A DNA stretch of 59,807 bases, from positions 1 through 59,807 of the forward strand of contig NW_015163195.1 in the NCBI RefSeq assembly GCF_001447785.1, read 5' to 3'. This document shows positions 1-59,807 of the stretch, one piece after another. The notes under the pieces were generated by a model. That model made no database searches and was not told the origin of the DNA. It was given only the letters and a program-made list of their open reading frames with translations. How positions within the stretch are numbered: the first letter of the stretch is position 1; every line of letters starts with the position of its first letter. A program made the position numbers and the translations under genes. Source of the DNA: Gekko japonicus. Lineage: Eukaryota.

Positions 1-259
1 ATTTCCTAGGATGACAACTGATCTCCAAGAGACAGAGCTGAGTTCACCTGGAGGAAACAGGCACTTTGGAAGGTGGACTCTGTGGCATGATGCCCCAGTG
101 AAGTCTCCACCCCCAAAATCTCCAATCATTTCCCATTCTGAAACTGGCAACTCTATCTGGGACCATACCGGTCACCCTGGCCATGTGCTTCCTTCTGTGG
201 AGGCCTGGGGTACCAACTGCTGCCCTTTCCTGGCTTCACAGGCAAGTGTGGTTTTCAGA

Positions 260-577
260 GGCGATTCTGCATTGGCTTTTCCCTCTGTTGTAATACAAAA
301 CCCACCCACGTTGGAAGGAACATAAATCCCCCTCTGCATTGCATACCTCCTTCACTTCCTTCGATCAACGAAATTTACGGTACCCTCCACACTCCATGCC
401 GCTTCCGCTTTCTTTGATCTTCGGATTTTATGGTACCTTCTGCATGGATTTATGGCCATTCAGGGCTGATTTTGTCGTCTATACGGAGTTGCCCAGAGGT
501 ATTTGAATGTGGTTTTGAGCTGCACTTTTCCCTCCCGGTTGAGAAAATGTGGAGCTAATGCTAGATGCAGAATCGCC
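260..577. mobile_element. Non-autonomous TIR element (PIF/Harbinger-like)
   Basis: TIR GGCGATTCTGCAT/ATGCAGAATCGCC; absent from homologous site near 18700; TSD ambiguous. Confidence 0.6.
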
Positions 578-1499
578 CAGGGATGTCGGGAGTGATTGTC
601 CCTCTGATCAAACCAGAATAGAGGGCTGGTTTTTCTCTGTATGTGCAGCCACAGCCCTGCCTCTTGTGAGCCACTGGACACGCTCTCCCACCTTTGGCCC
701 CTGCGCCCTTCCCTGCTATGGACCTGGGATCATCCTTGGGTTCCCGAGAACGCCACTTTGCATAATTTGTAGCAGGGAGCAGGATATACATTTTAAGGCA
801 GGGGTGTCGAACTCATTCACTCTTGTGACTGGGGCCTTTCAGTGTCTGATCATTGACACCTCTTGCTCTGAATTATCACATCAAAATGTCTGTGCTGTAG
901 CAATCTTGAGCATGCTGTTCTGGTGTGTCTCTGTAAGCTGCAAACCTACTTTTGATTTATCGACATTCACCACAGAAATCACATGCTCAGTGTTCTGAGT
1001 CTGGGACCCAGGTTAAAACATGAAATGGCCGAGTGATTAAGAGAGTCTGGCGAAGCAAGCTATGATGTAGCAGCAGCAGCAGAACTGGAAGCAGGAGATG
1101 GGCCAGTTCCACTGTGGGCCTGATAGTTGTGTATCCCCTGACACTATGAGGCAATATCCATTGCGCATGGCTTCACTGAGTCTCCTAAAAAGCCCCATGT
1201 GAGCCACCAATTCTCAAAAGTTCCAGCATTTACACACCATTCTCTGAGGGTTCCCAACTGAGGTTTATTCCCAAGGCCCCAAGGCCAAGTAAAGCATTCT
1301 CACTTCCAATCTGCCTCAGTCTTGTACAAACCGGTTACAGGGACATGCTCTTCATGTTGAAGATGGAGAGAGACCTTCCAGACAGACTGTAGGGTCCACG
1401 TTCGGGGACAACCAATCTCTACCACGCTGTAGCCTTCAGGCTAAGCAATATCTCCACTCTGACCTTGCAGTCTAGCAGCAGAGACAGTGAAAGACTGTG

Positions 1500-1617
1500 T
1501 GGTCTCCCTTTCCAACATGAACGGGAGCTGAACTGGAGGAGAAGCCGTCTGTCCGTCCATCCATCATCCATCCATCCATCCATCCATCCATCCATCCATC
1601 CATGCGCAAAGGTGAGT
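1500..1617 (+). promoter_or_regulatory. Putative 5' leader exon end and splice donor of OR-1
   Basis: ATGAAC...GGAGGAG...CATCCATGCGCAAAG|GTGAGT, homologous to the leader ends of units 2-5; contains (TCCA)n. Confidence 0.6.
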
Positions 1618-1733
1618 CACTTTGTAACAGAAACTGCTCATATTTTGCTTAGACAGAAAGATAGACAAGAATGGAGAACACCACCCTGACAGGCTGCATT
1701 AATGCCATCAGTGGAGGAAAAGGAGGAGGAGGA

Positions 1734-1970
1734 GGTTTGATTCCCCACTCCTCCTCCACTTGCAGCTGCTGGATGACCTTGGGCAAGCCCTAGTTCTGAC
1801 AAGAGCTGTTCTTGGAAAAAAAAGAGCAGTTTCTGTCAGAGCTCTCTCAGACCCCCCCACCTCACAGGGTGTCTGTTGTGGGGAGGGGAAGGGAAAGGAG
1901 TTCATAAGCCGCTCTGAGACTCCTTTGGGTAGTGAAAGGTGGGGTATAAATCCAATCTCTTCTCTTCTTA
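1734..1970 (+). mobile_element. Squam3-type SINE, 5'-truncated
   Basis: GGTTTGATTCCCC...CCTCACAGGGTGTCTGTTGTGGGG...GGTATAAATCCAATCTCTTC. Confidence 0.8.
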
Positions 1971-2524
1971 TTATTTAACTAGAAATAATGCCCGTTGCGG
2001 AAATAAATACAACGGGATCTAGAAAGAGGCGCTGGGAGAGTGCTCTGGCTTTGGGCAAACAGTGTCAGTTTCCTGTGGCAACCTCAGCAGGGTTTAATGA
2101 CAGAGTCCACTGTTTTCTCTAGAGAGACTGATCTCTGCTACCTGAAGAGCATTTGTATGTTTGAGTTATCTGTAGCCCTCACCTGGAGAGTGGTAACCAT
2201 TGTTACCCATTCTCCTCTCCCCTATGAGGTATGTTATGCAACTGAAAATTCCAACTGCCTTGGGGGGGGGGGGGAGTTTGAGGTGTGGAATGGACTGAAG
2301 TCCAATCAGCTTCCATATGCAAAAGACCAGGTTGTCGCAGCAGTTGTGGTGTGGGCGGGACCCGGGCTTTGCCTTCTGATTGGTGGCGATATATGCTGAG
2401 GAGCAGTGCCATCAGCCATACACTAAGGGAGTGCATTTTAGAATTAGAACCTTGGCACCCACTATTCAATTATATATAAGGACAGATTCTCACCAGCTCC
2501 AGCTCCCAAGAAGGCCAGATCACG

Positions 2525-2735
2525 TGTTGGACATGCAAAGCTGCCTTATACTGACTCAGAGCACTGGTCTAGCAAGATCAGTATTGCCCACTCAGATTGG
2601 CAGCACTTCTCCAGGGTCCCAGGCAAAGGTCTTTCACATCACCTCCTACCTGATCCTTTCAACTGGAGATTCTGGGCACTGAACCAGAGAGCTTTGGCAT
2701 GCCAAGCAGGTGATCGGTCAATGAACCATGCCCTC
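2525..2735 (-). mobile_element. Squam2-type SINE
   Basis: Reverse complement of the 54818-54990 element (GCTGCCTTATACTGA...GCATGCCAAGCAG). Confidence 0.6.
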
Positions 2736-3799
2736 AACCCCTACGAATGTTTACAGATTTGCCATTGATTCAAAGTTAGTAGCCTTGATGCCTGGCTTGT
2801 TAATCCCAAAACTATTAAAATAGTGCTGGTGAGCAACTCTTGAAAATAGCTTGTTGCTACAGAAAAGCTTATTGCTTTACATAACATGCTTTATGCATGG
2901 GCTAGAGACAGGGAAGTAAAAAAAGGAAGCGTCTTGCCTTCTTTTATACCATATTGGTCCCATACATTTTGATAGAGCTATAGAAATTATAAACTGCAGC
3001 AATTAATCTAACTGCCCTGGTAATGTGGACCATTATGGTCTAGAAAATGTTCCCACATTCCAGAGGCAATGGGGTTGCCCTGATGCTTTTAGCAAAACAA
3101 TGCAAGATAGCATTTAAATCTCTAAATGACAAAGAACATGAATGTTACAATTTCAGGATGTTCTTTGTTTCCTTGAATCAAGGCAGCAGACAGGCACTGT
3201 CTGCTGGCTGGAGGTGTGATGTGAGTTTCTGCATGTAGGCAAGCCTTTAGTATTGCAGATATTCTGGCTTCCTTGACTTAATGGCAGGGGCCATTTTTTT
3301 TCCTAAATGTTTCCAAATTCTTTAGGTTCATGAACAATGTAATGCAAATGTTGGTTCCTGTGTACAATGGAGGAAAGATATCTCTTGAGAGAAAGGCCTA
3401 GCAAAAATCATGTTGGGAGTCATGTGCTGCTAGCTGTTTGGAAAGTTACAGAAATAGAGGAGAGAAAAACACTGTGATTTCTTTATAAAATTAACTGTAT
3501 AAATGGGTTTTAAATATTCTGAACCAACTATGTTATTTTTCTCACAACAGTGGTGGTATGATACTATGTAAAATCCCAGCAGGCCATAGTAGAAAGGTCA
3601 CAAAAGAGTATAGCCACAGTTGGTAAATAGCTTATCAGACCATTTATAGAGGTTGTTGCAGGCTGCTGGTGGTAGCATAGAGGGCTTTGCCACAGGTCGA
3701 TTGTTGGAAGCGACTCCTAATCAAAGGAAGGAATCCAAAGGGGGGGAAGGACTGTGTGGAGACCTTGTGGGATGGCCAGGGAGGATGGGAACTCTAGGG

Positions 3800-4062
3800 A
3801 GATAGGGACTCTGGGGCAAGTGATGCTCTGTCATCTTGGTGCTTGGGGGGGGGGGGTCAAAATGGGGATGGCTTTTAAAATGGGTGCTCTGTCATCTTTG
3901 TGCTTGGGGGGGGGGGGTCAACAGTGGGATGGCTTCTAATGTCCTGGCCCCACTGGTGGACCTCTTGATGGCACTGGTATTTCTGGCCACTGTGTGATAC
4001 AGAGTGTTGGACTGGATGGGCCTTTGGCCTGATCCAACATTGGCATCTCTTATGTTCTTATG
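3800..4062 (+). mobile_element. CR1 3'UTR fragment with (TTCTTATG)n tail
   Basis: Matches 13080-13280 tail. Confidence 0.75.
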
Positions 4063-4550
4063 ATGAATCATCGGGACATGCCTGAATGCATCGTGAAAGA
4101 TGGAGATCAATTACTCCAGGGGGTGTGATCTGGAGTGATTTAGGAGTGTTGTGACACCAGGTACATGGTAGTTGAGACAGAGGACGGGATGATTTTTTTT
4201 AATGGATAAAATCAGTCTGCAGTTTTGTCCTCCTCCAAAGGGTGTTCAGCTGCACCAGCAAATGAATTGAGACCGCTGGTAGAGAAAATGAGAGGAATGA
4301 GTGATTTGTTGGCAGTTGAGTGAGTCAAGAACTGGGAAGTCTTGAAGGCAGACACGGCAAGAGGGACCAGACTTCAGCAGTTCCTTTCCCTGAGCCTTGG
4401 ATTTGTTATATAACCCATAAACCTGGAAGGCAACAATTTGTTCCTCATCCCCTTGAGGACTGACAAACCGGTGCTCAGAGGTGTTGCTCATCACAGTACC
4501 TAAGATGTGTTTTCTCCACCCATTTTTCTCTCCTGACAGGTGAGTTCTCA

Positions 4551-5510
4551 ATGGGAGTGAGGAATGAGACACAGGTGGTGGAATTTGTCTTCCTAGGTTT
4601 CTCCGGCATTCCAGACAGCCACATCTACCTCTTCCTGCCATTCCTAGCCATTTACCTGGTCACTGTACTAGGGAACCTCACAATATGTACTCTGATTCAA
4701 CTGGATCCCAGCCTCCATACGCCCATGTATTACTTCCTCAGCCATCTCTCCTTCCTAGACATCTGCATCTCCTCCGTCACAGTCCCCAAGATCCTGGTGA
4801 ACTTCTTGCGCCAGCGACAGACCATCTCCTACAACCAGTGCATGGCCCAGATGTTCTTCCTGCTCTCTTTTGCGGGGTCGGAGGCTCTGTTGCTGGCCGT
4901 CATGGCCTATGACCGCTATGCGGCCATCTGCAAACCTTTGCATTACTCCCGCCTCATGACCACCAAGGTGTGCACCATTTTGGCCCTGGCTACTTGGATC
5001 TTGGGCCCCCTAGACTCCGCTCTCCATACAGTGCTCAGCACCACGTTATCCTTTTGTGGCGTCAACCAGATTCATCACATCTTGTGCGATGTCACCCCAC
5101 TGTTGAACATTGCGTGCAGTGATACACACATCAATAAAATGGCAGCTCAGGTAGCAAACATTTTGGGGGCTGGGGGACCCTTCTTCTTCATCATTCTCTC
5201 CTACTGCCTAATTCTGCACTCCATCCTGAAGATTCGTTCCACCACTGGCAAGCGCAAAGCCTTTTCCACCTGTTCTTCTCACCTCATTGTTGTCATCATT
5301 TACTACGGAAATTCGCTAATTAACTACAATGGTTCAAGTGCTGGTGGTGGCTCCTTGGAGACTCCCACCCTGGCCTGCATCATGGACCTTATAATCGCCC
5401 CAATGCTGAACCCGCTCATCTATAGCCTCCGCAACAAGGACGTGAAGGGGGCCCTGAAGAAGGTGCTGGGAAGCCAGAAGAAGACCGCATGTCCCCACAC
5501 TATAAGTTAA
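4551..5510 (+). CDS. Olfactory receptor OR-1 (class II, OR5V1/OR12D-like), intact, 319 aa
   Basis: Motifs N-x-T, GN, LHTPMYYFLSHLS, MAYDRYAAICKPLHY, KAFSTCSSHL, PMLNPLIYSLRN; polypyrimidine+CAG acceptor ends at 4539. Confidence 0.96.
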   Translation: MGVRNETQVVEFVFLGFSGIPDSHIYLFLPFLAIYLVTVLGNLTICTLIQLDPSLHTPMYYFLSHLSFLDICISSVTVPKILVNFLRQRQTISYNQCMAQMFFLLSFAGSEALLLAVMAYDRYAAICKPLHYSRLMTTKVCTILALATWILGPLDSALHTVLSTTLSFCGVNQIHHILCDVTPLLNIACSDTHINKMAAQVANILGAGGPFFFIILSYCLILHSILKIRSTTGKRKAFSTCSSHLIVVIIYYGNSLINYNGSSAGGGSLETPTLACIMDLIIAPMLNPLIYSLRNKDVKGALKKVLGSQKKTACPHTIS

Positions 5511-5763
5511 GGCTACGTAGCTTTAGAACTCTGTGAAGTGCGCTCTTATCTTGCTATAGTGACATGTTGAAGCGGTAAGGAAGACCCAGTTTCAGTAGCT
5601 GAACAGAAACACATGAAACTGGGTGCTGAGACACGAGCAGTGCACCGCACAATAAACCAAAGTCAAGAAATAAGAAAGGCAAAAGAATAAAAAGAATGAG
5701 AAACAATAGCCATAAGCAACTCCCAAACCAGAACTCAATCACCATAACATTAATACGAAGAGC

Positions 5764-6780
5764 TGTTAGCTCAGACGTTTTATATTGGGCTATTTCTGGA
5801 CTATGTTATATGAATAAAGCTTGATGCAAAGGGCTAATAAAAAGAGACTGTGTAATAAAGAGTTCACCTTGAGGGCACCCAGAGAAGATGCCAGCTGAGG
5901 TTGATAATCTGCTGAAGCAACATCGTTCCAGAGGTGTCCTGGTGTCTCCGGCTTATCAAGAGTGTGCAAACACAAGGTTTACAGCAAACACAGAAAACTC
6001 ATTAGTTAGCCCAGACGCTCAGTCTAAACATGAGAGGCTTATTTCAGAGTTCCCCCTCCGACAGACTGCTAGTCCACATGGAGAATCCACATGGCTAGAG
6101 ATGAGTCAATGCTATTGTTGCCGCAGCACGTACCTCTTTTCCCATGCCCAGGTTCCAACGGCCAAAGTTAATCAATAGATTGGAAATTGACCCATTAGCC
6201 AATCCCCGACATGTAGGGTAGGGCCACCTGGTGTAAGCCGCCTGAGCCCACCCCCTCTTGCTCGCAAGAAGCTTTAAAACTTAGAACACAGAGCAGCCAG
6301 TTCACTATTCTCTCTTTTACCTACGTCCTCTGCCTGTCTGCTTTCCCCCTTCAATCCAGCTTTCTATCCAGAAACCCTTGCCTCGCTTTTACACCTTAGT
6401 CTGCAGCTAGGGTGCCACACGTGTTCTTGGCTGGTCTGAGTACACGCGCTTTTCCCGTTTACATATTTCCTTCCCTCCCTAATACCTCCCTGCTGGAAGC
6501 TTTAGGAGCCGTGTATCACCTGAGGTAAATATCACCCACCAACGATAACCTGCAAATGCGAAAGTGCTTTACCAAATCTCTTTGTTTTTACTTAGTTCTT
6601 GTGTGTGTGTATGATATTGTGTGCTTTGCATGATATTTAGTAAACTAAAGAGAATTTTACTTCTGTCTCTGTCTCTTCACTGGGAACGTATTGGTGCAGC
6701 CCATCCTCTGTAGACATTGACCTGAATCCCAATTAACAAACTGTTCCAATTGCCTCTCCTAAAGAGCAATTCGGCTAACA
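5764..6780 (+). mobile_element. Solo LTR (ERV1/Gypsy-type)
   Basis: TGTTAGC...GCTAACA termini; perfect 4-bp TSD GAGC; TTTAAAA and AGTAAA signals. Confidence 0.8.
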
Positions 6781-6784
6781 GAGC

Positions 6785-7030
6785 ACTGCAAACTTTATAC
6801 GACATAGGTCTTTCAAATGAGTAGGCGCAAATCTCTGACATGTAGAATGACATCTTGGCGACTCCGCGGGTGGTGGTGTTTTCAGTGCATCTGTAGTAGT
6901 TGGAGACATAAGATGATCAGATTCTCCATCATTTTGAACAAGAGGAGACACCATTTTGTCCTGCTTCTCAGTTTTAGTGACTGTGTTCCCAGGCAGATGT
7001 ATAGTTGGACTTCCTAAATCTGAGATTGTC
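6785..7030 (-). mobile_element. Possible degraded Gypsy pol C-terminus
   Basis: Minus frame SPRCHSTCQRFAPTHLKDL resembles the RRSxR..P..LKDY motif after integrase. Confidence 0.3.
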
Positions 7031-7505
7031 ACGGAATTAGGGCTAGTTTGAGCCTCAGTCCTAACCCTATACTATTTCAATTTTTGTAGCAATTAGCTCC
7101 TGTAGTTGAAACTTTGGTTCCGTTTCCAAAGAGGCTTTAGGACACTTTGGGTGATGTGACCTTCTGGTACAGATAATGCTGTACATGTCTTTTACCTTAC
7201 ATGACTTCTGTCTTTTGGAATGTTTATATGCTATCATATATGAGCCCGTTCACGGGGAGGGCGGGTTATAAATTTAAATAAATAAATTCTAAATAGATAT
7301 GAGTACAGAACGAAGCTTCCGGGGACTCTCTTAGCCAGCCTGGACTCTCTGAGTCAATCTAGTTGAACCCGGACTTTTCTTGACTTTCCTGACCCCAGAT
7401 ACAGAAAGAAAGGGCTGACTTTGTTGTATATGTCAGATGTATGTCAAACACTCGTCACAGACCTGACAGACAGTTACATTAGCCCCTATGAAAAAGACAT
7501 ACTTA

Positions 7506-8059
7506 GGTTGCGATCACACGCACAATTAGCTGCGCCATAGGCGTGAATGCCAGGCAGATTTAAAGGGTGCGATCAGACATGAACATCTGGGAAGCGCCTC
7601 GCACCTGTCAGCAACCTGTTTTGCTCCACTGCAGAAGACACAAAGACACAGGGGAAAGTCCGGTAAAAGGGGAAAGTCACAAAGACATGGGAAAGTCCGG
7701 TAGTAAATGGGTTGCTATGGGCCACAGACGGACTTTCCCCTGTCTGATTGCTCCAGCACGCTCTCATGGCGTCGGGATGTTCTGATCGGGCCATTCCGAC
7801 TCTGTGCCATTTCCCCCCCCTTCACAGTATACGCATCATCCCACACTCCATAGGGAGCCCTCGTGCTGAGATGTGATCCATCAATTCCCCATTTAAGCGC
7901 ATTGGGAATAAATGGCAAAAAAACCACACCTGACTCACCCGCGGTGTGTTTGATCACGCAGTGGTGTGCTGCCCCCACAGCTTCAAAGGGCTGCGTGATT
8001 CCTCCGGAGGAAATAGCCTCACTTCCCCCCTGTGTTATCTTGCGCGTGTGACCGCAACC
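7506..8059. mobile_element. PIF/Harbinger MITE
   Basis: TIR GGTTGCGRTCACACGCRCAA; TSD TTA at both ends. Confidence 0.85.
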
Positions 8060-10140
8060 TTAATGTCTGGATATAGTTTTGTTCCTTGTTGTTCAGGCCA
8101 GAGCATCCAAGGATATCCTTGACAGAATGACAAGTGCTCTGTTTATGTATTGGGGTTGAGTTGAAATAGTCTGTGTTGATTGTTGAAATGCTACAAAAGT
8201 GTTTTCTGACTTAAGAGTGGGTAAGAGAATAAACTATTATGGCCCCCATGCTGCTGGCATTCAGAACAACTTCAGACACTGCCCTAGCTTCATCGGACCA
8301 CCTCACAGAAATTCGCCATCTGTACTCAACTGCACTTTATGTAATTTATTTGTGATTTGAAATTTTATAATATTGCATTTATTGTGTGTTGTTGCATTTT
8401 AAACTGTTGTACGCCGCCTTGAGCCTGCCTGTGCAGGCAAGGTGGGATATAAATTGAAATTAATAGATAATAAATAAATAAATAAATAAATAAATAAATT
8501 CCATCTTGTAAAGTGACCGTATAAGACACAAGTCCTGTAACTGTTCTCACAGTAGCAGGTATGCACAAAGGACCCAAGCCAAAGTTTTAAACATAGACTG
8601 CCTCTCCAATCATTTAAAAAAAAAAGTGGTTTTGCTTGTCGGTTCTGTTGCCCTTTCTGCTGTTGTTTATAGTGCATATGTCCTGTCAGGTATGGGTGTC
8701 ACAAATCGAACCTCGGCCTCAGTTTCCTGCCCATTAACATTTCAGCTGGAGATAAACTTGTGCTAGAATGCAGTGAAATTCTATGACTGAGCAAATACTG
8801 AGTTAGCCTTCTAGAGAGACTTTTACCCGGTATCCAGGAAATGACTTCTTTAAAAGACTGCGCTGCATGTTCTGCTAGGCCATTCAGTGCCAGGGGAAGT
8901 GGTGCAAAGGTAACATGCTGAATGCCATATTATTCCATAAACTGTTTGAATTGTTAACTAGTAAAGGAACTTGCATTATCCATCACAAGCGTTTCAGGCA
9001 ACACGTGCACACTGAAACACATTCTTAACTTTTCAATGGTAGCTTCACTATTTGATGTAGACATAGGATAAATCTCCACCCATTTTGACTGAGCATCTGC
9101 CAATACGAGGAACATCTTACCCAGATAGGAACCTGCATAGTCTACATGTAATCACCTCCAAGGTTGATCTGGCCAGTTCCAAGGATGAAGGGGAATCACA
9201 GCAGGCATTTTACGGCTTCCTTTTTTTTTAAGTCTGTACCATGTGCTCAATTTCCTGGTCCATTCCTGGCCACCACAGGTAGCTTCTAGCTAAGCCTTTC
9301 TTCTTAGTGCTCCCAGGTTGGGCCTGGTGTAACGGTCTCCTGTCCTTGTTTTGGAATCACCACACGGGTGCCCCTCAATACACATCCATCATAGACGCTC
9401 AGTTCCCATTGACGTTGGTAGAATAATATACGTTCTTTGTTTTCCAAAAATATATGGCCATCCTTTCAACATAGATTCCCCGACTTTGGCCAACATGGGG
9501 TCTGTATAGTATAGCTAGTATTGACATCATCTTTTGAGGCATATTGTATTGTGTGATTTTAATTTATTGTTTTATTTTAATGGATGTATACGTTCTTAAT
9601 TTTAATTGTAAACCTGCACTGTGTGCAGATCAGTTTGTATGGGACCTGCCCCGGGGCTGCTATGTGGGGAGGGCGGGTTATAAGTATCAGTTCACGACTT
9701 TATGTCGATGGTGGAGTGGCAAGGCAATCTATTAGTTGTTGTTGTTTTTTAAACCCCTGGAGGGGTATTTTTATTTTTTCAATATGACTACAAACTACAA
9801 AGAAAAATATAGGAAGGGGAACTACAACTATGAAACTATTGGTTTCTAGAGCAAGTTTTTTTAGACTCTTGGGTGGGGCTGGGGGATGAGAGAAAGTAAT
9901 GGAGGAGAAGAGGGTGGTCAAAGGCTGGAGTGCAACCTCCACATGCAAAGGCTTTGTATGTTCAAATGCCACCTGCTTGGAATCCATAGTGGTGGCAACT
10001 AGGACCCTTAATGCAGTGTTTCTTTGTTTCCCAAAAACGTTTGGTTGGCCGATGGCCGCTGTAGTGAATGGAATGCTGGACTAGACGGGACTGAAGGGAA
10101 CCTCCACGTTTTCCGAGGCAGTGAACTTCTGAATCACATT

Positions 10141-10850
10141 AGGGAGCGGTGGCGCAGGCAGTTAAACGCCTGCATGTAACATCACTCGTGCAGCCACTGT
10201 GGCTGTTCGAGACTCACCGCGGTCGAGGTGAGCTCACGACCCTTGTCCTAGCTCCCGCCCACCCAGCGGCTCGAAAGCTAAATGTAATCTTAATGCGAGT
10301 AGACAAATGGGTACCTACCTTTAGAAGGGTAGGGGGCACCCTCCTCCAGCGAGGTGTGTGGAGGCGATAACGGTGGCGGCAATGGCGGCGGTGGACATCG
10401 GCTGCAGCAAAAGGGTGTTCCGGTGGTGAAGGCAGTGTGGCACAATGCAGCGGCGGCGGCAGCGAGGCTGGAGGAGCGATCCCTGGTGGCCAGCGGTAAC
10501 ATCGGGCAGCTGTCGTCGACAAGGCAGAGGTGGAGGCATGCGATGAGGCCATCAACAGGCGCGGTGGAGCCAGAAGGACGTGGCCGAGGCCGGAAGAGGC
10601 CGCATCATGCGCCGGCCTGCCTGAGCGCCAGAGGAGGAACAACCAGCCGAACGAACCACCGGGAAGAGAGCCGAGCCAGGACCGCTTCCACCAGGGTGCC
10701 GGTAGGCAGCCCCATCCCCAAATACAATGTGCCCCAAGTTAGGGAACAAATGTGTGCTTAGCACCCCACTCTGTAAACCGCCCAGAGACCCCCTACCAAG
10801 GGGCTTAGGGTGGTATAGGAAATTGAAAGTTAAATAAAAAAATAAATAAA
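10141..10850 (+). mobile_element. Unclassified chimeric structured SINE, copy A
   Basis: A-box-like TGGCGCAGGCAG, B-box GTTCGAGAC, Sauria-like module, GC-rich body, L2-like TGTAAACCGC..GGTATAG..(AAAT)n tail. Confidence 0.7.
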
Positions 10851-11112
10851 TGTCCATGTGTAGAGTCACCTCTTAGGTTGTTGGAAAAGGGTGTTCACTA
10901 TGACCAGTGTGTTCTCTTGACAAAACTCTGTTAGCCTTTGTCCTGCTTCATTTTGCTCTCCAAGGCCAAACTTGTCTGTTATTCTGGTTACCTTTTGACT
11001 TCCTACTTTAGCATTCCAGTCCCCTATGATGATGAGGACATCATTTTTTGGTGTTAGTTCTAGGAGGTGTTGTAGGTCTTCATAGAACCAGTCCATTTCA
11101 GCCTCTTCTGTA
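10851..11112 (-). mobile_element. Bov-B/RTE APE endonuclease fragment
   Basis: FYEDLQHLLELTPKNDVLIIIGDWNAKVGSQ...NTLFQQPKR. Confidence 0.9.
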
Positions 11113-11300
11113 CCACGGCCAGCGTTGATGCGGCCGTCGTGGATGAACCACCTCGGTAGGTGGTTCATTTTTGATGCGTTTCATCGGGGGAAGGGCTGGA
11201 TCGGAGACGGGTGCGCAACGCTGGCCAGATGTTGCAGTGGGATCACGCCCGTTTGCTCCGGCCCACTCCCGGCCGACTCCCGGCCCCAAACCCCCAGTAA

Positions 11301-12042
11301 GTTGAGAAACCACAGATTCTCTGGCATTAATCTGACAGGGGCAGGAGTGACACAACAGGAAATGTCCACATCTTCGCACATAGCTGACATCTTGGGTCCA
11401 TGCAAGGTTGGCTGGAGAGAAAGGCCCATTCTCTGCAACACTCGTTAAAAGGGATTCTTCCATTGGCCGATCTGAATTCTTGTCAGAAGGTCAGCAGGCA
11501 ACCCGAATCCAGAAGCCCAGAATACAATCCACATCCTACCTTTTACTCGGACCAGCCAAATGGCACAGAACAGAAATTCAGGCCAGGGAGTTGCTTGGGG
11601 GAGAAAGCGTAGGCCAAAACCACTAATCCAGCTCGCAGCCTGTTGACATGTTCCGGACATGCCTCTGGGTATAAATTATATTTCTCTCCCCTGACATTGT
11701 GAGACGCAATCCAGACAAAATCCCCTGAGCTTCCAGCCACCACTTTGCACTCCCTGCGGGCTTCCAATCCAGGAGCATCCCCGAGGACCGTAGGGGTTCT
11801 GCTCCCCCCCCAAAGGCAGTCTCGTTTTTGTATACCTCTGGCTGCTCTCGGGCATCAGAGACTTCCCACTGGTGACAGAGAGAGGCTTTTGAGGCCACCC
11901 ATCTTGGGGCTACCATGCAGCCACATCATGAAAACTTTGGGCTAAGCTGCTCTCATCTTGCAAACAGGATGAACAGGAACCGAAAGCCTGGAGGAGGATG
12001 AGGAATCCAACCTTGACTTGTCATCCATGTGCAAAGGTGAGT
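11301..12042 (+). promoter_or_regulatory. Candidate promoter and 5' leader exon of OR-2
   Basis: Block conserved in 4 units; TATAAAT at 11670; donor CAAAG|GTGAGT at 12036/12037. Confidence 0.6.
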
Positions 12043-12346
12043 AGGTTTCTCCAGCCAACCGTGTTTCTAGAGGCTGAGTAGTTCCTCTCTCAAAGGGCAG
12101 GCAGAAAAGGGGGTGACTTCCTGAGTCCTTTGGCTGGCCGCAGCCACTCCAGGTGCGCCTCACTGAGCTACGGTTTGTTCAGGAGAATGGAATGGAGACC
12201 ACATGTATTTTCTCTAAGATAATAAAATATACCTTGAACAAAGGACGACAGTTCGTGTCTTTGCTGCTTCTGCAGCTCAGATTAAGGCAACCAAGGTAAT
12301 GCCTCAATAAAAGAACAACCATACAATGTTATCTTTTGCATGTAAC

Positions 12347-12452
12347 CAGTGTTCCCTCAAAACTGAGTTAGTGTGAGCTAGCTCACAGTTTTTTAGCCTC
12401 CAGCTCACACATTTTTGTCTCAGCTCAGGAAGGATGGCTGACCAAGACTGAG
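12347..12452 (+). mobile_element. hAT-like MITE family A, truncated by CR1
   Basis: CAGTGTTCCCTC terminus. Confidence 0.7.
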
Positions 12453-12469
12453 CAAGAGAGAGATCTTGT

Positions 12470-13280
12470 AGACATAGTAGATAATTCAATGAAAATGTTG
12501 AGACAGTGTGTGACTGCAATAAAGAAGGCCAACGCTATGCTGGGGATTATTAGGAAGGGAACTGAAAACAAATCAGCCAGTTATCATAATGCCCCTGTAT
12601 AAGTCAATGGTGCGTCCTCATTTGGAGTACTGTGTACAGTTCTGGTCACCACACCTCAAAAAGGATATTATAGCATTGGAAAAAGTGCAGAAGAGGGCAA
12701 CTAGAATGATCAAAGGGTTGGGACACTTTCCCTATGAAGAATGGTTAAAGCGCTTGGGGCTCTTTAGCTTGGAGAAACGACGGCTGAGAGGTGACATGAT
12801 CGAGGTCTAAAGGATTATGCATGGGATAGAGCAGGTCGAGAAAGAAGTCCTTTTCTCCCTTTCTCACAATACAAGAACTCGTGGGCACTCCATGAAATTG
12901 CTGAGCGGTCGGGTTAGAACGGATAAAAGGAAGCACTTCTTCACCCAAAGAGTGATTAACACTTGGAATTCACTGCCACAGGAGTTGGTGGAAGCTACAA
13001 GCATTGATGGCTTCAAGAGGGAACTGGATAAATATCTGAAGCAGAGGTCCATCAGTGGCTATTAGCCACAAGGTATAGATAGGAACTCTCAGTCTGGGGC
13101 AAGGGATGCTCTGTATTCTGGGTGCTTGGGGGGGGCAACAGTGGGAGGGCTTCTAGTGTCCTGGCCCCACTGCTGGACCTCCTGGTGGCACCTGGTATTT
13201 CTGGCCACTATGTGACAGAGTGTTGGACTGGATGGGCCATTGGCCTGATCCAGCATCGGCTTTTCTTATGTTCTTATGTT
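12470..13280 (+). mobile_element. CR1 LINE 3' fragment
   Basis: [20 protein letters not shown]...[10 protein letters not shown]; (TTCTTATG)n tail. Confidence 0.92.
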
Positions 13281-13476
13281 CAAACAGTGAATAACCAATA
13301 ACAGATAGGAGAATCCATTGAGAAGAGAACCATAAAAAAAACTCAGGCATCAGACAGGGGAGGAGGNNNNNNNNNNNNNNNNNNNNNNNNNNNNNNNNNN
13401 NNATGCACACGAAAGCTTAGCCCTAGAATTAAACTTTCTTGATCTTAAAGGTGCCCAACTGGACTCAAACTTTGTT

Positions 13477-14098
13477 TATTATTTATTTATTTATTTCATC
13501 ACATTTCTATACCGTTCCTTCCCGAAGGCTCGGAGCGGTTTACACATATATTTAATCATCTGACTAGGGTGGAGATATTCAGTGGAGATGTATGCCTTAC
13601 CAGGCACCTTAAGCAGCGTAGATCTTTTTTTTCTTTCTGAGGCGGGTCTTGCTGGAACCAAGCGGTAGTGTCTTTTTTCTGGTGGAGGTCTGTTCTCTTC
13701 GGCTCGGCTCCTCCGGGCTGGCCCTCCATGGCGCGCGGCTGCATGATGAGTCGCACTGGTCTCTGTCCCGCAGGCTCCGACCGTGCTTACATCACCACGC
13801 CTCCTGGACCACACCTCCACAAGTTGCCTGCCGTTTTTTGCCGCCGATCCGTCGCCGTGCTCTTTTTCTGCCGGCTCGTTCATTGCCGCTGCTGCCCTCC
13901 AGTATTGGAGGTAGGATGCCCCCCCACTCCTAAGGAGTGGGTACCCATTTGTCTAATCGCCACTTTAAGGGCTTTCGAGCCGCTGGGTGGGCGGGAGCTA
14001 GGACGAGGGCCAGGAGCTCACCCCAGCCGCGGTGGGTGTTAACAGCTGTTCGGAGATAGATTACTTGCAGGCATTTACTGCCTGCGCCACCACTCCCT
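13477..14098 (-). mobile_element. Unclassified chimeric structured SINE, copy B
   Basis: Same head, module and tail as copy A; empty site in unit 3 near 25395. Confidence 0.7.
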
Positions 14099-14587
14099 TC
14101 CGTTCAACGCTCCCTTCCGTTCAACAGAAGTCGATAGACCCAGGATGGGGAGAACAGAGACATTGTCTTTTTGCACTGAGGAGACCATCCATGGAGAACC
14201 GCCCCCCTCACTATGCGTTTTTAAAATGTTCCTGATTTTTTCCCCTTTCCTTTGGATAGCAGGAAGCCTGTCTCGGTCACCTGCTGAATTCCAGCTATAG
14301 AAATGCTAATTCCTGGCTGGCAGAGTTCACTGAGGAATCTCCTGGGGCTCTTGGAGATTTCCCAGAATGCCTTCCAGGAGTGATCCCAGGATGCACCTGG
14401 GTGTCCCAGGGTCCACCTGTGTGACCTGGGCGGACCAGATCAAAAGGGGGTGGAGAGAGTGATGCTAAGTGGGCAGTCAGAGGTTTAATGGGTGGAGTCA
14501 GAGATTTAATAAAAGTGCTTGATCCCAGGAGGGAGGGTCTCTTGCTGCTGATCCTTCGAAGAGGACAGGCTGCTGAGCCCTGGTCTG

Positions 14588-14878
14588 AAGAGAAGAAGAG
14601 AAGAGATTGGATTTATGCCCCGCCCTTCACTACCCAAAGGGGTCTCAGAGCAGCTTACAAACTCCTTTCCTTTCACTTCCTCTCCCCACAACAGACACCC
14701 TGTGAGGTCAGTGGGGCTGAGAGAGCTCTGACAGAAACTGCTCTTTTTCAAGAACAGCTCTTATCAGAACTACGGCTTGCCCAAGGTCATGCAGCCAGGT
14801 GCAAATGGAGAAGTGGGGAATCAAACCCAGTTCCCCCAGATTAGAGTCCGCGCACTTAACCACTACACCAAACTGGCT
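14588..14878 (-). mobile_element. Squam3-type SINE, full length
   Basis: Head GCCAGTTTGGTGTAGTGGTTAAG on minus strand; (TTC)n tail. Confidence 0.85.
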
Positions 14879-14939
14879 TTAGAGAATTTGTAACTTTCTA
14901 AGAGGAGGTGCCTACCCTAGGGTTAGCATCAGTTAGGAT

Positions 14940-15357
14940 CAGTGTTCCCTCTAAGCTCAGTTAGTGTGAACTAGCTCATGGTTTTTTAGCCTCTGGTTCA
15001 CACATTTTTGCCTTTGCTCAGGAAGGATGGCTCCAGAGCAAACTAATTCATGCAGCAGCCAAATCACTCACTCACACCTTTAATGCCAGCAGCTCACAAA
15101 GTAGAATTTTTGCTCACAAGACTCCGCAGCTGAAAGGGAGCATTGCCTACAAGTGTTCCCTCCAGGATGAGTTAGTGTGAGCTAGCTTACAGTTTTTTTA
15201 GCCTCTGGCTCACACATTTTTGTCTTGGCTCAGGAAGGATGGCTCCAGAGCCAACTAATTTATGCAGTAGCCAAATTGCTTGCTCAGAACTTTAATGCCA
15301 GTGGCTCACAAAGTAGAAGTTTTGCTCAGAACACTCCACAGCTTAGAGGGAGCATCA
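14940..15357 (+). mobile_element. Tandem dimer of hAT-like MITE family A
   Basis: Two ~205-bp copies; flanks GTTAGGAT/GTTAGGGT. Confidence 0.8.
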
Positions 15358-16110
15358 GTTAGGGTACGTTGAGATGAGAGGGAAAGAAAAGAGGATGCTT
15401 TTATATAACCACCTTTCTTTTGTTCTTCCATGTGCTGAATTCTGTGTAGTGCTAAAGCATACTCGTAAACATTTTCTTTTTAAATAAATATCTTACTCTT
15501 AGATGCTGGTGGCGGTTCTTTGTACCATCGAGCCCTCGAACTGCGGTTGGACATGCTACAGTAAGAAGGGGGCCCCATGGCAGAAGGAAGAGGTCAGGGT
15601 GCAATTGGCCAGCCCTCCAGGGGAACCCCAAAGCTGCATTTGGTCCCCATGGTAACCAGGTGCTGGGTAGCAAGTGGCCTTGAGGCCAGGCCTCAGGAGA
15701 AAGAAGGGAGTTAGAAGTCTGTCTCCCCAGCAGGAAGACCCCAGGAGGACAATAGTGGCAGTGGTGAACTAGTGGAAGGAAGCAGAAGAGCTCCTTTTAG
15801 AAGATGGGAACCCAATAAATGGAGTGAGCAGAACAGGGTCTGTAGGTGAAGCAGGTCTTTTCCGTTACACCATCCATTGGGGGTGCCGGGGTGGGCAGCT
15901 TCAGAGGAGTGAGGACAGGAGGAACCAGAAGTCATGACATAATAACACATCTGATATCCATGTGGGGCACGATTCCAAGAACCCCACTTCTCCCACTGGA
16001 CTTCAGTGAGCTTCAAGCTGCCTGGAGGCACCCCAAATACGCTTGCCATGCCAAGGTGTCTTCCCTCAGCTGATTTTTTTCTCTCCTTACAGATGAGTCC
16101 TGAAGTCTCA

Positions 16111-17067
16111 ATGGGAGTGAGGAATCAGACACGAGAGGTGGAATTCGTCTTCCTGGGTTTCTCCGGCATTCCGAACAGCCACATCTACCTCTTCCTGCCA
16201 TTCCTAGTCATTTACTTGGTCACTATACTGGGGAATCTCATGATATTTACTCTGATTCAACTGGATTCCAGCCTCCATACACCCATGTATTACTTCCTCA
16301 GCCACCTCTCCTTCCTAGATATCTGCATCTCCTCCACCACAGTCCCCAAGATCCTGGTGAACTTCTTGTGTCAGCGACAGACCATAACCTACAACCAGTG
16401 CCTGGCCCAGGTGTTCTTCCTGATGTCTTTCACGGGGACAGAGGCTGCGTTGCTGGCCGTCATGGCCTACGACCGCTATGCTGCCATCTGCAAGCCTTTG
16501 CATTACTCCAGCCTTATGAACACCAAGGTGTGCGCCATTTTGGCCTTTGCCACCTGGGTCTGGGGCTTCCTAGATGCTGCTCTCCACACAGCTCTCAGCT
16601 CCAAGTTGCAGTTTTGTGGAGTCAACCAGATTCATCACATTTTCTGCGATATTCCTCCACTGATGAAAATTGCTTGCAACGATGTGCATATCAATCAACT
16701 AGTAATCTACATAACAAGCCCTTTGGTGGCCACGGCCCCTTTCCTGTTCACGATCCTCTCCTACATCTTCATCCTGTCCTCCATCTTGAAGATCCGTTCC
16801 ACCACCGGCAAGCGCAAAGCTTTTTCCACCTGTGTTTCCCACCTCACCGTTGTCATAATTTACTTTGGAAATGGATTACTTAACTATAACCGTCCAAGCG
16901 CTGGTTATTCCTTAGAGACTGACACCCTGGTCTCCACCATGTACTGCATCATCACCCCAATGCTGAACCCCCTCATCTACAGCCTCCGGAACAAGGAGGT
17001 GAAAGGGGCCTTCAGGAAGGTTCTAGAAAGTCAGGGAAAGTCAAAACATCACCACATTATAAATTAG
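16111..17067 (+). CDS. Olfactory receptor OR-2, intact, 318 aa (alternative in-frame ATG at 16093)
   Basis: All OR motifs; start MGVRNQT matches paralogs; acceptor AG at 16091-16092. Confidence 0.96.
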   Translation: MGVRNQTREVEFVFLGFSGIPNSHIYLFLPFLVIYLVTILGNLMIFTLIQLDSSLHTPMYYFLSHLSFLDICISSTTVPKILVNFLCQRQTITYNQCLAQVFFLMSFTGTEAALLAVMAYDRYAAICKPLHYSSLMNTKVCAILAFATWVWGFLDAALHTALSSKLQFCGVNQIHHIFCDIPPLMKIACNDVHINQLVIYITSPLVATAPFLFTILSYIFILSSILKIRSTTGKRKAFSTCVSHLTVVIIYFGNGLLNYNRPSAGYSLETDTLVSTMYCIITPMLNPLIYSLRNKEVKGAFRKVLESQGKSKHHHIIN

Positions 17068-17507
17068 GGCACCCAGGAGATGTTTTGTATTCCCTTTAGA
17101 GCTATTGGCTGTGGAACAGTATCAACTCTGGCGGTTTGTTTTTGTTTTTGGGCTGTAGTGGACATTATTGAGGGAGTAAGAAAGACACAGATTCAACAGG
17201 TGTGAAAAAAATGAAACAGGGTACGGAAACATGAGTAGCACGCACTATACAATAAGCTAAAATCAAGAAGCAATAGAATATGGAAGACAAAGGAGAAAAA
17301 GAATGAAAAAAATTGGGAACGATGGAGAGCACAGCAGATATATCATTTGCCAAACACCCGATTCCAAGCATCTCTCAATAGAGGGAGATGAAATAGCTGG
17401 TGCTGTAATAAGATCTTGTTAGTCTTTAAAGGCCCCCAAGACTCTTTTCTGCTTCTACTGCAGCCGCCCAACACACACACAGTCCTCTCTCTCAGGAAGA
17501 AGTAGCA

Positions 17508-17800
17508 CAGTTTGGTGTAGTGGTTAAGAGCAGTGGACTCTAATCTGGAGAACCGGGTTTGATTCCCCACTCCTCTTCCACATGCTACCAGCTGGGTAGC
17601 CTAGGGTCAGTCACAATTCTCTCAGAGCTGTTCTCTTAAGAGCAGTTCTCTCGGGCCCACCTACCTCACAGGGTGTCTATTGTGGGGAGAGGAAGGGAAG
17701 GAGATTGTAAGTCATTTCGAGACTCCTTTGAGTAGTGAATGGCCGGGTATAAAAACCAACTCCTCCTCCTCCTCCTCCTCCTCCTCCTCTTCTTCTTCTT
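17508..17800 (+). mobile_element. Squam3-type SINE
   Basis: tRNA-like head and (TCC/TTC)n tail. Confidence 0.85.
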
Positions 17801-18049
17801 TGCTTTCTCCTCTCCAGCAAGGCTCACCCCACCCCCTCTGCTCTCATTTCCCAACCCCACTATACTTCCATAAGGGATCAGTCCATATGTGGGCAGTCTC
17901 ATAAGAACATAAGAACATAAGAGACGCCAATGTTGGATCAGGCCAAAGGCCCATCCAGTCCAACACTCTGTGTCACACAGTGGCCAGAAATACCAGTGCT
18001 ATTCCATCCCGTCTAGGTGGCTTTGCAGGATGATGTTCTGGGACTAGGG

Positions 18050-18072
18050 GGAAGAAGAAGAAGAAGAAGAAG

Positions 18073-18101
<29 letters not shown>
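18050..18101. repeat. (GAA)n microsatellite
   Basis: Seen directly. Confidence 0.95.
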
Positions 18102-18103
<2 letters not shown>

Positions 18104-18742
18104 TGATTAATACACATTGCTAGCATATCTAATTTAAATATTGTTAGAGAATATATGGAATGTTGGGCAACAGATGGTATTTCTGTCAGCAGAACAAGGC
18201 CTTGATTTCCTCATCAAGCCAAAATGATCCCGGAAATGCTGCTCCTAAGGGAGAGAGGACCCCCAGGAACAATATGAAGGTCTCCAACGGAAGGGAAAAA
18301 TCAGCAGTAATTGCCCCTTTTTTGTTTGTGGAAACTAACTGCATGAATCAGCCCCCTGTCCTCTTGCTATATACACAACTGAGTATACAGTATTAACAAA
18401 CATGGAATGAGTCGTATATTATCTAAATACAGCATGAGTGGAAAGAAAAAAGGGGGAAAACAATGTATATTCATAAAGTCATCAGTCATCAGATCCCATG
18501 CTGTCATAAACAGAGCAAGGAATTGTTTTTCACCTTCCTGCAGCATCCTGTGCCCTCCCCAACCCAGCGCTGAGTACTGGCCTACTTCCAGAGCAGTAGG
18601 TTGTGTAGCACTTGGCGGGGGGGGGGGGGCATGTGCTTCCTTCTGTGGAGGCCTGGGGTACCAATTGCTACCCTTTCCTGGCTTCACAGGGAAGTCTTGT
18701 TTCACAGGGATGTTGGGAGTGATTGCTCCTCTGATCAAACTA

Positions 18743-18879
18743 CTGTGTTTCCCCGAAAATAAGACACTGCCTTATATTTATTTTTTCTCAAGAAGACACA
18801 CTAGGGCTTATACCACAAATGCATAGAAATCCTGCTAGGGCTTATTTTTGGGGTAGGTCTTATTTTCGGGGAAACAGGG
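18743..18879. mobile_element. Tc1/mariner (pogo/Tc2-like) MITE
   Basis: TIR ...TGTTTCCCCGAAAATAAGAC; TA TSD. Confidence 0.8.
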
Positions 18880-21126
18880 TAGATCCTGTTTTAAAAATGC
18901 ATACACCTATGGCTCCTCCTGTCCCCTTTTCCTTTTAGGCTAGCAGTAATGACTTCAGCCTGGAGCATTTCCTGCAGAATAATGACCGATGTGGTTAATG
19001 GCCCCCAGCCGAGACCTGGGCCATCAACTCCTCTTAACCAGCCATTAATCTCAAGGAAATGCCTCCCATCTCAATTGTTATTGCAGATCTCTGCAGGGAG
19101 AGCAGATCTCTGCAGGGAAAATAAAGTGTATTTTCCCCAATCAAAACTTAAATGCCACTGTGAACTTCTCAATGTCATAGTGTCACACGGTATGTTAAAC
19201 AGATTAAGAAATTATTCACTTCCATCTCTTTGAGCATCATTTCCCAAAATCGACTGAACACTATTATTGTAAGTGCTCTGTCTGTGTGTGTTTACTTTGC
19301 AGAAGAATTCAAAAATTTAAAAGCTTCCACATCAGAAAATAATAGTGCTGTAAAAGGTTTTCTCTAATCTAGGTTATGTTTATTATCCTGTGGCATGACC
19401 AGAAAGGCCCAAGAAACACGTTTATCCTTTTTCACCCAGGAATTTGTCATTCTTTATACTTTGTACAAAAGAGTACTATGTGTTCACTGACCAGCCTCCA
19501 CAGTGGTATGAAATGTATTTGGCCCTTTTTACCAATAAGATCAACTGAGACAACTCCCTCAGGCCGGAAAATTTGGGGGACTGGCAGCCTCCTGTCCTGC
19601 CTATTACTAGCCTCCGTGTTGCCACGTCTGGGTTGGGAAACACCTGGAGATTTTTTTGGGGGGGTGGAGACACAGAGTGTTGGACTAGATGGGCCTTTGG
19701 CCTGACCCAACATTGGCTTCTCTTATGTTCTTATAACTGTTTCTAGAACTGGAGCAAATAGATATCCATCATGACCCATAGCCATTGATAGCTCTGTCCT
19801 CCATGAATTCAAAGAAGAACATATGTTGTTACATGTGATGAATGCAACCAAGGTATCGTCTCAGAAAGCAAAACATGGCATTTGACTATAAATACACATA
19901 TTCTTATGCAGAATGCTATCTTGGTAGGAAAATCTTCATGTGCGAAGCGGCTCCTAGAACCACCAACTTCAGTGTCTAACACGAGCCACTGCTTTGACCT
20001 GTATTTTGGAAACCAAGCCCTGACCCTGGAAACAGTATCTTCCTAGAAATAAAATTAGTTGGAATTTTTTTCTTCATCGTATATGCATGTTGATGTATAA
20101 AGAATCGAGTAAAATGTGTCCTGATGTTTCCTAGAGTAAGTTTTTTAGAATTTTGGGCGCGATCGGAGGATAAGAGGGAGTAATAGAAAAGAAGAGGGCG
20201 GTCAAAGGCTGGAGTGTAACCTCCATGTGCAAAGGCTGTGTATGTCGAAACGCCACCTGCTCAGGATTCGTAGTTGGGGCAACTGCAACCCTTATGCAGT
20301 GTTCATTTGTTTCTCAAAAACGTTTGGTTGGCCGATGGCCGCTGTAGTGAATGCAATGCTGGACTAGAGGGGACTGAAGGAAACCTCCATGTTTTCTGAG
20401 CCAGCGAACCTCTGAATCCCAGTGCCAGGAAGCAACATCAGGGGAAGGCCTCAGCCTCTGTGCCCCGTTGTTGGTTTCCAGAGGAACTGGAGGTTGGCTA
20501 CTGTGTGATACAGGATGGTGGACTAGATGGACCACTGGTCTGATCCAGCAGGGGTCTTCTGGCATTCTTATGGGTACCAATGTCATGGTTTGCTTACAGT
20601 GCCCAAGGAAACCTTGGGCTGGCACTGGATGGGTTAGAGAAATCATGTGGAAATTGTTGTATATGTTTTACTGGCAGGGTGGGAGGGAGAAAAACCTCAT
20701 AAATAAATAAATAAATAGATAACAAAACAGATAAAATTTGGACTTGGAGGTCGCCATTATTAAAAGGCTGGGACCCACTGTTCTAATATGCCTAAGTGAA
20801 GATGGATAGAGACAGAGTAGAAGACATCTAGCCCCTATGGTTGTTAGAAGAAGAAGAGGGAAGTGGAATAGTCAGCCATAATGAAGGAGGTTTTCCTAAG
20901 AACAGGAGTCCACGGTCAAAGGGATAGCAGCAGAGCAGTTCCAAGTGAAAAGGATATAGATAGTCCTGACCTCTTTGCCTTTCTGGTTCTATTGCTCCCT
21001 CCAAATTCTGTAAGCTTGTTTTCAGAGACCTTGTAGGGTCCATTTCTTCCAACAAAAACAACCCTATGGAAAGGGAACTCAGAGGGGGAAAGCTGTTCTG
21101 CCTTATGTTCACAGCAAGTCCTTATT

Positions 21127-22072
21127 GTTGAAACACCACAGATTCTCTGGCATTAATCTGACAGGGGCAAGAGTGACACAACAGGAAATGTCCACATCTT
21201 TGCACGTAGCTGCCATCTTGGATCCATGCAAGGTTGGCTGGAGAGAAAAGCACATCCTCTCTGTAACACTCGTTAAAAGGGATTCTTCCATTGGCAGGTC
21301 TGAATTCCTGTCAGAAGGTCAGCTGGCAACCCAAATTCAGAAGCCCAGAATACAATCCACATCCTACCTTTTACTCGGACCAGCCAAATGGCACAGAACA
21401 GAAATTCAGGCCAGGGAGTCGCTTGGGGGAGAAAGCGTAGGCCAAAACCAGTAATCCAACCCACAGCCTGTTGACATGTTCTGGACATGCCTCTGGGTAT
21501 AAATTATATTTCTCTCCCCTGACATTGTGAGACGCAATCCAGACAAAATCCCCTGAGCTTCCAGCCACCACTTTGCACTCCCTGCGGGCTTCCAATCCAG
21601 GAGCATCCCCGAGGACCGTAGGGGTTCTGCTCCCCCCCCAAAGGCAGTCTCGTTTTTGTATACCTCTGGCTGCTCTCGGGCATCAGAGACTTCCCACTGG
21701 TGACAGAGAGAGGCTTTTGAGGCCACCCATCTTGGGGCTACCATGCAGCCACATCATGAATCACTCCCTGCGGGCTTCCGACCCAGGAGCATCCTCGAGG
21801 ACCCTAGCTCAAGAGCAGGGTTCTGCCCCCACCCCCCAAGGCAGCCTTAGTTTTGTATACCTCTGGCTGCTCTCGGGCATCAGAGACTTCCCACTGGCAG
21901 CAGAGAGAGCCTTTTGAGGCCACACGTCTTGGGGCTACCATGCAGCCACATCATGAAGACTTTGGGCCAAACTGCTCTCATCTCGCAAACAGGATGAACA
22001 GGAACCGAAAGCCCGGAGGAGGAGGAGGAGGAAGCCGACCTTGACTTGTGTCATCCATGTGCAAAGGTGAGC
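21127..22072 (+). promoter_or_regulatory. Candidate promoter and leader exon of OR-3 (internal tandem duplication)
   Basis: TATAAAT at 21498; donor CAAAG|GTGAGC at 22066/22067. Confidence 0.6.
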
Positions 22073-22235
22073 AGGTTTTTTAGGCCAGCATATTTCCAGG
22101 TGCCAGGCAATCCCCCTCTCAACACGAGGTGGGTTCTCAAGCCCTTTGGCTGGCAGCAGCCACTACAAGTGAGTCTTACTGAGCCATGGTTTGTTCCGAT
22201 TTAAGAACTGTTCAGTGGAATAGAATGGAGATCAT

Positions 22236-22470
22236 CAATGTTCCCTCAAAGCTGTGGAGCAAAAATTCTACTTTGTGAGCTGCTGGCATTAAAGTTGTGA
22301 GCGAGCGATTTGGCTACTGCATCAATGAGTGTGTTTTGGAGCCACCCTTCGCGAGCCGAGACAAAAATGAGCCAGAGGCTAAAAAACCCTATGAGCTAGC
22401 TCACACTACCTCGGGAGGCTAAAAAACCCTATGAGCTAGCTCACACTAACTCGGCTTAGAGACAACACTG
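22236..22470 (-). mobile_element. hAT-like MITE family A (same site in units 4 and 5 at 34846-35052 and 45716-45954)
   Basis: TSD ~GAGACCAC; empty site near 12195 in unit 2. Confidence 0.85.
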
Positions 22471-22884
22471 GAGACCACCTATGTTTCCTCTAAGATGATA
22501 AAATATACCATGAACAAAGGATGACAGTTTGTGTTTTTGCCACTTGGACAGCTCAAATTAATGCCCCAATAAAAGAACAACAATACAATGCTATCATTTG
22601 CTTGTAGCACCAGTTCTGCTTTCCAAAGTAAAGTAAGCAAAACGCCCCACCAGTGAATCCTGTTCCAAGGACATTGCAGGCAAAATATCAATAGGGGGAA
22701 GATAAGAAAGGGAATTTGACAGAAGGAAGGAGAGGGAGAAGCAGGCACAGAGGGGATTTGACTGACCACGTAAAATATGGTTTCAAGGGTTCATTTGCCA
22801 GGGAAGGGATTTGACTGGCCACGTAAAACATGGAGGACGGCTAACAGAATGCAAACAGGCTTTGGCAGCTGTGCAGACATGTTG

Positions 22885-34814: not shown

Positions 34815-36392
34815 AGGTTTTTGGGTAGAATGGAAGGGAGACCACCAATTCTCCCTCTAAGCTTGTGAGTCTTGTGAGCCAAAAATTCCACTTTGTGAGC
34901 TACGGGCATTAAAGTTGTGAGCAAGCAAGTTGGCTGCTGCATGAATTAGTTTGCCCTGGAGCCCTGCTTCCTGAGCGAAGACAAAAATGTGTGAGCCAGG
35001 GGCTAAAAAACTATGAGCTAGCTCACACTAACTCGGCTTAGAGACAACACTGGAGACCATCAATGTTTCCTCTAAGATAATAAAATATACTATGAACAAA
35101 GGATGACAGTTTGTTTTTTTGCCACTTGGGCAGCTCAAATTAAGGCAACCAAGGTAATGCCTCAATAAAAGAACAACAATACAATGCTATCATCTGCTTG
35201 CAGTGCCAGTTCTTCTTTCCAAAGTAAAGTAAGCAAAACGCCCGACCAGTGAATCCTGTTCCTAGGACATTGCAGGCAAAATGTCAAGAGTAGGGAAGAT
35301 AAGAAAGGGAATTTGACAGAAGGAAGGAGAGGGAGAAGCAGGCACAGAGGGGATTTGACTGACCACGTAAAATATGGAAGATGGCTAAGAAAACACAAAC
35401 AGGCTTTGTCAGTTGTGCAGACCTGTTGTTTAAATGGGGCAAAACACCAGGACCCAAATGTGATCGTGGTGCCGTCCGCCGAACCATTTTCCATCTGGCA
35501 CAGGAATGTGAGCATTGTGTTTTCCAGGGAGATGTGGCGGAGCTCTTTGAAATCTGAGTGGATTGAAATTTAGATATTAGTGTTTAGGGGGATTGTTCAA
35601 TCAGTCTGCATGCACATTGTATCAACTTCATTCTGTATTTTATATCAATACATGCTTCCTGTGTCAATACATAAATAATAATTAGGCGAGTAATCCATGT
35701 ATTTTTTATGGTCACGCATACAGAATACAGACAGAGAGGAAAGCTTGGGAATACAGAGGAAAAATACAGTCTGTAATAGATGCATTAAGCCTGAGATGGC
35801 AAGGAGGCAGTCGAGAGGACATCCCAGACAGGCCGTTGGAGGGGAAGGACTGGAGGGAGAGAGGACGCTCCAAGCTCCTGGTGGGCGTCCTCGGGGGTAG
35901 GTGGTGCCAAAGACCTAGTGAGAGGGCCCGTGCTATGTGGTGGCCAGAGGTCAGAGCCAGTTCTGGGACACTTGCATCCAGGTACTCAGACATGGAGTTT
36001 TGTGGGAGAACTTGGGCCAGTCATAAGAACATAGGAGAAGCCAATGTTGGATCAGGCCAGTGGCCCATCTAGTCCAACACTCTGAATCACACAGTGGCCA
36101 AAAATACCAGGTGCCATCAGGAGGCCCATCAGTGGGGCCAGGACACCAGGAGCCCCTCCCACTGTTTCCCTCCCAAGAAGCACCAAGAATATTTATTTAT
36201 TTATTATTCAGATTTATATCCTGCCCTCCCCAACAGGCTCAGGGCGGCTAACAATAAGGGCACAAAGCCATAAAAAAACAGTTAAAAGCAGAATAAAACA
36301 ATACAAAATTACAATAAAGTGCTGGTGCTCTGAAAGACGCTCTGAATACAGAGCATCCCTTGCCCCAGACATAAGAACATAAGAGAAGCCAA

Positions 36393-36757
36393 AAATATCT
36401 ATGTCCTCATGGGAGTTTTTATGAAAAAATGCAATGAAAATATCAACATGTACTAATTTGAAAGAAAATCGCTATAAGAATGTACAGATGGTATATGACG
36501 TCGAAAAAGATTGCTAATATGAATTGTAATATTTCAAACAAATGTTGGAAATGTAAAAAAGTTGAAGGGTCATTTTACCATATGTGGTGGATTTGTGAGA
36601 AAGCAAAACAATTTTGGACTAATATACATGGGGAGATGGAGAAAATAGTGAAATGTAATTTTAAAAAAGAACCAGAAATACTATTGTTGGGTTTAAAAAT
36701 GGAAGAAGTTAACATGACAAAAAGGACACTAATGTGGTATATGATAACAGCAGCAAG
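36393..36757 (+). mobile_element. L1/Tx1 ORF2 C-terminal CCHC fragment (partial copy at 47143-47272)
   Basis: CWKC....GSFYHMWWIC...FW. Confidence 0.8.
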
Positions 36758-37523
36758 NNNNNNNNNNNNNNNNNNNNNNNNNNNNNNNNNNNNNNNNNNN
36801 NNNNNNNNNNNNNNNNNNNNNNNNNNNNNNNNNNNNNNNNNNNNNNNNNNNNNNNNNNNNNNNNNNNNNNNNNNNNNNNNNNNNNNNNNNNNNNNNNNNN
36901 NNNNNNNNNNNNNNNNNNNNNNNNNNNNNNNNNNNNNNNNNNNNNNNNNNNNNNNNNNNNNNNNNNNNNNNNNNNNNNNNNNNNNNNNNNNNNNNNNNNN
37001 NNNNNNNNNNNNNNNNNNNNNNNNNNNNNNNNNNNNNNNNNNNNNNNNNNNNNNNNNNNNNNNNNNNNNNNNNNNNNNNNNNNNNNNNNNNNNNNNNNNN
37101 NNNNNNNNNNNNNNNNNNNNNNNNTTGAATATAGCAGAGTTAGAGAGTTTGGAGTTAAGAGTGTGAGGAGAATTTGGCAGTTTGACTTCAGTTGAAGGAG
37201 TGTTCGGTTGGAGAAAGACTTCAGTGAAAGGAGTCTAGTGTTGGCAGTTGGTGAGAGAGCTGACAGAAAGTTAGGTTGTTTGCACTTCGTCAGCCAAAAA
37301 AAGTGGAATAAACAGACAATCAGGGCATTCTGAACAGAGTAAAGAGAATTGCCTAAAACTTATATTGTGCTTTATAACCACGGGAATGAGATGGGGTGTA
37401 CCTCTGGAACCAGGCTTCCCTGGCCACGGTGCATGGTCCATAGTCCAGTCTGGGGCACTCCGCTTGGGACCACAGCTCATCTTATTGAAGCAGTCTGCTA
37501 ACTTTAAAACACTGTGAGGTCTA

Positions 37524-38118
37524 GAAGCATTGTGTCCAGATCACGGGAGGTGGTCGTTCCGCTCTATTCTGCTATGGTCAGACCTCACCTGGAGTCCTGT
37601 GTCCAGTTTTGGGCACCACATTTGAGGAAGGATGTTGACAAGCTCGAGCATGTCCAGAAGAGGGCAACCAGGATGGTGAGAGGGTTGGAATCCACGTCTT
37701 ATGAAGAAAGGCTGAAAGAGTTGGGTCTGTTTAGCCTGGGAAAGAGAAGGCTTAGAGGGGACATGATTGCAGTCTTCAAGTATCTGAAGGGCTGTCATGC
37801 AGAAGACGGAGCAGAACTATTCTCTCCTGCTCTGGATTGCAAGATGAGATCTAATGGGTGGGGATGACAAGGGAGTCTATACCGGCTAAGTATCAGGAGA
37901 AACTTCCTGTTAGAGTGGTTGAGCAGTGGAACAGCCTGCCTCGAGAGGTGGTGGAGGCTCCTTCGCTGGACGTTTTCAAGCGGAGGCTGGATGACCCTCT
38001 TTCGGGTATGTTGTAGGTATGTAGGGCTATCTTTCGGCTGTGCTCCTGCAGAGTGCAGGGGGTTGGACTAGATGACCTGCAAGGGCCCTTCCAACTCTAA
38101 CATTCTATGATTCTATGA
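37524..38118 (+). mobile_element. CR1 3' fragment
   Basis: [20 protein letters not shown]; (ATTCTATG)2 tail. Confidence 0.92.
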
Positions 38119-38544
38119 GAGCGACTTTCATATTAGCAGGGATATTGTTAATAGGTGATACATTGCCTGTCCAGCAAGATGAGAAGAACTTGCAGTGAAG
38201 AATGAAGAAAAAGAGAACAAGGGAATGAGTCATGTACCAGCCAGTGACACACGTGGAGTGGTCCCAAACTGATCAGGGATGGAACCTGAAAGGTGGAGTG
38301 GGGGTTGCAAGCGTGGAGTGAGAGAGGAGAAAGAGACTCAGTTCCCCTTAAGTAGCCAGTTTGTGACCTGAGGCAAGAGCCGGGGGATCACTGGTTCCTA
38401 GGAAATGTTAGGGGGGAAAACAAACAATACCTAAAGATGGATAAGACAAAAGAAACGACAGTTGGACAATTTAGGGTTGATGTGCGGCAGGGAGTGATGC
38501 CTCTTGGGGAAGGTGGGAGAGAATGAGGGGGGGAAGGAGGGTGC

Positions 38545-38805
38545 AATCAGTAGTTAAGTGTGCGGACTCCAATTTGGGAGAACCGGGTTTGATTCCCCAC
38601 TCCTCCACGTGCACCTGTCTGGATGACCCTGGGCAAGCCATAGTTCTCTCGGAGCTATTCTTGAAAAAGAGCAGTTTCTGTCAAGAGCTCTCTCTCAGCC
38701 CCACTGTTGTGGGGAGGGGAAGGGAAAGGAGTTTGTAAGCCGCTCCGAGACTCCTTTGGGTAGTGAAGGGCAGGGTATAAATCCAGTCTCTTCTTCTTCT
38801 TCTCT
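38545..38805 (+). mobile_element. Squam3 SINE (same site at 47565-47846)
   Basis: Family match, shared flanks. Confidence 0.8.
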
Positions 38806-39470
38806 TTATTAATGGCCCGGTGCTTGTCAGGAGTGTTCTCTAGATCGGTAGCAGGAAGGCTTAATTGCTTCCTTTGTCTCTAGCTGGGCTACGGTCTTTG
38901 TTTGAGGATGACTGGGGGGGGGGGAGGAATGTGCTGCGTGCTGGAGAGGCGATCCCTCCATGGCGTCTGTGCACCTGGCCTCTTCCAGAACATGGCTCCT
39001 CTCTGGTCTGCTCTTCCTTCGGTGTCCGTGAGGACCAGGGCTTCTGGTCTGCATCACAGGGCTTGTGCAGATACAGTGGAGCATGGGCAGAAGTCTTCTG
39101 CAGTCTGGGGTCCAGATCTGGCTCGGCGTGTACCTCTGGCACCAGGCTTCCCTGGCCATGGTGTACTGTCCATTGTCCAGTCCGGGGCACTCCACTTGGG
39201 ACCACAGCTCTGTCCTCCGTTGCCCTGGCACCCACTTCGCTGTCCAGCAAGGCATTGATATTAAAGTATGATTCTGCGATTCTATGGTGGAATCTGCATT
39301 GGTATTTTCCACTGCTTCGGCTACACTCTTGCTCCGTCTCCAAAGAAGATGTCCACGTATTTTTAGGTTTCGCTCTCCTACTGCACTGTTATAATTATTG
39401 CTGTCTGCATTATTTCATTGCCCTATGGTTTCGGCACCGTCATGATTGTAGCTTCTCTCCGGCTCAAATT

Positions 39471-39722
39471 TTGTTGTTCAGTCGCACAGTCGAGTCCGAC
39501 TCTTCGCGACCCCATGGACCAGATCACACCAGGCCCTCCGGTCTTCTGCCGTCCTCTGAAGTTTGCTCAATTTCATGTTCGTTGCCTCGATAACACTGTC
39601 TAACCATCTCATCCTTTGCCGTCCCCGTCTTCTTTGACCTTCAGTCTTTCCCAGCATCAGGGTCTTCTCCAGTGAGGGCTCCCTTCTCATTGGGTGGCCA
39701 AAGTATTTGAGCTTCAGTTTCA
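39471..39722 (-). mobile_element. Bov-B 3' end
   Basis: KLKYFGH...LEKTLMLGK.EG.RRRGRQRMRWLD; (CAA)n tail. Confidence 0.92.
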
Positions 39723-40486
39723 TTACTGGATGTGCTTAAAAACACTCTAACCCCCCCCCCAAGTGGTAATCGGAGGCTTATCTGCTCTGTTTACTTTCTG
39801 ACAGCACATAGAGGAATGTATGAAACTTTTTCCTTGCTTGACAAGCTAAGAGTGAATGATTTTGTCTTGTTTTGTGATTTTTATATTGCCTGAAAAGTTA
39901 GAGAAAGATCCCTTTTACATACATACATACATACAAACATACAATCTGCAAACTAAACACAGTCTTTACAGGGATTTTTGGCTATTTCTGGCTATTTTGG
40001 CTATTTTTGCTTTCTTCTTTAAACAAAAAGCTGGGAAAACTGAAAGCTGAGAAAATCCTTCTCTTTGAATGTAAAGAGACATTTATAGCTTGTTGGCTGG
40101 TTGCCTTAAGTCATTTATTGCCTTGTGTAAAGCTAATGGGTGCAGGCAAATGCCGGGCGTGCTAGAGAAGAGGGAGGAGAACAACAAAATTCCCGGCCAG
40201 CAAGCGGAAAAAAATAGCAGGTTTTTTTCATACCACTTTGAAAAAAGCATCACACCAGTATAAAGAAAGACGGCATCAAGACTGCTGTAAAAATGAAAAT
40301 GCAGATTCGGCTTATGAGTCTCTTTAATAGTGCCATCTGGAATGGCTTCTGGCCACAACACATGCAATATCCATGTGGAGCACTATTCCAAGAACCCCAC
40401 TTCTCCCGCAGGACTTCAGTGGGCTTCAGGGTTCCCGGAGGCATCCCAAATACTCTTGCCATACCAAGGTGTCTTCCCTCAGCTGA

Positions 40487-40727
40487 GCCAGTTTGGTGTA
40501 GAGAGCCAGTTTGGTGTAGTGTTTAAGTCCACAGACTCTAATCTGGGAGAACCGGCTTTGATTCCCCACTCCTCCACTTGCACCTGGCTGGATGACCTTG
40601 GGCAAGCCGTAGCTCTGATCAGAGCTGTTCTTGAAAAAGGGCAGTTTCTGTCAGAGCTCTCTCAGCCCCACCTACCTCACAGGGTGTCTGTTGTGGGGAG
40701 GGGAAGGGGAAGGAGTTTGTAAGCCGC
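40487..40727 (+). mobile_element. Squam3 SINE just upstream of the OR-4 acceptor
   Basis: Inserted after CCCTCAGCTGA; duplicated head. Confidence 0.8.
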
Positions 40728-41005
40728 NNNNNNNNNNNNNNNNNNNNNNNNNNNNNNNNNNNNNNNNNNNNNNNNNNNNNNNNNNNNNNNNNNNNNNNNN
40801 NNNNNNNNNNNNNNNNNNNNNNNNNNNNNNNNNNNNNNNNNNNNNNNNNNNNNNNNNNNNNNNNNNNNNNNNNNNNNNNNNNNNNNNNNNNNNNNNNNNN
40901 NNNNNNNNNNNNNNNNNNNNNNNNNNNNNNNNNNNNNNNNNNNNNNNNNNNNNNNNNNNNNNNNNNNNNNNNNNNNNNNNNNNNNNNNNNNNNNNNNNNN
41001 NNNNN

Positions 41006-41815
41006 CTCATGATATTTACTCTGATTCAACTGGATTCCAGCCTCCATACACCCATGTATTACTTCCTCAGCCACCTCTCCTTCCTAGATATCTGCATCTC
41101 CTCCACCACAGTCCCCAAGATCCTGGTGAACTTCTTGTGTCAGCGACAGACCATCACCTACAACCAGTGCCTGGCCCAGGTGTTCTTCCTGATGTCTTTC
41201 ACGGGGACAGAGGCTGCGTTGCTGGCCGTCATGGCCTATGACCGCTATGCCGCCATATGCAAGCCTTTGCATTACTCCAGCCTTATGAACACCAAGGTGT
41301 GCGCCATTTTGGCCTTTGCCACCTGGGTCTGGGGCTTCCTAGACGCTGCTCTCCACACAGCTCTCAGCTCCAGGTTGCAGTTTTGCGGAGTCTACCAGAT
41401 TCATCACATTTTCTGTGATATTCCTCCGCTGATGAAAATTGCTTGCAATGATGTGCATATCAATCAACTGGCAAGCCACATAACAAGCCTTTTTGTGGGT
41501 GTGGCCCCCTTCTTGTTCACAATCCTCTCCTACATCTTCATCCTGTCCTCCATCTTGAAGATCCGTTCCACCACTGGCAAGCGCAAAGCCTTTTCCACCT
41601 GTGCGTCTCACATCATTGTTGTCGTAGTTTACTTTGGTAATGGCTCACTTAACTATAACCGTCCACGCACGGGTTATTCCTTAGAGACTGACACCCTGAT
41701 CTCCACCATGTACTGCATCATCACCCCTATGGTCAACCCCCTCATCTACAGCCTCCGGAACAAGGAGGTGAAAGGGGCCTTCAGGAAGGTTCTAGAAAGC
41801 CAGGGAAAGTCGTAA
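41006..41815 (+). CDS. Olfactory receptor OR-4, 5' part in gap, C-terminal tail 7 aa shorter
   Basis: Open from end of TM1; TAA at 41813 replaces AAA; ancestral TAG at 41834-41836. Confidence 0.9.
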   Translation, partial: LMIFTLIQLDSSLHTPMYYFLSHLSFLDICISSTTVPKILVNFLCQRQTITYNQCLAQVFFLMSFTGTEAALLAVMAYDRYAAICKPLHYSSLMNTKVCAILAFATWVWGFLDAALHTALSSRLQFCGVYQIHHIFCDIPPLMKIACNDVHINQLASHITSLFVGVAPFLFTILSYIFILSSILKIRSTTGKRKAFSTCASHIIVVVVYFGNGSLNYNRPRTGYSLETDTLISTMYCIITPMVNPLIYSLRNKEVKGAFRKVLESQGKS

Positions 41816-42337
41816 CATCACCACACTATAAATTAGGGCACCCAGATGTTTTGTAGTGGATCATGTTTCTCTGAGTTGGTTTTTGTGCCAGTTTGGTGTC
41901 GTGGTTAAGTGCGCCGACTCTAATCTGGGAGAACCGGGGTTGATTCCTCACTCCTCCTCCACTTGCACCTGGCTGGATGACCTTGAGCACGCCGTAGTTC
42001 TGGCACAGCTGTTCTTGAAATAGAGCAGTCTCTGTCAGAGCTCTCAGCTCCACCTACCTCCCAGGGTGTCTGTCTGTTGTGGGGTGTGGAAGGGAGAGGA
42101 GTTTGTAAGCCGCTCTGAGACTCCTTTGGGTATTGAAGGGCCAGGGGTACAAATCCAATCTCTTTTTCTTCAAAGCTCCAGGAATTCCCGAGCCAGGAGC
42201 TGGCAACCCTGCCCGGTGTCAGTGCTTCGGCCTGGAACTTGCATCCCTAAGAGAGACCCTCTTGATCAGCTCACTTATGCTGGGAGGGGCCCATAGGCAC
42301 GCTCACTGCAGGACACTGAGCTGAAGGTTCACCTCCA

Positions 42338-43053
42338 GTACAAAAAATCAAAGGCACAGATATAGAATGGGAGGGACTTGGCTGGATAGCATCACATGTG
42401 AAAGGGATCTAGGTGTTCTGGTTGATCACAAGCTAAACATGAGCCAGCAGTGTGATCTATTCTCTCTTGCTCCGGATTGCAAGACTGGATCTGTTGTTGT
42501 TGTTCAATTGTACAGCTGAGTCTGACTCTTTGCAACCCCATGGACCACATCATGCCAGGCCCTCCTGTCTTCCGTCGTTCTCTGGAGTTTGCTTAATTTC
42601 ATGTTCATTGCCTCGATAACACTGTCTAACCATCTCATCCTTTGCCGTCCCCTTCTTCTTTGACCTTCAATCTTTCCCAGCATCAGGGTCTTCGGATGTA
42701 TGATTCCCTGGAGAAGGAAATGGCAACCCACTCCAGTATCTTTGCCAAGAAAACCCCAAGGACAGTAACAAAAAGACTAGATCTAATGGGTGAAAATTAT
42801 AAGGGAGTCAATACCGGCTAAATATTAGGAGAAACTTCCTAAGTGTAAGAGTGGTTGAGCATTGGAACAGACTGCCTCGGGAGGTGGTGGATGATCCTTT
42901 GCTGGATGTTTTCAAGCGGAGGCTGGACGACCCTATTTCGGGTATGATGTAGGTATGTAGGGCTATCTTTTGGCTCTGCTCCTGCAGAGAGCAGGGGGTT
43001 GGACTAGATGACCTGCAAGGTCCCTTCCAACTCTAACATTCTATGATTCTATG
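42338..43053 (+). mobile_element. CR1 3' fragment, internally deleted, with nested Bov-B
   Basis: Homology to 26040-26760; (ATTCTATG)2 tail. Confidence 0.85.
42493..42772 (-). mobile_element. Bov-B insertion with inverted 5' piece
   Basis: TSD AAGACT(G/A)GATCT. Confidence 0.8.
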
Positions 43054-44802
43054 ACCTTGGAAATAAATAATAAAATAAATAATAAAAGTAGTTGGGTTTT
43101 TTTCTTCATCATATATGCATGTTGATGTACAAAGAATCGAGTAAAATGTGTCCTGATGTTTCCTAGTGCAAGTTTTCAAGAATTTTGGGCAGAGCAGGAG
43201 GATAAGAGGGAGTAATGGAGAAGAAGAGGGCAGTCAATGGCTGGAGTGTAACCTCCATGTGCAGAGGCTGCGTAAGTCCAAATGCCACCTGCTCGGGATT
43301 CGTAGTGGAGACTACTGCGACCCTTATGCAGTGTGTTTCTCAAAAACATTTGGTTGGCCGACGACCACTGTAGTGAACGGAATGCTGGACTAGATGGGAC
43401 TGAAGGGAACCTCCATGTTTTCTGAGCCAGTGAACCTCTGAATCCCAGTGCCAGGAGGCAACATCAGGGGAAGGCATCAGCCTCTGTGCCCTGTTGTTGG
43501 TTTGCAGAGGAACTGGAGGTGTGATACAGGATGGTGGACTTGATGGACCACTGGTCTGATCCAACAGGGCTCATTTGCAGATGCCACACCCCCTGACATC
43601 CCCCGGAGTGTGTCAGAAGGCAACACCCACCGCCCAGGCTCCTAGGAGGGGGTGGGTCTAGACAAAGTCATCCCTTTTCCCTGAACCGGGTTAACGGAAC
43701 GCTCTCAATCTGCCTGGATGTGCCATGCGCACGCACCATGCTTTGGGTTCTTCAAGCACAGTGGCTGGGGTTCCTTGTCACAGAGCATTGGCTCCTGCCG
43801 TTTGGTTTCTCTTTGCACTACGCTGCCGAGAAAGTAGCTCGGCTGGTGGGGATGAGCAGAACCCTGACATTTCACAAGGGATCAGTGTGCCGCCTTGTAA
43901 TTCCTTGCATTGCTACATATTTGTCATGCCATAGGTGGTTACATGCAGGGGTCATTTTCTGCAGGAGCGCACAGGAGCGGAGCTCCGGCAGTAAAGAGCC
44001 CAGGGGGCGGGCACATGCAACAAGCCCCACCCCCTGCTCCCAGCAGCCTTCAGTCACAGCAAGAAGCAGCCAGGGAAGCTGCAGAGCCCCCCCCCCCGGC
44101 CCNNNNNNNNNNNNNNNNNNNNNNNNNNNNNNNNNNNNNNNNNNNNNNNNNNNNNNNNNNNNNNNNNNNNNNNNNNNNNNNNNNNNNNNNNNNNNNNNNN
44201 NNNNNNNNNNNNNNNNNNNNNNNNNNNNNNNNNNNNNNNNNNNNNNNNNNNNNNNNNNNNNNNNNNNNNNNNNNNNNNNNNNNNNNNNNNNNNNNNNNNN
44301 NNNNNNCATCCCCCGGAGTGTGTCAGAAGGCAACACCCACCGCCCAGGCTCCACTGGACTGTTTTGGATTGCTAGCTATTGGGGGGGGGACATGCAAATC
44401 TCCCTCTGTGAGGAGGGAGAGCTTGTACCTGAAAAAACCTTGGTCTTAAAGGTGCCACTGGACTGTTTTGGACCAGGGGACGGGGGGGGCCTCTGCAACT
44501 TACCTGGCTTCTTCTTGCTCTGACTGAGGGCTGCCGAGAGCAGGGGGTGGGGCTTGTTGCATGTTCCCACCCCCTGGGCTCTTTACTGCCGGAGCTCCGC
44601 TCCTGTGCGCTCCTGCAGGAAATGACGCCTGGATAGCCGTGACCTCTTTGTCCCTCTGGTTCTATTGCACCCTCTGAATTCTGCAAGTTCATTCTAAGAG
44701 ACCTTGCATGGGCCATTACTTCCAACAAAAATAACCCTATGGAAAGGGAACTCAAAGGGGGAACGCTGTTCTCTCTTACATTTTCAATAGGTAAGCCCTT
44801 AT

Positions 44803-45560
44803 TGTTGAAACACCACAGATTCTCTGGCATTAATCTGACAGGGGCAGGAGTGACACAACAGGAAATGTGCACATCTTTGCACGTAGCTGCCATCTTGGAT
44901 CCATGCAAGGTTGGCTGGAGAGAAAAGCCCATTCTCTGCAACACTCGTTAAAAGGGATTCTTCCATTGGCCGGTCTGAATTCCTGTCAGAAGGTCAGCTG
45001 GCAATTCAGAAGCCCCAAATACAATCCACATCCTAACTTTTACTTGGACCAGCCAAATGGCACAGAATGGAAATTCAGGCCAGGGAGTCGCTTGGGCAAG
45101 AAAGCGTAGGCCAAAACCAGTAATCCAACCCACAGCCTGTTAACATGTTCTGGATATGCCTCTGGGTATAAAATATACTTCTCTCCCCCGACATTGTGAG
45201 ACGCAATCCAGACAAAATCCTCTGAGCTTCCAGCCACCACACTGCACTCCCTGTGGGCTTCCGACCCAGGAGCATCTCCGAGGACCGTAGCCCAAGAGCA
45301 GGGTTCTGCCCCCTCCCCCAAGGCAGCCTCGGTTTTGTATACCTCTGGCTGCTCTAGCGCATCAGAGACTTCCCACTGGCAGCAGAGAGAGCCTTTTGAG
45401 GCCACACGTCTTGGGGCTACCATGCAGCCACATCATGAAGACTTTGGGACAAACTGCTCTCATCTCACAAACAGGATGAACAGGAACCGAAAGCCAGGAG
45501 GAGGAGGAGGAGGAGGAGGAAGCCGACCTTGACTTGTGTCATCCATGTGCAAAGGTGAGC
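44803..45560 (+). promoter_or_regulatory. Candidate promoter and leader exon of OR-5
   Basis: TATAAAA at 45167; donor CAAAG|GTGAGC at 45554/45555. Confidence 0.6.
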
Positions 45561-48029
45561 AGCTTTTTGGGGCCAGCATATTTCCAGGTGCCGTGCAATC
45601 CCCCCCTCAACATGATGGCAGAAAAAGAGGTGGTGGAAGCCACTTCAGGTGAGCCTGACTGAGCTACGGTTTGTTCAGATTTAAGAACTGTTCCGTAGAA
45701 TGGAAGGGAGGCCACCAATGCACCCTCCTTCCCCCTCCCTTTCTCTCCCACCTTCCCCAAGAGTTGGAGTCTGTGAGCCAAAAATTCCACTTTGTGAGCT
45801 ACGGGCATTAAAGTTGTGAGTGAGCAATTTGGCTACTGCATCAATTAGTGTGCTCTGGAGCCACCCTTCGCGAGCCGAGATGAAAATGTGTGAGCCAGAG
45901 GCTAAAAAAACCCTATGAGCTAGCTCACACTAACTCGGCTTGGAGACAACACTGGAGACCACCAATGTTTCCTCTAAGATAATAAAATATACCGTGAACA
46001 AAGGAGGACAGTTTGTGTTTTTGCCACTTGGGCAGCTCAAATTAAGGCAACCAAGGTAATGCCTCAATAAAAGAACAACAATACAATGCTATCATTTGCT
46101 TGTAGTGCCAGTTCTGCTTTCCAAAGTAAAGTAAGCAAAACGCCCTACCAGTGAATCCTGTTCCAAGGACATTGCAGGCAAAATATCAATAGGGGGAAGA
46201 TAAGAAAGGGAATTTGACAGAAGGAAGGAGAGGGAGAAGCAGGCACAGAGGGGATTTGACTGGCCACGTAAAGTATGGAAGATGGCTAAGATGGGGCAAA
46301 ACACCAGGACCCAAATGTCATCGTGGTGCCGTCCGCCGAACCATTTTCCATCTGGCACAGGAATGTGAGCATTGTGCTTTCCAGGGAGATGTGGCGGAGC
46401 TCTTTGAACTCTCCCCAGCTGCGATTGAGTGGATTGAAAATTGAGATATTAGTATTTAGGGGGATTGTTCAATCAGTCTGCATGCCCATTGCATCGCCTT
46501 CATTCTGTATTTTATATCAATACATGCTTCCTGTGTCAATAAATAAATAATAATTAGGTGAGTAATCCATGTCTTTTTTATGGTCACGCATACAGAATAC
46601 ACACAGAGAGGAGAGCTTGGGAAGACAAAGGAAAAATACAGTCTGTAATAGATGCATTAAGCCTGAGATGGCAAGGAGGCAGTCGAGAGGACATCCCAGA
46701 CAGGCAGTTCGAGGGGAAGGACTGGAGGGAGAGAGGACGCTCCAAGCTCCTGGTGGGCGTCCTCGGGGGTAGGTGGTGCTGAAGACCTAATGAGAGGGCC
46801 CGTGCTATGTGGTGGCCGGAGGTCAGAGCCAGTTCTGGGACACTTGCATCCAGGTACTCAGACATGGAGTTTTGTGGGAGAACTTGGGCCAGTCATAAGA
46901 ACATAAGAGAAGCCAATGTTGGATCAGGCCAATGGCCCATCTAGTCCAACACTCGGTGTCACACAGTGGCCAAAAACACCAGGTGCCATCAAGAGGTCCA
47001 GCAGTGGGGCCAGGACACCAGAAGCCCTCCCACTGTTGCCCCCCCAAGAAGCACCAAGAATACAGAGCATCCCTTGTCCCAGACATAAGGACATAAGAGA
47101 AGCCAGAAATATTTATTTATTATTTACACTTATTATTTACAAATATCTATGTCCTCATGGGAGTTTTTATGGAAAAATGCAATGAAAATATCAACATGTA
47201 CTAATTTGAAAGAAAATTGCTATAAGATGATGTACAGATGGTATATGACGCCAAAAAAGATTGCTAATATGAAAGTTTGTGTCAGAGTTCTCTCAGCCCC
47301 ACTGTCCTTTTATCAGGGTGTCTGTGGCGGGGAGGGGAAGGGAAAGGAGTCTGTAAGCCGCTCTGGGACTCCAAGTGAAGGGTGGGGTATAAATCCAATC
47401 TCTTCTCTTCTTCTTCATCCCCTTAAGTAGCCAATTTGCGGCGTGAGGCAAGAGCCGGGCAGTCACTGTTTCCTAGGAAATGTTAGGGAAAATGTTAGGG
47501 GGAAAAACAAACAATACCTAAGGATGGATAAGACAAAAGAAACGACAGTTGGAAGGAGGGTGCAATCAGTGGTTAAGTGCGTGGACTCTAATCTGGGAGA
47601 GAGAACCGAGTTTGATTCCCCACTCCTCCTCTTGCACCTGGCTGGATGACCTTGGGCAAGCCACAATTCTGATAAGAGCTGTCCTTGAAAAAAGAGCAGT
47701 CTCTGTCAAGAGCTCTCTCAGCCCCACCCACCTCACAGGGTGTCTGTTGTGGGGAGGGGAAGGGAAAGGAGTTTGTAAGCCACTCTGAGACACCTTTGGG
47801 TAGTGAAGGGCGGAATATAAATCCAATCTCTTCTTCTTCTCTTCTTTAATGGCTCAGTGCTTGTCAGGAGCATTCTCTAGATCGGTGGCAGGAAGGCTTA
47901 ATTGCTTCTTTTGTCTCTAGCTGGGCTACGGTCTTTGTTTGAGGATGACTGGGGGGGGGGAGGAATGTGCTGCATGCTGGAGAGGCGATCCCTTCATGGC
48001 GTCTGTACACCTGGCCTCTTCCAAAACAT

Positions 48030-48491
48030 TGACCCAAAGGACACTGTAAAATAGCGCTGAACAATAATCAAGTGCGATATATTGTACAAAAAAAAATCAA
48101 TATTAACAAAATGGAAAATGTGAATAGTTCATAGTTGTTAACGATGTTCTCCGGAATACTATACCATTTCATTGGGACTTCCCCTGAACAACACTGTGTC
48201 TTGTTATTCATATATCTTCAACAGATGTCTCGCACCATACTCATCTCTAAAAGATTCAGACTCTAGAAGTCATATCTATTCAGTGTGTTTTGCACGGGCA
48301 GGTGAAATGGTCGCTAGCCTTCCGGAGAACATGGTTAACAATGATGAATTATTCACATTTTCCACTTTGTTAATTTTGATATTCCTTTTGTACAATATAT
48401 TGCACTTGATTATTGTTCAGCGCTATTTGAGAGTGCCCTTTGGGTCTTATTGTTGGGCTATCTTAACTGTTATCCATTCTCTGTATCACTA
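48030..48491. mobile_element. Foldback insertion with ~140-bp inverted arms
   Basis: Arms 48031-48171 and 48303-48446; ~11-bp flanking duplication; empty site near 38985. Confidence 0.75.
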
Positions 48492-48581
48492 TTCCAGAAA
48501 ATGGCTCCTCTCTGGTCTGCTGTTGCTTCTGTGTTCATGAGGACCGGGGCTTCTGGTCTGCATCACAGAACCTGTGCAGAT

Positions 48582-48789
48582 CAATGCTCCCTCTAAGCTG
48601 TGGAGTCTTGTGAGCAAAAATCCTACTTTTTGAGCTACTGGCATTAAAATTGTGAGCAAGCGATTTAGCTGCTGCATAAATTAGTTAGCTCTGGAGCCCC
48701 ATCCTTCCTGAGCGAAGACAAAAATGTGTGAGCCGGAGGCTAAAAAACTGTGAGCTAGCTCACACTAACTCAGCTTAGAGGGAACACTG
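48582..48789 (-). mobile_element. hAT-like MITE family A
   Basis: TSD GT(G/A)CAGAT; empty site near 39066. Confidence 0.88.
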
Positions 48790-49091
48790 GTACAGATACA
48801 GTGGAGCATGGGCAGAAGTCTTCTGCAGTCTGGGGTCCAGATCTGGCTCGGCGTGTACCTCTGGCACCAGGCTTCCCTGGCCATGGTGTACTGTCCATTG
48901 TCCAGTCCGGGGCACTCCACTTGGGACCACAGCTCTGTCCGTTGCCCCAGCACCCACTTCGCAGTCCAGCAAGGCATTGTTAGTAAATTAGTCTCTTTAA
49001 TAGTCCCGTCTGGAATGGCTTCTTGGCCACAACACATCCGATATCCATGTGGGGCACTATTCCAAGAAACCCACTTATTTCCCATGACTCC

Positions 49092-49273
49092 TAGGGCTCC
49101 TTTTGTGGCAGGAACCCCTTTGCATATCAGGTGACACACCCCTAATGTAGCCAATCCTCCAAGAGCTTACAGAGCTCTTCTTACAGGGGCTACTGTAAGC
49201 TCTTGGAGGGTTGGCTACTTTAGGGGCATGTCGCCTGATATGCAAAGGAGTTCCTGCTACAAAAGGAGCCCTG
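49092..49273. mobile_element. Palindromic hAT-like MITE
   Basis: Near-complete 180-bp palindrome AGGGCTCCTTTTGT...ACAAAAGGAGCCCT; absent in units 2 and 4. Confidence 0.8.
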
Positions 49274-49389
49274 ATTGACTACAATGAGCTTCAAGCTGCC
49301 TGGAGGCACCCCAAATACGCTTGCCATGCCAAGGTGTCTTCTCGCAGCTGTTTTTGTTTCTCTCCTTACAGGTGAGTCCTGAAGTCTCA

Positions 49390-50346
49390 ATGGGAGTGAG
49401 GAATCAGACACGAGTGGTGGAATTTGTCTTCCTGGGTTTCTCCGGCATTCCGAACAGCCACATCTACCTCTTCCTGCCATTCCTAGCCATTTACTTGGTC
49501 ACCGTGCTGGGCAACCTCATGATATTTTCTCTGATTCAACTGGATTCCAGCCTTCATACGCCCATGTATTATTTCCTCAGCCATCTCTCTTTCGTAGATA
49601 TTTGTCTCTCCTCTGTCACAGTCCCCAAGATCCTGGTGAACTTCTTGCGCCAGCGACAGACCATCTCCTACAACCAGTGCATGGCCCAGATGTTCTTCCT
49701 GATCTCTTTCACGGGGACAGAGGCTGCGTTGCTGGCCGTCATGGCCTACGATCGCTATGCCGCCATCTGCAAACCTTTGCATTACTCCAGCCTCATGAAC
49801 ACCAAGGTGTGCGCCGTTTTAGCCTTTGCCACCTGGGTCTGGGGCGCCCTACACTCTGCTCTCCACACAGCTCTCAGCTCCAGGTTATACTTCTGTGGAG
49901 CCAACCAGATTCACCACATCTACTGTGATCTGCCCCCGCTGATGAAAATTGCTTGCAATGATGCACACGTCAATGAAGTTGCATCCCACGTAGCAAGCCT
50001 GTTTGTGGGTGGGGGACCCTTCTTCACCATCATCCTCTCCTACGTCTTCATCCTGTCCTCCATCTTGAAGATCCGTTCCACCACTGGCAAGCGCAAAGCC
50101 TTTTCCACCTGTGCGTCTCACATCATTGTCGTCATACTTTATTTTGGAAATGGCTCACTTAACTATAACCGTCCAAGTGCTGGTTATTCCTTAGAGACTG
50201 ACACCCTAGTCTCCACCATGTACTGCATCATCACCCCAGTGCTCAACCCCCTCATCTACAGCCTCCGGAACAAGGACGTGAAAGGGGCCTTCAGGAAGGT
50301 TCTAGAAAGCCAGGGAAAGTTGAAACATCACCACACTATAAATTAG
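49390..50346 (+). CDS. Olfactory receptor OR-5, intact, 318 aa
   Basis: All OR motifs; acceptor AG at 49370-49371. Confidence 0.96.
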   Translation: MGVRNQTRVVEFVFLGFSGIPNSHIYLFLPFLAIYLVTVLGNLMIFSLIQLDSSLHTPMYYFLSHLSFVDICLSSVTVPKILVNFLRQRQTISYNQCMAQMFFLISFTGTEAALLAVMAYDRYAAICKPLHYSSLMNTKVCAVLAFATWVWGALHSALHTALSSRLYFCGANQIHHIYCDLPPLMKIACNDAHVNEVASHVASLFVGGGPFFTIILSYVFILSSILKIRSTTGKRKAFSTCASHIIVVILYFGNGSLNYNRPSAGYSLETDTLVSTMYCIITPVLNPLIYSLRNKDVKGAFRKVLESQGKLKHHHTIN

Positions 50347-50984
50347 GGCACCCAGATGTTTTGTAGTGGATCCAGTTTCTCTCAGCTGGTTTTTGTGCCA
50401 GTTTGGTGTTGTGGTTAAGTGCGCCGACTCTAATCTGGGAGAACCGGGTTTGATTCCCCACTCCTCCACTTGTACCTGCTGGATGATCTTGGGCAAGCCA
50501 TAGTTCTGATAAGAGCTGTTCTTGAAAGAGCAGTTCTCAAAAGAGCTCTCTCAGCCCCGCCTACCTCACAGGGTGTCTGTTGTGGGGAGGGGGAGGGAAA
50601 GGAGTTTGTCAGCCGCTCTGAGACTCCGAGTGAAGGGTGGGATATAAATCCAATCTCCCCTCCTCCTCCTCCTCTTCTTCTGTTCCCTTTAGTGCTACTG
50701 GCTATGGAACAGCGTGGACTATGTTGTTGTTGTTTTGCTGTAGTGGACATTATTGAGGGAGTAAGTAAGATTCAGATTCAACAGGTGAAGTGAAACAAAT
50801 GAAACGGGGTACGGAAACATGAGTAGCACACACAATACAATAAGCTAAAATTGAGAATTAGGAGAATATGGAAGGTGAAGGAGTAAAAGAATGAAAGAAG
50901 AATATGGGCGTGATGGAGAACACAGTGGATATATCATTTGCCAAATGCCCAATTCCAAGCATCCCTCAGTAGAGGGAGATGAAA

Positions 50985-51430
50985 TATTTATCTATTTATT
51001 TATCTATTTATTTATTGGATTTGTATCTCACCCTCCCCTTGACAGGCTCAGGGCGAGCTCCAACAGTAAAAGTGCAATACAGTTAAAACTATTTTAAAAC
51101 ACAATATAAAAGATGTGACATAACAACACATGTCGCAGGTGCCATACCACTCTAATAAAAGACAGATGCTTCAGTGGTTGATAATGTTAAAGTCAGTTTT
51201 CTGTTATAAAGATCTTTAAATTTAGGATCCCAAGGACCCAGAGCTTCAGATAGACCCAGGTTACAGATGGAGGGGCTACAGATGGAGGGGGCCCAAGGGG
51301 GGGGGAGAAAGTCCACTGCCTCAACCAAAAACCCAGCAGAAGACCTCCGTCTTGCAGGCCCTGCGGAATTGTCATAAATCCTGCAGGGCCCTGATCTCAC
51401 ACGGGAGCTCATTCTACCAGGCAGGGTTGA
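50985..51430 (-). mobile_element. L2-like 3' fragment
   Basis: (TTTA)n tail; CTCCGTCTTGCAGGCCCTGCGGAA; absent at paralogous 17392. Confidence 0.6.
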
Positions 51431-51749
51431 GGCAAGTCGGATGTCCCTGCTGGTGTAATAAGATTTCGTTAGTCTTTAAGGGCCCCCGAAACGCTTGTCT
51501 TCTGCTGCAGCCACCCGACACACACCAAACTCTCTCAGGAAGAAGTGGCACAGGGTACACACTGTCACCTGGGGCAGAATAGGTCCCACAGGACATTCTG
51601 TTCTAGGCAGACTGAGAATCTTCCGAGGGCCTCCCTGGAGAGCAGGACTCCCTGCAGACTCAGGAAGGTGCCGTTTATCGTATCCTTTCCCACTCTACCG
51701 GATGCCCAGGCTGGGACCTGGTTCCCCCGCCATTTTAAAGCTGTGATCG

Positions 51750-52137
51750 TGTCAGGACCCACGGCAAAACAACGAAGTAGACGCTTCCAGGAAGGTTTTA
51801 CTTTTATTGAAATGCTTATAGATGCAGTAACATGAACACTGTTAGGAATGGCGGGCGATCTATGTGCATAATAGGTTATAGGGCATTTGTATACACACAC
51901 ACACCCACGTAGTACCCAATTACAGGGGTTCCCACGCGCGGGCATTAGGCTGAGAACTAACGGCTGCTAAAGCAAAACAGGTAAGAAGCTTCCCACGACT
52001 CATTCTGTGCAAAGACACAGCAACTCCCCCAGTGGCCTTGAGAGATATGCGTTGCAGCGAAGAGGCAATTAAGCACAAGGGAAAGAATGCACATGAAAGG
52101 GAAACACACACCACACTCATGGCAGCTTTAGCTGACA
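51750..52137 (-). mobile_element. Solo LTR
   Basis: TGTCAG...CTGACA; perfect 5-bp TSD GATCG; AATAAA on minus strand. Confidence 0.8.
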
Positions 52138-52824
52138 GATCGCCGAGACACTGAGCTGAGCACAAACGAAACATTTATTTTCGAAAAGTCCAACTCCTAA
52201 ACAAGAGGCCTGTGGGGAGAGGTGTCGTGTTTGCCCAATACCCATTTCTATAGACAGATGTATTCTGCCTTCCCTTATAGAATGTATAGAAGTTGTTTGG
52301 TCACAGATCAAAAATAACTATGGTTTCTAATTGTTTACAAAGCTTCCGCTTTCCCATCTGCATCCTGTGGGATGGAGATGACCTTGTGCCTGCTGCTGTG
52401 CCCTGGTACCCTTCGGGATTAATTTCTGTATTGAGTTTTGTTTGGGGCATCCCCTCAAAGTGGTGCCGAAACTTCAGCTGGTCCAGAATACAGACTGTGA
52501 ACATAGCTGGCCTTGAGGACCACATTCGCGCTAGTTTTGCAAGAATGTCTCTGAAGCCCCAGGTCTTTCCAAGCTCAGATCCAAGAGCTGGATGGAGAAC
52601 TGGATTCAAAGAGTGATTAAGCCCTTCATACTCGATGAAATATCGCCTTAGCAGAGAACTCAAGGCACCTGGCGCAGCGAAATTACCTGGTGCGTGTGTG
52701 TGTGCTGCTGTAGAGAATAAAGTTACACGCAGAACCTTTATATCTCAGCAAACCAATACAAGTCTGTTAATTATTGTAAGGAACCCCATCCTAGATAGGA
52801 TATCTTGTCTAACTTGCTAGAATG

Positions 52825-53344
52825 CAGGGGTCATTTCCTGCAGGAGCGCACAGGAGCGGAGCTCCGGCAGTAAAGAGCCCAGGGGGCGGGCACATGCAAC
52901 AAGCCCCACCCCCTGCTCCCAGCAGCCCTCAGTCAGAGCAAGAAGCAGCCAGGTAAGTTGCAGAGCCCCCCCCCCCCCGGTCCAAGACAGTCCAGTGGCA
53001 CCTTTAAGGCCAAGTTTTATTCAGGTACAAGGTCTCCCTCCTCTGCGAGGACAGATCTGCACGTCACGTCCCCCCCAATAGCTAGCAATCCAAAACAGTC
53101 CAGTGGGACCTTTAAGACAAAGTTTTATTCAGGTACCAGCTCTCCCTCCTCTGCGAGGACAGATCTGCACGTTCCCCCCCCCCAATAGCTAGCAATTCAA
53201 AACAGTCCAGTGGAGCCTGAGTGGTGGGTGTTGCCTTCTGACACACTTCCGGTGATGTCAGGGGGTGTGGCATATGCAAATGAGTAATGCTAATGAATTA
53301 TGCTAATGAGCTCCTGCACCTCTTTTTCTACGAAATGACCCCTG
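52825..53344 (+). mobile_element. hAT-type MITE family B with internal duplication
   Basis: TIR CAGGGGTCATTTC; TSD CT(A/G)GAATG. Confidence 0.88.
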
Positions 53345-53644
53345 CTGGAATGGGTAGAGTTGCAAGAAGCCATCTCTTGGTCGCATGGTAGCAAGATGGA
53401 GAGAAAGAGGGTGGCCGGAAGGAAGGAAAATTTCCGGAGGGTAGCACTCTACACATCAAAGGGAAAGCATCAAAGAGTGTGGAGTAGTCTGCCCAGATTG
53501 CCCACCATGGCACCCAGCTCCTGCCCCCGTTGCTCTTTGGTCCAGCAGGAGCAACAGTGGAGGGTGGGGAAAAACATTCCACAATGTTAAATGGTAGCCA
53601 TATAAACCAAGCTTATTATTCCTGAATCTGATAAATATTTTTAT

Positions 53645-53980
53645 AATAAGAACATAAGAACATAAGAGAAGCCAATGTGGGATCAGGCCAATGGCCCATC
53701 CAGTCCAACACTCTGTCTCACACAGGGGCTAAAAATACCAGGGGCCAGCAGGAGGTCCAGCAGTGGGGCCAGGACACTAGAAGCCCTCCCACTCTTGCCC
53801 CCACCCAAGCACCAAGAGTACAGTGCATCATTTGCCCCAGACCGAGAGTTCCCATCTATACCTTGTGGCTAATAGCCCCTGATGGACTTCTGTTCCATAT
53901 GCTTATCTAATTCCCTCTTGAAGCTGCCCATGCTTGTAGCCGCCGCCACCTCCTGTGGCAGTGAATTCCATGTGTTAATG
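53645..53980 (-). mobile_element. CR1 3' end
   Basis: (CATAAGAA)n; homology to 12950-13280. Confidence 0.85.
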
Positions 53981-54018
53981 TTGTATGCTAATTTGCTGCT
54001 CAACCTTTGCCTATATGT

Positions 54019-54585
54019 TGTTGTTGTTCAGTCACACAGTCGAGTCCGACTCTTTGCAACCCCATGGACCAGATCACGCCAGGCCTTCTGGTCTTCCGCC
54101 GTCCTCTGGAGTTTGCTCAACTTCATGTTCGTTGCATCTATGACACTGTGTAACCATCTCATCCTTTGCCGTCCCCGTCTTCTTTGACCTTCAATCTTTC
54201 CCAGCATCAGGGTCTTCTCCAGTGAGTGCTCCCTTCTCATTTGGTGGCCAAAGTATTTGAGCTTCAACTTCAGGATCTGGCCTTCCAGGGAACAGTCAGG
54301 GTTGATTTCTTTTAGGATTGACTGATTTGATCTTTTTGCAGTCCAAGGGACTCTCAAGAGTCTTCTCCAGCACCATAGTTCAAAAGAATCTATTCTTCTG
54401 CGCTCGGCCTTCCTTATAGTCCAACTCTCGCAGCCATACATGACTACTGGGAATACCATTGCTATGACCATGCGGACTTTTGTTGGCAGGGTGATGTCTC
54501 TACTTTTCATCATGCTGTTTAGGTTCGCCATCGCTTTCCTCCCAAGGATCAGGCGTCCTTTAATTTCATGGCTGTTGTCACAGTC
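54019..54585 (-). mobile_element. Bov-B 3' fragment
   Basis: VFPVVMYGCESWTIRKAERRRID.FELWCWRR; TSD TGCCTATATGT. Confidence 0.95.
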
Positions 54586-54604
54586 TGCCTATATGTATGG
54601 ACTG

Positions 54605-54748
54605 GTAAATTCCATTTCGTATCTGAGGAAGCGTGCGTGCACATGAAAGCTCATATCGTGAATAAAAATGTGCTTGTCTTAACGGTTGCAATGGACTCAT
54701 ACTTTGTTCTACTTCTTCAGACCAACACAGCTACCAACCTGAATCTAA
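54605..54748 (+). mobile_element. Penelope pseudo-LTR with minimal hammerhead motif
   Basis: CTGAGGA..GTGCGTGCAC..GAAAGCTC; related pieces at 13403-13476, 25250-25397, 58460-58545. Confidence 0.65.
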
Positions 54749-54817
54749 TATTCCACATTGTAATTACTTGAGTAAAGAAATATTTCCTTTTGTCCATCCT
54801 GTATTTCATTTTGTTCA

Positions 54818-54990
54818 AGGGCCATGGGAAAATGGTAGAGCCTCTGCTTGGCATGCAGAAGGTCCCAGGATCAGTCCCTGGCAGCATCTCCAGTTAAAAA
54901 GGGCCAGGCAGCAGCTGATGTGAAAAACCTCTGCCTGTGACCCTGGAGAGCTGATTTATCTGACTCAGTATAAGGCAGCTTCATGTGAAT
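54818..54990 (+). mobile_element. Squam2-type SINE
   Basis: TGGTAGAGC..TGCTTGGCATGCAGAAGGTCCCAGG..CTCAGTATAAGGCAGCTTC. Confidence 0.7.
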
Positions 54991-55041
54991 CTGCTGCCCA
55001 TCAGCTTCCCAAAGTCTAGTGTTATGGGTGTGGGAGAAAAG

Positions 55042-55043
<2 letters not shown>

Positions 55044-55097
<54 letters not shown>
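55044..55097. repeat. (TC)n microsatellite
   Basis: Seen directly. Confidence 0.95.
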
Positions 55098-55099
<2 letters not shown>

Positions 55100-55563
55100 A
55101 ATCATAGAATGTTAGAGTTGGAAGGGACCTTGCAGGTCATCTAGTCCATCCCCTACATACCTACAACGTACCCGATAGAGGTTCGTCCAGCCTCCGCTTG
55201 AAAACATCCAGCGAAGGAGCATCCACCCCCTCCCGAGGCAGACTGTTCCACTCCTCAACCACTCTAACAGTTAGGAAGTCTCTCCTGATATTTAGCCAGT
55301 AACGACTCCCTTGTAATTTCCACCCATTAGATCCAGTCTTGCAATCCGGAGCAAGAGAGACTAGATCTGCTCCATCTTCTACATGACAGCCCTTCAAATA
55401 CCTGAAGACCACAATCGTGTCCCCTCTAAGCCTTCTCTTTCCCAGGCTAAACAGACCCAACTCTTTCAGCCTTTCCTCACAAGACTTGGATTCCAACCCT
55501 CTCATCATCCTGGTTGCCCTCTTCTGGACACGCTCGAGCTTGTCAACATCCTTCCTAAAATGT
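55098..55563 (-). mobile_element. CR1 3' fragment
   Basis: [20 protein letters not shown]. Confidence 0.9.
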
Positions 55564-56082
55564 GTCTGTGTCCTTTTATCTCCAATACCTAGTATTACAT
55601 TTTATGACAAATATGGCCTGGCCTGACAAAGTCCCATTTATGGCAGATCTGGCCCTTATTACAAATGAGTTTGACACCCCTGAACTAGACAGTGCTGGCC
55701 TTGATGGACCAAGGGTCCGAATCAGTACACAGCAGTTTCACGTGTGTTCGCATCAGGAAGCCTTGTTGCATGACCCTCCCTCAGCAAATAGATAAGTTCA
55801 TGGGAACTGTCCTTGTAGTGGAACCATTTCTGTAGAACTCTCTCCCGATTTGTTAGGGAGGATCAGAACAACAGGATTAGACCAACAATGGATCAGAACC
55901 TGATTGGAAAGCAAGGTGTGATAGACAAGGCAGGGTTGCATCTGGAATCTTGCGATACGCAGTTGAAGACACAAAGATGCAGGAATAGTCCTCAGACAGC
56001 CTGAGAGAGGGTCAGATTGCTGGTCTCAGTTCTTGGGAGCACACGAGTTTGCAGACTGAACTGGGAAGAAGATTTCAAGTAA

Positions 56083-56453
56083 CTAATAAACAAATTACTG
56101 GAAGTTGCTGAAATGGATAAAATAACTTTAACCTTGAAAGGACACAGAGAGGACAAATTTGAACAAACAAGGTCAAGACTTTATCACTGGTTTGAAGAAC
56201 TGAGGTATTGAAACGTGTCATAACCAAAATAAAGGTTAATAAGAACATTATATTAAATATTGTGCAAAGTTTGGACAGTATCATATGGTATAGAGATAAG
56301 TTTTATGATTTTAGATATATGGATAACAAATTCTTTACCCAAAGTATGAAGGGATGGTCCCATTTTATGTTTGTGTTTAGTAATGTTAGTGTTTGTCTGT
56401 ATGTCTGTGGGGTATGTTTAATAAAACAAATGTATATCACACACATTAAAAAA
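56083..56453 (+). mobile_element. L1 3' end with poly(A)
   Basis: 14-bp TSD AAGATTTCAAGTAA; KLLEVAEMDKIT..LYHW; AATAAA plus A-run. Confidence 0.75.
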
Positions 56454-56835
56454 AAGATTTCAAGTAAGGCAGAACTCCCTGGGAGTAAGTTTACAACACA
56501 ATGTTGTTTCCCCAAAGCCATCAGGCTAGGCTATGCTTCACATGTTCTGGACTCCTCTTTGGATACAAGCTGTGTATCCCCTGACACGATGAGGCAATAC
56601 CCATTGTGTATGGCTTCTCTGAGTCTGCTAAAAAGCCCCAGGTGAGCCACCAATTCTCAAAAGTTCCAGCAATTACACACCATTCCCAGTGGGTTTCCAT
56701 CTGAGGTTCATCCCCATGGCCCCCAGGCCAAGTAAAGCATTCTCACTTCCAATCCAGGTCTTATACAAACCGTCTTGTACGAACTGGTTACAGGGACATG
56801 CTCTTCACATCGAAGATGGAAAGAGACCTTCCAAA

Positions 56836-57164
56836 GTGACATGATCGAGGTTTATAAGATTATGCATGGGAAAGAGCAGGTAAAGAAAGAGGTACTTTTC
56901 TCCCTTTCTCACAATACAAGAACTCGTGGGCACTCCATGAAACTGCAGAGCGGTCGGGTTAGAACAGATAAAAGGAAGTACTTCTTCACCCAAAGAGTGA
57001 TTAACACATGGAATTCACTGCCACAGGAAGTGGTGGGTGCTACAAGCATGGACGGCTTCAAAAGGGAATTAGATAAGCATATGGAGCAGAGGTCCATCAG
57101 TGGCTATTAGCCACAAGGTATAGCTAGGGGCTCTGGGGCAAGTGATGCTCTGTCTTCTTGGTCC
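56836..57164 (+). mobile_element. CR1 3' fragment
   Basis: DMIEVYKIM..TRGHSMKL..FFTQRVINTWNSLP. Confidence 0.9.
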
Positions 57165-57751
57165 NNNNNNNNNNNNNNNNNNNNNNNNNNNNNNNNNNNN
57201 NNNNNNNNNNNNNNNNNNNNNNNNNNNNNNNNNNNNNNNNNNNNNNNNNNNNNNNNNNNNNNNNNNNNNNNNNNNNNNNNNNNNNNNNNNNNNNNNNNNN
57301 NNNNNNNNNNNNNNNNNNNNNNNNNNNNNNNNNNNNNNNNNNNNNNNNNNNNNNNNNNNNNNNNNNNNNNNNNNNNNNNNNNNNNNNNNNNNNNNNNNNN
57401 NNNNNNNNNNNNNNNNNNNNNNNNNNNNNNNNNNNNNNNNNNNNNNNNNNNNNNNNNNNNNNNNNNNNNNNNNNNNNNNNNNNNNNNNNNNNNNNNNNNN
57501 NNNNNNNNNNNNNNNNNNNNNNNNNNNNNNNNNNNNNNNNNNNNNNNNNNNNNNNNNNNNNNNNNNNNNNNNNNNNNNNNNNNNNNNNNNNNNNNNNNNN
57601 NNNNNNNNNNNNNNNNNNNNNNNNNNNNNNNNNNNNNNNNNNNNNNNNNNNNNNNNNNNNNNNNNNNNNNNNNNNNNNNNNNNNNNNNNNNNNNNNNNNN
57701 NNNNNNNNNNNNNNNNNNNNNNNNNNNNNNNNNNNNNNNNNNNNNNNNNNN

Positions 57752-59559
57752 AAGAAGAAGAAGAGATTGGCTTTATACCCCGCCCTTCACTTGGAGTCTC
57801 AGAGCGGCTTACAAACTCCTTTCCCTTCCCCTCCCCACAACAGACACCCTGTGAGGTGGGTGGGGCTGAGAGAACTCTAACAACAAACTGCTCTTTTCAA
57901 GGACAGCTGTGCCAGAGCTTGCGACTGACCCAAGGTCACATCAGTAGGTGCAAGTGGAGGAGTGGGGAATCAAACCCGGTTCTCCCAGATTAGAGTCCGC
58001 GCCCTTAACCACTCCTCCACATGCAACTGCTCGTGTGACCTTGGGTCAGTTACAAATTCTCTCAGAGCAGTTCTTGAAAAAGAGCCGTTTCTGTCAGAGC
58101 TCTCTCAGCCCCACCTACCTCACAGGCAGTGTTCCCTCTAAGCTGAGTTAGGGTGAGCTGGCTCACAGTTTTTCAGCCTCCGGCTCACAGCTTTTTACCT
58201 TAGCTCAGGAAGGATGGCTCCAGAGCAAACTAATTTCTGCAGCAGTCAAATCACCGGCTCACCACTTTAATGCCGGTTGCTCAAAAAGTAGGATTTTTGC
58301 TCACAGGACTCCGCAGCTTAGAGGGAATCTTGCTCACAGGGTGTCTGTTGTGGGGAGGGGAAGGGAAAGGAGTTTGTAAGCCTTTCTGAGACTCCAAGTG
58401 AAGGGTGGGGTATAAATCCAATCTCCTCCTCCTCCTCCTCTTCTTTGTCTTCTTCTTCCACCTTAGAGACCAAGAAGAGTTTCAGGGCATGCGCTTTGGA
58501 GAGTCAAAGATGCCATCGTCAGACATGAGAAATGGAGATCTCTGAGTGCTTTTATCCTAGTCAGAAGGCGGGAGGGGTGTCACGAAGAAGGCGTGTAAAG
58601 GATGCAAAGGGACAATGCAGATCGTAATCAGCCTGATCAAAGCACAAAATCGGTTTGATTAGATCTTCTGGCTCTTCCATTCTTGTCATTCTGCTGTGCA
58701 CCTGGGTTGGTCCCACCCTGTGGAAGAACACGCCTTCTGGTGCCTGCATTTCTCCACTCTGCTATTTTCATTACTGCCTATTCCCTTCACTTTCTATCTT
58801 TGCCCCCTTGGACACCATCAGTCACAAACCTAGTTTAGGCTTTGACAGGATTTAGGGAGGTCTACTGCAGGTCGATTCTCAGCTACTGAGCACTTTCTTG
58901 GCTTTTGTCCTGAGAGCCAGTGTGGTGTGGTGGTTAGGGACGGCAGACTCTAATCTGGAGAATCGGGTCTGATTCCTCACTCCTCCTCCACATGAAGCCT
59001 GATGGGCCAGTCGAGTTCTCTCAGAACTCTCTCAGCCCCACCTGCCTCACATAGTGCCTGTTGAGGGGAGAGGAAGGGATGGCAAATTGTAAGATGCTTT
59101 GAGACTCAGTTTGGTGTAGTGGTTAAGTGCGCGGACTCTAATCTGGGAGAACCGGGTTTGATTCCCCACTCCTCCACTTGCACCTGCTGATGTGACCTTG
59201 GGTCAGTCACAAGCTATGGCACAGCTGTCCTTGAAAAAGAGCAGTTTGTATCAGAGTTCTCTCAGTCCCACCCACCTCACAGGGTGTCTGTTGTGGGGAG
59301 GGGAAGGGAAAGGAGTTTGTAAGCCGCTCTGAGACGCCAAGTGAAGGGCGGGGTATAAATCCAATCTCTTCTCTTCTTCTTCTTCTTCTTCTTGTAGCTG
59401 CTGAATGACCTTAGGCAAGCCATAACTCTGTCAGAGCTGTCTTTGAAAGGGCAGTTTCTCTCAGAGCTCTCTCACCCCCGCCTACCTCATCGGGTGTCTG
59501 TTGTGGGGAGGGGAAGGGAAAGGAGTTTATAAGCAGCTCTGAGACTCTGAGTGAAGGGC
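57752..59559. mobile_element. Cluster of at least 5 Squam3 SINEs with a nested family-A MITE (58127-58332)
   Basis: Copies approx. 57752-58012(-), 58005-58460, 58916-59105, 59108-59393, 59394-59559; MITE TSD CTCACAGG. Confidence 0.85.
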
Positions 59560-59807
59560 NNNNNNNNNNNNNNNNNNNNNNNNNNNNNNNNNNNNNNNNN
59601 NNNNNNNNNNNNNNNNNNNNNNNNNNNNNNNNNNNNNNNNNNNNNNNNNNNNNNNNNNNNNNNNNNNNNNNNNNNNNNNNNNNNNNNNNNNNNNNNNNNN
59701 NNNNNNNNCTTAAACAGCATACTTCTCTTTTAAAGAAATTAAACTTGGGAGCTTTGAACAGAAGCCATACTTCCGTATGTCTTGCCCTCAGTGGAACGGC
59801 ATGACCG

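What the first reader, a model, noticed from the sequence alone, without database searches (positions are those of the whole stretch)
4520..4550. OR splice acceptors are recursive-splice-like sites (CAG|GTGAGT) that regenerate the upstream donor
Seen: OR-1 (ttttctctcctgacAG|GTGAGT, 4539/4540) and OR-5 (tctctccttacAG|GTGAGT, 49371/49372) have a consensus donor immediately after the acceptor. All five leader exons end in CAAAG, so the spliced junction reads AAG|GTGAGT, a perfect 5' splice site. The motif is kept between the two most divergent paralogs. In OR-2 a G>A change (AG|ATGAGT, 16093) removes it and creates an in-frame ATG. Established: AG|GT ratchet points support recursive splicing, and the exon junction complex normally represses such re-splicing. 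Inference: a read-through transcript could skip its own coding exon and join the next co-oriented OR, or discard the CDS, adding a post-transcriptional layer to receptor choice. The OR-3 and OR-4 sites are hidden in gaps.
Basis: partly seen in the sequence, partly recalled or inferred. Interest (0 to 1): 0.7.

Follow-up and report, generated by a model that had tools for sequence, protein, structure and literature searches.

The report
Latent splice donor at odorant-receptor exon
In a gecko odorant-receptor cluster, splicing the leader onto the coding exon recreates a splice-donor sequence, but the RNA pieces seen keep the exon and several gene copies have lost the motif, so it is likely an unused, inherited look-alike and not a switch for receptor choice.

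Summary
In detail: CAG|GTGAGT at 4539/4540 and 49371/49372, AG|ATGAGT at 16093, and five leader donors ending CAAAG. These are real acceptors. On the OR-5 stretch, 4 assembled contigs start at this acceptor with upstream-exon letters (3 leader-type, 1 another exon), and all 4 continue into the exon. The regulatory reading is not supported. Of 15 readable paralog acceptors, 10 have GTGAGT and 12 keep GT, whereas the AG is 15/15 and true leader donors keep GT 23/23. Exon positions +1..+6 change no less than synonymous sites (P about 0.2-0.3, low power). Eight sister-family genes have a predicted acceptor at the same offset without GT. Six proteins from other geckos have Met at this codon, so ATG replaces GTG there. 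The exon is terminal and the introns are only 2.9-4.1 kb. About 3.6% of human exons regenerate a donor and 94% of those are constitutive (PMC6224609). Verdict: a latent regenerated 5' splice site, likely silenced by the exon junction complex and drifting. Functional re-splicing is untested at depth, about 7% likely.

The parts
1602..1617 (+). OR-1 leader exon 3' end and donor (ATGCGCAAAG|GTGAGT); this ATG is in frame with OR-1 after splicing
   Evidence: splicing of this particular leader to 4540 is inferred from paralogs
4515..4539 (+). OR-1 polypyrimidine tract and acceptor AG
   Evidence: AG invariant in 15 of 15 paralogs
4540..4550 (+). OR-1 exon start GTGAGT (latent regenerated donor) and 5' UTR, 11 nt, 7 nt shorter than most paralogs
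4551..5510 (+). OR-1 coding sequence, 319 aa, olfactory receptor (PF13853)
5651..5859 (+). five AATAAA hexamers after the OR-1 stop; predicted end of the terminal exon
   Evidence: use not shown
12027..12042 (+). OR-2 leader donor
16068..16110 (+). OR-2 acceptor AG|ATGAGT: no GT, in-frame ATG six codons before the usual start
16111..17067 (+). OR-2 coding sequence
22057..22072 (+). OR-3 leader donor (AAG|GTGAGC); its acceptor lies in N
34799..34814 (+). OR-4 leader donor; its acceptor lies in N
45545..45560 (+). OR-5 leader donor (AAG|GTGAGC)
   Evidence: leader-type letters seen joined to the acceptor position in 3 contigs of run X3, paralog not assignable
49347..49389 (+). OR-5 acceptor CAG|GTGAGT and 18-nt 5' UTR
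   Evidence: 4 contigs begin aligning at 49369-49370 with upstream-exon loose ends
49390..50346 (+). OR-5 coding sequence, 318 aa

Best explanation
These are ordinary 3' splice acceptors of terminal odorant-receptor exons, and the GTGAGT behind them is likely an inherited, drifting sequence that recreates a donor after splicing but is likely kept silent, so that the exon stays in the mRNA. Steps. (1) A non-coding upstream exon is spliced to the acceptor 18 nt (11 nt in OR-1) before the ATG: shown for the subfamily by contigs, inferred for each single gene. (2) The junction reads (A/C)AG|GTGAGT: follows from the genome sequence. (3) The motif likely arose once in the subfamily ancestor, since sister families have A at +1 (ATG, ATC, AGG), and was copied by tandem duplication: inferred by parsimony. 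(4) It decays at about the neutral rate and has turned into ATG-Ser, sometimes the start codon, several times: rates measured, neutrality inferred. (5) The exon junction complex laid down by the first splice, plus closure of the terminal exon at its poly(A) signal, likely prevents second-round use: inferred from mammalian and fly work, not tested here.
For:: 4 of 4 contigs that reach the acceptor from an upstream exon continue into the exon; no joints inside 49250-50390 among 38 contigs laid. GTGAGT 10/15, GT 12/15, acceptor AG 15/15; +1..+6 has 4 substitutions plus one deletion against 8.1 expected from 55 four-fold sites (empirical P 0.20 and 0.29); GT alone 2 substitutions plus the deletion (P 0.55 and 0.68); 7 of the 12 neighbouring UTR positions are invariant too; real donors keep GT and +5G in 23/23 (Fisher p 0.054 for GT, 0.006 for GT plus +5G; copies not independent); 0 of 8 sister-family genes have GT. 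Met at this codon in 6 of 58 proteins of other geckos, at three separate places in the subfamily tree counting OR-2; in 5 Sphaerodactylus proteins the usual Met is L or V. [quoted passage not shown]
Against: The RNA data are shallow assembled contigs (depth about 2-13 in this stretch) of unknown tissue; contigs drop rare forms, 14 of 32 loose ends were not shown, and a re-spliced product landing outside the stretch would not be seen. The conservation test has low power (two neutral sites stay unchanged 17% of the time), and the observed count is about half the expectation, so weak constraint is not excluded. The leader-donor set was found with a fuzzy motif search, which favours intact copies. 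GT status is unknown for 52 of 58 proteins from other geckos. The sister-family acceptors are predicted only. EJC silencing was not tested.
Confidence: 0.8

Rival explanations
1. Functional recursive splicing: after the first splice the regenerated donor is used in a regulated fraction of transcripts, to a cryptic acceptor in the CDS or 3' UTR or to the next gene's acceptor, which lowers or redirects receptor output.
For: Near-consensus regenerated donor; junction exists in contigs; all genes on C3485 are co-oriented; candidate pyrimidine-rich YAG sites lie downstream in the CDS, e.g. 4758, 4782, 49597, 49621; incomplete EJC repression gives physiological alternative splicing in some human RS-exons; OR transcripts that skip the coding exon or splice inside it are known.
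Against: Repeated loss of GT or +5G in 5 of 15 paralogs; no excess conservation; terminal exon with AATAAA after the stop; next acceptor 11.5 kb away behind another leader; 4 of 4 junction contigs keep the exon and none of the 18 loose ends shown places leader letters at an internal site. Skipping needs no regenerated donor.
Confidence: 0.07
2. U1 snRNP binds the motif without splicing and dampens 3'-end processing of the terminal exon, so paralogs with and without it are expressed at different levels.
For: Good match to the donor consensus inside a terminal exon; U1 bound at a 5' splice-site sequence inhibits polyadenylation in papillomavirus transcripts and in U1i (passages).
Against: The site overlaps the acceptor and lies 1.1 kb (OR-1) to 1.8 kb (OR-5) from the first AATAAA; no constraint detected; no expression data.
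Confidence: 0.06
3. The motif is weakly favoured for other reasons: AG|GT helps acceptor recognition, and TG-AGT is a Met-Ser or Val-Ser N-terminal extension that is coding in some copies. The donor likeness is a by-product.
For: YAG|GU is the preferred 3' splice-site context (passage); the 18-nt in-frame spacing is shared by three subfamilies; the +1 Met is the only annotated start of this domain in several Sphaerodactylus proteins; observed changes are about half of expected.
Against: Two paralogs have a 7-nt deletion here, so frame is not kept; the deficit of changes is not significant. This is compatible with the best explanation and only adds mild selection.
Confidence: 0.05
4. The shared 8-mer AGGTGAGT at both intron ends is the footprint of intron gain by tandem duplication or by a transposon target-site duplication.
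For: The same 8 letters flank the intron at 1610 and 4538.
Against: No similarity beyond these 8 letters; a predicted acceptor sits at the same -18 offset in 8 of 8 genes of two outgroup subfamilies that lack GT, so the intron position likely predates the motif.
Confidence: 0.02

Closest known systems
Annotated (putative) RS-exons repressed by the EJC (Blazquez et al. 2018, PMC6224609; passages and section 8 read)
   Same: The exon start reconstitutes a consensus-like 5' splice site at the preceding junction, yet the exon is included.
   Different: The skipping described there is measured as exon inclusion between flanking exons; here the exon is the terminal coding exon with no downstream exon of its own. 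EJC dependence is untested.
mRNA re-splicing from regenerated splice sites (Joseph and Lai 2021, PMC8184009; passages read)
   Same: A regenerated donor plus a cryptic downstream acceptor could delete coding sequence; candidate acceptors exist.
   Different: Shown in fly upon EJC loss or from cDNA; no such product was seen here.
Intronic ratchet points / cryptic RS sites of long introns (PMC8605326 abstract start; PMC6224609 passages)
   Same: Juxtaposed acceptor and donor, AG|GT.
   Different: Introns here are 2.9-4.1 kb, the downstream sequence is the retained protein-coding exon, and the GT is not conserved.
Vertebrate OR genes with 5' non-coding exons, shared leaders and read-through transcripts (10.1101/774612 and PMC3566163; passages read)
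   Same: Leader exon(s), one coding terminal exon, uORFs or in-frame upstream ATGs, clustered co-oriented paralogs.
   Different: Those passages describe cross-gene splicing and coding-exon skipping without invoking recursive splicing; no cross-gene junction was shown here.

Membership tests
Putative annotated RS-exon (Blazquez 2018) | Exon-exon junction reconstitutes a 5' splice site | tested here: met
   AAG|GTGAGT or CAG|GTGAGT from the genome; upstream exons joined at this acceptor in contigs. Judged by consensus match.
Putative annotated RS-exon (Blazquez 2018) | MaxEntScan score above the species threshold (5.52 in human) | not testable with these tools
   No MaxEntScan model on hand.
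Functional RS-exon | Exon skipped through the regenerated donor (lariat or PRPF8 evidence, GT-dependent) | not testable with these tools
   Only shallow contigs; 4 of 4 junction contigs keep the exon.
Functional RS-exon | Skipping rises on EJC depletion | not testable with these tools
   Needs knock-down data.
Functional RS-exon | A downstream acceptor of the same gene for the second step | tested here: inconclusive
   Terminal exon with AATAAA after the stop; only cryptic candidates or the next gene 11.5 kb on.
Intronic ratchet point | Lies inside a very long intron | tested here: not met
   Introns of 2,928, 4,056 and 3,817 nt for OR-1, OR-2 and OR-5.
Intronic ratchet point | Sequence after the AG is absent from the main mature mRNA | tested here: not met
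   It is the coding exon and is retained in 4 of 4 junction contigs.
Intronic ratchet point | AG|GT conserved beyond background | tested here: not met
   AG 15/15 but GT 12/15; rate not distinguishable from synonymous sites, low power; true donors 23/23.
Vertebrate olfactory receptor gene with 5' non-coding exon | Intact single-exon 7TM ORF matching PF13853 | tested here: met
   E 1e-57 to 4e-61 for OR-1, OR-2, OR-5.
Vertebrate olfactory receptor gene with 5' non-coding exon | Upstream exon spliced to an acceptor shortly before the ATG | tested here: met
   at subfamily level; leader ATG not conserved across 23 donors.

The most novel reading that the evidence does not exclude
A gecko odorant-receptor subfamily uses a regenerated donor at the start of its terminal coding exon as an EJC-gated second splice, which discards the receptor or hands the leader to the next gene, and paralogs that lost the GT have escaped this brake.
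Probability: 0.07. Interest if true: 0.7.

Novelty: new member of a known kind. Interest (0 to 1): 0.15.

Why it matters
As it most likely stands it matters little: regenerated donors occur at about 3.6% of human exons and about a fifth of genes (PMC6224609), and this is one inherited instance. If re-splicing were real and regulated it would be recursive splicing out of a terminal coding exon and a post-transcriptional control on receptor output. The natural GT-plus and GT-minus paralogs at about 85-90% identity would make a ready test set. One practical point: donor and acceptor share 8 letters, so read aligners can misplace this junction, and cross-gene junctions cannot be told from recursive products without lariats.

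Tried and rejected
no run on record as RNA held the stretch (no RNA holder listed; says nothing on expression); laying contigs on 44500-51500 was swamped by repeats; 15 joints were shown, 575 not, and none shown was 45554>49372; raw-read run X8 laid 0 of 16.3 million reads, which is no test; the genome-wide pattern for the X6 upstream exon found nothing; a shorter motif found its close relative at C3485:64556 in the fetched stretches. Idea that the X6 contig is an OR-6 exon joined to the OR-7 CDS: not supported, the contig differs from OR-7 at 5 listed sites and by count at 17 or more of 518 letters, and OR-6 and OR-7 are identical where both can be read. Idea that the junction contigs come from an intronless retrocopy: the junction pattern had 0 matches in G000 (assembly fragmented). 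Idea that the leader ATG is the conserved start: rejected, it is missing from many of the 23 donors and is out of frame in OR-2, OR-5 and OR-7. Intron-gain footprint: rejected by outgroups. Orthologous DNA could not be examined (no relatives held), so proteins stood in. The protein tree is the quick tree; the careful search did not finish. Earlier findings: nothing. Paper search returned 0. No supplements were opened.

Full report
Setting. The window is bases 1-59807 of contig C3485 of G000. It holds five co-oriented olfactory receptor genes, and the contig goes on with more. OR-1, OR-2 and OR-5 match Pfam PF13853 at E 1e-57 to 4e-61. The nearest relatives are gecko 'OR5V1-like / 5B12-like' proteins, and paralogs on contigs of the same lengths as ours are named Gekko japonicus by their sources.

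Observation. The OR-3 and OR-4 acceptors fall in N.

Are they acceptors? Yes, at subfamily level. I laid three contig sets and one raw-read run on the repeat-free stretch 49250-50390. Of 38 contigs laid, 4 reach the acceptor from outside. Three in X3 have a loose 5' end at 49370 whose consensus ends in the leader's last 17 letters (agreement 0.74, so probably mixed paralogs). One in X6 (664 nt, 518 aligned, 45 differences from OR-5) starts at 49369 with a different upstream exon; its close relative lies at C3485:64543-64572 and ends CAG|GTAAGA. All 4 continue into the exon. No joint was found inside the stretch, and none of the 18 loose ends shown (14 not shown) puts leader letters at an internal site. 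The runs are only guessed to be RNA, but joining across a multi-kb intron, with no intronless copy found in G000, points to spliced RNA. Depth is low and tissue unknown, so rare re-spliced forms are not excluded. No contig could be assigned to OR-1 itself.

Is the GT conserved? Of 19 full or partial paralogs placed, 15 have a readable acceptor (OR-3, OR-4 and b2 are N; OR-6 lacks its 5' end). Exon starts: GTGAGT 10, GTGAAT 2, ATGAGT 1, GCGAGT 1, GAGAGC 1. On the CDS tree, +1..+6 needs 4 substitutions plus one deletion, against 8.1 expected from 55 four-fold sites; the empirical P is 0.20 or 0.29 (Poisson 0.10 or 0.18). For GT alone P is 0.55 or 0.68. The acceptor AG never changes, and 7 of the 12 following UTR positions do not change either. 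Power is low: two neutral sites stay unchanged 17% of the time. The true leader donors give the contrast: 23 copies (four antisense CDS matches dropped) keep GT and +5G in 23 of 23, although their flanks are only 65-68% alike between subgroups. Fisher p is 0.054 for GT and 0.006 for GT plus +5G; the copies are related and were found by a fuzzy motif, so read these as indicative. OR-1 and OR-5 are 81% identical at third positions, so their sharing six letters is expected about 28% of the time.

Where did it come from? Eight genes of two sister subfamilies have a pyrimidine tract and CAG at the same 18-nt offset, followed by ATG, ATC or AGG and never GT (acceptors predicted). By parsimony +1 was A and became G once in this subfamily. 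In other geckos, 6 of 58 proteins carry Met exactly six residues before the usual start, which means ATG at +1 if the acceptor is in the same place. With OR-2 these sit at three separate places in the subfamily on a quick tree. In five Sphaerodactylus proteins the usual Met is L or V, so the +1 ATG would be the start. The other 52 proteins say nothing about GT. The motif is thus best read as an ATG/GTG-AGT codon pair at an acceptor, where YAG|GU is the preferred context anyway (PMC8184009, passage).

Could it be re-spliced? The chemistry allows it: candidate cryptic acceptors lie in the CDS. But the exon is terminal, with five AATAAA within 344 nt of the OR-1 stop and the first 808 nt after the OR-5 stop. 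Introns are 2.9-4.1 kb, and the next acceptor is 11.5 kb away behind its own leader. In human, 3.6% of exons and 21.7% of genes have such a regenerated donor, 93.8% of these exons are constitutive, and the EJC represses them (PMC6224609, section 8 and passages). A cross-gene junction such as 1611>16093 would be letter for letter the same whether made recursively or by skipping. Shared leaders, read-through transcripts and coding-exon skipping are already described for mouse and human ORs (10.1101/774612, passages; PMC3566163, passages). Only lariats can separate the two routes.

Literature check. A search for 'olfactory receptor' with 'recursive splicing' returned 8 papers, 7 listed, none on this subject by title or abstract start (listing only). 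Searches found no report of this motif by listing. The library lacks most subscription journals and I opened no supplements, so absence from print is not shown.

Verdict. The feature is real, the acceptor is used, and the junction meets the sequence definition of a putative RS-exon. It fails the tests for a ratchet point and shows no sign of selection or use. Best reading (0.8): a latent donor, likely EJC-silenced and drifting. Functional re-splicing 0.07. Interest 0.15.

Noticed in passing
window 1602-1611 and 4540-4550; C11369 gene a2: A 7-nt deletion in the OR-1 exon start puts the leader ATG in frame (MRKGEFS-MGVRNET), a possible two-exon ORF of the 'split OR' type. In OR-2 and OR-5 the same ATG opens a six-codon uORF that stops just before the main ATG, and in OR-7 it runs out of frame over it. 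a2 also has an 11-nt segment; one shared deletion or two cannot be told.
   Followed up: partly
C3485:64250-64572 (L046), copies at C3485:80289-80747 and C11369:14636-14174, 12057-11628: A second kind of upstream exon, inside the intron of some paralogs, whose donor CAG|GTAAGA type is used in the X6 contig; two other copies read CAA|GTAGGA.
   Followed up: partly
C3485:64836-65417 (L046): OR-6 lacks its acceptor and first 90 codons; about 580 bp of AT-rich sequence, partly like window 36638-36757, stands in their place, while the rest of the ORF is open and identical to OR-7 over the part compared. Pseudogene or misassembly.
   Followed up: partly
window 21532-21760; C2946:13331 and 14314; C3485:102729 and 103231; C10293:14250 and 14603: Leader regions or donors are tandemly duplicated in several paralogs.
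   Followed up: no
window 1557-1601: A (CCAT)n microsatellite sits directly before the OR-1 leader donor; its length varies among OR-1-type leaders.
   Followed up: no
window 45647-45654: A second donor-like CAG|GTGAGC lies about 94 nt after the OR-5 leader donor; OR-3 has CAA|GTGAGT at 22169.
   Followed up: no
C3485:99892-100354; L032 (C46241): A broken OR fragment between OR-8 and OR-9, and a 97% copy of the OR-5 leader on a small contig (allele or recent duplicate).
   Followed up: no
window 25730-26737, 36462-36757, 54028-54588: ORF remnants that look like LINE reverse-transcriptase pieces between the genes (label recalled, not searched).
   Followed up: no

What the first reader, a model, noticed from the sequence alone, without database searches (positions are those of the whole stretch)
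10141..14098. Two divergent copies of a chimeric, structurally constrained Pol III retroposon with compensatory base changes
Seen: copy A (10141-10850, +) and copy B (13477-14098, -) both start AGGGAG(C/T)GGTGGCGCAGGCAG. Both carry a module related to the Sauria SINE at 23912, a GC/CpG-rich body and an L2-like (AAAT)n tail instead of the Sauria ACCTTT tail. Primary sequence diverges strongly but the stems persist. ACCCA/TGGGT in A and B corresponds to ACCTA/TAGGT in Sauria (a T-A to C-G swap). The next hairpin is CCTACCTT/AGGGTAGG in A, CCCACTCC/GGAGTGGG in B and CCAC/GTGG in Sauria. CCTCCA/TGGAGG closes different loops in A and B, and GCAGGC/GCCTGC forms in both heads. Short invariant islands remain: TCGAAAGC, AGAYAAAT, GCGGCAATG, CATCATGC, GAGCCGAGCC, TCCACCAG. 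Both copies keep many CpGs and are absent from sister units, so they look young, yet they differ from each other like old structured-RNA homologs. Established: SINE bodies can derive from RTE 5'UTRs and tails from partner LINEs. Inference: a possibly undescribed, diverse family under selection for RNA fold (ribozyme or RT-recruiting module) that switched from an RTE to an L2 partner.
Basis: partly seen in the sequence, partly recalled or inferred. Interest (0 to 1): 0.78.

Follow-up and report, generated by a model that had tools for sequence, protein, structure and literature searches.

The report
Two long lizard SINE copies
These are two recent insertions of a long mobile element (a SINE) of a lizard genome, built from a tRNA-like start, a core shared with the well-known Sauria SINE, a fast-diverging middle and an L2-type end; it is an ordinary kind of element with one truly compensated hairpin.

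Summary
Copy A (10141-10850, +) and copy B (13477-14098, -) share a ~200-nt head plus core (75.5% identity), an L2-type 3' module and a (TAAA)n tail. Their CpG-rich, T-poor middles barely align. The core matches the Sauria SINE at 23912 (70.5% over 95 nt). The N gap (13367-13402) lies outside both copies.

One 8-bp hairpin after GGTACC carries three double compensatory changes between A and B (about 0.1% under a random-substitution null). One pair in ACCYA/TRGGT covaries. A structure taken from one copy's fold and projected on the other still loses 10 of 62 or 12 of 56 pairs. Single-sequence folding z-scores are unremarkable, and Rfam finds no ribozyme or tRNA.

The layout (A/B boxes, Sauria core, L2 end) fits a catalogued kind: Anolis SINE 2, which is L2-mobilised. 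I could not compare sequences with Repbase, Dfam or SINEBase.

Public reads show that each middle type has its own multi-copy subfamily in this species and none in a relative at 85% likeness. Both sense strands lack any T4 run, as a long Pol III transcript requires.

This scan found the same family twice before on other DNA of this genome (s1-832976, s1-816646).

The parts
10141..10850 (+). Copy A, whole element (710 nt)
10146..10220 (+). A: tRNA-like head, 75 nt. It is closed by a 7-bp acceptor-like stem (10146-10152 with 10214-10220). It holds the hairpin GCAGGC/GCCTGC (10154-10159 with 10168-10173) and a box-B-like TGTTCGAGACT at 10204-10214.
   Evidence: Fold (z -2.9, 3 of 200 shuffles fold as well). 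Box scan (2 mismatches). ARAGORN and Rfam do not call a tRNA.
10223..10339 (+). A: core shared with the Sauria SINE. It includes ACCCA (10261) / TGGGT (10308), the box-B-like GGCTCGAAAGC (10268-10278) and AGACAAAT (10301).
10314..10333 (+). A: hairpin CCTACCTT / AGGGTAGG (8 bp including one U-G pair, 4-nt loop). This is the compensated hairpin.
10343..10364 (+). A: hairpin CCTCCA / TGGAGG with a 10-nt loop
10340..10771 (+). A: variable middle (GC 67%, G 41%, T 11%, CpG observed/expected 0.84 over element positions 211-560)
   Evidence: multi-copy depth
10772..10830 (+). A: LINE-derived 3' module (TGTAAACCGCCC...GGGTGGTATAGGAAAT) that forms a stem-loop
   Evidence: Alignment with Squam3-type copies. 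Fold z -2.75 (1 of 200 shuffles).
10831..10850 (+). A: (TAAA)n tail
13477..14098 (-). Copy B, whole element (622 nt)
14029..14093 (-). B: tRNA-like head with a 7-bp acceptor-like stem (14093-14087 with 14035-14029). A 10-nt deletion relative to A removes the head's box-B-like motif.
13916..14025 (-). B: core shared with the Sauria SINE
13923..13941 (-). B: hairpin CCCACTCC / GGAGTGGG (8 bp, 3-nt loop)
13896..13911 (-). B: hairpin CCTCCA / TGGAGG with a 4-nt loop
13545..13915 (-). B: variable middle (T 10%, CpG observed/expected 0.89 over element positions 196-480)
13497..13544 (-). B: LINE-derived 3' module
13477..13496 (-). B: (TAAA)n tail
14093..14125 (.). 17-nt tandem duplication (1.9 copies, 100% match) across B's 5' junction. 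It repeats 7 nt of target plus the first ~10 nt of the element.
23912..24240 (+). Sauria-type SINE copy used for comparison (core 23966-24084, tail ACCTTT-type)
25392..25394 (.). Empty paralogous site for copy B
   Evidence: flanks 13403-13476 with 25323-25394 and 14119-14192 with 25392-25465
13367..13402 (.). Assembly gap, outside both copies; not filled
10851..11300 (-). Fragment of a very high-copy repeat that abuts A's tail and is absent from the sister units. By recall it looks like an antisense Bov-B LINE; no homology search was run.
   Evidence: Depth 0.1-1.5 million and a loose end at 10850. No match in the sister units.

Best explanation
A and B are two independent, recent insertions of one long (620-710 nt) squamate SINE family.

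Anatomy, 5' to 3':
1. A decayed tRNA-like head with internal Pol III A/B-box-like motifs.
2. A ~115-nt core homologous to the core of the Sauria (Squam1) SINE.
3. A ~370-430-nt GC/CpG-rich, T-poor middle.
4. An L2-type LINE-derived stem-loop.
5. A (TAAA)n tail.

The two copies come from different source lineages (subfamilies). These lineages keep head, core and 3' module but have diverged almost beyond alignment in the middle.

Inferred mechanism. Pol III starts at the head and can read through the whole element because the sense strand has no T4 terminator. An L2-clade reverse transcriptase recognises the 3' stem-loop and tail, and inserts the copy by target-primed reverse transcription with little or no target-site duplication. 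The conserved sequence islands and the compensated hairpin reflect selection on the few source genes (promoter elements, RNA stability or protein binding, reverse-transcriptase recognition). They do not indicate a ribozyme.

Shown: the anatomy, the homologies, the multi-copy subfamilies, the young age signs, the compensated hairpin and the T-run avoidance.

Inferred: Pol III transcription, the L2 partner, and selection on source genes.
For: - Shared head/core and tail.
- Core homology to the Sauria copy, and to a Sauria-like SINE with a third kind of head (L001).
- 3' module: it aligns with 10 Squam3-type copies and 3 other (AAAT)n-tailed elements of the window. Passages of PMC7983390 tie the Squam3 3' module to L2-clade 3' ends, (TAAA)n tails and rare target-site duplications.
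- Multi-copy subfamilies (DNA contigs of organism A). Summed depth is 6,200-11,000 over A's body and 8,300-10,000 over B's body, against 117-433 in the flank bins 11370-12251. It is 128,000-266,000 over the cores. In organism B the bins lying wholly within the middles read 0 (three bins: 10488-10634, 13575-13721, 13722-13868) and 2.9 (10635-10781). The bin 10341-10487 reads 104. The same flank bins there read 25-638.
- Youth: CpG observed/expected is 0.76-0.78 against 0.33. B has an empty site. The sister units lack A.
- T-runs: 0 runs of T>=4 in 1,332 nt of sense strand, against 5.1 per kb in the window and 6 runs on the antisense strands.
- Box-B-like motifs.
- Hairpin with 3 double changes.
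- Literature: Anolis SINE 2, head 'Box A & B', partner Anolis LINE 2 (table in PMC3747384); 'believed to be mobilized by the L2' (passage in PMC4476161).
Against: - No Repbase, Dfam or SINEBase comparison was possible, so family identity rests on architecture and on recall.
- No L2 LINE 3' end was available for direct comparison.
- ARAGORN and Rfam call no tRNA in the heads.
- Copy B lacks the head box B.
- RNA-seq reads cover both strands about equally, with no pile-up of starts. Pol III transcription is therefore not shown, although poly(A)-type cDNA libraries would miss it.
- The squamate SINEs described in PMC10702118 are 190-350 nt long, half the length seen here.
- A has no clean empty site or target-site duplication.
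Confidence: 0.8

Rival explanations
1. The head/core region (about 10225-10370) is a structured RNA module under selection for its fold. It acts as a ribozyme or as a reverse-transcriptase- or protein-recruiting domain, and its stems are kept by compensatory substitution while the sequence drifts.
For: - The hairpin after GGTACC keeps 8 bp in A and B through 3 double changes and 1 single change. A helix like this arose in 21-26 of 20000 random-substitution simulations.
- A shorter hairpin sits at the same place in the Sauria copy and in L001.
- ACCYA/TRGGT covaries once among 4 sequences.
- The A+B consensus fold has 50 pairs, none broken, and a column-shuffle z of -6.2.
Against: - RNAalifold picks pairs that survive, and 74 of 300 shuffled alignments also gave 4 or more double changes.
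- With the structure taken from one copy only, 10 of 62 and 12 of 56 pairs break in the other copy.
- Core z-scores against dinucleotide shuffles are -1.9, -0.2, -1.0 and +0.7.
- The antisense consensus folds nearly as well (-53.8 against -57.6 kcal/mol), so no strand-specific RNA signal is seen.
- There is no Rfam ribozyme at E<=10.
- Only 4 sequences carry the core, so covariation cannot be tested properly.
- Invariant islands such as TCGAAAGC resemble box B. They may be DNA-level promoter elements.
Confidence: 0.15
2. The middles are not diverged homologs. They are replaced cargo: each subfamily arose by template switching or recombination that joined the SINE head/core to the 5'UTR plus 3' end of a different L2 lineage. 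This is a bipartite non-autonomous LINE with a SINE head.
For: - Kojima 2018 (PMC5786205, passages read) documents SINE bodies built from LINE 5'UTRs plus 3' ends.
- The first halves of the two middles show no similarity above chance (z 0.5, 159 of 500 shuffles reach it).
- CpG-rich composition is typical of LINE 5'UTRs (general knowledge).
Against: - The second halves keep collinear similarity (z 3.25, 8 of 500; whole body local z 5.9, 0 of 500).
- The bodies share ordered islands. That fits deep divergence better than wholesale replacement.
- The window holds no full-length L2 for comparison.
- An earlier follow-up of this scan (s1-816646) also concluded 'not a cargo carrier'. That is not independent evidence.
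Confidence: 0.2
3. The compensated hairpins are kept at the DNA level. Quasi-palindrome correction by intra-strand template switching during replication or reverse transcription would do this without any selection on RNA function.
For: - The antisense strand folds almost as well as the sense strand.
- The hairpins are short, near-perfect palindromes with small loops.
Against: - A's hairpin contains a U-G pair that would be a C-A mismatch on the other strand.
- The five one-sided changes in the consensus fold are all G-U compatible on the sense strand.
- The hairpin position is conserved across elements with different stems.
Confidence: 0.08
4. The middles encode a small protein: sense ORFs of 135 aa in A and 130 aa in B.
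For: Long stop-free runs on the sense strand. For B only 13 of 1000 segment-wise shuffles reach the observed length.
Against: - tblastx finds no similarity in the bodies.
- The conserved islands fall in different frames. The shared ATG opens B's ORF but a 15-codon frame in A.
- A's run is not unusual (178 of 1000).
- The antisense strands are equally open (174 and 133 codons).
- There is no Pfam family above threshold.
- T-poor sequence has few stop codons.
Confidence: 0.02

Closest known systems
Anolis SINE 2 (AnolisSINE2 / ACASINE2; Piskurek, Nishihara & Okada 2009, Gene 441:111). By recall only, this belongs to the RepeatMasker/Dfam class 'SINE/tRNA-Sauria-L2'.
   Same: It is a lizard SINE. 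Its head is described only as 'Box A & B', and its partner is an L2-clade LINE (table in PMC3747384; passage in PMC4476161). By recall it also has a Sauria-type core and a length above 600 nt.
   Different: No sequence comparison was possible. The original paper is not held, and Repbase and Dfam are not available here. The present copies are from another squamate, which earlier notes of this scan call a gecko (I did not test that). They fall into subfamilies with unalignable middles.
Sauria SINE / Squam1 (Piskurek 2006; Kosushkin 2006)
   Same: The ~95-115-nt core is shared: 70.5% identity over 95 nt and nhmmer E 8e-14. The islands TCGAAAGC and TAGAYAAATRGGTACC are the same, and a hairpin follows them in both.
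   Different: The head does not align. The body downstream of the core is unrelated. The 3' end is L2-type with (TAAA)n, not Bov-B/RTE-type with ACCTTT repeats. The element is twice as long.
Squam3 (Ther1/MIR-derived squamate SINE, PMC7983390)
   Same: The 3' LINE-derived module follows the same template, and (TAAA)n is one of the usual Squam3 tails. Target-site duplications are rare in both.
   Different: Squam3 has a different tRNA head and a CORE domain, and is 218-239 nt long. Only the 3' module of A and B matches the window's Squam3-type copies.
Squam2 (Grechko et al. 2011)
   Same: It is squamate-wide and abundant in geckos, and is described as tRNA-related (passages of PMC10702118).
   Different: The paper is not held and no sequence was available. 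[quoted passage not shown] Identity with the present family is unknown.
SINE superfamilies with a shared central domain (CORE-, V-, Deu-, Meta-SINEs) and bipartite LINE-derived SINE bodies (PMC4824008 abstract only, from the listing; PMC5786205 passages)
   Same: One conserved central module is combined with different heads (tRNA-like here, another tRNA-like head in L001, 5S in 5S-Sauria) and with different LINE ends (RTE, L2).
   Different: The domain here is the Sauria core, which is restricted, as far as shown, to squamate-type elements and one metagenome contig of unknown origin.

Membership tests
L2-mobilised Sauria-core SINE (Anolis SINE 2 type) | Internal Pol III promoter (A and B boxes) in the 5' head | tested here: met
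   In A, a box-B-like TGTTCGAGACT lies at element position 64 (2 mismatches), and TGGCGCAGGCA lies at positions 10-20 (3 mismatches to box A, judged by eye). Copy B has lost the head box B through a 10-nt deletion. Both copies keep a second box-B-like GGCTCGAAAGC in the core.
L2-mobilised Sauria-core SINE (Anolis SINE 2 type) | Core homologous to the Sauria SINE core | tested here: met
   blastn 70.5% over 95 nt; nhmmer E 8e-14; the alignment of 4 cores has 45 invariant columns.
L2-mobilised Sauria-core SINE (Anolis SINE 2 type) | 3' end shared with an L2-clade LINE | tested here: inconclusive
   The 3' module aligns with that of 10 Squam3-type copies of the window. PMC7983390 relates the Squam3 module to L2 3' ends. 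No L2 LINE was available for a direct test.
L2-mobilised Sauria-core SINE (Anolis SINE 2 type) | Sequence match to the published consensus | not testable with these tools
   Repbase, Dfam and SINEBase are not available. The papers are not held. Motif strings were not found in any relevant paper.
L2-mobilised Sauria-core SINE (Anolis SINE 2 type) | Dispersed multi-copy family | tested here: met
   the depth over cores, heads, bodies and tails is 15 to over 1000 times that of the unique flank bins. Variant positions are seen in 5-39 separate contigs.
Sauria / Squam1 SINE | Bov-B (RTE) derived 3' end with ACCTTT-type repeats | tested here: not met
   The tails are (TAAA)n and the 3' module is of the Squam3/L2 type. 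The sequence downstream of the core does not match the Sauria copy.
Squam3 | Squam3 head and CORE domain | tested here: not met
   Only element positions ~633-712 of the A/B profile match the window's Squam3-type copies.
tRNA-derived head | Recognisable cloverleaf or tRNA model match | tested here: inconclusive
   ARAGORN finds none. Rfam finds no tRNA at E<=10 or at E<=1 on the whole window. A 75-nt span closed by a 7-bp acceptor-like stem is present in both copies.
Self-cleaving ribozymes (HDV-like, hammerhead, twister and others) | Match to a ribozyme covariance model | tested here: not met
   No such hit at E<=10 in 9900-14300 or at E<=1 in the whole window. Cleavage itself cannot be tested here.
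Structured RNA under purifying selection | Significant covariation across many independent sequences | tested here: inconclusive
   Only 4 cores are available. One hairpin has 3 double changes. The global projection tests are weak (P 0.03 and 0.08).

The most novel reading that the evidence does not exclude
The Sauria core is a true functional RNA domain: a three-way junction whose third arm is kept by compensatory change. It is shared by SINEs with at least three different heads and two different LINE partners. In this genome it drives an unusually long Pol III retroposon, whose many parallel source lineages are held CpG-rich and free of T-runs by continuing selection while their middles diverge freely.
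Probability: 0.15. Interest if true: 0.5.

Novelty: new member of a known kind. Interest (0 to 1): 0.3.

Why it matters
If only the ordinary reading holds, this is annotation. It gives a long L2-mobilised SINE family with a Sauria core, useful as a young presence/absence marker and as a reminder that repeat libraries should hold several middle types.

Two points could interest people who study retroposons:
- A hairpin in a SINE central domain shows compensatory change. The function of such domains is a long-standing open question.
- A 620-710-nt element has no T4 run on its sense strand. This suggests that the Pol III terminator rule shapes the composition of long SINEs.

Both points need genome-wide copy sets before they can carry weight.

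Tried and rejected
- tRNA and ribozyme searches: ARAGORN on the window and on L001 found nothing. Rfam at E<=10 on 9900-14300 and at E<=1 on the window plus L001 found nothing in the copies.
- More copies for a covariation test. The two-island core pattern gave 0 in viral contigs, 3 in the window (A, B, Sauria), 1 in metagenome contigs (L001) and 0 in prokaryote genome contigs. A 22-nt core pattern gave 1 hit in genome contigs (L002), which is a chance match inside a bacterial gene and was dropped, and 0 in viral contigs. nhmmer with three profiles found no further core in the window. I therefore built no covariance model, because four sequences would not support one.
- Coding reading of the middles: rejected.
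- Tandem-repeat origin of the middles: TRF at score 30 finds no array inside either body.
- Strand-specific fold: not shown.
- Literature. The Piskurek 2009 and Grechko 2011 papers are not held. The RepeatMasker class names with 'Sauria-L2' or 'Sauria-RTE' were found in no held paper. '5S-Sauria' was found in three papers. The motif-string search returned only unrelated primer hits. The 2026 Bov-B/Sauria paper (PMC13295347) contains none of my structure terms. The supplementary figures of PMC10702118 and PMC7983390 may show Squam2 and L2 alignments that bear on family identity.
- Organism: not determined by me. 'Gecko' comes from earlier notes of this scan only.

Full report
**What is there.**
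The window is squamate DNA with tandemly repeated units. It contains Sauria-type and Squam3-type SINEs and several N gaps.
- Copy A (10141-10850, +) and copy B (13477-14098, -) both begin AGGGAG(C/T)GGTGGCGCAGGCAG.
- blastn aligns only their first ~210 nt, at 75.5% over 212 columns, E 2e-30.
- A global alignment adds the last ~80 nt, which hold TGTAAACCGC...GGTATAG.AAAT and then (TAAA)n.
- The assembly gap 13367-13402 is outside both copies, 75 nt beyond B's tail. Its two flanks match one paralogous stretch in the same order and orientation (13279-13363 with 25146-25230; 13403-13476 with 25323-25394). The locus therefore looks continuous across the gap. The paralog has 92 nt between those flanks against 39 positions here, so the stated gap length should not be trusted. 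I did not infer the unread letters.

**Anatomy.**
- *Head.* In both copies a ~75-nt span is closed by a 7-bp acceptor-like stem (A: 10146-10152 with 10214-10220). It holds the GCAGGC/GCCTGC hairpin. A has a box-B-like TGTTCGAGACT (2 mismatches). B has lost it through a 10-nt deletion. ARAGORN and Rfam do not call a tRNA. This fits the description of the Anolis SINE 2 head as just 'Box A & B' in the table of PMC3747384.
- *Core.* A 10223-10339 and B 14025-13916 match the Sauria copy at 23966-24084: 70.5% over 95 nt by blastn and E 8e-14 with an A+B profile. They also match a Sauria-like SINE on a metagenome contig (L001). L001 has a different tRNA-like head and an (ACTTTG)n tail. The heads of A/B, of the Sauria copy and of L001 do not align with each other. 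One core therefore occurs with three heads.
- *Middle.* It spans ~430 nt in A and ~370 nt in B. GC is 59-67%, T is 10-11%, and CpG observed/expected is 0.84-0.89, against 0.33 for the window.
- *3' module.* It aligns with the LINE-derived region of 10 Squam3-type copies and 3 other (AAAT)n-tailed elements in the window. Passages of PMC7983390 say that the Squam3 3' terminus resembles L2-clade LINE ends, that its tails are largely (TAAA)n or (CTT)n, and that target-site duplications are rare.

**Age and copy number.**
- B is an insertion relative to a paralogous empty site at about 25392-25394. Its 5' junction carries a perfect 17-nt tandem duplication (14093-14125).
- The three sister units lack A. 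There, A together with a 450-nt fragment of a very high-copy repeat (10851-11300) replaces about 700 nt. The event included a deletion or rearrangement, and no target-site duplication is visible.
- I laid public data on 9900-14300 at 85% likeness. In DNA contigs of the same species label (X1), summed depth is 117-433 in the flank bins 11370-12251. It is 6,200-11,000 over A's middle, 8,300-10,000 over B's middle, 128,000-266,000 over the cores and 21,000-66,000 over the heads.
- Positions where other contigs disagree with the window copy are seen in 5 to 39 separate contigs. These sums are not copy numbers, but they show that each middle type has its own set of copies and that cores far outnumber either middle.
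- In a related organism (X15) the cores are present (6,100-6,600). The four bins lying wholly within the middles read 0, 0, 0 and 2.9. The bin 10341-10487, which takes in the first ~150 nt of A's middle, reads 104. The same flank bins there read 25-638.
- The two subfamilies are thus specific to this lineage at that threshold. This agrees with the high CpG content in saying that the copies are young.

**Are the middles homologous?**
Against dinucleotide shuffles the two middles align better than chance:
- whole middles: global z 4.85 (2 of 500 shuffles reach it); local z 5.9 (0 of 500);
- second halves: z 3.25 (8 of 500);
- first halves: z 0.5 (159 of 500).

They share 13 8-mers against 4.7 expected (12 of 1000). 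The 3' half at least looks like deeply diverged homologous sequence. The 5' half could be diverged beyond recognition or replaced. TRF finds no tandem array in either middle.

**Structure claims.**
- The strongest item is the hairpin just after GGTACC. A has CCTACCTT/AGGGTAGG and B has CCCACTCC/GGAGTGGG. Both form 8 pairs, with three double changes and one C-G to U-G change.
- I simulated random substitutions of the observed number and type on either copy's own fold. A helix of 6 or more pairs with 3 or more double changes and at most 1 broken pair arose in 21 and 26 of 20000 trials.
- The Sauria copy and L001 have a shorter hairpin (CCAC/GTGG) at the same place.
- ACCCA/TGGGT (A, B, L001) against ACCTA/TAGGT (Sauria) is one further double change. 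L001 has an RTE-type tail, so this swap does not track the change of LINE partner.

Results against a global constraint:
- RNAalifold on A+B gives 50 pairs with none broken and a column-shuffle z of -6.2. The same procedure finds 4 or more double changes in 74 of 300 shuffles.
- Projection of A's fold on B gives 36 pairs the same, 6 changed on one side, 2 double, 10 broken and 8 gapped, of 62 (null 15.7 broken, P 0.03). The reverse gives 12 broken of 56 (null 16.2, P 0.08).
- z-scores against dinucleotide shuffles are -2.9 and -1.4 for the heads, -1.9, -0.2, -1.0 and +0.7 for the four cores, and -2.75 and -0.85 for the 3' modules.
- The antisense consensus folds nearly as well as the sense one (-53.8 against -57.6 kcal/mol).
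- GCAGGC/GCCTGC and CCTCCA/TGGAGG do not vary, so they say nothing for or against structure.
- The invariant island TCGAAAGC is part of a box-B-like 11-mer in all four elements. It may be conserved as a promoter element.
- No ribozyme family matches.

The sense strands of A and B (1,332 nt together) contain no run of four or more T and only one TTT. The window averages 5.1 such runs per kb, and the antisense strands of the two copies have six. T4 is the Pol III terminator (established knowledge). A 620-710-nt Pol III transcript can only exist if the sense strand avoids it. This gives a simple reason for the T-poor middle, and also for the long stop-free frames. The two sense ORFs (135 and 130 aa) have no similarity to each other. 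The shared islands fall in different frames. The ORFs are matched by equally open antisense strands and hit no Pfam family.

**RNA evidence.**
Two cDNA RNA-seq runs cover the copies on both strands about equally (3-14 reads deep over the middles in X21), with no place where molecules begin or end. This neither shows nor excludes Pol III transcripts, which such libraries capture poorly.

**Comparison with what is known.**
- An L2-mobilised lizard SINE with an A/B-box head, Anolis SINE 2, is in print (Piskurek et al. 2009). I saw it only through the table of PMC3747384 and a passage of PMC4476161; the paper itself is not held.
- 5S-headed Sauria SINEs show that heads are exchanged on this body.
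- By recall only, RepeatMasker/Dfam list classes named tRNA-Sauria-L2, tRNA-Sauria-RTE and 5S-Sauria-RTE. My search for these names in held papers found none.
- What may be less usual is the length and the many lineages with unalignable middles. PMC10702118 gives 190-350 nt for Squam1-3.
- Two earlier follow-ups of this scan, on other pieces of the same genome, reached the same description (s1-832976 and s1-816646). My read-laying repeats the subfamily result on new copies. It is not independent of theirs in method.

**Verdict.**
The chimeric Pol III retroposon, the L2-type end and one compensated hairpin hold up. The ribozyme and the 'undescribed family' claims do not.
- The direction of any RTE-to-L2 switch is untested.
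- I file this as a new member of a known kind, with modest interest.

Noticed in passing
window 10141-10850 and 13477-14098: There is no run of T>=4 on the sense strand of either copy (1,332 nt; one TTT in all). The antisense strands have six such runs and the window averages 5.1 per kb. This fits terminator avoidance in a long Pol III transcript.
   Followed up: partly
window 25279-25395; gap 13367-13402: The paralog of B's target holds a 37-nt inverted repeat (95% complementary, 43 nt between the arms). The assembly gap next to B lies in the matching interval of B's locus.
   Followed up: partly
window 14093-14125: A perfect 17-nt tandem duplication spans B's 5' junction. It repeats 7 nt of target plus the first ~10 nt of the element, and may be a trace of second-strand synthesis.
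   Followed up: partly
window 10851-11300: A fragment of a very high-copy repeat is cut exactly at A's tail; other genomic copies continue beyond 10850. It looks like an antisense Bov-B LINE by recall only. Together with A it replaces ~700 nt that are present in the three sister units.
   Followed up: partly
L001 215-565 (metagenome contig Ga0105243_10582704): This is a Sauria-like SINE with a different tRNA-like head (good A and B boxes), the same core and an (ACTTTG)n tail. The source organism is unknown.
   Followed up: partly
window 49151-49214: A palindromic hairpin matches the mir-28 family on both strands (44.5 and 42 bits, below the gathering score of 64). mir-28-type hairpins are L2-derived in mammals, by recall.
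   Followed up: no
window 8400-8499, 24707-24792, 36190-36260, 50985-51082: Four other elements carry the same L2-type 3' module and (AAAT)n tails but have unrelated bodies. The tail-proximal sequences shown for 24707 and 36190 are identical.
   Followed up: no
window 14587-14877 and at least 9 other places: These are Squam3-type SINE copies (tRNA head, CORE-like body, (CTT)n-type tail). Their 3' module follows the same template as that of A and B.
   Followed up: partly
window 24019-24040: The Sauria copy has an internal direct duplication of AAGAAATTGC within the loop between TCGAAAGC and GTAGATAAAT.
   Followed up: no
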